Shown in pieces: positions 1 to 64,000 of a stretch of 64,000 nt of DNA. Each line of letters starts with the position of its first letter. Within the stretch, counting starts at the first letter, position 1. The stretch comes from an uncultured Methanosarcinaceae archaeon (GTDB lineage: Archaea > Halobacteriota > Methanosarcinia > Methanosarcinales > Methanosarcinaceae), in assembly GCA_963721455.1 (NCBI GenBank), contig CAVRJG010000053.1, positions 64,001 to 128,000 on the forward strand, in the 5' to 3' direction. Under the pieces are notes generated by a model. It saw only the letters and a list, made by a program, of their open reading frames with translations, was not told the DNA's origin and did not search any database. The translations under genes and the position numbers were made by a program.

Positions 1-506
1 TTTCTGTTTCAGGCGCTATGTTCCAGCAGTTTTCCCACGGGCTTATCATGAGCATTCTGTTCATGTCCGCGGGAGCCATCCAGACAAACACGGGAACAAG
101 GATAATCAACAACCTCGGTGGGCTTGCAAAGAAGATGCCGAAGCTGGCTGTTGTTATGATGGTCGGGTTTATGGCATCCCTTGGCCTGCCCGGATTGACT
201 GGCTTTATTGCCGAATTCCTGGTACTGACCTTCAGCTACGCGAACCTGCCAGGCTTTGTCCTGCTTGCCCTGCTGTCAATAGTGATTACCGCAGGTTATC
301 ACCTCTGGGCAATGCAGAGGGCAATGTTCGGAGTTTATAACGAGAAGCTTGGGGATGTCAGGGACATCAATTCCCTTCAGGTCTTTTCGATGGCAGCGAT
401 TGCCCTTCTTGTGCTTTATTTCGGCCTGAACCCGAGTCCGGTGCTTAATATGATGATTACGAATTCGGAAGCAATAGTAAGCCTCGCGGCTGTCCTGGGG
501 GTGTAA
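1..506 (+). CDS. fpoM: F420H2 dehydrogenase subunit M (NuoM-like), 5'-truncated by window edge
   Basis: SHGL...LGGLAKKMP...ASLGLPGLTGFIAEF NuoM/ND4 motifs; directly upstream of NuoN-like gene and fpoO. Confidence 0.93.
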   Translation, partial: SVSGAMFQQFSHGLIMSILFMSAGAIQTNTGTRIINNLGGLAKKMPKLAVVMMVGFMASLGLPGLTGFIAEFLVLTFSYANLPGFVLLALLSIVITAGYHLWAMQRAMFGVYNEKLGDVRDINSLQVFSMAAIALLVLYFGLNPSPVLNMMITNSEAIVSLAAVLGV

Positions 507-509
507 GAA

Positions 510-1954
510 ATGGAGAATTTTATGTTCCTTGCACCTGAAATTGCAGTCGTTGCAACTGGCCTGATTATACTGCTTATAGGGGTCTTCATGTCCCCACGAG
601 CCAAGAATGTGCTGGGTTACCTGGCAACCCTGGGAATCCTTGCAGCTCTGGCTCTGACGATAGGAAGTTTCGGGGCAGAAGCCACCATGTTTTCGGGTAC
701 TCTCAGCATTGATGCCCTCTCCCAGTTCTTCAAACTGGTCTTCCTGGCAGTTTCCCTGATTGTTTCGGTTGCTGCAATCAAGTATAATGAAAACAGTGAC
801 CATACGGAAGAGTTCTATACCCTGGTGCTTTTCGCAACCTTCGGGATGATGGTTGTTGCATCTGCAAACGACCTGATCCTGCTCTTCTGTGCCTTTGAGC
901 TGGCAAGTCTTGCTACTTACGCCCTTGCAGGCTTTGAGAAACAGAATCCAAGGTCCCTCGAAGGAGCTATGAAGTATTTCATAATAGGCTCGGTCTCAGC
1001 AGCCCTTATGCTCTTCGGGATTTCTTTTGTCTACGGGGCAACAGGCACTACCAGCATTCCCACGATTGCTGCAAACTCCGCCCTGCTTACAGAAAACCCG
1101 ATCGGACTTGTCGCAGTCGTGCTGCTGATTGCAGGCTTCGGCTTCAAAATGGCTCTTGTGCCTTTCCATATGTGGGCTCCGGATACCTACCAGGGATCAC
1201 CTTCAGTTGTTTCCGCCCTGCTTGCAGCCGGGTCGAAGAAAATGGGTTTTGTGGCAGCTTTCAGGGTTTTCATTTTAGCCCTTGCAGCCCTCCAGCCTGA
1301 CTGGCAGCTTGCCTTCACGATTCTGGCAGTGGTAACCATGACCTTCGGGAATGTGGTTGCAGTTTCCCAGACCAGCGTAAAACGCATGCTCGCCTACTCT
1401 TCTCTGGCACAGGCAGGGTATATTGCAATGGCTTTTGTGGTCATGACCCCAATGGCTCTTACAGGCGGGATCTTTTACGCCCTTGCCCATGCCTTTATGA
1501 AAGCAGGAGCATTTATTGCAGCCGGAGCAGTAGTCTGGATGGTGACCAAGCAAAGGACAGGAAACCTTGAAGTCCCTGACCACCTTGACAGCTTCAGGGG
1601 CCTTGGGAAGACAATGCCTTTTGCAGCTCTTTCCATGACGATTTTCGTCTTTGCCCTTGCAGGGATTCCCCCGACTGCAGGTTTCATGGCCAAGTTCGTG
1701 CTCTTCTCCTCGACCATTGAGGCAGGCATGACCTGGCTTGCAGTGGTTGCTATCCTGAACAGCGCCCTTTCACTGTTCTATTATGCACGGCTTGTGAAAT
1801 ACATGTACTTCCTCCCCCCGAAGGTAAAAAGATCGGCATGCCCCTCCCATTTGCAGCAGCTCTCCTGTTTGCAGTGGCAGGCGTGCTGGCTATGGGCTTC
1901 TGGCCCGAACCTTTCATGCAGTGGGCAATGGAAGCAGCAAAGGTACTGATCTAA
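510..1954 (+). CDS. fpoN: F420H2 dehydrogenase subunit N (NuoN-like); apparent 1-nt deletion in the C-run near 1812-1819
   Basis: EGAMKYF, FKMALVPFHMWAPDTYQGSP, KRMLAYSS, LAGIPPTAGF motifs. Adding one C restores a hydrophobic C-terminus (LPPEGKKIGMPLPFAAALLFAVAGVLAMGFWPEPFMQWAMEAAKVLI, TAA at 1952-1954). Confidence 0.93.
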
Positions 1955-1967
1955 GGAGGTATGAGAA

Positions 1968-2348
1968 ATGACAGATTGTGATCTTTGCGGGCGAGGAATC
2001 CCGACCGTTATCCCGGTCCGGGTCAATCCTCCCCTCCTCAAATTCGCCTACCCTGAAGGTGTCTGGAAAGGGCTCTGCGAAGTCTGCCTCGATTCAGCCC
2101 AGAAAACCTACTTAACTGTGGATAATGAAGAAATCTCGTGCAGGAAAGGCAAATGCTCTCTGTGCGGGAGAAAAAATAGGGTTTTCCCTGTCGAATTGCA
2201 AATCCCCAGTTTCTCAAAAGGGGTCGTAAAAAAGGACGTCCCTGTTTGCTCAAAATGCCTGGAAGCAGTCGATGAGGCTTATGTCAGGTTCAAAAGAGAA
2301 GAAATAGGTGGACACGGGAACGAGCACGAGCACGTTCATGAGCATTAA
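1968..2348 (+). CDS. fpoO: F420H2 dehydrogenase subunit O
   Basis: CDLCG...WKGLCEVC...CSLCG...CSKC Cys pattern; last gene after fpoN; GGAGGT RBS. Confidence 0.9.
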   Translation: MTDCDLCGRGIPTVIPVRVNPPLLKFAYPEGVWKGLCEVCLDSAQKTYLTVDNEEISCRKGKCSLCGRKNRVFPVELQIPSFSKGVVKKDVPVCSKCLEAVDEAYVRFKREEIGGHGNEHEHVHEH

Positions 2349-2546
2349 AAACATTGAGTAAAGCTGCATTTTGCGGCTTTATTTTCTTATTTTTCTTTTT
2401 TGGTGTCAGGTTGCCATCTAAGGCTTCTGTTTTCTAAATTTTTCGATTTTGTCGATTGCTCAGGGCAGAAAGAGTTTATTCCTTCGAGGCTTGAATTAAT
2501 CGTCTATTGATGTACTTCCTTAGAAAGAAAAGCTTTATTCGAGGTC

Positions 2547-2787
2547 TTAGTCGAAATCCATTCCTTCAATAAAACGTTCACAACTTTCAATCGTGTCAAG
2601 AATATCGTGCAGGTAGTTTTTTACAGTGCGCTCTTTCATACCTGTACGACCTCTTCAAGAATCTTCTTCCCTATCCTGGGTTTCAGCGCACTTTTCATGA
2701 CAGGGTCAACCTTCGCTTCCAATATATCTAAAAGATCATGTTTAAGCCTATGAATTCAAAGAGATCAGGTACTTTGGAAAATTCTAC
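2547..2787 (-). pseudogene. Remnant of a second minimal nucleotidyltransferase / DUF86-HEPN toxin-antitoxin pair
   Basis: Manual translation: VEFSKVPDLFEFIGL/(shift)KHDLLDILEAKVDPVMKSALKPRIGKKILEEVVQV* overlapping (ATGA) with MKERTVKNYLHDILDTIESCERFIEGMDFD*. Confidence 0.75.
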
Positions 2788-2859
2788 CCGAAAAAAAATC
2801 ATTCAAAACAGAATTCCAACACTTTTTACAATGTCTAAAAAATACTCTAAAATTCCAAC

Positions 2860-3285
2860 TCATTTTTCAAGCTTTTCTACATATTCAGCTACATATGACG
2901 CAAATGAATCGAAATCGTCAAGGTTTTCTACAAGAAATTTTTTTATTATGTCAAGGTCAATATCCTCATATATATGAACCAGGAAATTTCTGAAACCTGC
3001 GGCAGCCGAGAGTTTTTCTGCAAAATCCCCGGGGAGAATTCCATGTCTTCCAAGAATCAAAAAGACACTTCTGTAATCTTCAGGCCTTTCAAACCCTTCT
3101 TCTGAAATGATTATTTCCCCGATATCTATGGCGCATTCTATGGCTAGTTGAAAGTTCCTTTCAATTGCGGAGCGCATTTCGTAGTTTTCTTCAAGGTTAA
3201 TGCTTTCGGTATCAATTGATTTAAGGTAGTTTACCGGACGCTGCATGAAGTTCAGCTTCCGAATTATCTTATCCGCCGCTGTCAC
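2860..3285 (-). CDS. hepT: HEPN (DUF86) ribonuclease toxin, HepT-like
   Basis: AIERNFQLAIE and GFRNFLVHIY (RX4HXY) motif; abuts the upstream MNT gene. Confidence 0.88.
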   Translation of the reverse strand: MTAADKIIRKLNFMQRPVNYLKSIDTESINLEENYEMRSAIERNFQLAIECAIDIGEIIISEEGFERPEDYRSVFLILGRHGILPGDFAEKLSAAAGFRNFLVHIYEDIDLDIIKKFLVENLDDFDSFASYVAEYVEKLEK

Positions 3286-3732
3286 TTAAAATCCACCCTT
3301 CTCTCTTATTTTTTTTAGAAAAGCTCTGTTCAGAAAGTCTTCATGATATTTTCTATCCAGATATCTAGACATTATTTTCTGTTCAACGTCAAGCTTGAGA
3401 TCTTCATCTCTCACAAATACAGGAACATTGGGTTTTATTATTTCAAAATTAATAACAGGAAATGTATCGTTCATAATTATAAGGTCGACGCTGTCGGTTT
3501 TAAGGAAACCTGCAAGCTCAGCTGCTAATTCCAGGCGCTTGTCTATCCTTTCCACTTTTGTAAGCCTGCTTGAAAGGTAAACACCCACATCGATGTCACT
3601 TAAAGGCCCTCTATTATCCTCTGCCGTTGATCCAAAGAGGTATGCCAGCTCAACGCCTTCTTGCGATTTGAAAAATTCGGCAAGTTTGGAAATTATAGTC
3701 TCTTTTTCCAGCTTATTGATCTCAGGGATCAT
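3286..3732 (-). CDS. mntA: Minimal nucleotidyltransferase antitoxin, MntA-like
   Basis: AYLFGSTAEDNRGPLSDIDVGV (GSX10DXD) motif, VDLIIMN. Confidence 0.88.
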   Translation of the reverse strand: MIPEINKLEKETIISKLAEFFKSQEGVELAYLFGSTAEDNRGPLSDIDVGVYLSSRLTKVERIDKRLELAAELAGFLKTDSVDLIIMNDTFPVINFEIIKPNVPVFVRDEDLKLDVEQKIMSRYLDRKYHEDFLNRAFLKKIREKGGF

Positions 3733-4059
3733 TACATTGTTTCCTATGTTTTATTCTTTCAAATAGATTCTCTCGATTTCTTTCAAAATTTTCCAAACCA
3801 ACTCAAAAATCTGTTTAAGTCAGGCTGGATCTCTGAACAATTCTTTTTCTTCTCTTTCGGAAAATCTCACGGTTAAATCTCACGATTAATAAACGTTTTT
3901 TCATCTAAAAACAAAAAAACAGTTGATATATAAAGAATGAATTTAATCTGTATATTAGTAAATTATATTCATTATACACAATAACTGTCGGTTTAAAGTT
4001 TATCCTATCTTGAACCCGACGGGCTGTGCAAAGTATCTGGGGGGTCAGTTCTGAAAATC

Positions 4060-5445
4060 GTGTTTATCGGAGATTGTCATGCCGGGCGGATGTTCAGTGC
4101 CGCACTGGTCACGGTTTTATTTTTGCTTTCAGCAGGCATCGGAAGTGCGGAGATTATTTACGTAGAACCCGGGAATTCAATTCAGGCTGCAGTAAATAAT
4201 TCTACATCCGGGGATTTTGTCATTGTGAAAGCTGGGGAGTATGAGGAGAATATTGTTGTCAATGTTTCAGGGCTGACGATCAGCTCGGAATCCGGGAGCC
4301 CTGATAGCGTGCTTGTAAGGGGCAGGGAGAAAGACTCCAGCATATTTCAGGTTAAAGCAGATAACGTAACTATCAGCGGCTTTAATATAACCGGATTAGG
4401 GGAAGTTTCCAGCGTTCCTGAAACTTCAGGTTCCACAAATTCTTCTGACCCGGCCAGTAATTCAAGTGATGAGAAAATGGGGAAGGCTTCCGGTTCCGGA
4501 CCAGATACGCTTATTTACCAATGGGACGGGGTTGGCTGTCCTTCAGCAGGAATTTGCCTTGAACATGTTAACAACTGCACAATCGAGAAAAATATTTTTT
4601 CCGATAACAGGTACGGGGTCTACCTGCAGGACTCCAGGAACAGCACACTCTTGAAGAATACTTTTTTCCGCAATGGTATCTGGCTTGACGAAGGTTGCGG
4701 CCAGAATCTACTGCTAAATAACCTGGTTGAAGAGAGCTCTATCCTCCTGGGTGCTCACTGCTGGGACAATATAATGTTCCAGAACCGGCTCTCGAACGGC
4801 GAAGGAATAAGTATTGCCTGCTGCGGTGGAAACAATCTCGTTTCAAAGAATGATATCATAAACTGCAGTACCGGCATCTACATTTTTGACGTTCAGGCAA
4901 GGACCGTCCTGCGTGACAACCGGATTACGGGCTGCGGGAACGGAATTTACTTCAATTTCGTCTTCGACTCCAGAGTCTATAATAATACGATCTCAAACGG
5001 CAACACAGGCATCTTTTTGAGAGACGAATGCCACGACAATGAACTGTCCAGCAATAAAATAATTTTGAGTAAAGAATCCGGCATTTATTTGCTGGAATAC
5101 AGTGCTGATAACCGCATCCACAACAATTACTTTAATAACAGCATAAATGTAAAGGTAGAGAATGCTGAAGGAAATATCTGGAATACTACAAAGGCGCCAG
5201 GAACGAATATTGTACAGGGGCCAAATCTGGGGGGGAACTTCTGGGCGAATTTGAAAGGAACCGGTTTTTCCCAGATCTCCAATGATTCGGATTCGGACGG
5301 GATTTGCGACCTTCCATACAATATCAACGGAAGTGATTTTGATTATCTTCCTCTTGCCAGGCCTCCTTCTGTGCCTGGGGTGGATTCAACAACTGCAGGA
5401 GATTCCAAAGAAAATATGGATTACAGGGAAAATCAAAAAAAGTAA
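4060..5445 (+). CDS. Secreted right-handed beta-helix (NosD/CASH-type) surface protein
   Basis: Signal peptide, SIQAAVN start motif, repeated GIYL..N.I.NN units, GGNFWA...DSDGICDLPY...DYLPL C-terminus. Confidence 0.85.
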   Translation: MFIGDCHAGRMFSAALVTVLFLLSAGIGSAEIIYVEPGNSIQAAVNNSTSGDFVIVKAGEYEENIVVNVSGLTISSESGSPDSVLVRGREKDSSIFQVKADNVTISGFNITGLGEVSSVPETSGSTNSSDPASNSSDEKMGKASGSGPDTLIYQWDGVGCPSAGICLEHVNNCTIEKNIFSDNRYGVYLQDSRNSTLLKNTFFRNGIWLDEGCGQNLLLNNLVEESSILLGAHCWDNIMFQNRLSNGEGISIACCGGNNLVSKNDIINCSTGIYIFDVQARTVLRDNRITGCGNGIYFNFVFDSRVYNNTISNGNTGIFLRDECHDNELSSNKIILSKESGIYLLEYSADNRIHNNYFNNSINVKVENAEGNIWNTTKAPGTNIVQGPNLGGNFWANLKGTGFSQISNDSDSDGICDLPYNINGSDFDYLPLARPPSVPGVDSTTAGDSKENMDYRENQKK

Positions 5446-5941
5446 TGAGAGTTATCTCAATTTTTCTATTCTCTCCATTCCCTTTTCATTTTGCATGGTT
5501 GTTTATGGGGTAACAAGCCTGTAAACATTCTTTAGTTATTTAATGTATAACATACTATAGTCTTATAAATTAAATTCTCTGCTTATTTAATTTAGACTTA
5601 TTTAATATTACATTTAGGGGATGATGCGATATATCTACGGAGCCTTTAGATATTTTATTAGTTCTTGCCTTTCTCACGTGTGTTACTTATTTTTTATTTA
5701 AGCCGAAAAAAAGGTCAAAAAACTAAACATCGGTATCTACGTGTACAATCTCTATAATCAAATGAAACCTCAGATTACTACCGATGAATCATAACAGTAC
5801 TTGCTGCACTAAAGAGAATCTAAATTTATAGAACGAAGCATAAAACCCGTTAAATCTTTTGATTTAGCGGGTAGTTCACCTATACATTCCTATACTGTGA
5901 CAAAAAATTCATGTGGGATAAACTCCTTAATTATAATTAGT

Positions 5942-7423
5942 ATGACACGTTCAGCGGGAATATGGTTATTTCTGGCACTGGGTCTGTTCTTCTGCCTGTT
6001 TACAGGTTTGGGGGCTGCAGACCCTGTTGCCCTGGATAATGGGGATGTAAACCTTTCGGAACTCAGGGCTTTTGACCTGCTCTGCAAATGTGAAACAGGA
6101 TGCATAGTCAATACAGTTTCCCTCTCTTCCAGCGGGAATTACCTTGCAGTCGGAGGGTTTGATTACAATGTTTATCTTTTTAATTCCGAGGGGAATAAAC
6201 TTTGGAATTATACCACCGGAGATATTATCTATACAGTATCAATTTCTTCTGATGGGACTTGTGTAGCCGCAGGAAGTAACGATAAGAAGGTATACTTTTT
6301 TAACCGGAAAGGAGATTTGCTCTGGAGTTACGAAACAGGGGGCAGCCTGAATAGTGCGGCGGTCTCTTCCGACGGTTCGCATGTGGCAGCAGGCAGTGAG
6401 GACGGCAAGGTTTACTTCTTTAACAGAGAAGGTAAACTCTTATGGAATTTTGATTCCGGGGATGCCGTCCGGAGTGTTGCCATCTCCAGAGATGGGTCTT
6501 ATATTACAGCCGGGGGTTCCAATCGGTATGTTTATCTCTTTGACAGCAAAGGAAACAAGATATGGGGACGGAAGACAGGCAGTGTAATCAATAGTGTGTG
6601 CATGACTCCACATGCCGATTATGTGGCTGCCGGCGGATCTAATTATAACGTCTATCTATTTGACCCGAAAGGGGAATTTTCCTGGATTCACAATCCTTCT
6701 TACTGGGTCAGCAGTGTTTCGCTAACGAGCAATGGTTCATGTCTTGCAGCAGGAAGTTTTGACGACAAAATCTACCTGTTTAACAGTGCAGGGACAAAAC
6801 TCTGGGACTATCAGGTAAAAGATGACGTCTACAGTGTTGCAGTTTCCCCGGATACATCATTCATTGCAGCCGGAAGCTGGGACGATACGCTTTACGTCCT
6901 CAGTATGGAAGGGGATGAGTTTTGGAACTATAGCTGCGGAGGAAATATCAACAGCTTATCCATTTCTCGCGATAGCTCAACCCTTGCTGTGGGAAGCGAT
7001 GCCGGGGCAGCATATCTTTTTGAGCGGAATTCCACGGCTTTTGCATTGCTCTTTGGAGACGAGCGTTTTCTTTCCAGAGAAAGCACTCAAGAATCTGACA
7101 CAATTAAGGCAGGAGAAACCGGACTGCCGTTAAAAAAAGATACGACAACGACAGGAGGCGTTGAAAATATAGTTGAGATTGCTTCGGCCTCCTCAGGTAA
7201 AGTGCCGGGTGATACAAAAACTGCAGAGAACTCAGCCTCTGCAGAAAGCTCTTCAAAGCTTCTGGAATTGCTCAATTTTTTTAAATTTCCTATAGTTCTT
7301 TTACTTGCAGTTTTAATAGTGGCGTTTTTCTTGAAAAAGAGGACCTTTAAAAAACAGACGAGAGATAAGGACTTTGAAGACTTTGAAAATCTTGAAGAGG
7401 AAAATAACAGGCCTGAAAATTAA
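5942..7423 (+). CDS. WD40/PQQ-like beta-propeller surface protein with C-terminal membrane anchor
   Basis: About 8 repeats of V.SV.IS.DG.Y.AAGS.D..VY.F...G..LW; signal peptide; C-terminal TM helix followed by KKR; ATG 5942 chosen over GTG 5897. Confidence 0.85.
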   Translation: MTRSAGIWLFLALGLFFCLFTGLGAADPVALDNGDVNLSELRAFDLLCKCETGCIVNTVSLSSSGNYLAVGGFDYNVYLFNSEGNKLWNYTTGDIIYTVSISSDGTCVAAGSNDKKVYFFNRKGDLLWSYETGGSLNSAAVSSDGSHVAAGSEDGKVYFFNREGKLLWNFDSGDAVRSVAISRDGSYITAGGSNRYVYLFDSKGNKIWGRKTGSVINSVCMTPHADYVAAGGSNYNVYLFDPKGEFSWIHNPSYWVSSVSLTSNGSCLAAGSFDDKIYLFNSAGTKLWDYQVKDDVYSVAVSPDTSFIAAGSWDDTLYVLSMEGDEFWNYSCGGNINSLSISRDSSTLAVGSDAGAAYLFERNSTAFALLFGDERFLSRESTQESDTIKAGETGLPLKKDTTTTGGVENIVEIASASSGKVPGDTKTAENSASAESSSKLLELLNFFKFPIVLLLAVLIVAFFLKKRTFKKQTRDKDFEDFENLEEENNRPEN

Positions 7424-7514
7424 CAAGAAAACCTTGAAACCTGATATTTCAGCTCCGGAGGCTTAGACAGTCAGCTCTGCAATCTATCTATACCTCCCGG
7501 ATTTTAAATGTTTT

Positions 7515-8162
7515 TCAGATTTCTTTACTTGCAGCTTCAGATAAAACCCTTATATGGAATTCCGAATCAAGCTCGTTTGCAAGCGTTTTACATTTTTCCA
7601 GGTCTATTTCGGACACCTTAACTACCGTAACTCTTGTACTGATTCCCGCCTTTCTTGCTCCCCTTATAAAATCAAGTACTGCTCTGTAAGCATTTTTGTG
7701 AATTGGCCTGCAGAGTTTGTTATATTTTTCTTCGGACTCTGCATTCAGGCTTACGGAGATGGAATCGATTCCTGCTTTTTTCAATTCCGAGATCACATCT
7801 TTTCCGGGGTTTATCAGGGCTGCATGTCCGTTGGTATCAAGCCTGACTCTGATATTCCGGCATTTAAGCCAGCGGGTCACTGCAAGCACCACATCGAACC
7901 TGAGGGTCGGCTCTCCAAGGCCCGTGAATACGATTTCTCTATATTTCGAAAGATCCAGGTTTTCAAGGGCTCCGATAATTTCCTCTGTTGAGGGCTCTTT
8001 TGAAAGCCTCAGGTCGTATCCGTAAACCCCGTCTGCAAAGTTGCGGATACAAAAGATACAGTCTGCACTGCAGCGGTTCGTAAGGTTAATATAGAGATTT
8101 TTATGAGCTTCGTAGTAAATTGTGTCCATGCGATCAAAATTTATTGCATTCCTTATAACCAT
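7515..8162 (-). CDS. TatD-associated family radical SAM protein
   Basis: LYINLTNRCSADCIFCIR (CX3CX2C), EIVFTGLGEP, RLDTNGH, SVSLNA. Confidence 0.85.
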   Translation of the reverse strand: MVIRNAINFDRMDTIYYEAHKNLYINLTNRCSADCIFCIRNFADGVYGYDLRLSKEPSTEEIIGALENLDLSKYREIVFTGLGEPTLRFDVVLAVTRWLKCRNIRVRLDTNGHAALINPGKDVISELKKAGIDSISVSLNAESEEKYNKLCRPIHKNAYRAVLDFIRGARKAGISTRVTVVKVSEIDLEKCKTLANELDSEFHIRVLSEAASKEI

Positions 8163-8421
8163 GACGCATTAATTCATTTTTTATCCGGAAACTTGAAATG
8201 ATGCTATATATACGAATTTTTTATTTCTTTACTTCTGTTTTTCGGTTATGACTCGTGTTTTCAAGCAGAAAGTTTATAGGCAATTATGTACTTCTAAGGT
8301 TCGATCTGCAGCATTTAGCTAGCAGTATCTATGTTTCAACTCATTTACTCTCCGCATTGAAGCATCTCAGGTTCTCTTTTAGGAATTTGGATTCTCAATG
8401 TTGACAGATGTGTGTTAAAAA

Positions 8422-8470
8422 CCTATGATTGATGAAAAATTGCGGCATTCGCAATTTCGAAGGAGAATCT
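8422..8470 (+). promoter_or_regulatory. Candidate L7Ae-binding kink-turn/K-loop element overlapping the rpl7ae RBS
   Basis: TGATGA (box C-like), perfect stem AAATTGCG (8437-8444)/CGCAATTT (8450-8457), then CGA and AGGAG RBS. Confidence 0.55.
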
Positions 8471-8473
8471 TAA

Positions 8474-8836
<363 letters not shown>

Positions 8837-8845
8837 TCCTGATAA

Positions 8846-9082
<237 letters not shown>

Positions 9083-9098
9083 GAAAGCGGTGAAATAG

Positions 9099-9287
<189 letters not shown>

Positions 9288-9332
9288 AGAAATTGAATCC
9301 AGTTTATTTGTTCGGATTATTAAGGTGTGCAT

Positions 9333-9782
9333 ATGGAACAGACATACGTTATGGTAAAGCCTGACGGAGTCCAGCGCGGGCTGGTTGGGGAGATCATTTC
9401 CAGAATCGAAAAGCGGGGTCTGAAAATCGTTTCTCTCAGGATGAACGTTATCAGTGAAGCCACTGCAAAGGAACACTACGGTGAACATGCAGCCAGGCCT
9501 TTCTTCCCTTCCCTTATCGAATTCGTCACCTCCGGCCCCTCGGTCTCGATGGTAGTTGCCGGAAAAGATGCAGTCAGGGTTATGAGGGCTGTAAATGGGG
9601 CTACAAACCCGGTAGATGCGGCTCCAGGAACGATCCGCGGGGATTTTGCTCTGGATGTAGGCAGAAACGTAGTTCATGCATCCGATTCCCCCGACGCTGC
9701 AGCAAGGGAAATTGCAATTCACTTTAAGGACTCCGAAATCGGGAAATATTCCAGGATCGATGAAGTCTGTCTGTACGAATAA
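9333..9782 (+). CDS. ndk: Nucleoside diphosphate kinase
   Basis: [31 protein letters not shown]. Confidence 0.97.
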
Positions 9783-9939
9783 AGCAGGTGCATCAAAGCC
9801 TTTTCGTGTTCCTGAGAGTTTCAGGGCGCGATTCCAAGCCTTTGTTTATCCGGTACCTGCAAAATGGGTCCTTCCGGGGAAACCCGGACCCTTCTGGACC
9901 TGCAGCGAATAAGACGCGGGAATGAGAGAGGTTTTGCAT

Positions 9940-11715
9940 ATGACCGACAAGAAAAATTTAAGGACTCCTATAGTCTGCGTGATGGGGCACGTCGACCACG
10001 GAAAAACTACTCTGCTGGACAAGATCAGGGGTACTGCAGTTGTTCGCGGAGAAGCCGGAGCCATCACCCAGCATATCGGAGCAACTGAAGTCCCGATAGG
10101 CGTGATTGTCGACAAGCTCGGAGATCCACGGCTCAGAGACCGTTTCATTGTACCAGGGCTGCTCTTTATTGATACGCCTGGGCACCATGCCTTTACAACC
10201 CTCAGGAGCAGGGGAGGCGCCCTCGCCGACCTTGCAATTGTTGTAGTGGATATAAACGAAGGCTTCAAGCCCCAGACCTATGAAAGCCTGCAGATCTTAA
10301 AGCGGTTCAAAACTCCTTTTGTTGTTGTTGCCAATAAGATCGACAGGATTGGCGGCTGGGTCCCACAAAAAGACCTGCCTTTTGCTGCCACTTTCAAAAA
10401 GCAGTCCTACGAGGTCCAGGCCCGGCTTGAGACAAAGCTCTATGAGGTAATAGGTGAGCTCTACAACCAGGGCTTTGCAGCAGAACGTTACGACAGGGTT
10501 ACAAACTTCCAGAAAATGCTGGGTGTAGTGCCTGTGAGTGCTGTCACAGGGGAAGGAATTCCTGATGTTCTGATGGTACTCCTCGGCCTGACCCAGAAGT
10601 TCCTTGAAGCAAATCTCCAGTACAGCGCCAAAGGCCCAGGAGTCGGGACTGTGCTTGAGGTCAAGGAAGAAAAAGGTCTGGGTGCAACGCTTGATGTTAT
10701 TCTCTATGACGGCACGTTGAAGAAAGGGGATACTGTCGTTATCGGAAGCCTTGGAGAGCCGATCCAGACCAAGGTGCGTGCTCTCTTAAAGCCCAGAGAA
10801 CTTTCTGAGATCCGCTACGAAAGCAAGTTCCAGCAGGTAAATAAGGTCACTGCTGCGGCTGGTGTAAAGATTTCGGCTCCAGGTCTCGAAGGTGCCCTTG
10901 CAGGCTCTCCGATAAGGGTTGCTACGGAAGAAACCCTTGATGAAATCGTAGCGCAGGTAAAGTCCGAGATCGATGAGGTCAGGATTGATACGGGTTCAGT
11001 AGGGATCATAATCAAAGCAGATACCCTGGGTTCCCTTGAAGCCCTTGTCCACGAGTTCCGGAAAGATGAAGTCCCTATCAGGAAAGCCGAAGTAGGAGAC
11101 ATCTCGCACAGGGACGCGATCGAGGCTTCGACAGTTGAAGACCCTCTCTATTCGGTGCTTATAGGTTTCAATGTCAAAGTTCACCTTGACGCCAGAGATT
11201 TCCTGCAGGAAAGCACTGTGAAGGTGCTCACAAGTGATGTGATCTACCGCCTGGTTGAAGACTACCAGAAATACGTAAAAGAACAGAAGGAACTGGCTGA
11301 AAAGAAGATTTTCGAAACCATCATCCGCCCTGGAAAATTCAAAATTCTTCCGGGATGCGTGTTCCGTCAGAGCAAACCCGCAGTTGTCGGGGTAAGGGTG
11401 CTTGGCGGGGTCGTGCGGACAAACGCAGATGTCATGCTTGAAAACGGAACCGTCATAGGCAAGATCAAGGGCCTGCAGTCCGACGGGGAAAACATTCCTT
11501 CTGCAAGGGTAGGCAAGGAAGTTGCAATGGCAATTGACGGTGCAACCGTAGGCAGACAGATCAAAGAAGAAGATGTGCTCTATATCAATGTGCCTGAAAG
11601 GCATGCCAAAGTTCTTGAGCACGAAATCTACGCTTCCCTTTCAACTGATGAAAAGGAAACTCTTGACATTTTCCTTACACTCAAGCGGAAAGACAATCCT
11701 TTCTGGGCAAAATAA
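9940..11715 (+). CDS. infB: Translation initiation factor aIF5B / IF-2
   Basis: GHVDHGKTTLLD, GAITQHIGA, DTPGH, NKID GTPase motifs. Confidence 0.97.
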   Translation: MTDKKNLRTPIVCVMGHVDHGKTTLLDKIRGTAVVRGEAGAITQHIGATEVPIGVIVDKLGDPRLRDRFIVPGLLFIDTPGHHAFTTLRSRGGALADLAIVVVDINEGFKPQTYESLQILKRFKTPFVVVANKIDRIGGWVPQKDLPFAATFKKQSYEVQARLETKLYEVIGELYNQGFAAERYDRVTNFQKMLGVVPVSAVTGEGIPDVLMVLLGLTQKFLEANLQYSAKGPGVGTVLEVKEEKGLGATLDVILYDGTLKKGDTVVIGSLGEPIQTKVRALLKPRELSEIRYESKFQQVNKVTAAAGVKISAPGLEGALAGSPIRVATEETLDEIVAQVKSEIDEVRIDTGSVGIIIKADTLGSLEALVHEFRKDEVPIRKAEVGDISHRDAIEASTVEDPLYSVLIGFNVKVHLDARDFLQESTVKVLTSDVIYRLVEDYQKYVKEQKELAEKKIFETIIRPGKFKILPGCVFRQSKPAVVGVRVLGGVVRTNADVMLENGTVIGKIKGLQSDGENIPSARVGKEVAMAIDGATVGRQIKEEDVLYINVPERHAKVLEHEIYASLSTDEKETLDIFLTLKRKDNPFWAK

Positions 11716-11826
11716 TGGCTGATGTGCAGGGCAGCAGCATATTAAGGCTCAGTAAGAATGCGGATAAAGAAGGCAAGGTAAGGCAAAGGAATAATTAAAA
11801 GTAAATCTGATATTGGAGGATTTCAT

Positions 11827-12237
11827 ATGGCTAATTTCAAAGTTGTAGTATCTGACCCAAAAGAGGGGCGTGCTTACCAGGTCGATTTAAAGGACGCTGA
11901 AGCAAACGCATTAATCGGAAAATCAATCGGTGAAGTTGTTGACGGTGCCATTTTCGGGCTCGCCGGATATAAAGTCAAGATCACTGGCGGCTGTGACGGC
12001 AGCGGTTTTGTTATGAAACCCGACCTTCCTGGCCCCAGAAGGCAGAGAATTCTGCTGGCAGTAGGTGTAGGTTATACTCCCAAGCTGCCGGGACAGCGCA
12101 GGAGAAAGATGATGCGCGGCAAGGAAATTGCTCATGACATCGTCCAGGTCAACGCCAAGATCGTTGAGTACGGAAGCAAATCCATAAAAGCTCTTCTCGG
12201 CCTCGAAGGCGGAGAAGCTCCAGCCCCAGCAGAGTGA
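11827..12237 (+). CDS. rps6e: 30S ribosomal protein S6e
   Basis: [29 protein letters not shown]. Confidence 0.96.
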
Positions 12238-12244
12238 TTTCAAT

Positions 12245-12362
12245 CTCCCGCCCGCGGGCGGGATTTGAATATTCTCATTTTTGTTTTTCTTTTGTTTATT
12301 ATTGTTTTTTGTTTATTATTGTTTTTTGTTTATTATTGTTTTTTGTTTATTATTGTTTTTTT
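12245..12362 (+). terminator. GC hairpin followed by T-rich tract with ~17-bp tandem repeats (TTTTTTGTTTATTATTG)
   Basis: TCCCGCCC/GGGCGGGA inverted repeat directly after the rps6e stop, then oligo-T tracts. Confidence 0.6.
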
Positions 12363-12481
12363 CAGCATCTTCTCTCGATTTTCTTACTTTTCAAATTCTC
12401 AAAAAGATAAACTTAAAAATTTTTTAGGCTTTTCTGCCAGCATCTGAGCTAAAAAAGCCATGATTCTGTTCTCTAAAAAGG

Positions 12482-12889
12482 TCAGAGTAGCTTCTTTCCG
12501 GCTTCTGCTCCGGATTTGCACTCGTATACTTCAGTTATTTTCATAACTGCAAGGGCTTTTGCAGGGAACCTGTCCCCTATGCTCTTGACCATTTTGTACA
12601 TCTTTTCGTAGTCTTCCCCTTCGGTCTTGATCTCGAAGTCCCCTTTTATCTGGTAGCAGCCTTTGACCTCCGGTCCCCAGACATAGATTGCCCCCCGCGG
12701 GTTTTCTTCAAGGTTCTGGCGGGTCTTATAAAAATAATTGTCTGCAATCCAGATTGTTTCTCCGTCTTCCTGCAGCTTGCAAATGCCGATTGGCACCACG
12801 TTTGGTTCTCCGCCTTTAGATGCGGTTGCAAAGGGAAAAATCCTCATTTTTGCAAAGTCTTCCTTCATCTCGTTGCTCAGTTTCACCAT
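12482..12889 (-). CDS. Pyridoxamine 5'-phosphate oxidase family FMN-binding protein
   Basis: ATASKGGEPNVVP, DNYFYKTRQNLEENPR, YQIKG. Confidence 0.85.
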   Translation of the reverse strand: MVKLSNEMKEDFAKMRIFPFATASKGGEPNVVPIGICKLQEDGETIWIADNYFYKTRQNLEENPRGAIYVWGPEVKGCYQIKGDFEIKTEGEDYEKMYKMVKSIGDRFPAKALAVMKITEVYECKSGAEAGKKLL

Positions 12890-13142
12890 TTACTTTACCC
12901 CTTCATCGAATCAGTTTTTACTAATATGGCTGCAATCAATATATAACTTTGAAGGCATCAAAAACAAATAAATGTCAAAGGGCTCTGGTTCTATCTTATT
13001 TCCTTATAGGAAAAAATGCACGGAAAAAGTATAGGGAAAATATACAGAGAGTGCCGGAAAAAATAAAAAACGAATAGAAGGTTTAGAGAAAAAAGGCATA
13101 ATAAAGAAAAAACCGGAAATAAAGCCGGAAACCCATATAATC

Positions 13143-13754
13143 TTAGCAGTTAAATATTTTATTCAGGAAGTACTGGTGAATGCGCAGGTCATCGGTTAAT
13201 TCCGGATGGAAAGCAAGAGCCAGCACATTTCCCTGCTCTGCAGCAATAATCAGGTCTTCAAGCCTGGATAGCACGCGAACATCAGCCCCACAGCTCACGA
13301 TTCCGGGAGCCCTGATAAACACGCCGGTAAAAGGAGAATCGAGTATCTCAATTTCAAGTTCCGCCTCAAAAGAATCCCTCTGCCTTCCAAAAGCGTTCCT
13401 GTTGACTTTCGTATCCATAATCCCGAGCAATTCCTGGCTGGTCTTTTCCACCTGCTCATCCCCTTCCTTTGCAAGCACAATCAGCCCCGCACAGGTCCCG
13501 AGAATCGGAATCCCTCTCGCAGCCGCGTCCTTAATCTCTTCTGCAATTCCCTCACGAGCCAGCAGCCTGCAAAGCGTGGTACTTTCTCCTCCGGGAATCA
13601 CAATCCCGCCACATTTCGGGACAATTCCCTTATGCTTAATCGCAATTACCTCTGCATCTACCCCTCTCTCCGCAAGGGCTCTCCTTAAAGCATCGACATG
13701 CTCAGAAACCGCTCCCTGAATAGCGATTACACCTATCTTCATGAAAAACACCAT
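13143..13754 (-). CDS. pdxT: PLP synthase glutaminase subunit
   Basis: IPGGESTT, GTCAG, RNAFGRQ, FIRAP, FHPE. Confidence 0.96.
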   Translation of the reverse strand: MVFFMKIGVIAIQGAVSEHVDALRRALAERGVDAEVIAIKHKGIVPKCGGIVIPGGESTTLCRLLAREGIAEEIKDAAARGIPILGTCAGLIVLAKEGDEQVEKTSQELLGIMDTKVNRNAFGRQRDSFEAELEIEILDSPFTGVFIRAPGIVSCGADVRVLSRLEDLIIAAEQGNVLALAFHPELTDDLRIHQYFLNKIFNC

Positions 13755-13859
13755 TTTCCAGAAATTAATCCTTTATTTATTGATCAAAATACAAAAAAAT
13801 TAAATTGTTCTATTCTTACAGGCCTGTAAGAAAGAATCCATTTTTAAAAATTAAATTTT

Positions 13860-13975
13860 TAGCCCTCTTGAGCGAAAAGCAATGTTACTTGCCCATAAAT
13901 TAGTCCTCTCGAGCGCAGCGAGAAGGACCGTACGACGTACTGGCCCGAGGCGCAATTCGGGCGGCGCAACTAGGG
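13860..13975. repeat. GC-rich palindromic (REP-like) intergenic element between pdxS and pdxT
   Basis: GTCCTCTCG-AGCGCAG-CGAGAAGGAC hairpin plus CCCGA/TCGGG hairpin; degenerate copy TAGCCCTCTTGAGCG at about 13860. Confidence 0.5.
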
Positions 13976-13991
13976 TTTACTTACTGGTTTA

Positions 13992-14897
13992 TTACCATCC
14001 GCGTTCCTGAAGAGCTTCTCCTACAGGGATCATGTCTGCACTGATGCCTTTCATTCCGGCACCTACGCCTTTTGAGATCTCGGCGAGTTTTGCAGGGTTG
14101 TCGTAATTGTTGACGGCTTCAACGATTGCTTTTGCCATCTTCTCGGGGTTTTCGGCTTTGAAAATGCCTGAGCCTACAAAGACCCCGTCCGCTCCAAGAC
14201 GCATCATAAGAGCCGCGTCAGCAGGGGTTGCAATTCCTCCGGCTGCAAAGTTTACCACAGGCAGGCGCTGCATCTTTGAAGTTTCGATCACGAGTTCGAT
14301 AGGAGCTTCTATTTCCCTGGCAACCATTATCAATTCCTCTTTGGTCTTGCCGGAAAGCGCACGGATTTCTCCCTGGATCTGTTTCATGTGTTTTACTGCC
14401 TGGCTGACATCCCCTGTTCCGGCTTCTCCTTTTGTCCGGACCATGGCTGCCCCTTCGTTAATTCTCCGGAGAGCTTCTCCGAGGTTCCTGGCTCCGCAGA
14501 CAAAAGGCACGGTAAATTGTGTCTTGTCTATGTGGAAATAAGGGTCAGCAGGGGTCAGGACTTCGGATTCGTCCACCATGTCAACACCAAGTGCTTCTAA
14601 TATTTCGGCTTCGACGAAATGCCCTATTCTGGCTTTTGCCATTACAGGGATTGTAACCGTATCAATGATCTGCTGGACAATTTCAGGGTCTGCCATCCGA
14701 GCAACTCCCCCTGCTTTCCTGATATCTGCAGGGACAGCCTGAAGGGCCATAACAGCAACTGCTCCGGCTTCTTCTGCGATCCGGGCCTGTTCTGGAGTTG
14801 TCACGTCCATGATCACACCCCCCTTCTGCATCCTCGCAAAGCCCCGCTTGATAAGTTCGGTCCCGTGTCTTAATTTTTCAAAATCCATGAATGTCAT
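13992..14897 (-). CDS. pdxS: PLP synthase lyase subunit
   Basis: [44 protein letters not shown]. Confidence 0.97.
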
Positions 14898-15598
14898 CCT
14901 CTCTGTTTTGATATATTTATAAGATCAATGCCGTGGGAAACCCTTTCCACGGGTGAAATGACGCATGGGTCTTTTCCATTGGTTGCAACCGACAGGTTGC
15001 GGTTTCAGTTAGTTATTTCTCCAGTGAATTGTAAATACGCTCAATAGTCAAAAGCATTATTTAAGTTATTCCTTATGAATAAGTACAGAATGAATTAACT
15101 GTACAATTGTTTAAAAATTATTTTCTTTTTGTCCTTTAATAGCAATATATTTCTTATGTCTGTCTGGTTCGTTCTGCCTCTTTAGCCATCGCATTGCAGA
15201 GCCTTACTGCGACTTTTTAGTCTGCTTCTATATTTTTGCTTGACGGTCTATTAACACTATCTCTGTCTTCATATAATATATATGATCCCTTCTTCAAGCC
15301 TTTGGCATCAATAAACTGCAACGTGTTTGCAGGTAACCAAGTCTTTGTTGAGAATTGAGTCATGGTCAACACGCTATTAAGCTCAATGGTTTGCATGCAC
15401 GCGCTAGAACCGAACTGAGACGATATAAAAATGTACGGTGATCTGCACAAACTTTCCAAATGTCGGGATACAAAGCGTCGAAATATTACCATAGTATGAA
15501 AACAAAAAACACATATATGGATATCATAACACATTTTTATTATAAATAGTCAAATTCATAGTTTTATATTCATTCTTGTTCACTGTTCGAATGTTAAT

Positions 15599-18271
15599 AT
15601 GAAACAATTGAAAAGTTTATGGATCACATCACTCTTTGTTATGTTTTTTGCATTTCTCCTATTGATGGGGATTGGTGTGGAACCAGTATCAGCTAATGTA
15701 TGGCATACCGAGACCGTTGATTCCGTGGGAGACGTCGGGTGGGTTCACTTCACTTGCTCTGGACCCGACCACTGGCTACCCCAGAATGAAGCTACACCAG
15801 GGTTTGCCAGAGGCTACATGAGAATATAATTATAAGACATACTGAGATCATTACATAAAAGATATTTTTTTCCGGGATAGCTTCTGGATTTCCGGTGACC
15901 TGAAGTATGCGGCTTACGATGGGTCGACATGGCATACTGAGACCATTGATTCCGAGGGATAGGTCGGGGGGTACACTTCCCTTGCTCTGGACCCGACCAC
16001 AGGCTACCCCAGGATAAGCTATTCGTGACTGACACAAACGATAGACCTGAAGTATGCGGCTTATGACGGGTCGACATGGCATACTGAGACCGTTGATTCC
16101 GAGGGAGATGTCGGGACTCACAGTTCCCTTGCTCTGGACCCGACCACAGGCTACCCCAGGATAAGCTATTACTGACGCAACAAACATGGACCTGAAGTAT
16201 GCTTCCCTTACTGCCTCAATGACCCCTCTGTCCCCGTAGCAAATTTCACAAGCAATGTTACTCAGGGTGTTGTTCCTCTAACAGTCCAGTTTACAGACTT
16301 TCTGAAAATGCAACTGGATGGAACTGGAACTTTGGAGATGGTCAGACATCTACGGCTACAGAATCCGAGCCATACTTATAATACCCCTGGAACTTACACA
16401 GTTAGTTTGAATGTAAGTAACGCTGACGGTTACAATATCTCGACAAAACCAGATTTAATTACTGTGGATTGACACCACCGGTAAGAAATGGTCTGGTTGC
16501 TTATTATGATGGCAATTTATCAGGGAATTCCCTGGTAGATCTCAGCGGAAATAACAATGCTGGTTATGCCACGAGTGTAACTCCAGGGACAAACCAGGAA
16601 ACTGGTGCGAATTATATAAACCTTAACGGTGTCGATAGTAGAATAGACGTTTCTAATAACGCGCAGGCTAGCATTTCCAGTCCTGTAACGGTTGAGTTCA
16701 TAGGGTCAATTAATGATTTCACGAGATATGGGGCACTTGTGAGCAAGCACAATAACTGGGGAAGTGATTGGTATTTGGCCTGTTCTTCTGACTCTCCTCA
16801 CAATCAAGCTCGTTTTGCTGCAACCACGGATAGCGGTTGGAAATTCTACGAATCAGATGCTGGTCTTGTTGCCGGGCAGGTATATCATATCGTAGCAACT
16901 TACGATAACAACACTTCTCATACTTACGTCAACGGTGAAGATTCAGGCTCCAGTACCTGGAATTCTCCAATAACAGGAGGTACTGAGAATATCACCATAG
17001 GCTCTGGCTACGGTTTAAATTACAGCAACTGCAGTATGTACACGTTTAGACTCTACAATAGAGCATTGTCTTCGGATGAAGTCTTACAGAATTACGAGTA
17101 TGATAGCTGGAGATATAATAAAAACAGGAAGACCCCTGCAATTACCTGGAATAACCCTGCTGACATAACCTACGGAACGGCACTAAGCAGCACTCAGTTA
17201 AATGCAAACGCTTCAGTGCCTGGTAGCTTTGTCTATACTCCAGCAGCAGGAACTGTATTAAGTGTAGGCACACATACATTGCACGTTGATTTCACACCTA
17301 CTGATACTGCAAACTATATTACAGCATCAAAAGATGTTACAATCAACGTAAATAGCAGTGTAACCCAAAAGACTCCTACAATTAGCTGGAATAACCCTGC
17401 TGACATGACCTACGGAATTGCATTAAACAGCACTCAGTTAAATGCAGTTGCAACTGATCCTGTCACTGGGAATAGCGTAACTGGAACTTTTGTCTATACT
17501 CCAGCAGAAGGTACCTTACTTGTCACAGGGATCCATACTTTACATGTTGATTTCACACCTACTGATACTACAAACTATATTACAGCATCAAAGGATGTTA
17601 CAATCAACGTTACACTTGCAGTACCTGTAACAGACGGTCTGGTTGTTTATTACGATGGTAATTTATCAGGGAATTCCCTGTTGGATCTCAGCGGAAACAG
17701 TAACACCGGCTATGCCACGAGTGTAACTCAAGGTACAAACCAGACAACAGGTGCAAGTTACATAAACCTTAACGGGGTCAACAGCAAAATAGACGTTTCT
17801 AATAACGCACAGACTAACGTTTCCAGTCCTGTGACTATTGAGTTCATTGGATCAATTAATAATTTCACGGAATATGGAGCAGTTGTGAGCAAGCACAATA
17901 ACTGGGCAACTGATTGGTACTTAGCCTGTTCTTCTGCCTCTCCTTACAATTATGCTCGTTTTGCTGCAGCCACGGATAGCGGTTGGAATAACTACGAATC
18001 AGATGCTAATCTTGTTGCCGGGCAGGTGTGTCATATAGTGGCAACCTATGATAACAACATTTCTCATATCTATATCAACGGTGAAGATTCAGGTTCCAGA
18101 ACATGGAATTCACCGATAATAGGAGGTACTGAGAATATCACCATAGGCTCTGGCTATGGATTACACTACTGTAACTGCAGTATGTACACTTTTAGACTCT
18201 ACAATAGAGCATTGTCTTCGGATGAAGTCTTACAGAATTACGAGTATGATCGCTGGAGGTATGTTCCTTAA
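15599..18271 (+). pseudogene. Frameshifted modular surface protein: signal peptide, ~3 propeller-type repeats, PKD domain, LamG - 2 Ig-like repeats - LamG (open ORF 16469-18271)
   Basis: Repeats WHTETVDS.GDVG...SLALDPTTGYPRISY...DLKYA in shifting frames (15700-16200); PKD signature WNWNFGDG...HTYNTPGTYTVSL; duplicated LamG-like domain (HIVATYD...YVNG...FRLYNRALSSDEV); two TWNNPAD.TYG.AL.STQLNA repeats. Confidence 0.75.
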
Positions 18272-18274
18272 AGA

Positions 18275-18503
18275 AGAGATGAAAGTCCAACTTTTTGGCC
18301 AGGGTACTATCAATGGCAGTCTTGCTCCAAAAAATGAAGAATACAAGTTCATGATCTGGGCCACTGATGGCAACCCCGACACTTTCCGGATAAAGATCTG
18401 GTGGGAGGACAATTCTGTTGAAAACATTGTGTACGACAACGATATGGAACAGCCTTTGGCGGTGGGGCCATCCAGGTTCACGCCAAATAACCCTATTTTT
18501 TAA
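18275..18503 (+). pseudogene. Orphan C-terminal fragment of a secreted-protein domain
   Basis: GQGTING...YKFMIWATDGNPDTFRIKIW...VYDN, with no N-terminus of its own. Confidence 0.45.
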
Positions 18504-19326
18504 TTTTTTAGATTCCTGAAGACTTTAAGGGTTATAGTCGCTGCCTATAGAGAAATACATCGAGTCTCTCGCCTGCAGGCGAGAGAACTCCCTTATTATT
18601 CATATATTAAAAAATAATAAATTTCTTTATAAGAAACAGCAAGATGGTCATATAGGATTATATTAAGACTAACCAACAGACTCTTTGAATTTAAATTTGT
18701 AGGGTTACTAACCATTATTTTAGTTGTTTCTACCAGTGTAATATCGTTTATATTAAGTGAATAGTACGTTAAAAATTTCTTTTAGGTTCGGCTTTCGGTT
18801 AATCTCACTTACAAGTGAGAAAAATGAATAAAAATAGTGGTAATTATCAGGACTATTAAAAATAATTTAATGGTTCCTTCAGGTTCTGAGATATAATATT
18901 TTCCCAGGACATAAGGCAAACAGGACTCGAAAAATCCTCTAAATGAGATCGTAATAGACCTGATACCAGAAGGAACGGAAAACCTCTGGAAACCGAAGAA
19001 TACCTGAGGCTGAAGAGCGCGGAACTGAATAAGGAAACACCACCGAACCTGAATCGACTCCGGCTTTTGAGTTTGGGCTTGCAGTTGCAGGTCTGGCCAC
19101 AGCATGTCGTTTCAGGCGCAGGTCATAAAACCCTCAACATGGATGGAGATATAATCCATAAACTTCAGCCCGGATAAAGAAACAATCTGTAAATTTCATC
19201 TGGAGGAGGCACATGTTATAAATCTCAGCGTGGACGCTGTGGTTACAACTTTAAAAGGGCCGGTTAATCCGGTCCTTAAAAATTCTTAATGAGCTTTTAC
19301 CGGATTTTTTGTAATGATTTTCGATT

Positions 19327-20367
19327 TCATTCAGTGCCTGTGTTGCTCACAAATTCTTTCTCTCTTCTGTACAGGCCGAGCTTTGTGCAGACAGCTACTG
19401 AAATCCAGATTGTTAATCCGGGAATGAAGGTTTTTAAAAATTCTATTAATGTAAAGTGGAGGTAATTTATCGTTCCAGACGTTTTAAACATGACATCAAG
19501 AATAAGGCTGGATGCTCCGAACAGCAGGAGTGCTATAAATACCCTTGAAGCTCTCTGTGCTGTACTTCCTGCATCATTCGGTGTCTCTTCCCGTATAATC
19601 AGGAAGTATGCAATATTCGTGCCAAGGAACAGGCCTGCTATATCGGAACTTACCAGGGATAAGGCTGTAAATAGAATAGGGATAACAAACATAAAGGAAT
19701 AAAAAAGTAGATTCCTGCGCTTCAAAGTGAGTTCAAAATTCTCTTTTTTGAAAAAATCATCTTTCAGAGGGCTTTTGAGAAACTGAGCAAAGATTATCAG
19801 TAAAATTAACCCTAAAGTGACCCCTCCCAGTACGTCTCCTAAGAAATGTCTTCCCAGATACATCCTTGAAAAAGCCACTATCACTATCATAAAAGGGGTC
19901 AGTCTTTTAATTATCCTGCTGTTGAAAATAATGGCGCTTCCTCCCCAGAGCGCAGTCGTAATTGAGACATGCCCGGAAGGAAAACCGAAAGGCGAACTGG
20001 TAAATGCTTCTTGAAGGCGAAATGCTTTAAGAACCTCTTTGTCGGGAAGCTTGATAATACCTTCCGGTCCGTTCCCATTAAAAGGTGACGTATTTTTCAT
20101 TCCTGATTCCAGGTTATGAACTCTATAATCTACAAAATCCGGCCTTGGAAATGCGATCAGCGCCTTCAGAACCTCAGTAATCATACCTGTCCATAGTAGT
20201 AGCTGGTACAGAAGAAAACCTTTTTTAAAGTCAACGCCGAAAGTGGTGATAATTGTTATGGCAATTAAAAACGAGGAAGATCCCATCGTAGTTATCAGAA
20301 TCATGAGAAACGTAAACCATTCGTTTCCAAGGGACTGCAGATAGATTATAGGTTCGGTCTGGAACAT
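19327..20367 (-). CDS. PAP2-family membrane phosphatase
   Basis: KALIAFPRP, FPSGH, SRMYLGRHFLGDV motifs; multiple TM helices. Confidence 0.9.
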   Translation of the reverse strand: MFQTEPIIYLQSLGNEWFTFLMILITTMGSSSFLIAITIITTFGVDFKKGFLLYQLLLWTGMITEVLKALIAFPRPDFVDYRVHNLESGMKNTSPFNGNGPEGIIKLPDKEVLKAFRLQEAFTSSPFGFPSGHVSITTALWGGSAIIFNSRIIKRLTPFMIVIVAFSRMYLGRHFLGDVLGGVTLGLILLIIFAQFLKSPLKDDFFKKENFELTLKRRNLLFYSFMFVIPILFTALSLVSSDIAGLFLGTNIAYFLIIREETPNDAGSTAQRASRVFIALLLFGASSLILDVMFKTSGTINYLHFTLIEFLKTFIPGLTIWISVAVCTKLGLYRREKEFVSNTGTE

Positions 20368-21087
20368 CTCTATAGCTCCCAGAAAGGTTGTTTTTCTGGA
20401 TTCGAATTGTATAATTTATTTTCTTCCTCAGAGGCTGGCAAAATGTAAAAAGTTTTTCGTCTTTGCCCCGGCGATTTCTCAATCCCAAAAACCTGTTCTC
20501 AGACGATTGAATTGTGTAAAGCTACTTCTGATCATTAACCAAAAAGATGATAATAAATTTCATAATTTTGTTACCTGGCCGGAGAACCGGCATTTCACTC
20601 ACGAGAATCAGGTCACTGCTCGACGTTTAGCCATGATTGATCCCACAAGTCGGAAAAGAACAGACATACTTTCTCAACTTTCCTTTTTATACCATAAAGG
20701 ATTTGTCTCTCCGGTGTCTCACCAGGCTGAATACAGGCAAGTTGACCAGGTTCCGCGTCTGCCGTTCTGAGCTAATCCATACTCAGAAGATTCTCGAAAT
20801 TTAAGTTTCGTCAGCGTAAAAGTTTAAGAATTGAGCCTCTAGCTCACTATTTTTCCGGGCTTTTCCAAAAAAATTAGCCCTTATGGTTTATATCCCTTAA
20901 CATATAATTTGTTATTAATATATATCAGGGATTTATCCGATTAATGTCCGGTTTATGCAGAGGCTCCGGTTTCCTGGGATATCCGGAATTTCTCTTACTG
21001 TGAAAATAGGGCATTAAAGATGTATGATATTTCCTGGCGTGTATTAGTGTGTATGTGTGTATTGGTGATATAATATTGTGGGGGTAA

Positions 21088-21990
21088 ATGGATTTCATGA
21101 ATAAATTAATCTTCTTTTTGCTTATAGTGAGCCTTTTTGGTGCTTTGGGCAGTACGGCTTCATCTCATTCTGATCCGGAAGCTATGCAACCCGTTTCCAA
21201 AGGTTTTGAAACCGCAGGAATCGTTTCCAATGAAACAGGGATCCAGTTCCCAGTTTCTGAGTCGCAGACTGTCGATGTCGAAACCGGAAACTGTTCAGTC
21301 CAGGTTCAGTCCGGAATGGTCAATATTACAGGTGACTTCCAGGCCTATCCTGCCTATACTGCAGCCCCGGCTGAAGAGGGAAATTATCCAGGCATAGTAC
21401 TGATTCATTCTTTTAAAGGGTTCCAGCCGGGTTATAAGACTATGGTGGACAGGATGGCAGCAGACGGGTACGTTGTGGTTGCTCCTTTCTGGCAGACATA
21501 TTCCGTCTCTCCGTCTGATGCAGACGTGGGAGCACTTATAAAGAACAGCACAGCTTACCTTGAGGGAAGGGACGACGTTAATTCCGAAAAATTGGGCCTT
21601 ACTGGCTTTTGTGCAGGCGGCAGGTATACGATGCTTTTCCTGCCCCAGATCAAGGAGTTCAAGTCCGGAGTCGCATGGTATGGTTTTCCCTATACAGGCG
21701 AATCTGAAATCCAGCCAGACAAGCCGGCCAGCCTGATAGACCAGCTTGACGCGCCTATGCTTATGATACACGGCAGCCGGGACCAATTTAGCAACGTTTC
21801 TGACATCTACAGATACGCAGGCGAACTGGATGCAGCTGACAAATACTTCGAACTGAAAGTTTACCAGGGCGAACCGCACGGCTTTATGATCACAGAAAGC
21901 GGAGAACTTTCCGAAAGTTTTGTTGCACAGGATGCATATGGGGAGATGACAGGCTTCTTTGACAGGACATTGAATAATTCGTCCCGGTAA
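21088..21990 (+). CDS. Secreted dienelactone hydrolase family protein
   Basis: GFCAGG nucleophile elbow, HGSRD, HGF; N-terminal signal peptide. Confidence 0.88.
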   Translation: MDFMNKLIFFLLIVSLFGALGSTASSHSDPEAMQPVSKGFETAGIVSNETGIQFPVSESQTVDVETGNCSVQVQSGMVNITGDFQAYPAYTAAPAEEGNYPGIVLIHSFKGFQPGYKTMVDRMAADGYVVVAPFWQTYSVSPSDADVGALIKNSTAYLEGRDDVNSEKLGLTGFCAGGRYTMLFLPQIKEFKSGVAWYGFPYTGESEIQPDKPASLIDQLDAPMLMIHGSRDQFSNVSDIYRYAGELDAADKYFELKVYQGEPHGFMITESGELSESFVAQDAYGEMTGFFDRTLNNSSR

Positions 21991-22248
21991 CTTGAGAGGG
22001 CATATCCTCTCATCAATTCATTCTATTTTTAATAAGACGGGAGCCTTTTCCTTTTTTCATAAAAAAGAGATCTGCGTTTTGCCTGTGGTCCTTAGAATTT
22101 CCTTTTAGCGCTTTGTTTTTACTCTTCATTATTCCCGGAAGTAAATGTAACTTTGTAACTCCCGAACACGATTTTTCAAAAAAGAAATATATCTTTAATG
22201 GTCTATATTATTATTTAATATAAAAGTCTGCGTCAGGAACACAGAATC

Positions 22249-23304
22249 ATGGTAAATATATTTTCTCACATAGGAGTAGGCCTTCTCATTGCCCTGGCTT
22301 TAGGCCTGAAAGGAAACAAACTGAAGGCTGTAGCCTTTCTCTCAATGCTTCCTGACCTGGACTTTATCCTGTACTCGGTATTTCTCTTTGCCAATAATAA
22401 CTTGAGCCTTGAGACCAGAAATCAGCTTTTTTACCTGATCGGGCACAGGGAGTTCATGCACTCGATCCTTTTCATTGTTCTCGTTACACTTCTTATCTGG
22501 TTTAAGACAAAGGATTGGCTTTTTACGGTTGGAGGGTTCCAATCCATTTTTTTCCATTCCTACCTGGATTATGTTACAAGCTGGAAAATGCGTCCCTTCT
22601 ACCCGTTCAGTACAGATGCTTCCGTTATGGGAGCAGTTTATTTCTTCGACCCTCTGTTAAATTTGCTCCCTATATTGCCTCTCTTTATTGTGATTATGGG
22701 AAATTTGAGCCACACGGGAAAACTCAAAGGAAAACTAAACAGCTTTTGCACTTTCATATCGAGGGTTGATGATAAGCTCTATGCCTCGCTGATTCTTGTG
22801 CTCCTTGTATGGCTTATTTTTATGCCCGTCTCAAAAGCTTTCCTGATCAACCGTATCTCCTGGGCAGAAGAAGCCGAAATAAGTTACCAGAATACCTATC
22901 CGGAATCCATGGACAAATTTCTAACGGCGTACTCATTTAATTCTACCCATTATAAAGTCCTGGAAATAAGCTACCTTTCAGGAATCGAGAGAAGTTCATA
23001 CGTCGAAAAAGTTTCTGTAGAGGGTGATGTCCCTGATGCTGCTGCCTATGTCAAAAGAGTAGAAAAGTTGTACCGGGCAGGCGTCCCCCAGGAAATCGAT
23101 TATCCGGTTTACTGTGTTTCCGAAAAAGAGGGTTATGTAACGGTTATCCTTAGCGACGCCAGAAATCCTTCTGTTAAAAAATGGGCTTATTTTAAATCGT
23201 TTTACAGGTTCGTTTTTGATAAGGAAAATGGAGAGGATTATGAGGTCTATGCAGGTATGCACGGAGGACTGGAGGGAAGATTAGGCAGGAACTGGTTTGG
23301 ATGA
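22249..23304 (+). CDS. Membrane-bound metal-dependent hydrolase (YdjM-like), paralog 1
   Basis: SH, LPDLD, HREFMHS, HSYLD motifs. Confidence 0.85.
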   Translation: MVNIFSHIGVGLLIALALGLKGNKLKAVAFLSMLPDLDFILYSVFLFANNNLSLETRNQLFYLIGHREFMHSILFIVLVTLLIWFKTKDWLFTVGGFQSIFFHSYLDYVTSWKMRPFYPFSTDASVMGAVYFFDPLLNLLPILPLFIVIMGNLSHTGKLKGKLNSFCTFISRVDDKLYASLILVLLVWLIFMPVSKAFLINRISWAEEAEISYQNTYPESMDKFLTAYSFNSTHYKVLEISYLSGIERSSYVEKVSVEGDVPDAAAYVKRVEKLYRAGVPQEIDYPVYCVSEKEGYVTVILSDARNPSVKKWAYFKSFYRFVFDKENGEDYEVYAGMHGGLEGRLGRNWFG

Positions 23305-23683
23305 ACCTTCAAATCACCAATTAGGATATTTTTGCATCGGAAATACAATGAAAACCACAGTTAGCCTCTTTCGGCACGGCAGCTAACAATAATAGATTCT
23401 GTTTTTCGCCTCTTTTCCCGTACCCGGACAATATTTATCACTTTTTTATTTCAATAAAATGGAAGTTTACTTCAATAAAACAAAAATCTACTCAATAGAG
23501 CAGAATTTTAGTAAATAAAAATGAATTTTACTTCAATAAAACAGAAATTCTTTTTTATAAAATAAGATTATTCCCGATTACCCTATTTCTAAAAATAAAA
23601 AAACTGTAATCGGAACAAGCATAGACACGCTAAAAAAATAATTGGTTAGTAATAATAGAAGTTTCCTGGCACTATATCTGGAG

Positions 23684-24307
23684 TTATTCCATGTGCATTT
23701 TTTGAACCTTCTTGAAGTACCTGTCGATTTCCTCCCAGTTGACTATATTCCAGAATGCGTCTATGAATTTGCCTCTTTCATTCTTGTAATCAATATAGTA
23801 AGCATGTTCCCACACATCGAGAGCCATGAGGATCGGATAATCCGGGATCACATTTACATTATGCTTTTCTATCTGCATGATCCCGAGCCTTTTGGTATCA
23901 TTACAGTAGGTTAATGCTGCCCATCCGGAGCCTTCCACACTTGATGCGACCTGGGTAAACTCTTTTTTAAACCTGTCAAAGTTTCCGAAGTCTTCTTTGA
24001 TCACGTCGGACAATTCACCTACAGGTTCTTTGCTTGCATTGCTTGCAGGAGTCATCTCCCACCAGAAATAGTCGTGAAGGACATGCCCGCCCAGATTAAA
24101 AGCTACAGCCTTTGCAGTTGCCTTATAATCAAAATCCGTTCCTTCTGCCCTTGCCTTGTCCATCATTTGCAAAAGCGAATTCACATTGGTCACATAAGCC
24201 TGATGGTGTTTGTCATGGTGTATCCGCAGCTGTTCTTCGGAAATATAAGGTGCCAGGTCTGCATAACCATATTTCAAAGCCGGTAATTTGTACATCTCTT
24301 TAGCCAT
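23684..24307 (-). CDS. sod: Fe/Mn superoxide dismutase
   Basis: [30 protein letters not shown]. Confidence 0.96.
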
Positions 24308-24978
24308 ATTGTCTTCCCCTGTTTGTAATCAATCGATTTCACAAAATTTGTTCAGGATTTGATCTTTATAGAACTTGATATGTACGTTCCAGTTAAAAAA
24401 ATTCCATTACAAATCCTGCTAACAAATTTTCCCCTTAACTATCTTAGCAGAAATCTGTCTCTCAATATATCTCAGTATATCTCGATATTATTCGATCTCA
24501 ATTATTCAGCTGTTTTATCTCTTCAAATACATATTAAATTGCCATATGGCAATTCCAAATGCAGAATATAATTATACGCCGCATATATTTAAAGGTAAAA
24601 GATACAAACGATGGGATATTTTTTGTAGAATATTTATCTGGAATTTATTTATTGGGAGCAGGGGCATATAACAAACCTGCCGGAAGCGTATTCAATTTGA
24701 CGTTGATTTTCGGTTTTCTCACCAAAAAACAAGGAATTTTGTGAAAAGGCAGAACTCAATTGAATTAATATAAAACAGCAAGAATATATCTAAATTGAAC
24801 GATATAATTAATACCAGTTCAAAAATGTATTGAAATTAATATGTACATTTATTCACCTCATTTTCGCAATTTCCGGGCGAAATATTATCGGATTCTGGAT
24901 TTGATTAACTCTTCTGGATCGAAACTGAAAATTAAATTTAATTGACAGCCGGTTATCAGAATCAAGAGTAAATAGGAG

Positions 24979-25422
24979 ATGATGAAAGTGACAGTGGAGG
25001 AAAACCTGCGGCTGATGATAACACTGGATGATGCATGGAATTCACAGGACTGGGATACGTTCAAGAAACGTCATGCTGAAGAGGTTGCTGTGTACTGGCC
25101 GGGTCAACCGGAGCCGACAAGAGGAAAAAAGGCGCACCATGAAGAAGCTGTACAATTTTTTAAGACTTTTCCGGACAACCATGTCGAGAACAAACCATAT
25201 AAGGTGCTTTTTGGCCAGGGCGACTGGACCTGTTCAGTAGCCACATTCACAGGTACCATGAAAGGGCCTATGATGGGGGCTGATGGAAAAGAAATCCAAC
25301 CAACAAACAAGAAATTTAAAGTGGAATTCTGTACAGTCGCTCACTGGAAAGATGGTGAAATCATCGAAGAGAAACTTTTCTATGACCTTGTGGGACTGAT
25401 GAAGCAGATTGGGCTGATGTGA
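24979..25422 (+). CDS. SnoaL-like ester cyclase (NTF2-like fold)
   Basis: TFPDNHV...GTMKGPM...PTNKKFKVEFCTVAHWKDGEIIEE...LMKQIG. Confidence 0.85.
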   Translation: MMKVTVEENLRLMITLDDAWNSQDWDTFKKRHAEEVAVYWPGQPEPTRGKKAHHEEAVQFFKTFPDNHVENKPYKVLFGQGDWTCSVATFTGTMKGPMMGADGKEIQPTNKKFKVEFCTVAHWKDGEIIEEKLFYDLVGLMKQIGLM

Positions 25423-25627
25423 GAAAATAAATAATAAATAAATCAATAAATAAATAAATAATAAATAAATACATCAATAAATAATCAATTATTCAAATCT
25501 ACTCCGAGCTTTTGATATCTTCTTCATTTTTGATATCTTCTTCATTTTTGATTTCTCCTGTTTTTGGCAGGTCCTTTCAATTAAAGATATATACATTGTT
25601 CTCTCCCTTAATTAAGGGATAAAGCAA

Positions 25628-26680
25628 ATGGTAAACACACTCTCCCACCTGGGAATCGGCCTTTTGATTGCCCTTGCTCTCGGTTTCAAAGGAAAAAAGC
25701 GAAATATTCTGGCATTCCTAGCAATCCTTCCTGACCTGGACTTCATCCCGTACATCCTGTTTGTCCTCGTCAGCGGCAGCGTGAGCCATGAAACCAGAAA
25801 CCAGCTTTTTTACCTGCTTGGCCACAGGGAGTTCATGCACTCCATCCTTTTCATCCTGCTCGTCACGCTTTTTATCTGGCTTAAAACTAAAGACCGCCTG
25901 TTCGCAGCCGCCGGGTTTGCAGCCATTTTCTCCCACGTCTACCTTGATTATGCGACAAGCTGGAAAATGCGCCCACTCTACCCTTTCAGTACAGATGCAT
26001 CCATTATGGGAGCTGTTTACTTTTTCGACCCGCTGGCAAATATTCTTCCCCTGCTGCCCCTCTTTATCGTACTTGTGGCGTACATGAAAAGCCGGGAAAA
26101 ATGGAACGGAAAATTCAACAACTTCTGCGCTTTTGTCACTCAAAACCGGAGCAGATTCTATCCCGCCCTTTTAATTGTGCTCGTGGTCTGGCTTGCAGTT
26201 CTGCCGGTGGCAAAATTATTTCTGGTGAATTATATTTCCGGCGCGGAAGGAGCAAAAATCAGCTATCAGGACACCTACCCCTCCTCTCCCGGAAAGTTTC
26301 TTGCCGCATATCCGTACAACTCCACCCATTACAAGATTATGGAAGTGAGCTACTGGTCAGGGATCGAAAAAAGCGATTATATCAAAAAAGTTAACGTAAC
26401 CGGCAATGTCCCCGATGCCTCCGCCTATGCCGAAAGAGCCGGAAAACTCTACAGCACGGCTGTTCCTCAGGACATCGATTATCCTGCTTACAACGTTTCG
26501 GAAGAAAACGGCTCGGTAACAGTCGTGCTGAGCGATGCAAGAGATCCTTATGTCGAATTCTGGGCTTATTTCAAAACAGTTTACAGGTTCGTTTTTGATA
26601 CGGAGAGCGGGGAGTATGTAGCATATGCAAGCATGCAGGGGGAAAAGGAGAAAAGATTGGAGGAGAACTGGTTTGGATAA
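25628..26680 (+). CDS. Membrane-bound metal-dependent hydrolase (YdjM-like), paralog 2
   Basis: Same motifs and colinear sequence as 22249-23304. Confidence 0.85.
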   Translation: MVNTLSHLGIGLLIALALGFKGKKRNILAFLAILPDLDFIPYILFVLVSGSVSHETRNQLFYLLGHREFMHSILFILLVTLFIWLKTKDRLFAAAGFAAIFSHVYLDYATSWKMRPLYPFSTDASIMGAVYFFDPLANILPLLPLFIVLVAYMKSREKWNGKFNNFCAFVTQNRSRFYPALLIVLVVWLAVLPVAKLFLVNYISGAEGAKISYQDTYPSSPGKFLAAYPYNSTHYKIMEVSYWSGIEKSDYIKKVNVTGNVPDASAYAERAGKLYSTAVPQDIDYPAYNVSEENGSVTVVLSDARDPYVEFWAYFKTVYRFVFDTESGEYVAYASMQGEKEKRLEENWFG

Positions 26681-26702
26681 ATTTTCATCTCAAAATCATT
26701 TT

Positions 26703-29394
26703 TTACTTTTTCAAATCTTTCAATGCCTCAAGATTTCTCTCACAAAAATTAATTATCCTCGGATATTCTATTTCCTTTCCAATAGATAACGCCTGCTCAT
26801 AATACTCAATCGCTTTTTTGGATTCGCCAAGATCACCGTATGCTTTCCCTAAATTTTTAAGGCAATTTCCTTCTCCGCGCCTGTCCCCTATTTCTTGAGC
26901 AATTTTCAGTGCCTGTTCAAAATATTCAATTGCTTTCTTGGCTTCGCTCAGATGACTGTATGCGTTCCCCAGATTTCCAAGCCAATTTCCTTCTCCGCGC
27001 CTGTCCCCAATTTCTTGAGCAATTTTCAGTGCCTGTTCATAATATTCAATTGCTTTTCTTGGCTTCGCCCAGATGACTGTATGCTTCTCCAAGATTCCCA
27101 AGCTATGTCCTTCTCCGAGCCTGTCCCCGATTTCTTGAGCAATTTTCAGTGCCTGTTCATAATATTCAATTGCTTTCTTGGCTTCGCCCAGATGACTGTA
27201 TGCGCTCCCAGATTTCCAAGCCTATTTCCTTCTCCGAGCCTGTCCCCTATTTCTTGGGCAATTTTCAGTGCCTGCTCATAATATTCAATTGCTTTTCTCG
27301 GCTCGCTCAGATGAAAGTATGCGTTCCCCAGATTCCCAAGGTGATGTTCCTTCTGTGAGCCTGTCCCCTATTTCTTGAGCAATTTTCAGTGCCTGTTCGA
27401 AATATTCAATTGCTTTTTCGGGTTCGCTCAGATGAAAGTATGCGTTCCCCATATTTCCAAGCCAAGTTCCTTCTCTGTGCCTGTCCCCGATTTCTTCAGC
27501 AATTTTCAGTGCCTGTTCAAAATATTCAATTGCTTTTCTCAGCTTCGCTCAGATGAAAGTATGTGTCCCCTATATTTCCAAGCCAAGTTCCTTCTCTGCG
27601 TCTGTCCCCTATTTCTTGTAGCAATTTCCAGTGCCTGTTCATAATATTCAATTGCTTTTCTGGGTTCGCCCAGATGAATGTATGCGTTCCCCATATTTCC
27701 AAGGCTAGAGTTCTCCTTCTCTGCAGCCGGTCCCCTATTTCTTGAGCAATTTTCAGTGCCTGTTCAAATATTCAATTGCTTTTCTCTGGTTCGCCTCAGA
27801 TTGAACGGTATGATTCCCCTATATTTCCAAGCCAAGTCCCTTCTCTGCATCTGTCCCCTATTTCTTGTACCAATTTTCAGTGCTTGTTCATAATATTCAA
27901 TTGCTTTTCTGGGTTCGCCCAGATTAAAGTATGCGTTCCCCAGGTTTCCAATAATAAAACCATTATTCTCAACATCTTTCAAAATAATTTTAGTCGAAAA
28001 ATGGTCTTTGGGTAATATTTTTACATAGAGGTCAATAAGTGCTGTATAATTGCCCCAAAGATCAAGGCGTTCATCCAGATTGTTGGCAAATATGATATTA
28101 AAAGCCTCGTCATATTCTTTGGCCATGCAGGCATGGTGATGGGCTTCTATTAAAGACTGAACGTCTTCTTTTTTTGTAGGTTTGGCTGGCAGGGGAAAGG
28201 AAAGGTAGTATTTGCAGGCAAGTTTGTGGCGCTCGGATTCTTCAGATAATCGGGTTGCGGCATACTTGCTTATTAACGATTCTTCCCAGTAATTTTCACC
28301 GTTTTTTTGTAAAAGAGATTTACGAATTAATTTCAATGCAATTTTATTTACCCTCGATTCAGTCCATTTTGGATCATTAGCTATTTTTGTGATTGCTCTT
28401 GCAGGCACTGGCTGCCTGAAAACGGATACATATTGAAGAAGCTTACATTCATCATCGGAGAGCCTGTCGTTGTAGACTTTACCAAGAATATTTTCTGCTA
28501 CTTCCCCTTCTTCTCCAATCCAGATTGAATCATCGTTTAGGAGAGCTGAAAGAGTATCTTCTCCAGACCTTACAAGTTGAGCTAGAAGGAGGAGGGCAAG
28601 AGGATGACCACCAGACTTATCTACAGCTCTTTTTAAGCATTCACCCGAGTCATTTAAACCCTCTCTCCTTAATAACAGAATTCCAGATGATGTGTCAAGT
28701 CCCTTAATTTGGTAAAAAAATGGTCTGATTCCTCTCTCACTTGAGATAGATTCCCAGCTGGTAAACAGAATTTTACTTCTGATACTGTTTTCATTTGCTT
28801 TTTCTATTAGTTCAGAAAAGCCGATTTTTGACTCTAAAGGTTTGTTTGTTTTAGGATTAAGGAGAATTTCAAAATTATCGAGAACTAAAAGATATGGAAA
28901 TTTGTTTAATTCGTGAAACATAAGGTTTATTTGATCTGCAATTTTGTAGCTTTCGAGGTCTTTAATCGGTTTGCCAATAACAGTAAAAAAACTATCTATA
29001 ATTTCACTAATATCCGTTGCTTCTTCAACTTTACGCCAGTATATTCCAGTAAATTTTCCAATTTCTTATACTTCTGTCAACGTACATACTTGCCAGAGTA
29101 GATTTGCCTTTTCCGCAAAAACCAGTGATGACAAGAGCGCTCCTGTTTTTTAAATAAGTTTTCTATGTATTCAAGCTCTTCTTCTCTTCCAAATATTCTA
29201 TTAGGATCGGTAGCAGGTTTGGCACCCTGTGTATAAATCCATGAATGTTCATTTTTAGTTGAGCCTTCAGGTGATATCATGACAGTTTTAATCTGTGTTA
29301 TGTTTTCACCGATAGCGCTTTGACCGGAGATATTTCCCTGTGTAAAATTTCCACGCACGGTTATTATTGGAACAGAAGGATCATCTGCTTTCAT
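26703..29394 (-). pseudogene. NLR-like STAND (NB-ARC-type) ATPase with C-terminal TPR array; multiply frameshifted as given
   Basis: IFGREEELE; Walker A restored across a shift in an A-run (SALVITGFCGKGKSTLA, about 29090-29140); Walker B YLLVLDNFE; FTSWE sensor; GGHPLALLL (GxP); about 10 TPR units GNLGNAY..LGE..KAIEYYEQALKIAQEIGDR. Confidence 0.85.
26780..27950 (-). repeat. Tandem ~120-bp (40-aa) TPR-encoding repeats, about 10 copies
   Basis: CAATTTTCAGTGCCTG core (or 1-nt variants) recurs near 26900, 27020, 27140, 27259, 27380, 27500, 27622, 27747, 27871. Confidence 0.92.
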
Positions 29395-29438
29395 GTGAAA
29401 AAACCTCTAATCAAGCGAATCTTCTAATAAAGCCGTAA

Positions 29439-29849
29439 TCAGAGCGCTATACCGAGTAAACCAGCTACTATCTTGACCGAACCACATATTTCGGATATGT
29501 TTTTCACGGTTTTTCCGGCATCTTTAAGAGTTTCAATAACACTTTCGACTCTTGTCTTGATCTTTTGCAATTTTGGCTCTTCTTTTCCGGTTTCTATGAG
29601 GGCGGCATTTACATCGCCTTTGATGGTCTCTTTATCTTCGGAAGAAAGATCTATTTTGACTAGTTCTTCCTGAAAATCAAGGAGGCTTTTCTTGAGTTTT
29701 TCAATGTCAACAGTGGATGAAGATTGGATTTGGGATATATTTTTTCCAATTGCAAACTGCCCGCTGACATCACCTATGTGTACATCTCCACCGGCATTTA
29801 TTCCGTAGCCTTTATCCTCCATGTTCTTAGAATCATTTTCTTCGGACAT
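29439..29849 (-). CDS. Small protein: N-terminal Gly/Asn/Gln-rich motif plus helical C-terminal domain; putative partner (effector) of the downstream NLR-like gene
   Basis: GAGAGG RBS; 44 bp upstream of the STAND gene on the same strand; shares SGQxAIGxNI[ST]QI with the STAND N-terminus; hydrophobic end VKIVAGLLGIAL. Confidence 0.8.
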   Translation of the reverse strand: MSEENDSKNMEDKGYGINAGGDVHIGDVSGQFAIGKNISQIQSSSTVDIEKLKKSLLDFQEELVKIDLSSEDKETIKGDVNAALIETGKEEPKLQKIKTRVESVIETLKDAGKTVKNISEICGSVKIVAGLLGIAL

Positions 29850-30792
29850 TCAAAACCTCTCTCAAATTTGAATTATGTCTGCCATCACAAGTTGTGATAT
29901 TTTTTATGGACCATTATATTAAATAGTGTAGAAATAAGAACGTCCTTGATATAGAGATTTCGAATTAGTTTCAAAGTAGACGTAATAGTACCTGACCCTC
30001 GATTTTTATCGTAGTTTCATAATTATAATCTCCAAAAAACTCAGAATCATTTCGGAAATTACGGACTCTCCGCCTGCTTCGCAGGCGTATGGTTGCCCTG
30101 TTTTCAAAAAGTATCAAACAATTAAAAACTGGCTCCGTACTCCAAAATTTTAGAAAACTATACCTACCGGTACTCGATCTTTCAAAAATCTATTCAAAAA
30201 AGCGACCCCGAAAAATAAGTTTACCGCCCGGCTCCCCTCCGGACTGAAAGCCCGCCGCCGGAAATTAATCTCCAGAAACGCTTATTCAGGCAATTGATAC
30301 GAAAGAAATATCGTCTCATTTGATATAGCCACCTGGTAAATCTTAACAGATTTTTATTTGCTAAAATATATTCTATTTGTTGTATACTATTTAAAATCAT
30401 GTCAAAAGATTATGATTACGGATAATATATTCTATGTGGTTTATATACTCTGGAATGGTATAACTTATATACTCATTGGCTTTTGAGATTTGAAAATATT
30501 CGTCTCAAAATGAAAATGAGGGCACTCAAACAGGAAAACCGGGTCGTAGGGGTAGATTAACTGGAAATCGTGAGCATAAAAATTGCTCTTAAATTTTACA
30601 AAATAAGGTAGACGTGCCAGTTTTGTGAGATTTGATCAATGACTCATCCCCAAAAATCGGCTCTTAAAATGAATTGCTTCCAGGTTCCCCTCCGGACCGG
30701 AAGCCCGCCGCCTGAAGCTGACTCCTAAAAAAATTTATTCCGGCGGCGGTGTTTGAGTGAAGGATTCTTTTTTCTTCACCCGTGTCTGTTAT

Positions 30793-33606
30793 TCAGTTTT
30801 CTGCTTCTTCTGCTTCTTCTGTTTCTTCTGCTTCTTCTGTTTCTTCTGCTTCTTCTGCTTCGCCCGTATCTTCAAATTCTTCAAGCTCTTCTACTTCTTT
30901 GGCTTCGTCCTCTGAGATCTCCAGTTCTTCTGATTTTTCTGCTTCTCTGGCTTTAAGGGCGGTCAGTTTCAGCTGCTCTTCGACTGTTCCGCTTTTGATC
31001 CTGGCAACGCCTACAACCTTGTCGCCGGGTTTGATGTTCATCACTCTTACGCCCTGGGTGTTTCTGCCCTGGACTGAGATGTCTTTTGCCGGGAGGCGGA
31101 TGATGATGCCTTCGGAGCTGGTAATCATCAGCTCGTCATCTTCGGCTACGGATTTGACGTTGGAAACAAAGCCGTTCCTGATATTGGTGATAATAGTTAT
31201 CACGCCTCTTCCGCCGCGGCGGTGAGGTGGGTACTGGCCGTATTTGGTACGCTTACCAAAGCCGTTTACCGTCACCGTCAGGAGGGTTGTGGTCTCGTCA
31301 ACAAGATCCACGCTGACAACCTCGTCTTCAGGGCCGTCAAGGGTCATGCCGCGGACTCCTCTTGCAGTTCTGCCCATCGGGCGGACGTTTCCTTCGGAAA
31401 AGCGGATAGCTTTGCCTTTCTTTGAAACCATCAGCACTTCCTTCTTGCCGTCGGTCAGGAGGACTTTTACCAGCTCGTCGCCTTCGTCAAGACTGACTGC
31501 AATTATGCCTGCTTTCCTGGGGTTCCTGAACTCGGAGAGAGGGGTCTTCTTAATCGTGCCTGCCCTTGTTGCCATAAGCAGGTAGCGGTCTTCGGCAAAC
31601 TTCTTTACAGGGATCATTGCATTGACCATTTCGCCTTCCTGAAGCTCCAGGAGGTTTACTATGGCTTTCCCTCTGGACTGGCGGGAGCCTTCAGGGACTT
31701 CATAGACCTTCTGCCAGTAGAGCCTGCCAAGGTTCGTGAAGAAAAGGATATAGTTGTGGGTTGAAGAAATGAACAGGTTCTCCACAAAATCTTCTTCCTT
31801 CATCTCCATGCCGATTATGCCCCTGCCTCCACGCCGCTGCATAGTGTAAGTGTCAAGCGGGAGGCGCTTTATGTAGCCTCCGTTTGTAATCGTGACAATA
31901 ACATCTTCTTCAGGAATCAGGTCTTCGTCCGTAACCTCGGCAGCATCATGCACGATTTTTGTCCTGCGGGCGTCTCCGTACTTTTCCTTGAGCTCCAGAA
32001 GCTCGTTCCTGATTATTTCGTGCTTGAGCTCTTCGCTTTCAATGATTTTGCTGAGTTGGGCGATCAGCTTTACGAGGCCTTCAAGTTCCTCAAGAATCTT
32101 CTGCGTCTCAAGCCCTGTCAGGCGCTGCAGGCGCATTTCCAGGATAGCTCTGGACTGGATTTCGTCAAGAGCGAAATTGTCCATCAGGCCCCGCTTTGCT
32201 TCATCAGCGTTTGCAGAACCTTTGATCAGGGCAACGACTTCGTCGATATTATCCAGGGCAATCCTCAGCCCTTCCAGAATATGGGCTCTTTCCCTGCTCT
32301 TCCTGAGGTCATAGAGCGTCCGCTTCTGGACAATTTCCATCCTGTAGTCCAGGTAGATTTCAAGGAGACGCTTCAGGTTCAGTTCTTTTGGCTTTCCGTC
32401 CACAAGGGCAAGGTTGATGACCCCGAAACTGGTCTCCATTTGCGTGTGCTTGTAGAGCTGGTTCAAGATAACCTTCGGATTTGTGCCCCGTGAAAGCTCG
32501 ACAACAACCCTGATCCCATCCCTGTCTGACTCGTCCCGTAAATCGGAAATCCCGACTATTATCTTATCCCTGACAAGCTGGGCAATATTCTCGATCATCC
32601 GGGCCTTATTCACCTGGTAAGGGAGCTCTGTTACGATAATCTGCTGCCTGTCTTTCTTTAATTCCTGGATCTCGGCAACCGCCCGAATCTTTATGGGGCC
32701 TCTTCCGGTTGTGTACGCAGACTTTATACCCGTTGTGCCAAGGATATGGGCGCCTGTAGGGAAGTCCGGCCCCTTGATTACAGTCATAAGTTCCGGAATT
32801 GTCGTTTCCGGATTCTCGATAAGCATGAGGGTACCGTCAATTACCTCGCTTATGTTGTGGGGTGCCATGTTTGTTGCCATCCCCACTGCAATGCCTGTAG
32901 ACCCATTAACAAGAAGGTTAGGAAGTTTTGCGGGGAGAACTTCGGGCTCTTCCATGGATCCGTCATAGTTGGGTCTGAAAGGCACCGTCTCCTTATCGAT
33001 ATCTGCCAGCATCTCCTCTGCGATTTTATCCATACGGACTTCAGTATAACGCATGGCTGCAGCCCCGTCCCCATCAATGGACCCGAAGTTCCCCTGCCCG
33101 TCGATTAGAGGGTAGCGCAGCGAGAAATCCTGTACCATCCGCACGATACTGTCATAAACGGCAGTGTCTCCGTGGGGGTGGTATTTACCAAGCACGTCAC
33201 CCACCACACGGGCGGACTTCTTAGAAGGCTTATCATGAGTAATCCCGGCTTCTTTCATTGCAAAAAGGATTCTGCGGTGGACTGGTTTTAAGCCGTCCCT
33301 GGCATCGGGAAGTGCCCTTCCTACAATTACGCTCATTGCATAGTTGATGTAAGAACGTTTCATCTCATCTTCGATGAGGATAGCAGTAACTCCTGTCCTT
33401 TCGGGTTCTGGTTCTTCGTCCTCAGGCTCGCCTGAAGCAGTATCGGATACAGTTATTTCTAATTTATGTTCCGGCTCTTCGTGTTCAAAGGCGGCTGAAC
33501 CTTCTCCATTTTCCGGCTCTTCATCTTTCTCTTCCGGGATAAGGGTAGCCTGATGAGTTTTTTTCATTTCAGCTTCTGATTTCTTTTCTTCTTCGTATTT
33601 TGCCAT
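30793..33606 (-). CDS. gyrA: DNA gyrase subunit A with long acidic N- and C-terminal extensions
   Basis: [24 protein letters not shown] (catalytic Tyr), GyrA-box QRRGGRG, pinwheel repeats. Confidence 0.97.
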
Positions 33607-33617
33607 TTTTAGCCACC

Positions 33618-35528
<1,911 letters not shown>

Positions 35529-36476
35529 TTATTCTCCATAAAAATCTGATAAATTATCTAGATCGCATAACATTTTAGTTTTTTTTAAAAATTCGTGGAA
35601 AAACTTTTGTCAAAATAGGTCTCAGAAATTATGTTAATTTTTATGACCCTTCAATTATTATTGTATAAATTTTATAATTAATTATTACGTTTCTACCATG
35701 AACCAGATTCAATATGCGCTCATACATTTTAAGCCTTTAGATTCCCTGTAAATTCGGCCAGATTTTTCGGTGTCAATTCTCCTAAAAAATGTATTTTTAT
35801 ATAATCTTTTGCCCAAATATGCGCTTTTCATGCTAATTTTTTAATACGTCTTTGGTTTAAATAAATATTTCCTGTTTCGTGCAGGGAAATTTATCTTTCA
35901 TGAGGAGTCAGGGCAGTACTTGCGGCATTTCAGAAGTCTTCAGAAGTGTTATTTGGAGCAGAATTCCAGTTCCTTTTTCCTCAATATATCAGGCACTTAA
36001 AAGGACTACTCCGACACTTTAAAGGACTACTACCTGTGGCAAAAGCAGCCATTAGAATACATACATTAATGAATTTATTATGTAAGCAGCGAGTCTTCGA
36101 CCGATAAGTGGTTGATTCTTTGAGACTCGATTTTACCGGCGCCGCTCACATTGTACTTTAATTTCTCAAAACCCACAGACTTCAGCCAGCGCAAAGTGCG
36201 GGACAAAACGAACTGAAAGATATCTGAGGTCTCGATGTTAATAACAAAGAACTTACGCTGTTGAACTGAAAAATGAACAGTAAAGACTTCAACTATCTAA
36301 CCCATAATACTTATGAAAAACCTGCTTGTGCTTTATTTTGCTTCTTAAAGAAGTAAGTCATATTTTTATAAAAGGGCAAAAATAAGGGGTAGTGTAGTAA
36401 TTAAAAACTATTAATCTATTCTGCTCATTGAAGATAGGCATATTACCATCAAAGTAGAAGAGCCTGAAGAGGAAAA

Positions 36477-38625
36477 ATGAAGAAAATGGAGCAATTTCCG
36501 GCAAAGAACCCGAATCCTGTGATCAGTGTGGGAAACGATGGGATGATTCTTTATTCAAATGGGGCAGGTGAGCCCTTATTGCACGAATGGGGCGTGGAAG
36601 TCGGAGGAAAATTGCCTTCATATATCGGAGATTTAGTGCAAAAGGTAATTTCCCGGAATAGCCCGGAAAAAATGGAAATTAAAGTGGGAAAAAAAGTATA
36701 CCTGGTCGCGTTTCACCCCGTACCCGAGGAAGAGTGTGTAAACATTTACGGATTCGATATAAGCGACCAGAAAGAGCTTGAAGAACAGTTGAGGGAGAGC
36801 GAGGCCAGGTACCGCGACCTGTTCGAGACGGTGCAGGAGGTCTTCTTCATCGATCGGCTCATCTACGATGAACAGGGTAATGTCGTCGACTGGATTTTCG
36901 AAGACATCAACCCGGCTGGACTCGAGCTCATCGGTATGAAAGATATTGATGAGGCCAAAGGAAAAAGGGGATCAGAAGTGCTCGGCCGCGAGGTAGCTTC
37001 ATTCTATCTTCCTATGATCGAGAAGGCCCGGCTGTCGAACAAAGCAGTCACGTTCCAGTATCACAGCCCTCTCGTAGACAAGGAATTCCTCACCTCGTAT
37101 ATTGTCCGCGGAGACCGCCTTATCTCCTCCCAGATGGATGTCACAGAGCGCAAACGAATGGAAGATGTCCTGCGCGAGAGTGAATCGCGTCGTAAGGTTG
37201 CCGAAGCTGTCGAGGCTGAGCGGCGGCGGCTCTTTAGCGTGCTGGAGACGCTGCCGGCAATGATAATCTTATTAACACCTGACTACCAGGTCGTCTTTGC
37301 CAACCGCAGCTTCCGTAAAAGATTCGGTGATCCAGGTGGCCGGCGCTGCTATGAATATTATTTTGGATTTACCCAGCCGTGTGAATCCTGCGAATCACGC
37401 AAAGTGCTTGAAACAGGTCAACCTTACCATTGGGAAGTAAGCGGTCCGGACGGAAGCTTTTATGATGCCTACAATTTGCCGTTCACTGACGTTGACGGTT
37501 CTCCCATGATCCTTGAGATGGATATTGACGTCACCGAGCGAAAAAAGGCAGAAGAAAAACTTCAAGAAAGTGAGGGGAAATACCGCAACATTGTAGAGAC
37601 AGCAAACGAAGGCATACTCATAACTGACAATGAAAACATAATCACTTACGTTAACAAGAAAATTGCAGATATGCTCAGATACACTACTGAAGAGGTTATT
37701 GGTAGACCTATATGGGGCTTCATCAGTGAAGAATACAAACCTATTGTCAAAATGAATCTGGAAAAAAGGAGGCAGGGGATAAGTGAGAGCTATGAATTGA
37801 AATTAATACGTAAAGATAGCTCACCCCTTTGGACACTTCTAAATGCCAAACCTATTTTTGATAAGGATAGTAAGTATATGGGCGCTACGAGTATGTTAAC
37901 TGATCTCACTACGCGAAAAGAAGCTGAAGAAGCCCTCGCAAATATCGAAATTCTCACGTCGAAAAGAAATTCACCACAGGATCAAAAATAACCTGCAGGT
38001 TATTTCATCCCTTCTTGATCTTCAGGCTGAGAAATTCAATAACAGAGGAGATATTAAGAACTCAGAAGTTCTGGAAGCCTTCAGGGAAAGTCAGGACAGA
38101 GTAATATCCATGGCTCTTATCCATGAGGAACTGCACAAAAGTGAAGGACTCGATACACTTAATTTTTCTTCGTACATTCAGGAACTCGCTGAGAATCTTT
38201 TCCTGACATACAGGCTTAGAGATATCGATATCAGCTTAAATACGGATCTGGAAGAAAACATTTTCTTTGACATGGATACTGCGGTCCCACTGGGGATAAT
38301 CATCAACGAACTCGTTTCAAATTCTCTCAAACATGCATTTTCAGGCAGGGATAGAGGAGAAATTCGAATCAAACTTTGCCGTGAAAAAACTAAGGAATTT
38401 ATAAACAGCATGGAAGAAAGCACTGATGAGGACTTTCAGGATACCAGTTTAATTCTGACAGTTTCAGATGATGGGATAGGTATACCTGAAAGTCTCAATT
38501 TGGAAAATCCCGACAGTCTTGGCATACAGTTGGTAACGACCCTTGTAGACCAGTTAGAGGGGGAACTTGAACTGAAAAGGAACAATGGGACGGAATTCAC
38601 TATAAGGTTCACAGTAGCAGAATAA
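36477..38625 (+). CDS. Multi-PAS sensor histidine kinase (HisKA_2 type), frameshift near 37950-37965
   Basis: PAS repeats (DVTERK); H-box EIHHRIKNNLQVISSLLDLQ in the shifted frame after about 37965; NELVSNSLKHAF, VSDDGIG, SLGIQLV in ORF 38110-38625. Confidence 0.88.
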
Positions 38626-39008
38626 AGAAACAAGCACGAGCGCCATCTATCCGATAATTTATCCAATTGCGAATATTGATTATTAACACACCTGAAGAAG
38701 TTTGTTGCTTCCCTTATGGGCCTCATCTCGAGAACATTCGACTGAAATCAAACTATCTAAAACATACCAATTTTCACAGATTTTCATGCTTGACTTGATT
38801 CTCAAGTGCGTAAGTCCTATAGTATCACCTATTAACTTCGGCGAACCCCCACAATCAACTACCTCCTCTTGAACAGCCTATCTGCTGTATTTCTGCTGGC
38901 GTGTTTTTCATACTTCCTCTTCTATCCACTGCCAGCAGTCTTTTCAAAATCATTCACATGCTTAGCGATGTCAGTTCCCTGTACCTTGCTATGCCCACCA
39001 GATTTCTC

Positions 39009-40118
39009 TCAAATCATGCCCAGATCTTTGAGCCTGTTGGGCAGGTATACCTCGGTTACGAAGTCAAGGCCTTTTCCGGCAAACGCCTGCTGTTCTGCCT
39101 TTTTTCCTATACTGAGCTGGAGCTGGATCTGCTCTTTCCAGTATTCGGACTCAAAACGCGGGTCTGAAAGTTCACTCCGCAGTGCGTTTATGTCCTGTTC
39201 TGTGAGTTTGTCGGTCGAAAGTTCGTACTCGACTATATCCGAGGGCTGGAGACCAATGAATTTGGCTGCGGGTGTTGCCATGAATTCCGAGAGATGAGCA
39301 CTTTTTATAGCCCCGTAGGCAACAGAAGCATAAATCCTGTAGGACCAGGGGTCACCGTCAGTGAAGACAGCTACAGGGATGCCTAATTCCTCGTTCATGC
39401 GCTTGATAATCCTGCGGGTTGACCGGGCAGGCTGGCCCTTGAGGTGGACAAGGATCGCATTGTAGGTCTCATCAAACCCATTTTCCATCAACCGTGCATA
39501 CATACCACCTGTCTCTATGGCTATGATCATGCTTGCGTCGTGGCCCTTAAACTCGATATTCTCCACATTGAAAGGAATCTGGTATCCTCCTTCCCCCACG
39601 TCCTTCTGGCAGTGGATATTACGCACTCCGCGCTTTGTCTGTTCCGAGATCTCAATAGGCCCGAACATGGTAGCCCCGTCTTCTTCAGGGCGCATGTGGA
39701 AATACTCCCTCTGGAGACTGGTCAGGAGTTCCAGGTCTTCTATCAGGCGGTCGCTTTCAGCCTGCTCCTTGAACTTGGCAGCGTCCCAGCCTTCAGATAT
39801 GTAGTAAAGTTCTCGAAGTGTTGAGCCGCGGTTCTGGGCAAGGTGCTCGTTTATAAGGAAATGTGTAGCATAAGTGGTCTTCAGGAGCTGGAACGCACCT
39901 TTCACGGTCTTTGCGCTTCTTTCGCTTTCCCTGTCCCCATAGACCCAGACATCGCTCTCATCGGAATATTCTATGTTGGCTTTGGTCCGGCTTGGGAGGC
40001 TGACGCTTGGGACAATTTCATCTTCAAACTGGTTGTAGATCTTTTCTGCAAGCTCAAGCAGCCGTTCTCTCGCCAGGGCATCTCCCTGGATTGTTTTGCT
40101 ATTTACTTCTCTGGCCAT
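39009..40118 (-). CDS. top6A: DNA topoisomerase VI subunit A
   Basis: [29 protein letters not shown]. Confidence 0.96.
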
Positions 40119-40119
40119 C

Positions 40120-41985
40120 TTACATCCCCTTAAAGGCCTTTGCCCCTGTTACCAGCTCTTCTTCAAGCCCTTCCACAATAAGGTCCGGAAATTTTCCGAG
40201 TTCTCTATCTTCTGCGGACTCTATCCTGTAGCTGAGCACCTTTGAAGATCCGACGGTTGCCGAAATATCCCATATATAATCGTAATCATTGCCCATAGTC
40301 ACGACCTTTGGTTCGGGCTTTGCCCCGCTGATTGTCCAGGGCAGCATTTCATGGACCCTGAAGGAATGCGTTGAGGTCCCGAAGTTCTTGACCTTTATTA
40401 TAACATCCGCAGTCCCGTCCTCATTCTTTTTAACTTTCCTGTGCACAAGCAGGTTTCCCATAATCTTTGCAACAACAGGGTTGATATCAGGGACATCTTT
40501 TTCCAGGATGTTTGCAACCTTTACAGCCATTTTCGGGAGCACCTTTGTAATTATAATTTCCTTTTCCCGGCGCTTCTTGAGATTGCTCTGTTTGCTCAGG
40601 TAGTGTTTGAGCTTCCTTGCTACGTCTTTGATTGCAAGGTCAACCTCTTCCTTGATTACAGGAATGTCTGCAATAGCATCTTTTGATTCTGAAGTAAAAG
40701 GCACGTTAATCGAAGCGACATGAATAAGGAGGATAACAGGGCCTATGGGAATTCCACCGCCTGGCTGGTTTAAGCCGTACTGCTTCCATTTTATGTCTTC
40801 GACTGCATGTGTGGTCACGCAGCCTCCCTGCTGGTAAAGCAGAGGCACACGGTTAGCGAAACGCATGATGCTGATTTTATCCTCTTTCGAGAGGTTTCCC
40901 CCATAGGCAAGCCCGACTTCCACTACAAAGGGATTTCCGGAATATACGGACGGTTTCCGCGTGCTTGTGGCAATGAAGTCCACATTTGTCTCTTTTTCAA
41001 GCCCCCTGTAAATTAGCTCTTCCCCGATTGGAGAAAGGCAGTCTGTGGGAGGAGCCATGATTTTTACCTTCTCAAAAGCCTCAATTAGCTTTCTTGCCTC
41101 GTGGCGGCCCAGGGACTGAGGGTCAATTTCGGGATCAAGCCCTGCAGCCTTGCAGATTTCCTCGGCAGTTAAAAGGCCTATTTTACAAAAAGAGTAGCGG
41201 AGAAACGGGGCAAGCTTCTGGCGCTCGGTGTAATGGAGCATTTTCATGAGAGTGCCCAGCTCAATGCCTTCAGGGTGGGGCAGGATTTCTTCTGCAGGGT
41301 CAGGCATCTTGTCCGTTGCCCTTTCAAAGACTTCTTCGTTGCCGTCAGGTTCGATAAGGGTAATCCTTGTATGGGGGTTTACGATTGCCGTAGCTTTAAG
41401 GTATTCATAAATGGACTGCCTTCTTCCTTTTACGTAGGCAGCCTTCATTTCAAGTTCTATCTGGGTTCCGTGGGGGCGGAACCAGTCCTTTACCTCATCT
41501 TTCTGGATATCGGGCTCATTCGTGCTTGTATTGATCATTAGCTCGTAGTAATGGGCCGGGGCACTGGAACTGGTCTTGGAGAGGATTTTAGTATGCCTGC
41601 CTGCAGTCATCTGGGCATAGAGCACGGCTGCGGAAATCCCTATTCCCTGCTGTCCCCTGCTCTGCTTAAGGGCATGGAATCTGGAACCATAAAGCAGCTT
41701 TGCAAAGACTTTGGGGATTTGCTCTTTTATAATTCCGGGTCCGTTGTCTTCTATTATCACAGTTACGTAGTCCTGTCCGGTCCTTTCGACCTGGACAAGG
41801 ATGTCAGGCAGGATTCCTGCCTCTTCGCAGGCGTCCAGGGAATTATCAACAGCTTCTTTTACGGTTGTTATGAGGCTTCGGGGAGCAGAGTCAAAACCCA
41901 GGATCTGCCTGTTTTTTTCAAAAAATTCTGCGACACTTATTGACTTTTGATTTTTGGCAAGTTCTTCTGCAATGGGGAAATCCAT
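40120..41985 (-). CDS. top6B: DNA topoisomerase VI subunit B
   Basis: [41 protein letters not shown]. Confidence 0.96.
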
Positions 41986-42011
41986 GGAATTTTACCTCAG
42001 GCTGAAAAATC

Positions 42012-42140
42012 AATCTAATGTTTCTTTTAATCCAATGTTTCTTTCAATCTAATGTTTCTTTTAATCCAATGTTTCTTTTAATCCAATGTTTCTTTCAATC
42101 TAATGTTTCTTTTAATCCAATGTTTCTTTTAATCCAATGT
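42012..42140. repeat. 17-bp tandem repeat (AATC[CT]AATGTTTCTTT[TC]) x7 plus a partial unit, upstream of top6B
   Basis: Direct reading of units; no spacers. Confidence 0.92.
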
Positions 42141-42190
42141 GTCCTTATTATTTTACAAACATTTAAATTAAAAAATTTCTGTTTCTCTAA

Positions 42191-42370
42191 GAGGCTGTCT
42201 TAAAATTCAAACCATTCATACAATTGGATAATGGAGAATATAAACTTTAAATTCATACAGTAAATTTTTTCCAAAATTCAGGTACACATTGACCTTAAGA
42301 ATGGTATTTTATTCCATGGGATTTATGCACTTGATATATAAAATTAAATGTAATAACCATCATTGTTTAA
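42191..42370 (+). mobile_element. Truncated copy of the GAGGCTGTCTTAAAATT-ended MITE
   Basis: Colinear with 43212-43390; preceded by TAA; ends where the next element begins. Confidence 0.75.
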
Positions 42371-42500
42371 GAACCCATCCCAAAACTAAAAATTGCTTCT
42401 CTGTATCTCGTATTATTAATAATCAATCGGGTTTCTGAGAATGGAAAATAGTTCTGAAACCTTACTGATTTGAGAATAAAATTGGTTTTGGGATGAGCTC
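42371..42500. mobile_element. 130-bp MITE with CATCCCAAAAC terminal inverted repeats
   Basis: GAACCCATCCCAAAAC ... GTTTTGGGATGAGCTC. Confidence 0.75.
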
Positions 42501-42806
42501 AATAAGAAACAATAATTCTGGAAATATTATATAACATGTGATTATATATATGTAAATATGTACTATAATGTACTCATGACTATTGAAATTAAACACTCCC
42601 TCTCAAACGAGAATGAGAAAATGAATCATTTCTAAAAACAACTACCATGAGTATAGTACAGGATTGGGGGGTTGATGACGAATTTGATTAGAGAATTGCA
42701 TTCTGATCTTAAAAGTTCATCTTCTCCTATATGCAAAAAGACTGTGAAGAAAATGCAGTAAACAAGAATATAAAAAAATACAGTATAAACCATGGGGGTA
42801 AACAAA

Positions 42807-43019
42807 ATGTTCGGATTCGGTTTTGATAGATTCGACGGTAACCGTTGTGGATGTGGCGGCTTTAGTGGTTGTGGCGGCTTTGATGGCGGCTTTGGTGGCT
42901 GCGGCGGCTTTGGCGGCTGTGGCGGCTTTGACGGCGGTTGTGGCGGCTGGGGTGGTCGCTTTGGTGGGTTCCGCGGTGGCTTCCGAGGCGGCTTCAACGG
43001 CCGTCGTGGCCGCTGGTAA
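42807..43019 (+). CDS. Gly/Cys/Phe/Arg-rich micro-protein (70 aa)
   Basis: GGGGGT RBS before ATG 42807; GC-rich ORF within AT-rich flanks; GCGGF and RGGF repeats; tandem TAATAA stop. Confidence 0.7.
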   Translation: MFGFGFDRFDGNRCGCGGFSGCGGFDGGFGGCGGFGGCGGFDGGCGGWGGRFGGFRGGFRGGFNGRRGRW

Positions 43020-43211
43020 TAACGGTCGAGTTTGAAAGAATTATTGAGCATGAAAGGAAAAAAGGACGATAGCCATCTTTTCAAGGCATGACGGAAAATT
43101 CCTGAAAAACCGTCTGTTCTTGAACTGATGACTATTTATCTTTACTTTTTGAATATATTTTTCGAAAATGTTAGCGAATTATTATTGCAGACTCTCCAAT
43201 GGAATTTCTAA

Positions 43212-43491
43212 GAGGCTGTCTTAAAATTCAAATCATTCCTACAATTGGATAATAGACAACGTTAACTTTAAATTCAAACCGTAAATTTTTCAGAAATTCA
43301 GGTATACATTAACCTTAAGAATATTACTTTCCCATAGGATTTACATACTCGAGGTATAAAATCAGATGCAGTAAACATCATTGTTTAAAATTACATTTTA
43401 GACACTTAATGGTTTAACGTTACTGTTTTTCAGTTCAAGTGTGTAAGTTCTATCCCAATTATAGAACCAAATTTAATTTTAAGACACGCTC
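43212..43491. mobile_element. 280-bp MITE (IS5-like ends) with TAA target duplication
   Basis: GAGGCTGTCTTAAAATT ... AATTTTAAGACACGCTC, TAA on both sides. Confidence 0.8.
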
Positions 43492-43633
43492 TAAGGTTAT
43501 ACATTTTAATAATGCGGTGTCTTTTTAAAAGCACTTTTTGGCAGTGTACCGAAAGTTCTGTAAAATCATATTTGTCAAGAAGTTATTGATAGAAAATTCA
43601 ACACACTAATAGATCCCAAAGAATAGCTACATT

Positions 43634-44641
43634 TTAAGATATATTGTTGGTATCTTTTCTTCTGTATTTTTCTTTTAATAACGTATCTACATTAAGAAGT
43701 TCTTTATTTATTTCTTCCAATAATAACCCCATAACGTACAAAAAAGCATTATTTTCTACATTTGGTCTTGAAGTTAAAAGAGCTTTGTTCATATATTGTA
43801 GCGATACTACCATGTTTGAGCCAGGGTCTGCGAGTCCTGCATCACTTTGTCCTACGAGCAAGATTTTTCCTTGATCTGAATCCATGAGTCCTAGATTATG
43901 ATAATTTCCTTTTGGACCTGCATGAACAGGATGGTTAGCCATGTTATAAAATGGTCTTAGATAATCAAGTCCTACATCTCTTTCAATGCCTTCGAAGTTA
44001 CAATATTTAGCTTCTAGCACTTTTGCTGCCCAACCATGAGACTTTTCATAACGATCACCATATTTAGAACGCAATTCTTTTCTTTTCTTCGCTACTCTTA
44101 TCATATCTTCAATCGTATCATAAGGAACGTAGCCTAAAATATCAGAATGTTTTTTATATAGATCATTGTTTTTTAAATAATCTTCAAAAAGATTATAAGA
44201 TTCAATGTAACGATAGTCTAAATAACGTTCTGCAATTTCGTTACCATGTTTACTTATAAACAAACCAGTAACAGCGGTTTCGTGAAGGCTGCGCCACCGA
44301 GCAAATGCACCAGAGGCATATCCATTTTTCATGAGTGTAAGGATCTCTTGTCCAATGAGACAGGCTTTTGCATGAAGTCTTACCAGAACTTTAAAAACAT
44401 AGTCTTTTTGTTCTGATGCATTTTGATTTTCTTCATTAAATTTGTCTCCCGCCTCTATGGAGAGTATCAAAAAAAGCTCAAGTAAATCTAAGGGGCATTT
44501 CCAAAGTTCATTTAATTTTTTGTTAAATGCTTCTGTCTCCTCGTGGTCTTTTTGTAAAATCTCTGGTGCGTTCTTTAATCTTTCAAATAATTGTGCTATT
44601 TCCTTTTTGAGTTCTCCAGAGTTTTCAATATTTTCTTCCAT
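43634..44641 (-). CDS. DUF5677-like (HEPN-related) helical protein
   Basis: LMKNGYASGAFARWRSLHE and Y..AN..VH motifs; AT-rich. Confidence 0.65.
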   Translation of the reverse strand: MEENIENSGELKKEIAQLFERLKNAPEILQKDHEETEAFNKKLNELWKCPLDLLELFLILSIEAGDKFNEENQNASEQKDYVFKVLVRLHAKACLIGQEILTLMKNGYASGAFARWRSLHETAVTGLFISKHGNEIAERYLDYRYIESYNLFEDYLKNNDLYKKHSDILGYVPYDTIEDMIRVAKKRKELRSKYGDRYEKSHGWAAKVLEAKYCNFEGIERDVGLDYLRPFYNMANHPVHAGPKGNYHNLGLMDSDQGKILLVGQSDAGLADPGSNMVVSLQYMNKALLTSRPNVENNAFLYVMGLLLEEINKELLNVDTLLKEKYRRKDTNNIS

Positions 44642-45403
44642 AGTATCGCTTTTACTGACTCATAGGTTTAAGTTATTGTGTTGATGTTTTCATGATTTAA
44701 GATTTTAAGAATTTCAGTTTAAGGCACGACTTTTTATATCTTTTTATACGAACCTTTTGTCATAGAACGTTCGGTTCTCGATAGTTTCCAGCAAGTAGTA
44801 AACGTCTTTTAGTGTATTTTGACCAGTGAATTAACTACTATCCAAACGTAGGGTCGTCCATTGATATAGGGTTGGTGTTTTAGGGGGAAATATTGAAACT
44901 TCTCTTCAATTCGTTTTAGGTTATTTCGACACGATCGTTCTAAAAATTCCAAAGTCGCGAAAAGAATGAGGGTAGAAATTATTTTTGTTATTGTGGAATA
45001 ACAACAACTGAATACAAATGGACGACCTAAGTATGTAGTGGGTTTTGAAACCGGTTAACATTTGACCCAAATCCCACTACATATATAAACAATGAACTAT
45101 TTTTGCAATAATGTTCAGTATAAAGGATAATGTGTTTTCCAGCAAAAACGCTATCAATAAAAATATTACGAAAAAAAACAAGTGACCTGCCGAAAGCAGG
45201 CTATATGATCAAAAAACTCAAGTCTCCCATGGTGATTTATACCTTACACTCATCGAAAATGCATGTTATTGATGCTAAAATGAGCAAGTGATGATATGAA
45301 TGAACTGCAATTATTATCAAGAGGAAGGTGACGATATAAATTTTTACACAATAAATCATCCAAATCTTTCTCAAAATGGATTATCATGGAATGAATAATA
45401 TAA

Positions 45404-45599
45404 CCCTAATTTGACAGAAGCATACATTTTATAATGTATAAATGGGCTTCATGCTTCTGTTTTCTTCATAAAATTCAAAGTTATTTCATACGTTTTTTGA
45501 TTTTTGACGTTTTTCATTTTTCCTAAAGGTACTGCGCCGATACAACGCGTTTTTTGTGTGAAAATACTATACTAATTAGTAGAATCTGTCAAATTAGGG
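45404..45599. mobile_element. 196-bp MITE with perfect 15-bp TIRs and 6-bp target duplication
   Basis: CCCTAATTTGACAGA ... TCTGTCAAATTAGGG flanked by ATATAA on both sides. Confidence 0.85.
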
Positions 45600-45695
45600 A
45601 TATAAGATGTAAAAAATATAAGGCAAATATTTAAAAAATCGCATTCGTTCTGAATGTACTTAACTTATATTGAAAGAAAATTTAGTACTTAGACA

Positions 45696-46628
45696 ATGAA
45701 TAGCTCATTATGGTCAGAAAACATTCTTAATTTAGCTACTTTTTTAACATCAATTGTATCCCTCTTCACACTAAATGAATTAAGAAAACAAAGATATTTA
45801 GCAAACTCACCCAAGCTTCATATTACATCAAAAAAAAATATTATTTCAGCCACAAACAAACGGGTTTGGTACGTAGAGAAAGAGCTTCCACTTATGTGGG
45901 AAAGTAAGTTTTTAGACGGAATGAAAGATGAGCTGTTGGAAGAAATCGATAACGATTATCCACCCATGTACTCAATCCCACTAAATTTAATCAACATTGG
46001 ATCAACCCCCGCTTTAAATGTCAGAATTGCTTGGAATTATGATAACGAAGGCCGAGAAAGTATAAAGAATATAATAAATAAATTCAATGAATTGGACCTG
46101 GGAGTTAAGTGTGAAATTCCAGACGACACTTATAATGATTCCCTTCATGTAACTCGTCAAAGTGCTACAGATGATAAACTTATGATTTTGGGAAAGAAGA
46201 TAAAAAGATACATTAGCATGGAATTAATGCCTCTTAATATTGAGTATTTATTACCCTTTTCAGAATCGAACCGAGGAACTCAAATTTTAATTCCATACCC
46301 ATATACTTCAATTATAGCTTTAGAATTAAGTGTATTAAGCTTATCAGAAATAAGCTTATCAGAAAATCACCATGATTATTCATTTCCGACTCTTTATGCC
46401 GATGTCTCGTATTATGATAACATAAATATACTTCATAAAGAGAAGTTATCGGTTAAATCTGTTATTAATGAGGCACAGTGGCAATTTAATAAGTGCATGT
46501 GTGAAAAAAAACTTGATTTTATTAATTTCACTATTGAGACACATAAGATCAATGGAAATAAAATGAATGATAATGGTCACTTCGAAACTACAGTGCAACT
46601 TAGCAAAGAGTCGAAATTAAAAGATTAA
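45696..46628 (+). CDS. Hypothetical protein with N-terminal membrane anchor
   Basis: 310-aa ORF in AT-rich DNA; hydrophobic N-terminal helix followed by ELRKQR..P.L. Confidence 0.7.
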   Translation: MNSSLWSENILNLATFLTSIVSLFTLNELRKQRYLANSPKLHITSKKNIISATNKRVWYVEKELPLMWESKFLDGMKDELLEEIDNDYPPMYSIPLNLINIGSTPALNVRIAWNYDNEGRESIKNIINKFNELDLGVKCEIPDDTYNDSLHVTRQSATDDKLMILGKKIKRYISMELMPLNIEYLLPFSESNRGTQILIPYPYTSIIALELSVLSLSEISLSENHHDYSFPTLYADVSYYDNINILHKEKLSVKSVINEAQWQFNKCMCEKKLDFINFTIETHKINGNKMNDNGHFETTVQLSKESKLKD

Positions 46629-46687
46629 CGTTATATTCGAAAAAGTATATCAAAAACTCCAGGTTCCTAGGGGATTATACCTTTCAT

Positions 46688-46837
46688 GGTTCCGTTGCAA
46701 AAAATCTGGCTCCCTTGCAAAATCAAAAAAAACCTTCACAATTAGGAAATTTAATCATTTTCATTAGAAAGAAAATGACACACACAGGTAAAAATTATAG
46801 TGTCAAATTGCAGAAATATTTTTTTTGCAACGGAACC
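46688..46837. mobile_element. 150-bp IS6-family-derived MITE
   Basis: GGTTCCGTTGCAAAAAA ... TTTTTTGCAACGGAACC; same end as the IS6 remnant at 57662-57678. Confidence 0.85.
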
Positions 46838-46910
46838 GGGAATTGTAAGTATAAGATTTAATAAAATGTATATAGGCAAGAAGCTAAGGATTTTTGTAGA
46901 GGTTGATTAA

Positions 46911-47948
46911 ATGGAGTCTATTAAAGAACCTACTGATCTTTGTGTTCCAATTTACTTAGATCAGCAAATTGTTTTTGATTTACTTGCCATGTTAGAAAAT
47001 GGATTTTCTCAAATAAATACTGTAAACACATCCACAACAGGTACGAAAATAGATGATTCAAAAAGAGGTGCATCTTTAGGCAGCACTGCCTTATCTTTGT
47101 TTGATTTTTCTTTAAATGGAAACAAGCATAAAACAATCACTACGACAGATAATGAACAGCAATCTATGGAAAAAATACATACACCTTCATCAATGTTTTC
47201 AATACTTCGTCGTACGCTCTACGAAAAAAAATTTATATCCCCCATGGATACAATGGATGAAATCGGGAATTTGAAATGTGGGGACTTTGTAGAGTTTAGA
47301 TCAAAACTTAAGACTAATCCCTTAATGGATTCCTTCAATCGTATGAGGGAAGTATCTAAGTATTTGGTCAAATATTCAGACCAGATTGATAAAAGGAGAA
47401 TCAGTGAAAAAACGGCAGAAGAAATAGAAACAAAGATAGAATCAATCCAAGAAAGAGATCGGAATAAACGAAAAATTAAAAACCCAGTCCAGAATAACCA
47501 AATTAATGTTCCAACTCAAGATAATCAAAATAATGTTCCAACTCAAGATAATCAAAATAATGTAGCACTCTTTCAATGGATATTTGAATTATCAGATGAT
47601 TTACTGAACTCTAATTCAACTGAAATAATTGGAAATCTATCTGATCAAACTCTGGTCAATGTAGATCTTTCTGCTAAGGTTAATTGTTTTGTGAATAATG
47701 ATACATCTCTTGTAATGAATGGCGAGTTTTCTGTATTTGGAAAAGTCACTCAGGTTATATCATGTGATTCTGAAGACACAATAGATCTCTTACAGAAAAC
47801 AAATCTCAGATCATTCGGTGAAGACGTCATTAAAAAGTTTACTGATGCATTTGATCAGGTACCAAATAACGCTATAACTTTACCAAAAGTAATAACAAAA
47901 ATAAATGGCCCCGCTATTCAGGTATTACCAATTGCAATATTTATATAA
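46911..47948 (+). CDS. DUF6414-like hypothetical protein
   Basis: PIYLDQQIVFDLLA.LENGF, EKIHTPSSMFS.LR, GEFSVFGKV, C-terminal AIQVLPIAIFI; AGAGGT RBS. Confidence 0.7.
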   Translation: MESIKEPTDLCVPIYLDQQIVFDLLAMLENGFSQINTVNTSTTGTKIDDSKRGASLGSTALSLFDFSLNGNKHKTITTTDNEQQSMEKIHTPSSMFSILRRTLYEKKFISPMDTMDEIGNLKCGDFVEFRSKLKTNPLMDSFNRMREVSKYLVKYSDQIDKRRISEKTAEEIETKIESIQERDRNKRKIKNPVQNNQINVPTQDNQNNVPTQDNQNNVALFQWIFELSDDLLNSNSTEIIGNLSDQTLVNVDLSAKVNCFVNNDTSLVMNGEFSVFGKVTQVISCDSEDTIDLLQKTNLRSFGEDVIKKFTDAFDQVPNNAITLPKVITKINGPAIQVLPIAIFI

Positions 47949-47974
47949 TATTGAACAATTTAAGAAATATTCTA

Positions 47975-48110
47975 GGAAGTGTCGCGAATTTTCTGTAAAT
48001 CCGAAGTCAATTTTTTGTGCACTGTATATTATTTTGTTCTTCCGATATGGAATTTTCTAACTTGTAACTTCTTGAGATTTGTGATTTTACAGCAAATTAG
48101 GCACACTGCC
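47975..48110. mobile_element. 136-bp MITE (GGCAGTGT-type ends)
   Basis: GGAAGTGTCGCGAATTTTCTGTAAA ... TTTACAGCAAATTAGGCACACTGCC; same length and sequence family as 59716-59851. Confidence 0.8.
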
Positions 48111-48492
48111 GTTTAAAGTATAAGATCTTACAGATATTTCGTAAAATCCTTTCTAAATTAGGTAGCTACAACAAACTAGTAGAGCAAGTACAATTAAAAA
48201 AAAGATCATAAAAAGAAAAAATAATACCCCAATCAAAAAAAGTCCTGTTTCCACAATATCATCTTTTTTAGTGCCCTAAAATTAATAATATGGAATAGAT
48301 AGTAGTCTATATAAGTATTTTTAAATTTGTAAAGTGTGTTTTGAAATCAACAGTAATATCAATGTGGATTTTTTGATTAAGCTTGAAATTTGCACAGCTT
48401 GATATGCATATTCTCATTTAGTCTTTATATCTGATTATCTTTCGTACGTAGGTGGTCATAAATAATTTAATTATATTCTCCTAATACTCGAT

Positions 48493-49185
48493 TTATATTT
48501 TATAAAGCATATATTCATTTGAAATTGTATCTTTGTCAAAATGCAATCCACCTTGTGTGTCAACCTCCTTATTATCCGTTTGATATAACGTAAAATATAT
48601 GTAATAGTCTTTTTGATAGAAATCCAGATAACGTTCTGGTTTAATAATTTGTGCATTAACCATTAATTCTCCGTTAGGAGGAATTCTAAGGGAATATCGA
48701 TGACTATTATTAGAAGTTTTCAACTCAACTTTTCCTGGATCATCTATAGTAAAGGTAATTTCGTTAGCTACTTTTTCGTTTCTTGCTCCTTTTACTGTAA
48801 CAATATGAAATTCACCTTCGTTAGAAAGATTAATTTCGCTGGATTTAGTATTAATAATTTTAATATGTAAATCAGGTATTATATGAGATGAGTTATAATT
48901 AATGAAAAAAATTGTAGGGATTAATACTAAAATTATGATAATGATAAATCGAATACGTTTAATGTATGTGGGTATCATTTGTTTCTTGAAAAAAAATATA
49001 TAACTTACAATAACTAATAATATATACAATCCAGTAATCAATTCTATACTATAATAATACATTTTTAGTAGAAAGGCTGGAATAGATAGAACAATTGATA
49101 GAACAATTGTAGAAATTACTGTAGAAACTACTGTAGAAAAAATCACAGGAGTTGTTTCATCTAATATATCAGGCATACTTTTCAT
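48493..49185 (-). CDS. Hypothetical membrane protein (3 N-terminal TM helices plus soluble domain)
   Basis: 230-aa ORF; hydrophobic stretches in aa 13-95. Confidence 0.65.
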   Translation of the reverse strand: MKSMPDILDETTPVIFSTVVSTVISTIVLSIVLSIPAFLLKMYYYSIELITGLYILLVIVSYIFFFKKQMIPTYIKRIRFIIIIILVLIPTIFFINYNSSHIIPDLHIKIINTKSSEINLSNEGEFHIVTVKGARNEKVANEITFTIDDPGKVELKTSNNSHRYSLRIPPNGELMVNAQIIKPERYLDFYQKDYYIYFTLYQTDNKEVDTQGGLHFDKDTISNEYMLYKI

Positions 49186-49513
49186 AATATTATCAAAGTA
49201 CAGTTAATAGTAATATTTTTCTAAATTTCTCTTTTACAGTAGTTCTGGAAGCTATGAGAAGATATCAACAGAATTTCGTTCAAACAAGTGTGTGAATCAA
49301 CTCTAATTTTTGCAAATATTTATTTATCATTTTTATTCATAAAAGTAATATAAAAATGATTATTCTATTCAAAAATACTTTCACTCTGCTTTCCTTAATT
49401 TTATATTCTGTGAGGTCATTTTCAGTCATGATAAATATATTTGTAATTAATATGTAAAAAATCATCGCAAAAATTTGGACTACAAATATAGTAACTCGAT
49501 AATATAGAGGATA

Positions 49514-49975
49514 ATGATGAATATTATTAGAATCTCTGAAACAGAAAGCAAAATGTTACTAGATATGGGAATTGATCCAATAAAATGTAATGATTATCAA
49601 ATATTATGTCTTCCGGAAAATTTCCAGCAGGGTTCAAAAGATAATTTATATGACGCTGATTCTACAATTAATTTATATAAAATTCTAAAAAACAGTGGAA
49701 TAAAATGTGCTAATTCTTATGATTTAGGTATTGATTCCGAGACATCTATTAGACAAAATAATGACATATACCTAGGGTTAGTATGGATTTTTAGTAACAT
49801 TGCCGTTCCAATATTTACGAGTATTGTATATGATTATTTCAAAGGAAAAATGGGTAATAAAAGTAAAATCCATGTTGAAATTCGATTGCCAAATGGTAAG
49901 ATGTTTAAACATGAAGGCGATGCTGAAACTTTAAAAGAGCGTCTAGAAGAGGAATTTAAAGAGTATGAGGGGTAA
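49514..49975 (+). CDS. Hypothetical protein, first gene of an overlapping two-gene module
   Basis: AGAGGA RBS; central hydrophobic helix; stop lies at the start of the next gene. Confidence 0.7.
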   Translation: MMNIIRISETESKMLLDMGIDPIKCNDYQILCLPENFQQGSKDNLYDADSTINLYKILKNSGIKCANSYDLGIDSETSIRQNNDIYLGLVWIFSNIAVPIFTSIVYDYFKGKMGNKSKIHVEIRLPNGKMFKHEGDAETLKERLEEEFKEYEG

Positions 49976-50814
49976 TATGGGTGGAAATGTATTGGAAGAA
50001 AATGCACTTTCTACTCTTTCACAGTGTATATCATCAATTAAATCTAATGAACTGGATAAAGCAATATCAGAAGCACAAATTTTTATAGATAAATGTAAAA
50101 ACGTTATAAATACTGAGAGAGATTCGCACTGTTTTGAATTTTCTAATGAAGCACTATTCTTAGGGCTGGTTACGAAATAACTTAAGTAACACATAATTAT
50201 TTCGGAACGAAATCGTTGGAGCTGCTTATGAAAATAGTTACATACAGTGTAAAAATGTACTTAAGTTATTTCGCGGTAGATCCTTAGGTATTTTTTTTCG
50301 TGGGATACAAAACTTTGCACGTTTAAAGCAAATGACAGTATCTTCTGATTGGATAAGAAATCCTGAATTAGTAGAGAAAGTTTGGCTCGAAATGTGGGAT
50401 TGTAAAGATCGTTTAGAATATACATCTCCGTTAATTAAAACGATATGTATAGAGTGGATTTTTAATGACATTAATTCGCTATATCAGGATTTCTACCAAA
50501 ATTTTGGACATGGTTTATATGTAAGTCTAAGTTTCTTAGCTCAAAGGATGATGTGTAACATATGCGGTCAAGATATACGAGCTTGTGAACATCTTCCAGG
50601 TATGATTTATTCAGGTAAGATCTGTGGAGATATTCCACAAGGAATTACTCCCAACCATGTTTTACTTACAGAGCATCCCAATGATCCTCGCTGTAGGATA
50701 TGGCCTTGGAATAAGGGAGAAGAACCTAATGAGAAAGTTGGTAGTACTTATGGCGTATGTCTTTTATCTTTCTTTATGTTAGATGATTTTATGTATGAAT
50801 CTGGCTATAAATAA
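49965..50814 (+). pseudogene. Cys/His-motif protein interrupted by a 121-bp insertion
   Basis: Removing 50163-50283 plus one TTA joins ...EALFL to GIFFRGIQNFARLKQMTVSS... in frame; CNICG...CEHLPG..YSGKIC motif. Confidence 0.8.
50163..50283. mobile_element. 121-bp MITE with TTA target duplication
   Basis: Perfect 16-bp IR CGAAATAACTTAAGTA (50173-50188)/TACTTAAGTTATTTCG (50258-50273), GG...CC ends, TTA on both sides. Confidence 0.85.
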
Positions 50815-51332
50815 AAGAAATGATTAAATAAATAAAACAATTTTTGGGATGGATTCTTAATAAAGAAGTATCCTGCATTTTTTGTGAAGAACCTATAGAT
50901 GAATCTTGAATTCATCCAGATGTCATCAATTAGGGCAATATTAGAAACAGGGAAAACAACCCATGTAGGAACTTTATATTTTTTGGCAGAACATTATCAT
51001 AGTCAAATGTCCAAATTTTGAGTTATATTTTTATCTTTATAATTACTTATTTATGCCTTAATAAAGTCTTACTGGTTGCGCTTCCTTATACTTATTCACT
51101 ATTATCATTGTGATTCCTATTACCGTGGATGCCTACTATCAGGTAACGGATGTAAGTTATTTATTTTTTATCCGGGAATGGAAAAGAATGGGCGAATTGA
51201 TTGAGGTTCACTTCCCTTTCTAATTTATTTTCCAAATAGATCAGAGGCCTTCAGGGCTGGGAATTTTTCGAACAGCTTCCATTTTATGAAGTTAGCGATT
51301 ATTTTAATAATATCAGTGTATAATACAAGCGC

Positions 51333-51959
51333 ATGCCCTCAGAGTCGCGCAGGGACGAGGATATTTTCGAATCCCAATTTATTGATAAATACCTGAGCGA
51401 GTACGCGAGTGTTTCGTCAATCGTACGTGAGGCGCTGCCGTTTGAACTTATTGCGACTGTGGGGGGAGTCTTTGCAGGGATAATATTTTCGGGGATGACA
51501 AACGAACTTGAGATGATCCCGGGATTGATGGTAATTTATCCTGGCGTGCTCGGGCTGAGGGGAAACATTTCCTCTACCCTTGGCTCCAGGCTTGGCAGTG
51601 CAATTCACCTGGGGCTCATTACAGGGTTCGACAGGCATAACCCCGAACTCACCAATAACATCTCCGGTTCCCTGCTCCTGGGTGTTATTACCGCTATGAT
51701 GCTCGGATTTCTCGGGCACTTTGTAACACTTGCCCTTGGCTTCGAAAGTGCCGGCGCCTTTAAACTTATCCTGATCTGTGTAATTTCAGCCCTTACGTCC
51801 GGGGTAATTCTCTCTTTTGTTGCAGTCCTGCTGGCTATAGGGATGTTCAGATTCGGTTTTGATCCTGATAATGTTGTCACGCCTTCTATTGCAACTATCG
51901 GGGACATTGTCTCCATGTTCATGCTTTTCCTCTCGGCAAAACTGGTGATGATGCTTTGA
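51333..51959 (+). CDS. MgtE-family divalent cation transporter, membrane domain
   Basis: GLRGNISSTLGSRL, DPDNVVTPSIATIGD. Confidence 0.88.
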   Translation: MPSESRRDEDIFESQFIDKYLSEYASVSSIVREALPFELIATVGGVFAGIIFSGMTNELEMIPGLMVIYPGVLGLRGNISSTLGSRLGSAIHLGLITGFDRHNPELTNNISGSLLLGVITAMMLGFLGHFVTLALGFESAGAFKLILICVISALTSGVILSFVAVLLAIGMFRFGFDPDNVVTPSIATIGDIVSMFMLFLSAKLVMML

Positions 51960-52534
51960 GAAAAAAAGGACATCATACCCCTTACTACACAGTCAATGGC
52001 ATCATTCAGCGCGGGCTTCCGGTACTTTTGATCACATGTGTAATGGGAATTATTGTCGGACAGATTCTGAACTCAAGAGAAAAAAGCCTTATTTCTATGC
52101 CAGCGATACTGATTCTTATTCCTTCCCTTATCAAGATCGGAGGGGATACCGGCAGCATGCTCGGGGCCAGGCTTTCGTCGGCTTTCCATATGGGGCTTGG
52201 AGATAATCTCAGGAGTAACCCGGTAGTACGCAACAGCGTTATTGCAGCTTCAATTGTAGGGTTTGTTTCGTCAATTTCTGTCAGCATACTGGTCTTTCTG
52301 GCAAGCAATTTTATGGGATTCGGTATGCATTTCCTTACCCTTCTGGAAATCAGCCTTATAGCAGTTGTAATAGAACTTTCCGTTGTATACTCTGCAACAG
52401 TTGCCATTTCCTTTGCTTCTCACCGTTTCGGGATCGACCCGGACGATACGGTAATCCCTTTCATAGCAAGCCTTGGAGACCTTGTAGGGGTTACAGGAAT
52501 TCTCATAGCTCTGCACCTGTTGAATATTTTATAA
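51956..52534 (+). CDS. MgtE-family divalent cation transporter, second subunit
   Basis: GGDTGSMLGARLSS, DPDDTVIPFIASLGD; 4-bp overlap with the previous gene. Confidence 0.86.
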   Translation: MRKKGHHTPYYTVNGIIQRGLPVLLITCVMGIIVGQILNSREKSLISMPAILILIPSLIKIGGDTGSMLGARLSSAFHMGLGDNLRSNPVVRNSVIAASIVGFVSSISVSILVFLASNFMGFGMHFLTLLEISLIAVVIELSVVYSATVAISFASHRFGIDPDDTVIPFIASLGDLVGVTGILIALHLLNIL

Positions 52535-52684
52535 ATAATACCGTTTAATTGAAAGCCAGTGTTATTATTCAATTTTATAATATTCCAGGCAGGCTCTTAA
52601 ACGCCTGAATAATTCAAAAATTAATAATTACTATGAGGTATATACTCATACACACCAACATAAGGTAGAGTTGATATAGAGACC

Positions 52685-53884
52685 ATGTTCCCTAAAGAAT
52701 TCAGATACAGTCCAAGGAATCTTAAGGATCTTTTGACTGAGATGAAGGATACTTCCGAACTCATGGTAGACCTTGCGTACTCTGCAGTGATCTATGATGA
52801 TGAGGATATTGCAGAAGAGGTACTCAATCTTGAAGATAAGATGGATACCCTCGATTATCATATGAAGATGGCCGCGATGTTAAGCACACGCAGGGTTGAC
52901 GAGGCAGAAGAACTCCTCGGAGTTTTACAGGTTGCTGCGTCTTCGGAAAATATCGCAAATGCCGCAGGTGATATTGCCAAAATAGTTCTTATGAATATGG
53001 GCATTCCGATGGAACTGAAAGTAGCTCTCAGGGAAGCGGAAGAGACCGTAGTTAGGGCAACAGTCGCCACAGAATCTTTAATGGCAGGACGTACGCTTGG
53101 CGACCTCGAACTTGATCTCGAGACAGGCATGTGGGTTATTGCTATCCGGAGAAATGAAGACTGGATTTATGACCCTGACAAGGAAACCCGTCTCCGCCAG
53201 GGAGACGTTTTGATTGCCAGAGGGCACGATGAAGGAGTCCCGCTGTTCTTCGAGATGGCTACGACAAGGAAATTTATTCCAAGGGAAATAGAAAACAATA
53301 GACTCTTAAAAGACCTTGAACATGCTGTGGATATTATTGTGGACATGAAGAACATGTCCGAACTTTCGGTGGGGCTTGCATACTCTGCTATTCTTTTTGA
53401 CAACGAAGATATTGCGTATGAGGTCAGCGCCCTCGAATCCGAAATGGATTCAATGAAATACGAACTTCAGCACTGGGTACTCGAGACCGCAAAGCACGTT
53501 GAGGATGTGAACCTGCTCAGGGGAATCCTCCATCTTGCAAGTGCCTCTGAAGCTATTTCCGATGCCGCCTACGGAATTGCCGATACCGTGCTCAGGGATA
53601 TCGAACTCCACCCTATTATTACCCTCGCAGTTCGGAATTCCGAAGAGGTTATCACCAGGCTCCAGGTTGAGAAATGTTCTCCGATAGTCGGAAAGACTTT
53701 CTTCGAATTGAGGCTTGAGACTGAAACCGGGTTGCATGTGATGGCAATCAAAAGGGCTGACCGCTGGGTCTATGCTCCAAAAGGCAACACAGCTGTCCAG
53801 GCAGGAGACATGCTTATTGCCCGCGGCTCAAGGATTGGAGAAGGGGCACTTATAGAGATGTGCGAGTGCAAGTTGCGCCAGTAA
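52685..53884 (+). CDS. PhoU/TrkA-C duplicated-domain protein (ion transport regulator)
   Basis: Two EMKD.SEL.V.LAYSA repeats, each followed by ETG..V.AI.R TrkA-C segments. Confidence 0.85.
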   Translation: MFPKEFRYSPRNLKDLLTEMKDTSELMVDLAYSAVIYDDEDIAEEVLNLEDKMDTLDYHMKMAAMLSTRRVDEAEELLGVLQVAASSENIANAAGDIAKIVLMNMGIPMELKVALREAEETVVRATVATESLMAGRTLGDLELDLETGMWVIAIRRNEDWIYDPDKETRLRQGDVLIARGHDEGVPLFFEMATTRKFIPREIENNRLLKDLEHAVDIIVDMKNMSELSVGLAYSAILFDNEDIAYEVSALESEMDSMKYELQHWVLETAKHVEDVNLLRGILHLASASEAISDAAYGIADTVLRDIELHPIITLAVRNSEEVITRLQVEKCSPIVGKTFFELRLETETGLHVMAIKRADRWVYAPKGNTAVQAGDMLIARGSRIGEGALIEMCECKLRQ

Positions 53885-54066
53885 TTTGTCGCATGTGCTG
53901 ACAATTGACCGTAATTTCTCCTATCGTCTGTAGCTGATAAATCAATAATTACCTTTGGGATTGACAGGATACTGTAGATGACTGCCTGAACATCCTTTGT
54001 AAACTTTTTTAAAAGCCCATATATTCCTTATTTTTATACATCGGGTTACAATTACTATTCGGGAGT

Positions 54067-54951
54067 TTGAGTATGGCAGTTGTTGGGCTTTCAAGAAATA
54101 GAAATACTCTGGAATCCGTAAGAGCAGCAGTGGAACTGGCAGGAGGACTCGGAATTGAAGAAGGGTCTACTGTACTGATTCGGCCGAACGCAAATACCGC
54201 AGACCTGCCTCCTGGCTCGACAAACCCTGAGGTGTTGAGGGGGGCTATCAGGGAAGCAAGAAAATGCAATCCGGGAAAGATTATTGTTGCTGAAAAGTCA
54301 ATGACCACGCTGGATACCGAGAGGGTGCTGAAGGAACTTGGACTCTGGCAGGCTGCTGAGGCCGAAGGAGTGGATGAAATTCTTACTTTTGACCACATGA
54401 AACGCTTACATGTGAAGCCAGATGGCGCTTCCTCCTGGCCGGAAGGATTTGACGTCCCCGAATTTCTGGCTTCGGTTGACTACATGATTGCTCTTCCTGT
54501 GATCAAGACTCACTGGACTGCAACCTTTACCATGGGCCTCAAGTCCCAGATCAGCATAACTGCGGATAGGGATAGGCGGCAGCTTCCTCACGGGCAGTAC
54601 AGGGACGTGCTTTTCGGGAACATGATTGCCGAGTCAAACCTTGTCTACATGCCTGATTTTTATATCTCGGATGCTACAAAATGCTTTGTTACCGACGGCC
54701 CTAACCTGGGAACGCTGAGAGAGCCTGACATCGTACTGGCAAGTTCGGATGTGGTCGCAAACGACGCTGTAGGCCTTGCCCTCTTGAAAACCCTTGGCAC
54801 GGTTTCCAGGATACAGGGGCACTCGGTCTGGGCCCAACCCCAGATCATACGAGCTGTGGAACTGGGGTTAGGGGTGCACGGCAGGGAAGAAATAACTGTA
54901 AAAAGCTCAGGTGTCGAGGAAGTAGAAGAGATTATTGCCAATCTTGCGTGA
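54067..54951 (+). CDS. DUF362 family protein
   Basis: VLIRPN, TNPEV, LPVIKTH, FTMGLK, DVVANDAVG. Confidence 0.8.
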   Translation: MSMAVVGLSRNRNTLESVRAAVELAGGLGIEEGSTVLIRPNANTADLPPGSTNPEVLRGAIREARKCNPGKIIVAEKSMTTLDTERVLKELGLWQAAEAEGVDEILTFDHMKRLHVKPDGASSWPEGFDVPEFLASVDYMIALPVIKTHWTATFTMGLKSQISITADRDRRQLPHGQYRDVLFGNMIAESNLVYMPDFYISDATKCFVTDGPNLGTLREPDIVLASSDVVANDAVGLALLKTLGTVSRIQGHSVWAQPQIIRAVELGLGVHGREEITVKSSGVEEVEEIIANLA

Positions 54952-55243
54952 TTACGGTTTGGATACATTACGGTTTGGAAATAACCCCGGGCTGGAAAAC
55001 GCAAGCTCGCAGGCCTCAGGAAGTCGGATTTCCTGCCGCGTGAATTTGAAAAATTAAATTTATGAGGTTAGCAGGTTTTAACAATTTTACAGTAATTTTG
55101 CATTGATTCGACAGCAATTTTACCTCATCCTGTTTTCTGATTTTCCTCTTTTACCTCTGATTTCTCATGACTGTGCAAATATGCTCACCTATTACCATAA
55201 TTTATTTATTTTCGACGTCCCCATATGTTATGGGGGAATTTTT

Positions 55244-55450
55244 ATGAAATGCGAAAGCTGTGGAGAAGAGAGCGAAGGAAGGTACTGCAAGACATGTGGC
55301 AACATAATGGATCAGGTTGTCAGAGGAGTAGGAGAAAAACGCTGGGCGGCAATTGACGACTGTTCATATATTTATCCGCTTGTCCGGCGCGTGGCTAAAG
55401 GAGAACTTACGGTTCACGATATTATTCAGTCTCTTGATGTGGAAGACTGA
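55244..55450 (+). CDS. Small zinc-finger-like protein (68 aa)
   Basis: CESC...CKTC; GGGGGA RBS. Confidence 0.75.
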   Translation: MKCESCGEESEGRYCKTCGNIMDQVVRGVGEKRWAAIDDCSYIYPLVRRVAKGELTVHDIIQSLDVED

Positions 55451-55758
55451 CTTGTGCTGTCCTCTCGGGACTTCAGTCCGTAGCTTCCGGAGGGGCTTTA
55501 AGGGTCTTTTCCTCTGATATTTCCTGTAAGTCCGGGTTTTACGAGGTTAGCGGAGGAGCCTACCTCGTATCTGCCGGACCTCCTGCTTGAGATTTAAATA
55601 CGGCAGGAGGTTAAACTTCAATTCAGGTCTCGAACTGCACTGCAGCGATCAGTCTGTTGAGATTAATTTTTAGCGCAGCCTGAGCTTTAAGCCTTAAGGT
55701 TATATCTCTTTAGCTTTAATATTGCATTGTTAAGCAGTTTTCCTGCTGTCAGGAGCTG

Positions 55759-56349
55759 ATGCCGTACATGAACAGAAAATGCCGGTACAGTTTTTTGATA
55801 TTCTTGCTTGCAGGAACGCTTTTGATTTCGGGATGTATTCAAAACAAGAATGAGATAAACACTGGTAAAGAATCTCCCGATACTGGCAAAGGGGATGAAA
55901 ATGTGGACATCCAGAATATAAAAGTTTTTAGCAGCGCATTTGAAGCTAACCGTACTATCCCAAGAAAGTACACCTGTGTTGGGGAAAATATAAATCCGCC
56001 TCTGGAATTCGAAGGCATTCCGGAAGAGGCTGAAAGTTTGGTGCTTATAGTAGACGATCCTGACGCTCCCATGAAGACGTTTACTCACTGGATTGTCTGG
56101 AATATAGAACCTGTAGCGAAAATAGAAGAAGACAGCATACCCGGGGTTGAGGGAATAAACGATTTCAGGAAAATAGGTTACGGAGGGCCATGTCCTCCCT
56201 CAGGTGCCCACAGGTATTTCTTCAGGGTCTATGCTCTGAACAGGCAGCTCGAACTTAAAGCAGGAGCAGGGAGAAAAGAGCTTGAAAGCGAGATGATAGG
56301 GCATATCATTGCCGAAGGGGAATTGATGGGAAAATATAGCAGAACCTGA
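55759..56349 (+). CDS. YbhB/YbcL (PEBP/RKIP) family lipoprotein
   Basis: Lipobox ISGC; DPDAP, FTHW, YGGPCPP, HRYFF. Confidence 0.9.
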   Translation: MPYMNRKCRYSFLIFLLAGTLLISGCIQNKNEINTGKESPDTGKGDENVDIQNIKVFSSAFEANRTIPRKYTCVGENINPPLEFEGIPEEAESLVLIVDDPDAPMKTFTHWIVWNIEPVAKIEEDSIPGVEGINDFRKIGYGGPCPPSGAHRYFFRVYALNRQLELKAGAGRKELESEMIGHIIAEGELMGKYSRT

Positions 56350-56370
56350 TTGTTGAATGGGGGGAAGAGA

Positions 56371-56916
56371 ATGGAAGAGAGTATGACAGCTGAAAATAAT
56401 CCGGATTTTTTCGAAAATCCCGGGGGCGGCCTGGAAAAGGCAACCTTTGCCGCAGGTTGTTTCTGGGGGATTGAAGAGGCTTTCCGGCAGGTCAAGGGTG
56501 TGGTTGCAACCGCTGTTGGCTACAGCGGCGGGCACTTTGAAAAACCTACATATGAACAGGTCTGCACCCTTAATACCGGACATGCAGAGGCCATCAGGGT
56601 TATTTTCGACCCGAAAGTGGTATCTTATGAGGCTTTGCTTGGCGTTTTCTGGAAAATCCATGACCCGACAACAAAGGACCGGCAGGGCCCTGATGTCGGG
56701 AAACAATATCGTTCAGTCATTTTTTACCATGACGAAAAGCAAAAAGCTGCTGCATTAGCCTCAAAAGAAAGCCTTGAAAAATCAGGGGCTTTCAAAAACC
56801 CGATAGTAACCGAGATTGTGCCGGTGTCCGAGTTCTACATGGCTGAAGACTATCACCAGCAGTATTTTGAAAAGAAGGGTTTTCTGCAGAACGTGCTCAG
56901 AAGCTTGAAGAAATAA
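56371..56916 (+). CDS. msrA: Peptide methionine sulfoxide reductase A
   Basis: [29 protein letters not shown]. Confidence 0.95.
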
Positions 56917-57184
56917 TATTAAGTAAAGTAGAAAAAGTTAATTAAATAATCAAATCTCACTATTTTTATATGTTCTTATTTTTACATTGGCTTACTTGAA
57001 TCAAGTATATAATGAATCTAAGGTTGCGGCATTTCTTTCAGATTTTTAATACTTTTCCATGCGTCTTCGGTTAAGTGAGGAATCGTGACAAATTACATCG
57101 ATTTCCACAAAGTTTTTCAAAGTATTCATTGATGTGAAGTTAGAATTGGATATCGATTTCAGTTTCAGTGCTCAAAATTTGGGA

Positions 57185-57716
57185 TTAATTTTTGCTTCGA
57201 AATCGATACCTATGGACAAGAAAATTCCTTAACCGATGACCAATGAAAGCTTTCTTAATGAATCTCTTCGCTGCTTTCCGATTTCGTTTTGCACTTAACA
57301 TGAAATCAATTGTATTTCCATTTGAGTCAACTGCTCGGTAAAAATATTTCCATTTACCTTTTACTTTGATATAGATTTCATCAACTCTCCATGAATCATT
57401 TGTTGGTCTTAAATGTCTTCTTATTTTCTTTTCTAGTTCAGGAGAATATTGATGCACCCATCTCATTATAGTACTGTGATCAACTTGAATTCCTCTTTCT
57501 ATCATCATTTCCTTTAAATTTCGATAGCTTAATGGGTATTTTAAGTACCATCTTACATTCAATAGGATAATTTCACCTACAAAGTGCTTCCATTTAAAGG
57601 AATTAGATAGCATGTCACTACCTTTGATTTCCTTTTTATTTTATTATATCCGTAGCAGATATTTTTTGCAACGGAACCATTTTTACTTCCATATTATGAT
57701 TTTTTGCAACGGAACC
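57185..57716 (-). mobile_element. Truncated IS6-family element (transposase N-terminal half, 57185-57613) with duplicated terminal IR
   Basis: FKWKHF, VRWYLKYPLSYR, VDHSTIMRWV, WRVDE.YIKVKGKW.Y.YRAVD; TTTTTTGCAACGGAACC at 57662-57678 and again ending at 57716. Confidence 0.9.
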
Positions 57717-58349
57717 GGACACTTAATATGCGCTTAAAATATGGGAACTAAGGATTAATATTCAGGAAAAATTATTCTTGGTATTTTATATAATATATAA
57801 TTATATTTATTCATACTTATACGATAATCAAACCTACTCCTCTCCAAAAGAAACAAGATCCCATTAGCATAGAACACGAAAAAATTATGGGTACGAGAAA
57901 TTATGGGATGCATGGGTGGAATTGGGGCTGGTCAGTTGGAGCTATGAGAAGGTGCGAAGTTCAAAAGCTAATGAAACCGACCTTCCGCAGATGTTCTCAA
58001 GAAAATGACATTTTTCTTCCTATCGTTTTTGGATATTTGCTCAAAAATTTGCAATTATTATCTCAACTGAAGCTTCCTGAAATATAAGTTAGAAGCTTTC
58101 AATGAAGGTACAAGATTGAAAAGTGTAAGACATTTCAAAAAAACATGTTTGAATAAGCAGGGCAATTTTCAGAAAAACGATAGCAGAAAAAATTGTGAAA
58201 ATTGAACGGACATCTGCGGAAAGTCAGATGAAAAGCTAATGATGAGTATAAGTAACACATAAGTAACACACTTCCAATAAAATGATATAAAAAATGTGTA
58301 TAAAATAAAATGTAGTGTATAAAATAAAATGTAAAAAGTGGGGATAAAT

Positions 58350-59096
58350 ATGTCTAAACAAACGGTAAAGATACTCGGTATTCTGCTAGCAGTTTGTTTC
58401 TTAATGTCAGTAACAGCTGTGGCAGTAAGTGCAGCTCCTGCTGATAATGGGCGTCCAATATTAAAGGCAGCGGCGCTCAAAAAAGCGATGAGTGAAGAAT
58501 CGGGCTGTACAGAAACTGAACATCCACTATTAAAGGCAGCGGCGCTCAAAAAAGCGATGAGTGAAGAAGCGATGAGTGAAGAAGCAGGCTGCACAGAAAC
58601 TGAACGTCCACTATTAAAGGCAGCGGCGCTCAAAAAAGCGATGAGTGAAGAATCGGGCTACACAGAAACTGAACGTCCACTATTAAAGGCAGCGGCGCTC
58701 AAAAAAGCGATGAGTGAAGAAGCAGGCTGCACAGAAACTGAACGTCCACTATTAAAGGCAGCGGCGCTCAAAAAAGCGATGAATGAAGAAGCGATGAGTG
58801 AAGAATCGGGCTACACAGAAACTGAACGTCCACTATTAAAGGCAGCAGCGCTCAAAAAAGCAATGAGTGAAGAATCGGGCTGCACAGAAACTGAGCGTCC
58901 ACTATTAAAGGCAGCGGCGCTCAAAAAAGCAATGAGTGAAGAATCGGGCTGCACAGAAACTGAACGTCCACTATTAAAGGCAGCGGCGCTCAAAAAAGCA
59001 ATGAGTGAAGAATCGGGATGCACAGAAACTGAACGTCCACTATTAAAGGCAGCGGCGCTCAAAAAAGCAATGAGTGAAGATAATGATTATGACTAA
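58350..59096 (+). CDS. Secreted tandem-repeat protein: signal peptide plus 9 x RPLLKAAALKKAM separated by acidic spacers
   Basis: KILGILLAVCFLMSVTAVAVSA signal; 69-bp near-perfect repeats keeping frame, two 15-bp insertions. Confidence 0.8.
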   Translation: MSKQTVKILGILLAVCFLMSVTAVAVSAAPADNGRPILKAAALKKAMSEESGCTETEHPLLKAAALKKAMSEEAMSEEAGCTETERPLLKAAALKKAMSEESGYTETERPLLKAAALKKAMSEEAGCTETERPLLKAAALKKAMNEEAMSEESGYTETERPLLKAAALKKAMSEESGCTETERPLLKAAALKKAMSEESGCTETERPLLKAAALKKAMSEESGCTETERPLLKAAALKKAMSEDNDYD

Positions 59097-59114
59097 GAGG
59101 CTGTCTTAAAATTA

Positions 59115-59263
59115 GGTTCTGTTGCAAAAAATCTGGCTGTTTTACCAAACCAGTGAAAAACATCACAATTGGGATATTAAGATGTCATCAGCAGGTCAAT
59201 AATAACACAAAAAGAAATTATTATAGCCTAAAAGGGTAGTAAAATTATTTTTGCAACAGAACC
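59115..59263. mobile_element. 149-bp IS6-family-derived MITE next to a lone GAGGCTGTCTTAAAATT end (59097-59113)
   Basis: GGTTCTGTTGCAAAAA ... TTTTTGCAACAGAACC; homologous to 46688-46837. Confidence 0.85.
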
Positions 59264-59297
59264 TAGAAATAAAACCAGGAGAAGGGGGAGTTTATAA

Positions 59298-59384
59298 ATG
59301 GCTTGTAGGGGACTGGCACCACGTTGTGGTGTTGGATTTCACGCTGTCTGTATCAATGGATACTGGCGATGTATTGCACGTTAG
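59298..59384 (+). CDS. Putative 28-aa Cys-rich peptide MACRGLAPRCGVGFHAVCINGYWRCIAR
   Basis: Strong GGGGGAG RBS 7 nt before ATG; locally higher GC than flanks; below the ORF-track size cutoff. Confidence 0.55.
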   Translation: MACRGLAPRCGVGFHAVCINGYWRCIAR

Positions 59385-59540
59385 ACACAGTACTGTAGAA
59401 GGATAGGTAGAAGGATAGAAAACTTATTGTTTTAGCATTGAGATAAACGTGATAAAAATGCGAAACACGTCGTATCAGTAGCTCATTTCATCCTGAAGAA
59501 ATTCCGTTTAAAAACTTCTTACCAATCTTTCTATTTTTTT

Positions 59541-59709
59541 GGTATTTTAACGAAAGTACTGTAAAATCGTAATAGTAGCTAAACTGAGAAAACGCATAGA
59601 TTTTACCACAAAAACTATGCATTAGTGAAAAACGATAAATCCTGTTTTCTTGTGATGGAAAAAGAGATACAGAGTGATTCAGAATTTACAGAACTTTCGG
59701 TACGCTACC
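59541..59709. mobile_element. ~170-bp MITE with imperfect TIRs
   Basis: GGTATTTTAACGAAAGTACTGTAAAAT ... ATTTACAGAACTTTCGGTACGCTACC; a similar lone end at about 43540. Confidence 0.65.
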
Positions 59710-59715
59710 TTTTCA

Positions 59716-59851
59716 GGCAGTGTCGCGAATTTGCTGTAAATTCAAGGTTTATTTTTTTTGTACTGAGTACAATTCCGTTCTCTCAATATTGAATTTCCAA
59801 ACTACCAACTTTTTGAGATTTATGATTTTACAGAAAAATCGGCACATTGCC
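59716..59851. mobile_element. 136-bp MITE (GGCAGTGT-type ends)
   Basis: GGCAGTGTCGCGAATTTGCTGTAAA ... TTTACAGAAAAATCGGCACATTGCC. Confidence 0.8.
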
Positions 59852-59940
59852 TGCGTCTCATTGTAGGCAGAAGATTTATATTTCTCATAGTAATTGTCAA
59901 AGCGTTCCACAAGTTCAATTATTTGAGGAGGAGCAGGCAT
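59852..59940 (-). pseudogene. 5' stub of a probable type IIG restriction-modification enzyme
   Basis: MPAPPQIIELVERFDNYYEKYKSSAYNETQ resembles the N-terminus of fused REase-MTase proteins; cut exactly at the MITE end. Confidence 0.6.
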
Positions 59941-60172
59941 GGTATCACATTAAGTAATATTGAAAACAAAAAAAATTGATTTTTTATATTGTATAGAAGT
60001 AAAACTTCTAGTATAAATCGATATTTAAAGATTACTTGTTAAGTTCATTAATGAACTACGATGACAAAAAATAATTTATGAACTTTACAGCAGAAACCCG
60101 ATGAACAAGCTCTGGAGATTCTGAGGATTAGTCCGGGATAATTATTTACCCTCCTTTCCCCTATTTTTTCTC

Positions 60173-61270
60173 ATGATTTTTGACCCTATCACTGTCTGCA
60201 ACCTGGATCTCCAGAATCGATTTGTAAGGTCCGCTACACACGAATTTATGGCTGAAAAGGATGGAACGCCCACTTCCAGGCTCGGAGACCTTTACGAAGA
60301 GCTTGCAAAAAATGAAGTCGGGCTGATCATAACCGGCTATTCCTATGTTCTTCCTGGCGGGCAGAGTGACATTTATCAGCAGGGTATCTATGATGACCGT
60401 TTTATCGAACCTTACCTGAAAATAACAGACAGGGTGCACAGGTACAGAAGCAAGATCCTGCTCCAGATAGTGCATGGGGGAAGGCAGGCTAGTTTTTCGG
60501 ATGAATTTCCTGTCCCCATAGCCCCCTCAGGAATCAAAGACGGGCATTCGGCAGCTATCCCGAGGGAAATGACAGACGCGGAAATCCTGGCAGTAATCGA
60601 AGCTTTTACAAAAGCAGCCGTCAGGGCAAAAAAAGCAGGTTTTGACGGGGTGCAGCTCCACTGCGCCCACGGTTTCCTTTTAAGTAACTTCATTTCTCCC
60701 TATACGAACAGAAGGACTGACCGCTGGGGGGGCTCAGTGGAAAACCGGGCACGGATAGTCATGGAAATTGTCAGGCGTATAAAAGAGGAGGCCGGAGATG
60801 ATTTTCCAGTTCTGGTCAAGCTAAATGCAACGGATGGTTTCCGGCCTGGCTCTTTGAAGGGGGAACTGGGGCTTGATATTTCGCAGTCCGTAGAAATTGC
60901 AAAGCTTCTGGAGCAGGCAGGAGTATGCGCAATTGAGGTCAGCGGGGGAATAGGTGAGGCAGGTGGGGTAACTATAAGAACCGCAATCAACTCTCCTGCC
61001 AAAGAAGCATATTTCAAGGAATATTCTAAAGCAATCAAAGGTGCAGTGGACATTCCGGTTATCCTTGTAGGAGGCATCAGGTCTCTTTCTATTATTGACT
61101 ACCTGCTTGAGAACGGGTTTGCGGACCTGATTTCAATGAGCAGGGTATTCATCAGCGAACCTGATATTGTTTTGAAATTTAAATCAGGGGAGGCTAAAAA
61201 GGCAAGGTGCGTATCCTGTAATCTCTGTTTTGATCCAGAGGGGGTGAGGTGCAATTTCCAGTTTGACTGA
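60173..61270 (+). CDS. NADH:flavin oxidoreductase (old yellow enzyme family)
   Basis: NRFVRSAT, QIVHGGRQ, AGFDGVQLHCAHGFLLS.F.SP..N.RTD.WGGS, CVSCNLC. Confidence 0.92.
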   Translation: MIFDPITVCNLDLQNRFVRSATHEFMAEKDGTPTSRLGDLYEELAKNEVGLIITGYSYVLPGGQSDIYQQGIYDDRFIEPYLKITDRVHRYRSKILLQIVHGGRQASFSDEFPVPIAPSGIKDGHSAAIPREMTDAEILAVIEAFTKAAVRAKKAGFDGVQLHCAHGFLLSNFISPYTNRRTDRWGGSVENRARIVMEIVRRIKEEAGDDFPVLVKLNATDGFRPGSLKGELGLDISQSVEIAKLLEQAGVCAIEVSGGIGEAGGVTIRTAINSPAKEAYFKEYSKAIKGAVDIPVILVGGIRSLSIIDYLLENGFADLISMSRVFISEPDIVLKFKSGEAKKARCVSCNLCFDPEGVRCNFQFD

Positions 61271-61484
61271 AATCCGGGTAAGTGTAACCTTCCCATTATC
61301 CTTTACTCTTTACTTTCTGTCTTTACTGTTTTGTATTTTGGATTATGTTGTAAACAAACCTTAACGTATATTTTTTATAATAGATGGATGCAAAAGAGAT
61401 AAGCCTGAAAGGCTATCAACAGGACTCTGGTTTATATTTTTCTGCCGGGTCCGCTACCTTAAAACATTTGTGAGGGAAGTAATA

Positions 61485-62063
61485 ATGTCCGAAGAGAACC
61501 GTGTCGGTAGTAAGATACGCCAGCTTAGAGAAGCCCGGGATATGACCGTTGAAGAACTGGCCGAAGCCAGCCAGAGCAGCGTGGAATTAATCCAGCAGCT
61601 AGAAAAGGGAGCCCTGGTTCCGTCCTTAACGCCTCTTTTAAAGATTGCCCGAGCTTTAGGCGTCCGGCTAGGTACCTTTCTGGACGATGTGCCCCAGAGC
61701 GGACCTGTAATTGTCAGGGCAGGGCTGTCAGAAAATGTAGTCCGTTTTTCGGGGAAGACTGAAAGATCTAAGGAGAGTGCTCTTGAGTTTTATTCCCTTG
61801 CCTCGGATAAAGCAGACCGTCACATGGAGCCTTTTATCATTGATATCCACCCTTCTCCCGAGGAAAGCCACCAGATCTCTTCTCACGAAGGAGAGGAGTT
61901 CATTTATATCCTGTACGGGGAAATCGAGGTCTTCTATGGAAAGGATGTCCATAGGCTGAATGCAGGAGACAGCATTTACTATGACTCGATTATCCCGCAT
62001 GATGTCCATGCAGCAGGAAAAGAGGATGCAAGGATTCTGGCTGTAGTTTATGCTCCTCTGTAA
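61485..62063 (+). CDS. XRE-family HTH plus cupin transcriptional regulator
   Basis: KIRQLRE...LEKG...PSL..L.KIA.ALGV; HEGEEFIY...[10 protein letters not shown]. Confidence 0.9.
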
Positions 62064-62169
62064 AGTCGCAGTCATGCAGAGAAGAGAGTAAAGACTTAAC
62101 TTAAACTAGCGGGAAGTTCCAGATTTGGAAAAATTAAATACAAGCATTTGAGAGTTAAGGGAATCCAAA

Positions 62170-62613
62170 ATGTTCAGTACAACTGTTAGTCCGCGCTTTG
62201 GGGACATAGACGGGCTTGGGCATATAAATAATACTGTCCTCCCGGTATGGTTCGAAATAGGAAGAAACTCCATATTCCGGCTTTTTTCGCCGGATCTTGA
62301 TCTTAGCCCTGATGTATGGCATCTGATCCTTGTCAGGACCGAGTTTGATTTCCTCCGCCAGATGTATTTCAGGTCTGATGTGGAGATCAGGACTTTTATT
62401 GCAAAGATAGGAAAGAGTTCCTTTACTGTCGGGCACGAGGCCTGGCAGGAAGGTGAACTTAAGGTAAGAGGTCAGGCAGTGCTGGTCTATTACGATTTCA
62501 AGCTCCAGAAAGCAAATCCTATCCCTGATTCGATCCGTGACATTCTGAAAGAACATATGTTTTCTGCGATGGACACTGCTGAAATGGATACGGATTCTCC
62601 TTGCTCTATTTGA
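62170..62613 (+). CDS. Acyl-CoA thioesterase (4HBT hot-dog fold)
   Basis: RFGDIDGLGHINN...WFE.GR, IGKSSF. Confidence 0.88.
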   Translation: MFSTTVSPRFGDIDGLGHINNTVLPVWFEIGRNSIFRLFSPDLDLSPDVWHLILVRTEFDFLRQMYFRSDVEIRTFIAKIGKSSFTVGHEAWQEGELKVRGQAVLVYYDFKLQKANPIPDSIRDILKEHMFSAMDTAEMDTDSPCSI

Positions 62614-63239
62614 ATGTACTTATGGAACGCCTGCAAATTGGGCTTTGGAGCATACGAGATATCTCTGCTCGCAAGTCAACAGTTTCCAAAAATATATAAT
62701 GCAAGTGAGAGGCTGAAACCATGCATCTTTATAGAAGACTCCCCGGATGTGTATTATAATTTGTATAATACTCCTCTTAGTTGTACCCTTCAGTCACCTT
62801 AAATTTTGCAGATTTAAAAGCGGCTGAAGGGCATGAAAGGGGGGAGTCACATTGAATGAATTATTAGAAAAGAGAGAACAGGGAAAGCTCCACGGTACGC
62901 AGGCGACCACAAACACGGAGATGTTTGGCGCATGTGGATCAGGGGATAACGCGGGGCAGAGAACCTGCGATGTCTTTTTTATTCCCATTATCTATAAGAG
63001 TTTCAGAATTACTTTCCTGATCGAAGATCAATTGATTATTCCAAATTCGAGATTTAGAGAAGCAATTTTTAGTTTTGGGATCAGCTCATTGTGTGCATAA
63101 GTTCTATGGGATAAAGTATCCTTAGCACGAAGGCTCTCAGAAATATATCCGTAGCTGTTTTCATTATTTTTTAAAAAAACGCTAAAGGTCTAAATAAATT
63201 AAAGGAGATGACCCTTTGAATAACAAAGAGGTCAGGTAA

Positions 63240-64000
63240 TTATAGATTTTTTCCGCCATAAGATCTAACATGCTTCCAGGCTTTATGGTGATTGGCAAAA
63301 AGATCCTTATCTACATATATCGCCTCATTATCCCTTTTGTATAGTGCTCTATCATTTCCTATTGGGCAAACCTTGATACATATACCACACGGTGAAATGT
63401 AACGCTTGTTTAATTCAGCACTATAAGAGGAACAGACTTTCTTATCTGTTAGTCCACTGGGGTAATCTTCCTTATTAAGAGCATTTGATGGGCACATTTT
63501 TACACAACGCATACAGCGGGTGCAAAGCTGAGTCTCCAACATTGGATCTGGAGGAAGCTCGGCTGTGGACAGAATTGAACCGAAACGAAGCCTGGGGCCA
63601 TACTCTGGTGTAAGGATCGTATTATTTACCCCAAAGTTCCTAATCCAGCGAGCAAAGCAGCATGCCTATGAGAAAAGAATGCAATGGGCTTTTCGAGGAG
63701 TACCTGAATGCTCCCATATCCATCTCCAGGTACGAAAATAGATGGGTATCCTCTATCGGTCAGGAAGTTGGCAAGTCGATATGTGTATTGATCCAATAAG
63801 GTATTTACAGTATTGTACAGTTCGCGGTAATATAAAGAGGGTGATGTTTCCAACACCGGTAGAGGGATAGGTAATCCAATAACTATCACTGATTTTGCTT
63901 CAGGATATATGGATTGAGGATAGAATTCTTCAGGCATCCATGGCAAAAAAGGAGGGTTATTCCATCTCTCAATACTGGCAACCCCAACCATGGGTATATC
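63240..64000 (-). CDS. Epoxyqueuosine reductase-like 4Fe-4S protein; starts beyond window edge, frameshift near 63630
   Basis: FSHRHAALLAGLG; NNTILTPEYGPRLRFGSIL in shifted frame; CTRCMRCVKMCP and CGICIKVCP. Confidence 0.82.

Follow-up and report, generated by a model that had tools for sequence, protein, structure and literature searches.

What is encoded by the two adjacent minus-strand genes of this archaeal locus, which have a short glycine-rich motif in common but little else, and does the motif couple their products? The initial annotation of the window (the whole stretch of 64,000 nucleotides that was analysed) had read them as a STAND-TPR receptor and a small effector that signal to each other through an amyloid-like N-terminal motif. 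We consider it highly probable that the locus derives from a module in which a STAND receptor and an effector were coupled by homotypic contact between their motifs, and that its receptor has since decayed. The fuller model of a motif-coupled STAND–effector conflict module, including amyloid-like templating, we regard as having about an even chance of being correct.

A motif common to the two genes

The effector gene (29439..29849, minus strand) is an intact ORF of 136 amino acids plus a stop codon, separated by an intergenic spacer of 44 nt (29395..29438, minus strand) from the start codon of the receptor ORF at 29394. Its product consists of an acidic leader, the motif, a helical domain of ~90 aa and a short hydrophobic, glycine-rich tail. 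A motif HMM placed the motif at aa 14–45 of the effector (29715..29810, minus strand; E 4e-21, or 7e-18 genome-wide) and at aa 11–41 of the 105-aa N-terminal ORF of the receptor (29272..29364, minus strand; E 2e-12, or 1.4e-14 genome-wide). The two cores first pointed out, GDVHIGDVSGQFAIGKNISQIQ at aa 21–42 of the effector (29724..29789) and GNFTQGNISGQSAIGENITQIK at aa 15–36 of the receptor ORF (29287..29352), were located exactly as annotated, and a hand count reproduced their ungapped identity at 12 of 22 positions. BLASTP of the effector against the receptor N-terminal ORF gave 13/27 identities (E 3e-6) and no further significant similarity, bearing out the claim that the remainder of the two proteins is dissimilar.

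The same HMM was run over the six-frame translation of the 3.94-Mb genome, in which stop-to-stop ORFs of 40 aa or more number 44,564. Four ORFs matched, with E from 7e-18 to 2e-13, the next match having an E of 0.0097, and these four are the two genes of the window pair and the two of another pair, itself intact, on contig C54. Because so few ORFs match, and because they fall as two adjacent pairs, the likeness of the motifs is beyond chance. A database search with the motif only (a 41-aa query against 5.8e9 sequences) gave no match, as expected for so short a query, and neither did a search with A2 among proteins of 544–2000 aa.

The consensus is xGGxGITAGGNVxIGDVSGQVAIGENIxQxQ, in which G19, G24 and Q29 are invariant in 53/53 motif sequences, and the mean column identity across phyla is 62%. 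The annotation had likened the motif to RHIM, the core of which is the tetrad (I/V)-Q-(I/V/L/C)-G, and this likeness did not hold; the tetrad occurs in only 9/95 motif segments and in neither motif of the window, and we infer that the nine cases reflect the IQVG with which some class-A receptors begin. The PP-type pattern, N.G.Q.G, was found in 0/95 segments. The motif is ~30 residues long, 20% glycine and almost free of leucine, with five near-invariant glycines ~5 residues apart and short alternating hydrophobic stretches between them. Over 1,537 residues in 53 motifs, Gln (3.70-fold), Gly (2.78-fold), Ile (2.02-fold), Asn (1.86-fold) and Val (1.34-fold) are enriched, and Lys (0.31-fold), Pro (0.30-fold) and Leu (0.12-fold) are depleted; the same bias, rich in Q, N, G, V and I and poor in K, P and L, is given for the Bell/BASS motifs as described by Dyrka et al. 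(2020, bioRxiv 10.1101/2020.01.06.895854). Composition and glycine spacing together are thus consistent with amyloid behaviour.

The receptor in the window is a pseudogene

The initial annotation treated 26703..29394 as one STAND-TPR gene, a reading that did not survive translation in three frames. The region (minus strand) holds a STAND (NB-ARC-like) and TPR receptor, recognized by three-frame translation, tblastn and indels relative to its orthologues, with at least 10 frame disruptions that leave the P-loop, the NB-ARC body and the TPR units in separate frames. The ORF that starts at 29394 ends after 105 aa; the Walker A sequence GFCGKGKST (29097..29123) lies in a different frame from the start codon, and the NB-ARC-like body (29065..27767) in the third. 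Further on, a TPR-unit HMM applied in three frames traced a TPR array of ~120-nt units (26739..27949, minus strand) through about eight frame switches, and only the last three units share a single frame, in an ORF at 26703..27101 with a TPR_12 match of E 1e-30. In the window, no continuous ORF joins Walker A, NB-ARC and TPR.

Comparison with intact orthologues allowed individual lesions to be placed. Global DNA alignments to two of them, L042 and L012, gave the same four disrupting indels (29071..29287, minus strand), namely −7 nt (~29287), −2 nt (~29272), +1 nt (~29158) and +1 nt (~29071), and the window copy also lacks a conserved Y-x-[DN]-C-T-F stretch (alignment A3). By tblastn, L042 is matched in three frames of the window receptor. 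NB-ARC is matched in L042 with E 2.1e-10 (TPR_12, 1e-44) and in the window copy with E 0.017 only. Intact receptor orthologues are 750 and 875 aa long, and the syntenic receptor gene of genome G273 is intact as an 875-aa ORF.

Assembly error was rejected as the source of the frameshifts: long genes nearby, such as gyrA (942 aa), are uninterrupted, as is the TPR-rich, 1157-aa receptor on C54, and the lesions include deletions of 7 nt and 2 nt, which go beyond homopolymer slips. None of the sequencing runs contains more than 0.10 of the words of the window. The receptor of the window is a pseudogene, and the local two-gene module is therefore probably non-functional as written. A decayed receptor beside an intact effector occurs here and at at least four related loci.

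The effector and its hydrophobic end

The helical domain, including the tail, spans aa 46–136 (29442..29714, minus strand), as matched by a helical-domain HMM; linkers between motif and helical domain measure only ~5 residues. There are 35 close homologues of the effector, and 53 cluster representatives. No Pfam or NCBIfam family matched the effector, and neither the effector nor the receptor N-terminus matched an EAD family in Pfam at E ≤ 1. Profile searches of the PDB gave nothing meaningful, with a best E of 0.41 for the motif and 0.042 (flagellin) for the effector family. By tblastn, phage sequences gave no match and plasmids weak matches only (E 0.1–0.7).

The extreme C-terminus, VKIVAGLLGIAL (29442..29477, minus strand), had been annotated as a hydrophobic helix that could insert into membranes. 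The hydrophobic end is present, but a membrane-spanning helix is not borne out; the tail is interrupted by lysine, its uncharged run is 10 residues in the window effector (the family median is also 10) and the median 19-aa hydropathy across the family is 1.05. A run of this length falls short of a membrane span, and the tail would not make a transmembrane helix by itself.

In the defence-oriented PADLOC collection, the models of PDC-M14B, a phage-defence candidate (PDLC04449/04451/04448), matched the motif end and helical domain of the effector with E 5.7e-9, and they matched other members of the family as well. The match covers profile positions ~150–260 of 267, that is, only the C-terminal ~40%, and the PDC-M14A models had no match among the partners scanned, so that neither a full-length component B nor component A of that system was found. 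The literature searched contained no mention of PDC-M14.

An AbiTii gene adjoins the intact paralogous pair on C54 and, like the PDC-M14B match, gives the family a setting in defence. The ESM Atlas model of the homologue P0010, of low confidence (pLDDT 0.59), aligns to helical proteins over approximately residues 44–133, and an alignment of this low-confidence model to an AbiTii cluster, with a TM score of 0.52, is a lead only. A relationship between the effector family and the C54 AbiTii protein was not supported by hhalign (E 0.054, probability ~1%).

Recurrence and modularity of the motif

The initial annotation had suggested testing whether the pairing recurs, and it does. Downstream sequence of at least 200 nt is available for 45 unique stand-alone effector genes, and in 38 of them a co-oriented partner ORF with an N-terminal motif follows at a distance of −23 to +150 nt, giving the arrangement of a short motif common to a STAND/NLR N-terminus and an adjacent collinear gene product. 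The other seven have no partner detectable by the HMM, although L028 and L029 among them have a divergent motif by eye. TPR repeats are present in each of the six full-length partners scanned. Four of the six match NB-ARC; for the other two the matches are to nSTAND6/NPHP3_N or to AAA-type NTPase families alone. The hosts include Methanosarcinales, ANME-2 archaea, Planctomycetota and one Nitrospinae MAG. Within the order, the effector is found in 23/284 genomes and the motif in 22/284, largely the same ones.

The motif is modular. It is also found attached to TIR, trypsin, CHAT and Roc-COR modules and to two-helix membrane modules, in architectures such as Trypsin_2-(half motif)-TIR_2 adjoining TIR_2-motif-NB-ARC-TPR, motif-CHAT-nSTAND1-TPR, LRR-Roc-COR-motif-Pro linker-2 TM helices, and motif-TPR-motif-helical. 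These architectures bear on the idea that the motif is a handle for a third party, such as a site for proteolytic cleavage or maturation, or a tag for localization or degradation, rather than a site of mutual binding. Trypsin-like or CHAT peptidases are indeed encoded at some motif loci, and the motif lies near N-termini, after variable charged leaders, as such a handle might. Yet for most of the 38 pairs the flanking sequence retrieved encodes no peptidase, the motif is also found internally, between COR and TM or between TPR and helical modules, and a third party would not be expected to make the motifs within a pair more alike than those between pairs, as we found (see below). We consider this explanation improbable.

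Covariation and selection

A motif likeness score averaged 75.7 for cognate and 68.6 for non-cognate combinations, and the observed score was reached by 0/20,000 global and 8/20,000 within-class permutations. Eight of the 50 unique entries (L009, L020, L025, L027, L030, L045, L062 and L069), being fused forms, partnerless or 5'-truncated in the motif, were left out of this test. The suggestion that the motifs of a pair co-vary thus holds as a modest excess across the family and not for the window pair, whose cognate combination ranks 32 of 42. At identical residues, third-codon identity is only 0.46 over 40 pairs, the means being slightly lowered by two of these (L006 and L071) that are misregistered by a 1-aa indel; from this value we judge the likeness to be maintained by selection and not by recent gene conversion.

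The sequence data also dispose of the proposal that the likeness is a functionless relic, a product of low-complexity convergence or the leftover of a local duplication. The biased composition of the motif and the decaying receptor of the window are what such a relic might leave, but the proposal has to contend with only 4/44,564 matching ORFs in the genome, recurrence at 38/45 loci across archaea and bacteria, the residues G19, G24 and Q29 invariant in 53/53 sequences, and third positions that are saturated where the residues are conserved. It is effectively refuted by this combination, and we give it next to no weight.

Comparison with known signalling systems

The closest parallels are the Bell/BASS–NLR pairs, of which, as described, a motif of ~25–30 aa common to an NB-ARC/TPR N-terminus and an adjacent collinear small helical protein, very short intergenic distances, alternative effectors (TIR and CHAT) and 'all-in-one' fusions are all features shared with the present family. 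Two Methanosarcinales pairs are also among those reported by Dyrka et al. (2020, bioRxiv 10.1101/2020.01.06.895854). The effectors differ. In the Bell/BASS effectors described, the motif is C-terminal and the hydrophobic helix N-terminal, and a C-terminal effector motif is given as a rule for BASS/FASS pairs (PMC12261475), whereas in 45/45 stand-alone carriers of our family the helical domain comes after the motif. The mirror-image polarity relative to Bell/HeLo that the initial annotation had noticed, with the motif N-terminal and the hydrophobic end C-terminal, therefore stands for every one of these members. Nor does the family show the N-terminal hydrophobic helix of Bell and HeLo proteins; its hydrophobic segment forms the very C-terminus, and the window effector domain, without a Pfam or PDB sequence match, is matched only by PDC-M14B of PADLOC. 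As the screen is described, Dyrka et al. (2020, bioRxiv 10.1101/2020.01.06.895854) searched effector C-termini alone, and a screen so limited would have missed this effector family.

The Bab/Agp system, as described, is likewise a two-gene abortive-infection system in which a small helical killer and a TPR sensor have an amyloid motif in common. Ibarlosa et al. (2024, bioRxiv 10.1101/2024.11.07.622273) describe that motif, BASS11, as four strands that glycines interrupt, much as the motif studied here has short hydrophobic stretches between its glycines, and BASS11 also occurs with TIR, CHAT, NACHT and NB-ARC; our comparison with BASS11 is by description only. [quoted passage not shown] In the HET-S/NWD2 pair of Podospora, an N-terminal motif of the NLR templates the effector motif and so brings a membrane-acting helical domain into play, as is proposed here, but that pair is fungal, and its effector, as reported, has an N-terminal HeLo domain and two C-terminal pseudo-repeats where the window effector has one N-terminal copy. 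An effector-side amyloid motif at the N-terminus was not described in the literature searched, although Table S2 of Dyrka et al. and the supplements of Ibarlosa et al. may list related loci. On present sequence data we would class the system with the known NLR-associated signalling of amyloid type, as a variant in which both motif and effector are new.

A different kind of parallel is provided by the EADs (Kaur et al. 2020 eLife, PMC7159879), in which, as here, the same small module is found on a core NTPase and on the effector encoded by an adjacent gene, with adjacent copies closer to each other. On this model the motif would be a non-amyloid homotypic adaptor forming a finite complex on the STAND ring, with no templated growth of a fibril. 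The layout fits exactly, down to the slightly greater likeness of adjacent copies, and several further observations sit better with such an adaptor than with amyloid-like templating. The 62% mean column identity across phyla exceeds what would be expected of a fast-diversifying tag; the motif is kept within single polypeptides (Roc-COR-motif-2TM and motif-TPR-motif-helical), where an inter-protein adaptor would be unnecessary; with linkers of ~5 residues, it could belong to the adjoining fold; and in class-A receptors it continues into a further conserved region of ~35 aa, with which it could form a small globular domain. On the other hand, an autonomous globular domain of ~30 residues with 20% Gly and near-zero Leu would be small and odd, amyloid signalling motifs are reported to have just this composition, and no EAD or other family in Pfam was matched at E ≤ 1. 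The EADs described are, moreover, alpha-helical or alpha+beta, and the window motif is shorter and Gly/Gln-rich. We regard the non-amyloid adaptor as the less likely explanation, though one to be taken seriously.

Proposed mechanism

We propose that the locus is what remains of a two-gene STAND/NLR-type conflict module acting in abortive infection or cell death. In the orthologues and the C54 pair, the intact form comprises a receptor of the form [~30-aa motif]-NB-ARC-TPR and, upstream, an effector of the form [same motif]-[~90-aa helical domain]-[short hydrophobic glycine-rich tail]; the two would be coupled by homotypic contact of the motifs. Triggering of the TPR sensor would cause the NB-ARC domain to oligomerize and so cluster the receptor motifs, which may then stack as an amyloid-like beta-arch, one rung per chain, and template the same fold on the effector motif. 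The helical domain would thereby be released or assembled, and its hydrophobic end would act on the membrane, leading to cell death or arrest. The whole model has to accommodate covariation that is only modest in the family and not seen in the window pair, the short, lysine-interrupted effector tail, the 7/45 effector genes without an HMM-detectable partner, and the lack of sequence similarity at E ≤ 0.01 to any PDB chain, solved amyloid-signalling proteins included.

Since its own receptor is a pseudogene, the intact effector of the window would be either idle or served in trans by the intact receptor on C54. By hand count, the motif of the window effector agrees with that of the C54 receptor at 16/29 positions and with that of the adjacent dead receptor at 13/29, so that its likeness to the former is no less than to the latter.

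Implications

A wider reading, which we put forward tentatively and rate somewhat below the templating model itself, is that the motif defines an undescribed prokaryotic amyloid signalling family, with a mirror-image effector, five-strand solenoid rungs and a cross-seeding network. The element would then be common to Methanosarcinales, ANME-2 archaea and anammox-type Planctomycetota, and an NB-ARC/TPR, Roc-COR or TPR-only sensor would nucleate a beta-solenoid built up of rungs of about five glycine-delimited strands, one rung from each chain. Where a genome encodes several such sensors and effectors, these would seed one another, and the C54 receptor could in this way fire the orphan effector of the window.

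Amyloid-type signalling from an NLR-like receptor to a pore-forming effector is reported as established for fungi and, from 2024 on, for an antiphage system of E. coli. To our knowledge, the described cases all have the effector motif at the C-terminus, and published screens have been confined to that end. A conserved family of opposite polarity, with an unrelated effector domain and members in archaea and bacteria, would expose a bias of search design in the current catalogue. If the wider reading is true, it would provide a clear example from the archaea of cell death under amyloid control, with a new killer domain, and a compact archaeal system in which to ask whether templated folding can work with the motif at either terminus of a killer domain. 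That receptors have decayed repeatedly next to intact effectors also raises the question of how potentially lethal effectors are kept safe or re-used.

Pairing of the effector and receptor genes

In the window, the 136-aa effector ORF (29439..29849, minus strand) is followed, 44 nt after its stop, by a receptor-side ORF that starts at 29394 on the same strand. The motif stretches described in the initial annotation were present at the reported residues in both ORFs, and its figure of 12/22 ungapped identities was correct on a recount by hand; BLASTP widened this match to 13/27 identities and 20/27 positives (E 3e-6) with the receptor N-terminal ORF, and found no other significant similarity between the two products, in agreement with the claim that they are otherwise unrelated. 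An intact orthologous receptor gave 16/33 identities (E 3e-7), again as the sole significant similarity to the effector. A motif HMM, built from 95 effector-side and receptor-side segments, was used to scan all 44,564 stop-to-stop ORFs of at least 40 aa in the 3.94-Mb genome, and gave exactly four strong matches (E 7e-18 to 2e-13), namely the window pair and a pair on another contig, C54; the fifth-ranked match, to a repeat protein, had E 0.0097. The sharing of the motif is real and significant.

The C54 pair is intact and consists of a small protein (171-aa maximal ORF), a 20-nt gap and a 1157-aa motif-STAND-TPR receptor. With an AbiTii gene (303 aa, Pfam 1.8e-41) immediately upstream it makes up C54 66739..71869 (loci L035/L097/L112), and IS-type genes (IstB-like and transposase-like) lie just downstream. 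The C-terminal ~100 aa of AbiTii have a layout similar to the effector (G/Q/N stretch, helices and hydrophobic end), with an hhalign value of only E 0.054.

Paired motifs were looked for in 73 gathered loci (10 from species genomes, 30 from genomes of the order and 33 from metagenome contigs). Of the order's 284 genomes, 23 have the effector, as do 7 of 58 genomes of the genus with the window's genome left out. Removal of duplicates left 47 stand-alone effector genes, 45 of them motif-bearing and 45 with at least 200 nt of downstream sequence; 38 of these last 45 are followed by a co-oriented ORF carrying the motif at its N-terminus (HMM E<=1e-3), starting between -23 and +150 nt from the effector stop. 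The pairing therefore recurs, a point that the initial annotation had set as a check, in both archaea and bacteria, the hosts including, by record title, Methanosarcinales, ANME-2/Methanogaster, two Planctomycetota MAGs and one Nitrospinae MAG. No partner was detected by the motif HMM at the other 7 of 45, although at two of these (L028 and L029) a divergent motif can be made out by eye in a TPR protein, and at L029 S-G-Q is swapped for S/A-P at the same position in both partners. Among six full-length partners scanned with Pfam, all contained TPR_12 and four NB-ARC, the remainder having nSTAND6/NPHP3_N or only AAA-type NTPase families; the partners at L034, L056, L061 and L062 consist of motif and TPR (~300 aa) with no NTPase. 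Behind the motif, class A receptors (the window type) continue into a conserved ...C-T-F-x-x-P-D-G-S...S-W-x-Y-T-Q-G region, and class B receptors (the C54 type) into I-K-E-P-S-G-E and then a helix.

Decay of the window receptor

The receptor had been described as a single STAND-TPR gene, which does not hold: the ORF from 29394 runs for 105 aa before a stop, the Walker A box GFCGKGKST is found in a different frame, the NB-ARC-like body (433 aa, 29065..27767, minus strand) occupies a third, and the TPR array changes frame repeatedly, with about eight more switches between 27949 and 27055 (TPR-unit HMM in three frames). Alignment of the DNA with two intact receptors, that of metagenome locus L042 (750 aa) and that of locus L012 from G273, a genome of the same genus, revealed four lesions within the first 330 nt, identical against both references: -7 nt near 29287, -2 nt near 29272, +1 nt near 29158 and +1 nt near 29071 (all minus strand). 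The -7 and -2 nt lesions delete a conserved Y-x-[DN]-C-T-F stretch directly behind the motif. Gene order is conserved in G273, where gyrB and gyrA precede a 136-aa gene and an intact 875-aa receptor, and nucleotide identity to the window is 74% over the effector–receptor pair. Assembly error is an unlikely source of the frameshifts, because the neighbouring gyrA (942 aa) and the TPR-rich C54 paralogue (1157 aa) are intact and because two of the lesions are deletions of 7 nt and 2 nt; no public sequencing run contained more than a tenth of the window's words. The window's own receptor is dead, and its effector is left an orphan. Prematurely truncated receptors (104-225 aa) stand beside intact upstream effectors at L041, L044, L021 and L057 as well as in the window, which suggests that such receptors decay repeatedly.

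Long acidic extensions, among them an E/A/T-rich repeat tail, flank the gyrA product (30793..33621, minus strand) at either end. Elsewhere in the window, 42000..50000 has a low GC content (0.27-0.33, compared with ~0.43 elsewhere) and ORFs for DUF5677, DUF6414 and several products without a Pfam family, and may be a genomic island.

The effector family

No Pfam or NCBIfam family matched the 136-aa effector. The family is rare: 35 of 91 candidates were close homologues, one of them annotated as a hypothetical protein of Methanosarcina barkeri, and only 53 of 1.84 billion cluster representatives matched at E<=1e-3. All members share a charged variable leader or extra N-terminal domain, the motif, a ~90-aa helical domain and a short, hydrophobic, glycine-rich end, so that the inverted polarity claimed for the effector, with the motif preceding the helical domain and hydrophobic end, is borne out throughout. 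The hydrophobic C-terminal helix postulated to insert into membranes fares less well; the hydrophobic end exists, but the uncharged C-terminal run (median 10 residues in 47 members) is too short to form a transmembrane span alone. The best 19-aa hydropathy is 1.77 for the window effector against a family median of 1.05, and runs of 24 residues occur in a few distant members.

PADLOC matched the motif end and the helical domain of the effector to the phage-defence candidate PDC-M14B, over its C-terminal ~110 positions (E 5.7e-9 for the window effector, 4e-10 to 2e-3 for other members); no mention of PDC-M14 was found in the literature searched. In a genome search, the PDC-M14B alignment ran upstream of the small ORF (29850..30020, profile positions 76-150) across five stop codons, which might reflect either a remnant of a longer ancestral gene or noise in the alignment. 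At the nearly identical loci L002 and L004, from an anammox-type Planctomycetota MAG and a Nitrospinae-labelled MAG, the effector frame continues without a stop into the upstream gene (ORFs of 386 and 405 aa), a pattern that may be a binning or gene-fusion artefact. A Fischerella plasmid (AP018300.1; L113, 1997..4282) encodes a 762-aa 'pentapeptide repeat-containing protein' that has a multi-pass membrane region and, at its end, an N/Q/G-rich stretch plus a helical module with weak similarity to the effector (tblastn E 0.1); a Nostoc plasmid gave a similar match.

Architectures and possible mechanism

When the order's 284 genomes were searched with a profile of the motif alone (A4; 53 sequences; consensus xGGxGITAGGNVxIGDVSGQVAIGENIxQxQ), 22 had it, essentially those that have the effector. 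The motif is modular, occurring beyond the standard pair in Trypsin_2-(half motif)-TIR_2 adjoining TIR_2-motif-NB-ARC-TPR, in motif-CHAT-nSTAND1-TPR, in motif-TPR-motif-helical domain followed by a motif-bearing receptor, and in LRR-Roc-COR-A-COR-B-motif-proline linker-two clear transmembrane helices (L107, L108 and L109), where a different membrane module occupies the position of the helical effector domain. The partner domains are all components of prokaryotic conflict systems. Four unique proteins also carry the helical domain fused immediately after a Roc-COR GTPase; their motif is degenerate and escapes the HMM.

Amyloid-type signalling is plausible from the sequences and by analogy. The motif, about 30 aa long, is enriched in Q (3.7x), G (2.8x), I (2.0x), N (1.9x) and V (1.3x) and depleted in L (0.12x), K (0.31x) and P (0.30x), the bias described for BASS motifs (Dyrka et al. 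2020, bioRxiv 10.1101/2020.01.06.895854), and its five near-invariant glycine positions (columns 5, 9/10, 15, 19 and 24), with short alternating-hydrophobic stretches between, resemble the glycine-broken four-strand fold described for BASS11 (Ibarlosa et al. 2024, bioRxiv 10.1101/2024.11.07.622273). The placement at receptor N-termini in adjacent collinear genes with very short spacers is also that described for BASS pairs. Counting against an amyloid mechanism, or neutral for it, are the unusual conservation of the motif across phyla (62% mean column identity), its retention inside single polypeptides and the linker of only about five residues to the helical domain. Co-variation of paired motifs, a check proposed in the initial annotation, counts in favour and was seen as a small excess over 42 pairs (mean local score 75.7 for cognate and 68.6 for non-cognate pairs, reached by 0/20,000 global and 8/20,000 within-class permutations), but not for the window pair, whose receptor ranks only 32nd of 42 by likeness to its effector's motif. 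Recent gene conversion was ruled out as the source of cognate likeness by a third-codon identity of only 0.46 where residues are identical. The RHIM-type assignment was not sustained: a RHIM-like tetrad occurs in only 9 of 95 segments, probably as the IQVG that starts some class A receptors. No PDB chain, those of amyloid-signalling proteins included, was similar in sequence to the motif or effector family. The motif may form either stacked beta-arches or a small fold.

BASS1-10 were defined from the C-termini of Bell and other effectors against neighbouring NLR N-termini, with two Bell/NLR pairs in Methanosarcinales (Dyrka et al. 2020); a 2025 methods paper (PMC12261475) gives it as the rule that such motifs occupy the N-termini of NLRs or the C-termini of effectors; abortive infection by Bab/Agp with BASS11 has been shown to work (Ibarlosa et al. 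2024); and the EAD principle is that of the same small module on core and effector (Kaur et al. 2020, PMC7159879). The present family follows the grammar common to BASS pairs, Bab/Agp and EADs as described there, but departs in effector polarity, in effector domain and, as far as tested, in motif sequence, and these differences would place it outside RHIM and the named BASS families, the latter compared by their descriptions. Recurrence, modularity and context lend good support to its reading as an immune or cell-death module, which the initial annotation put forward.
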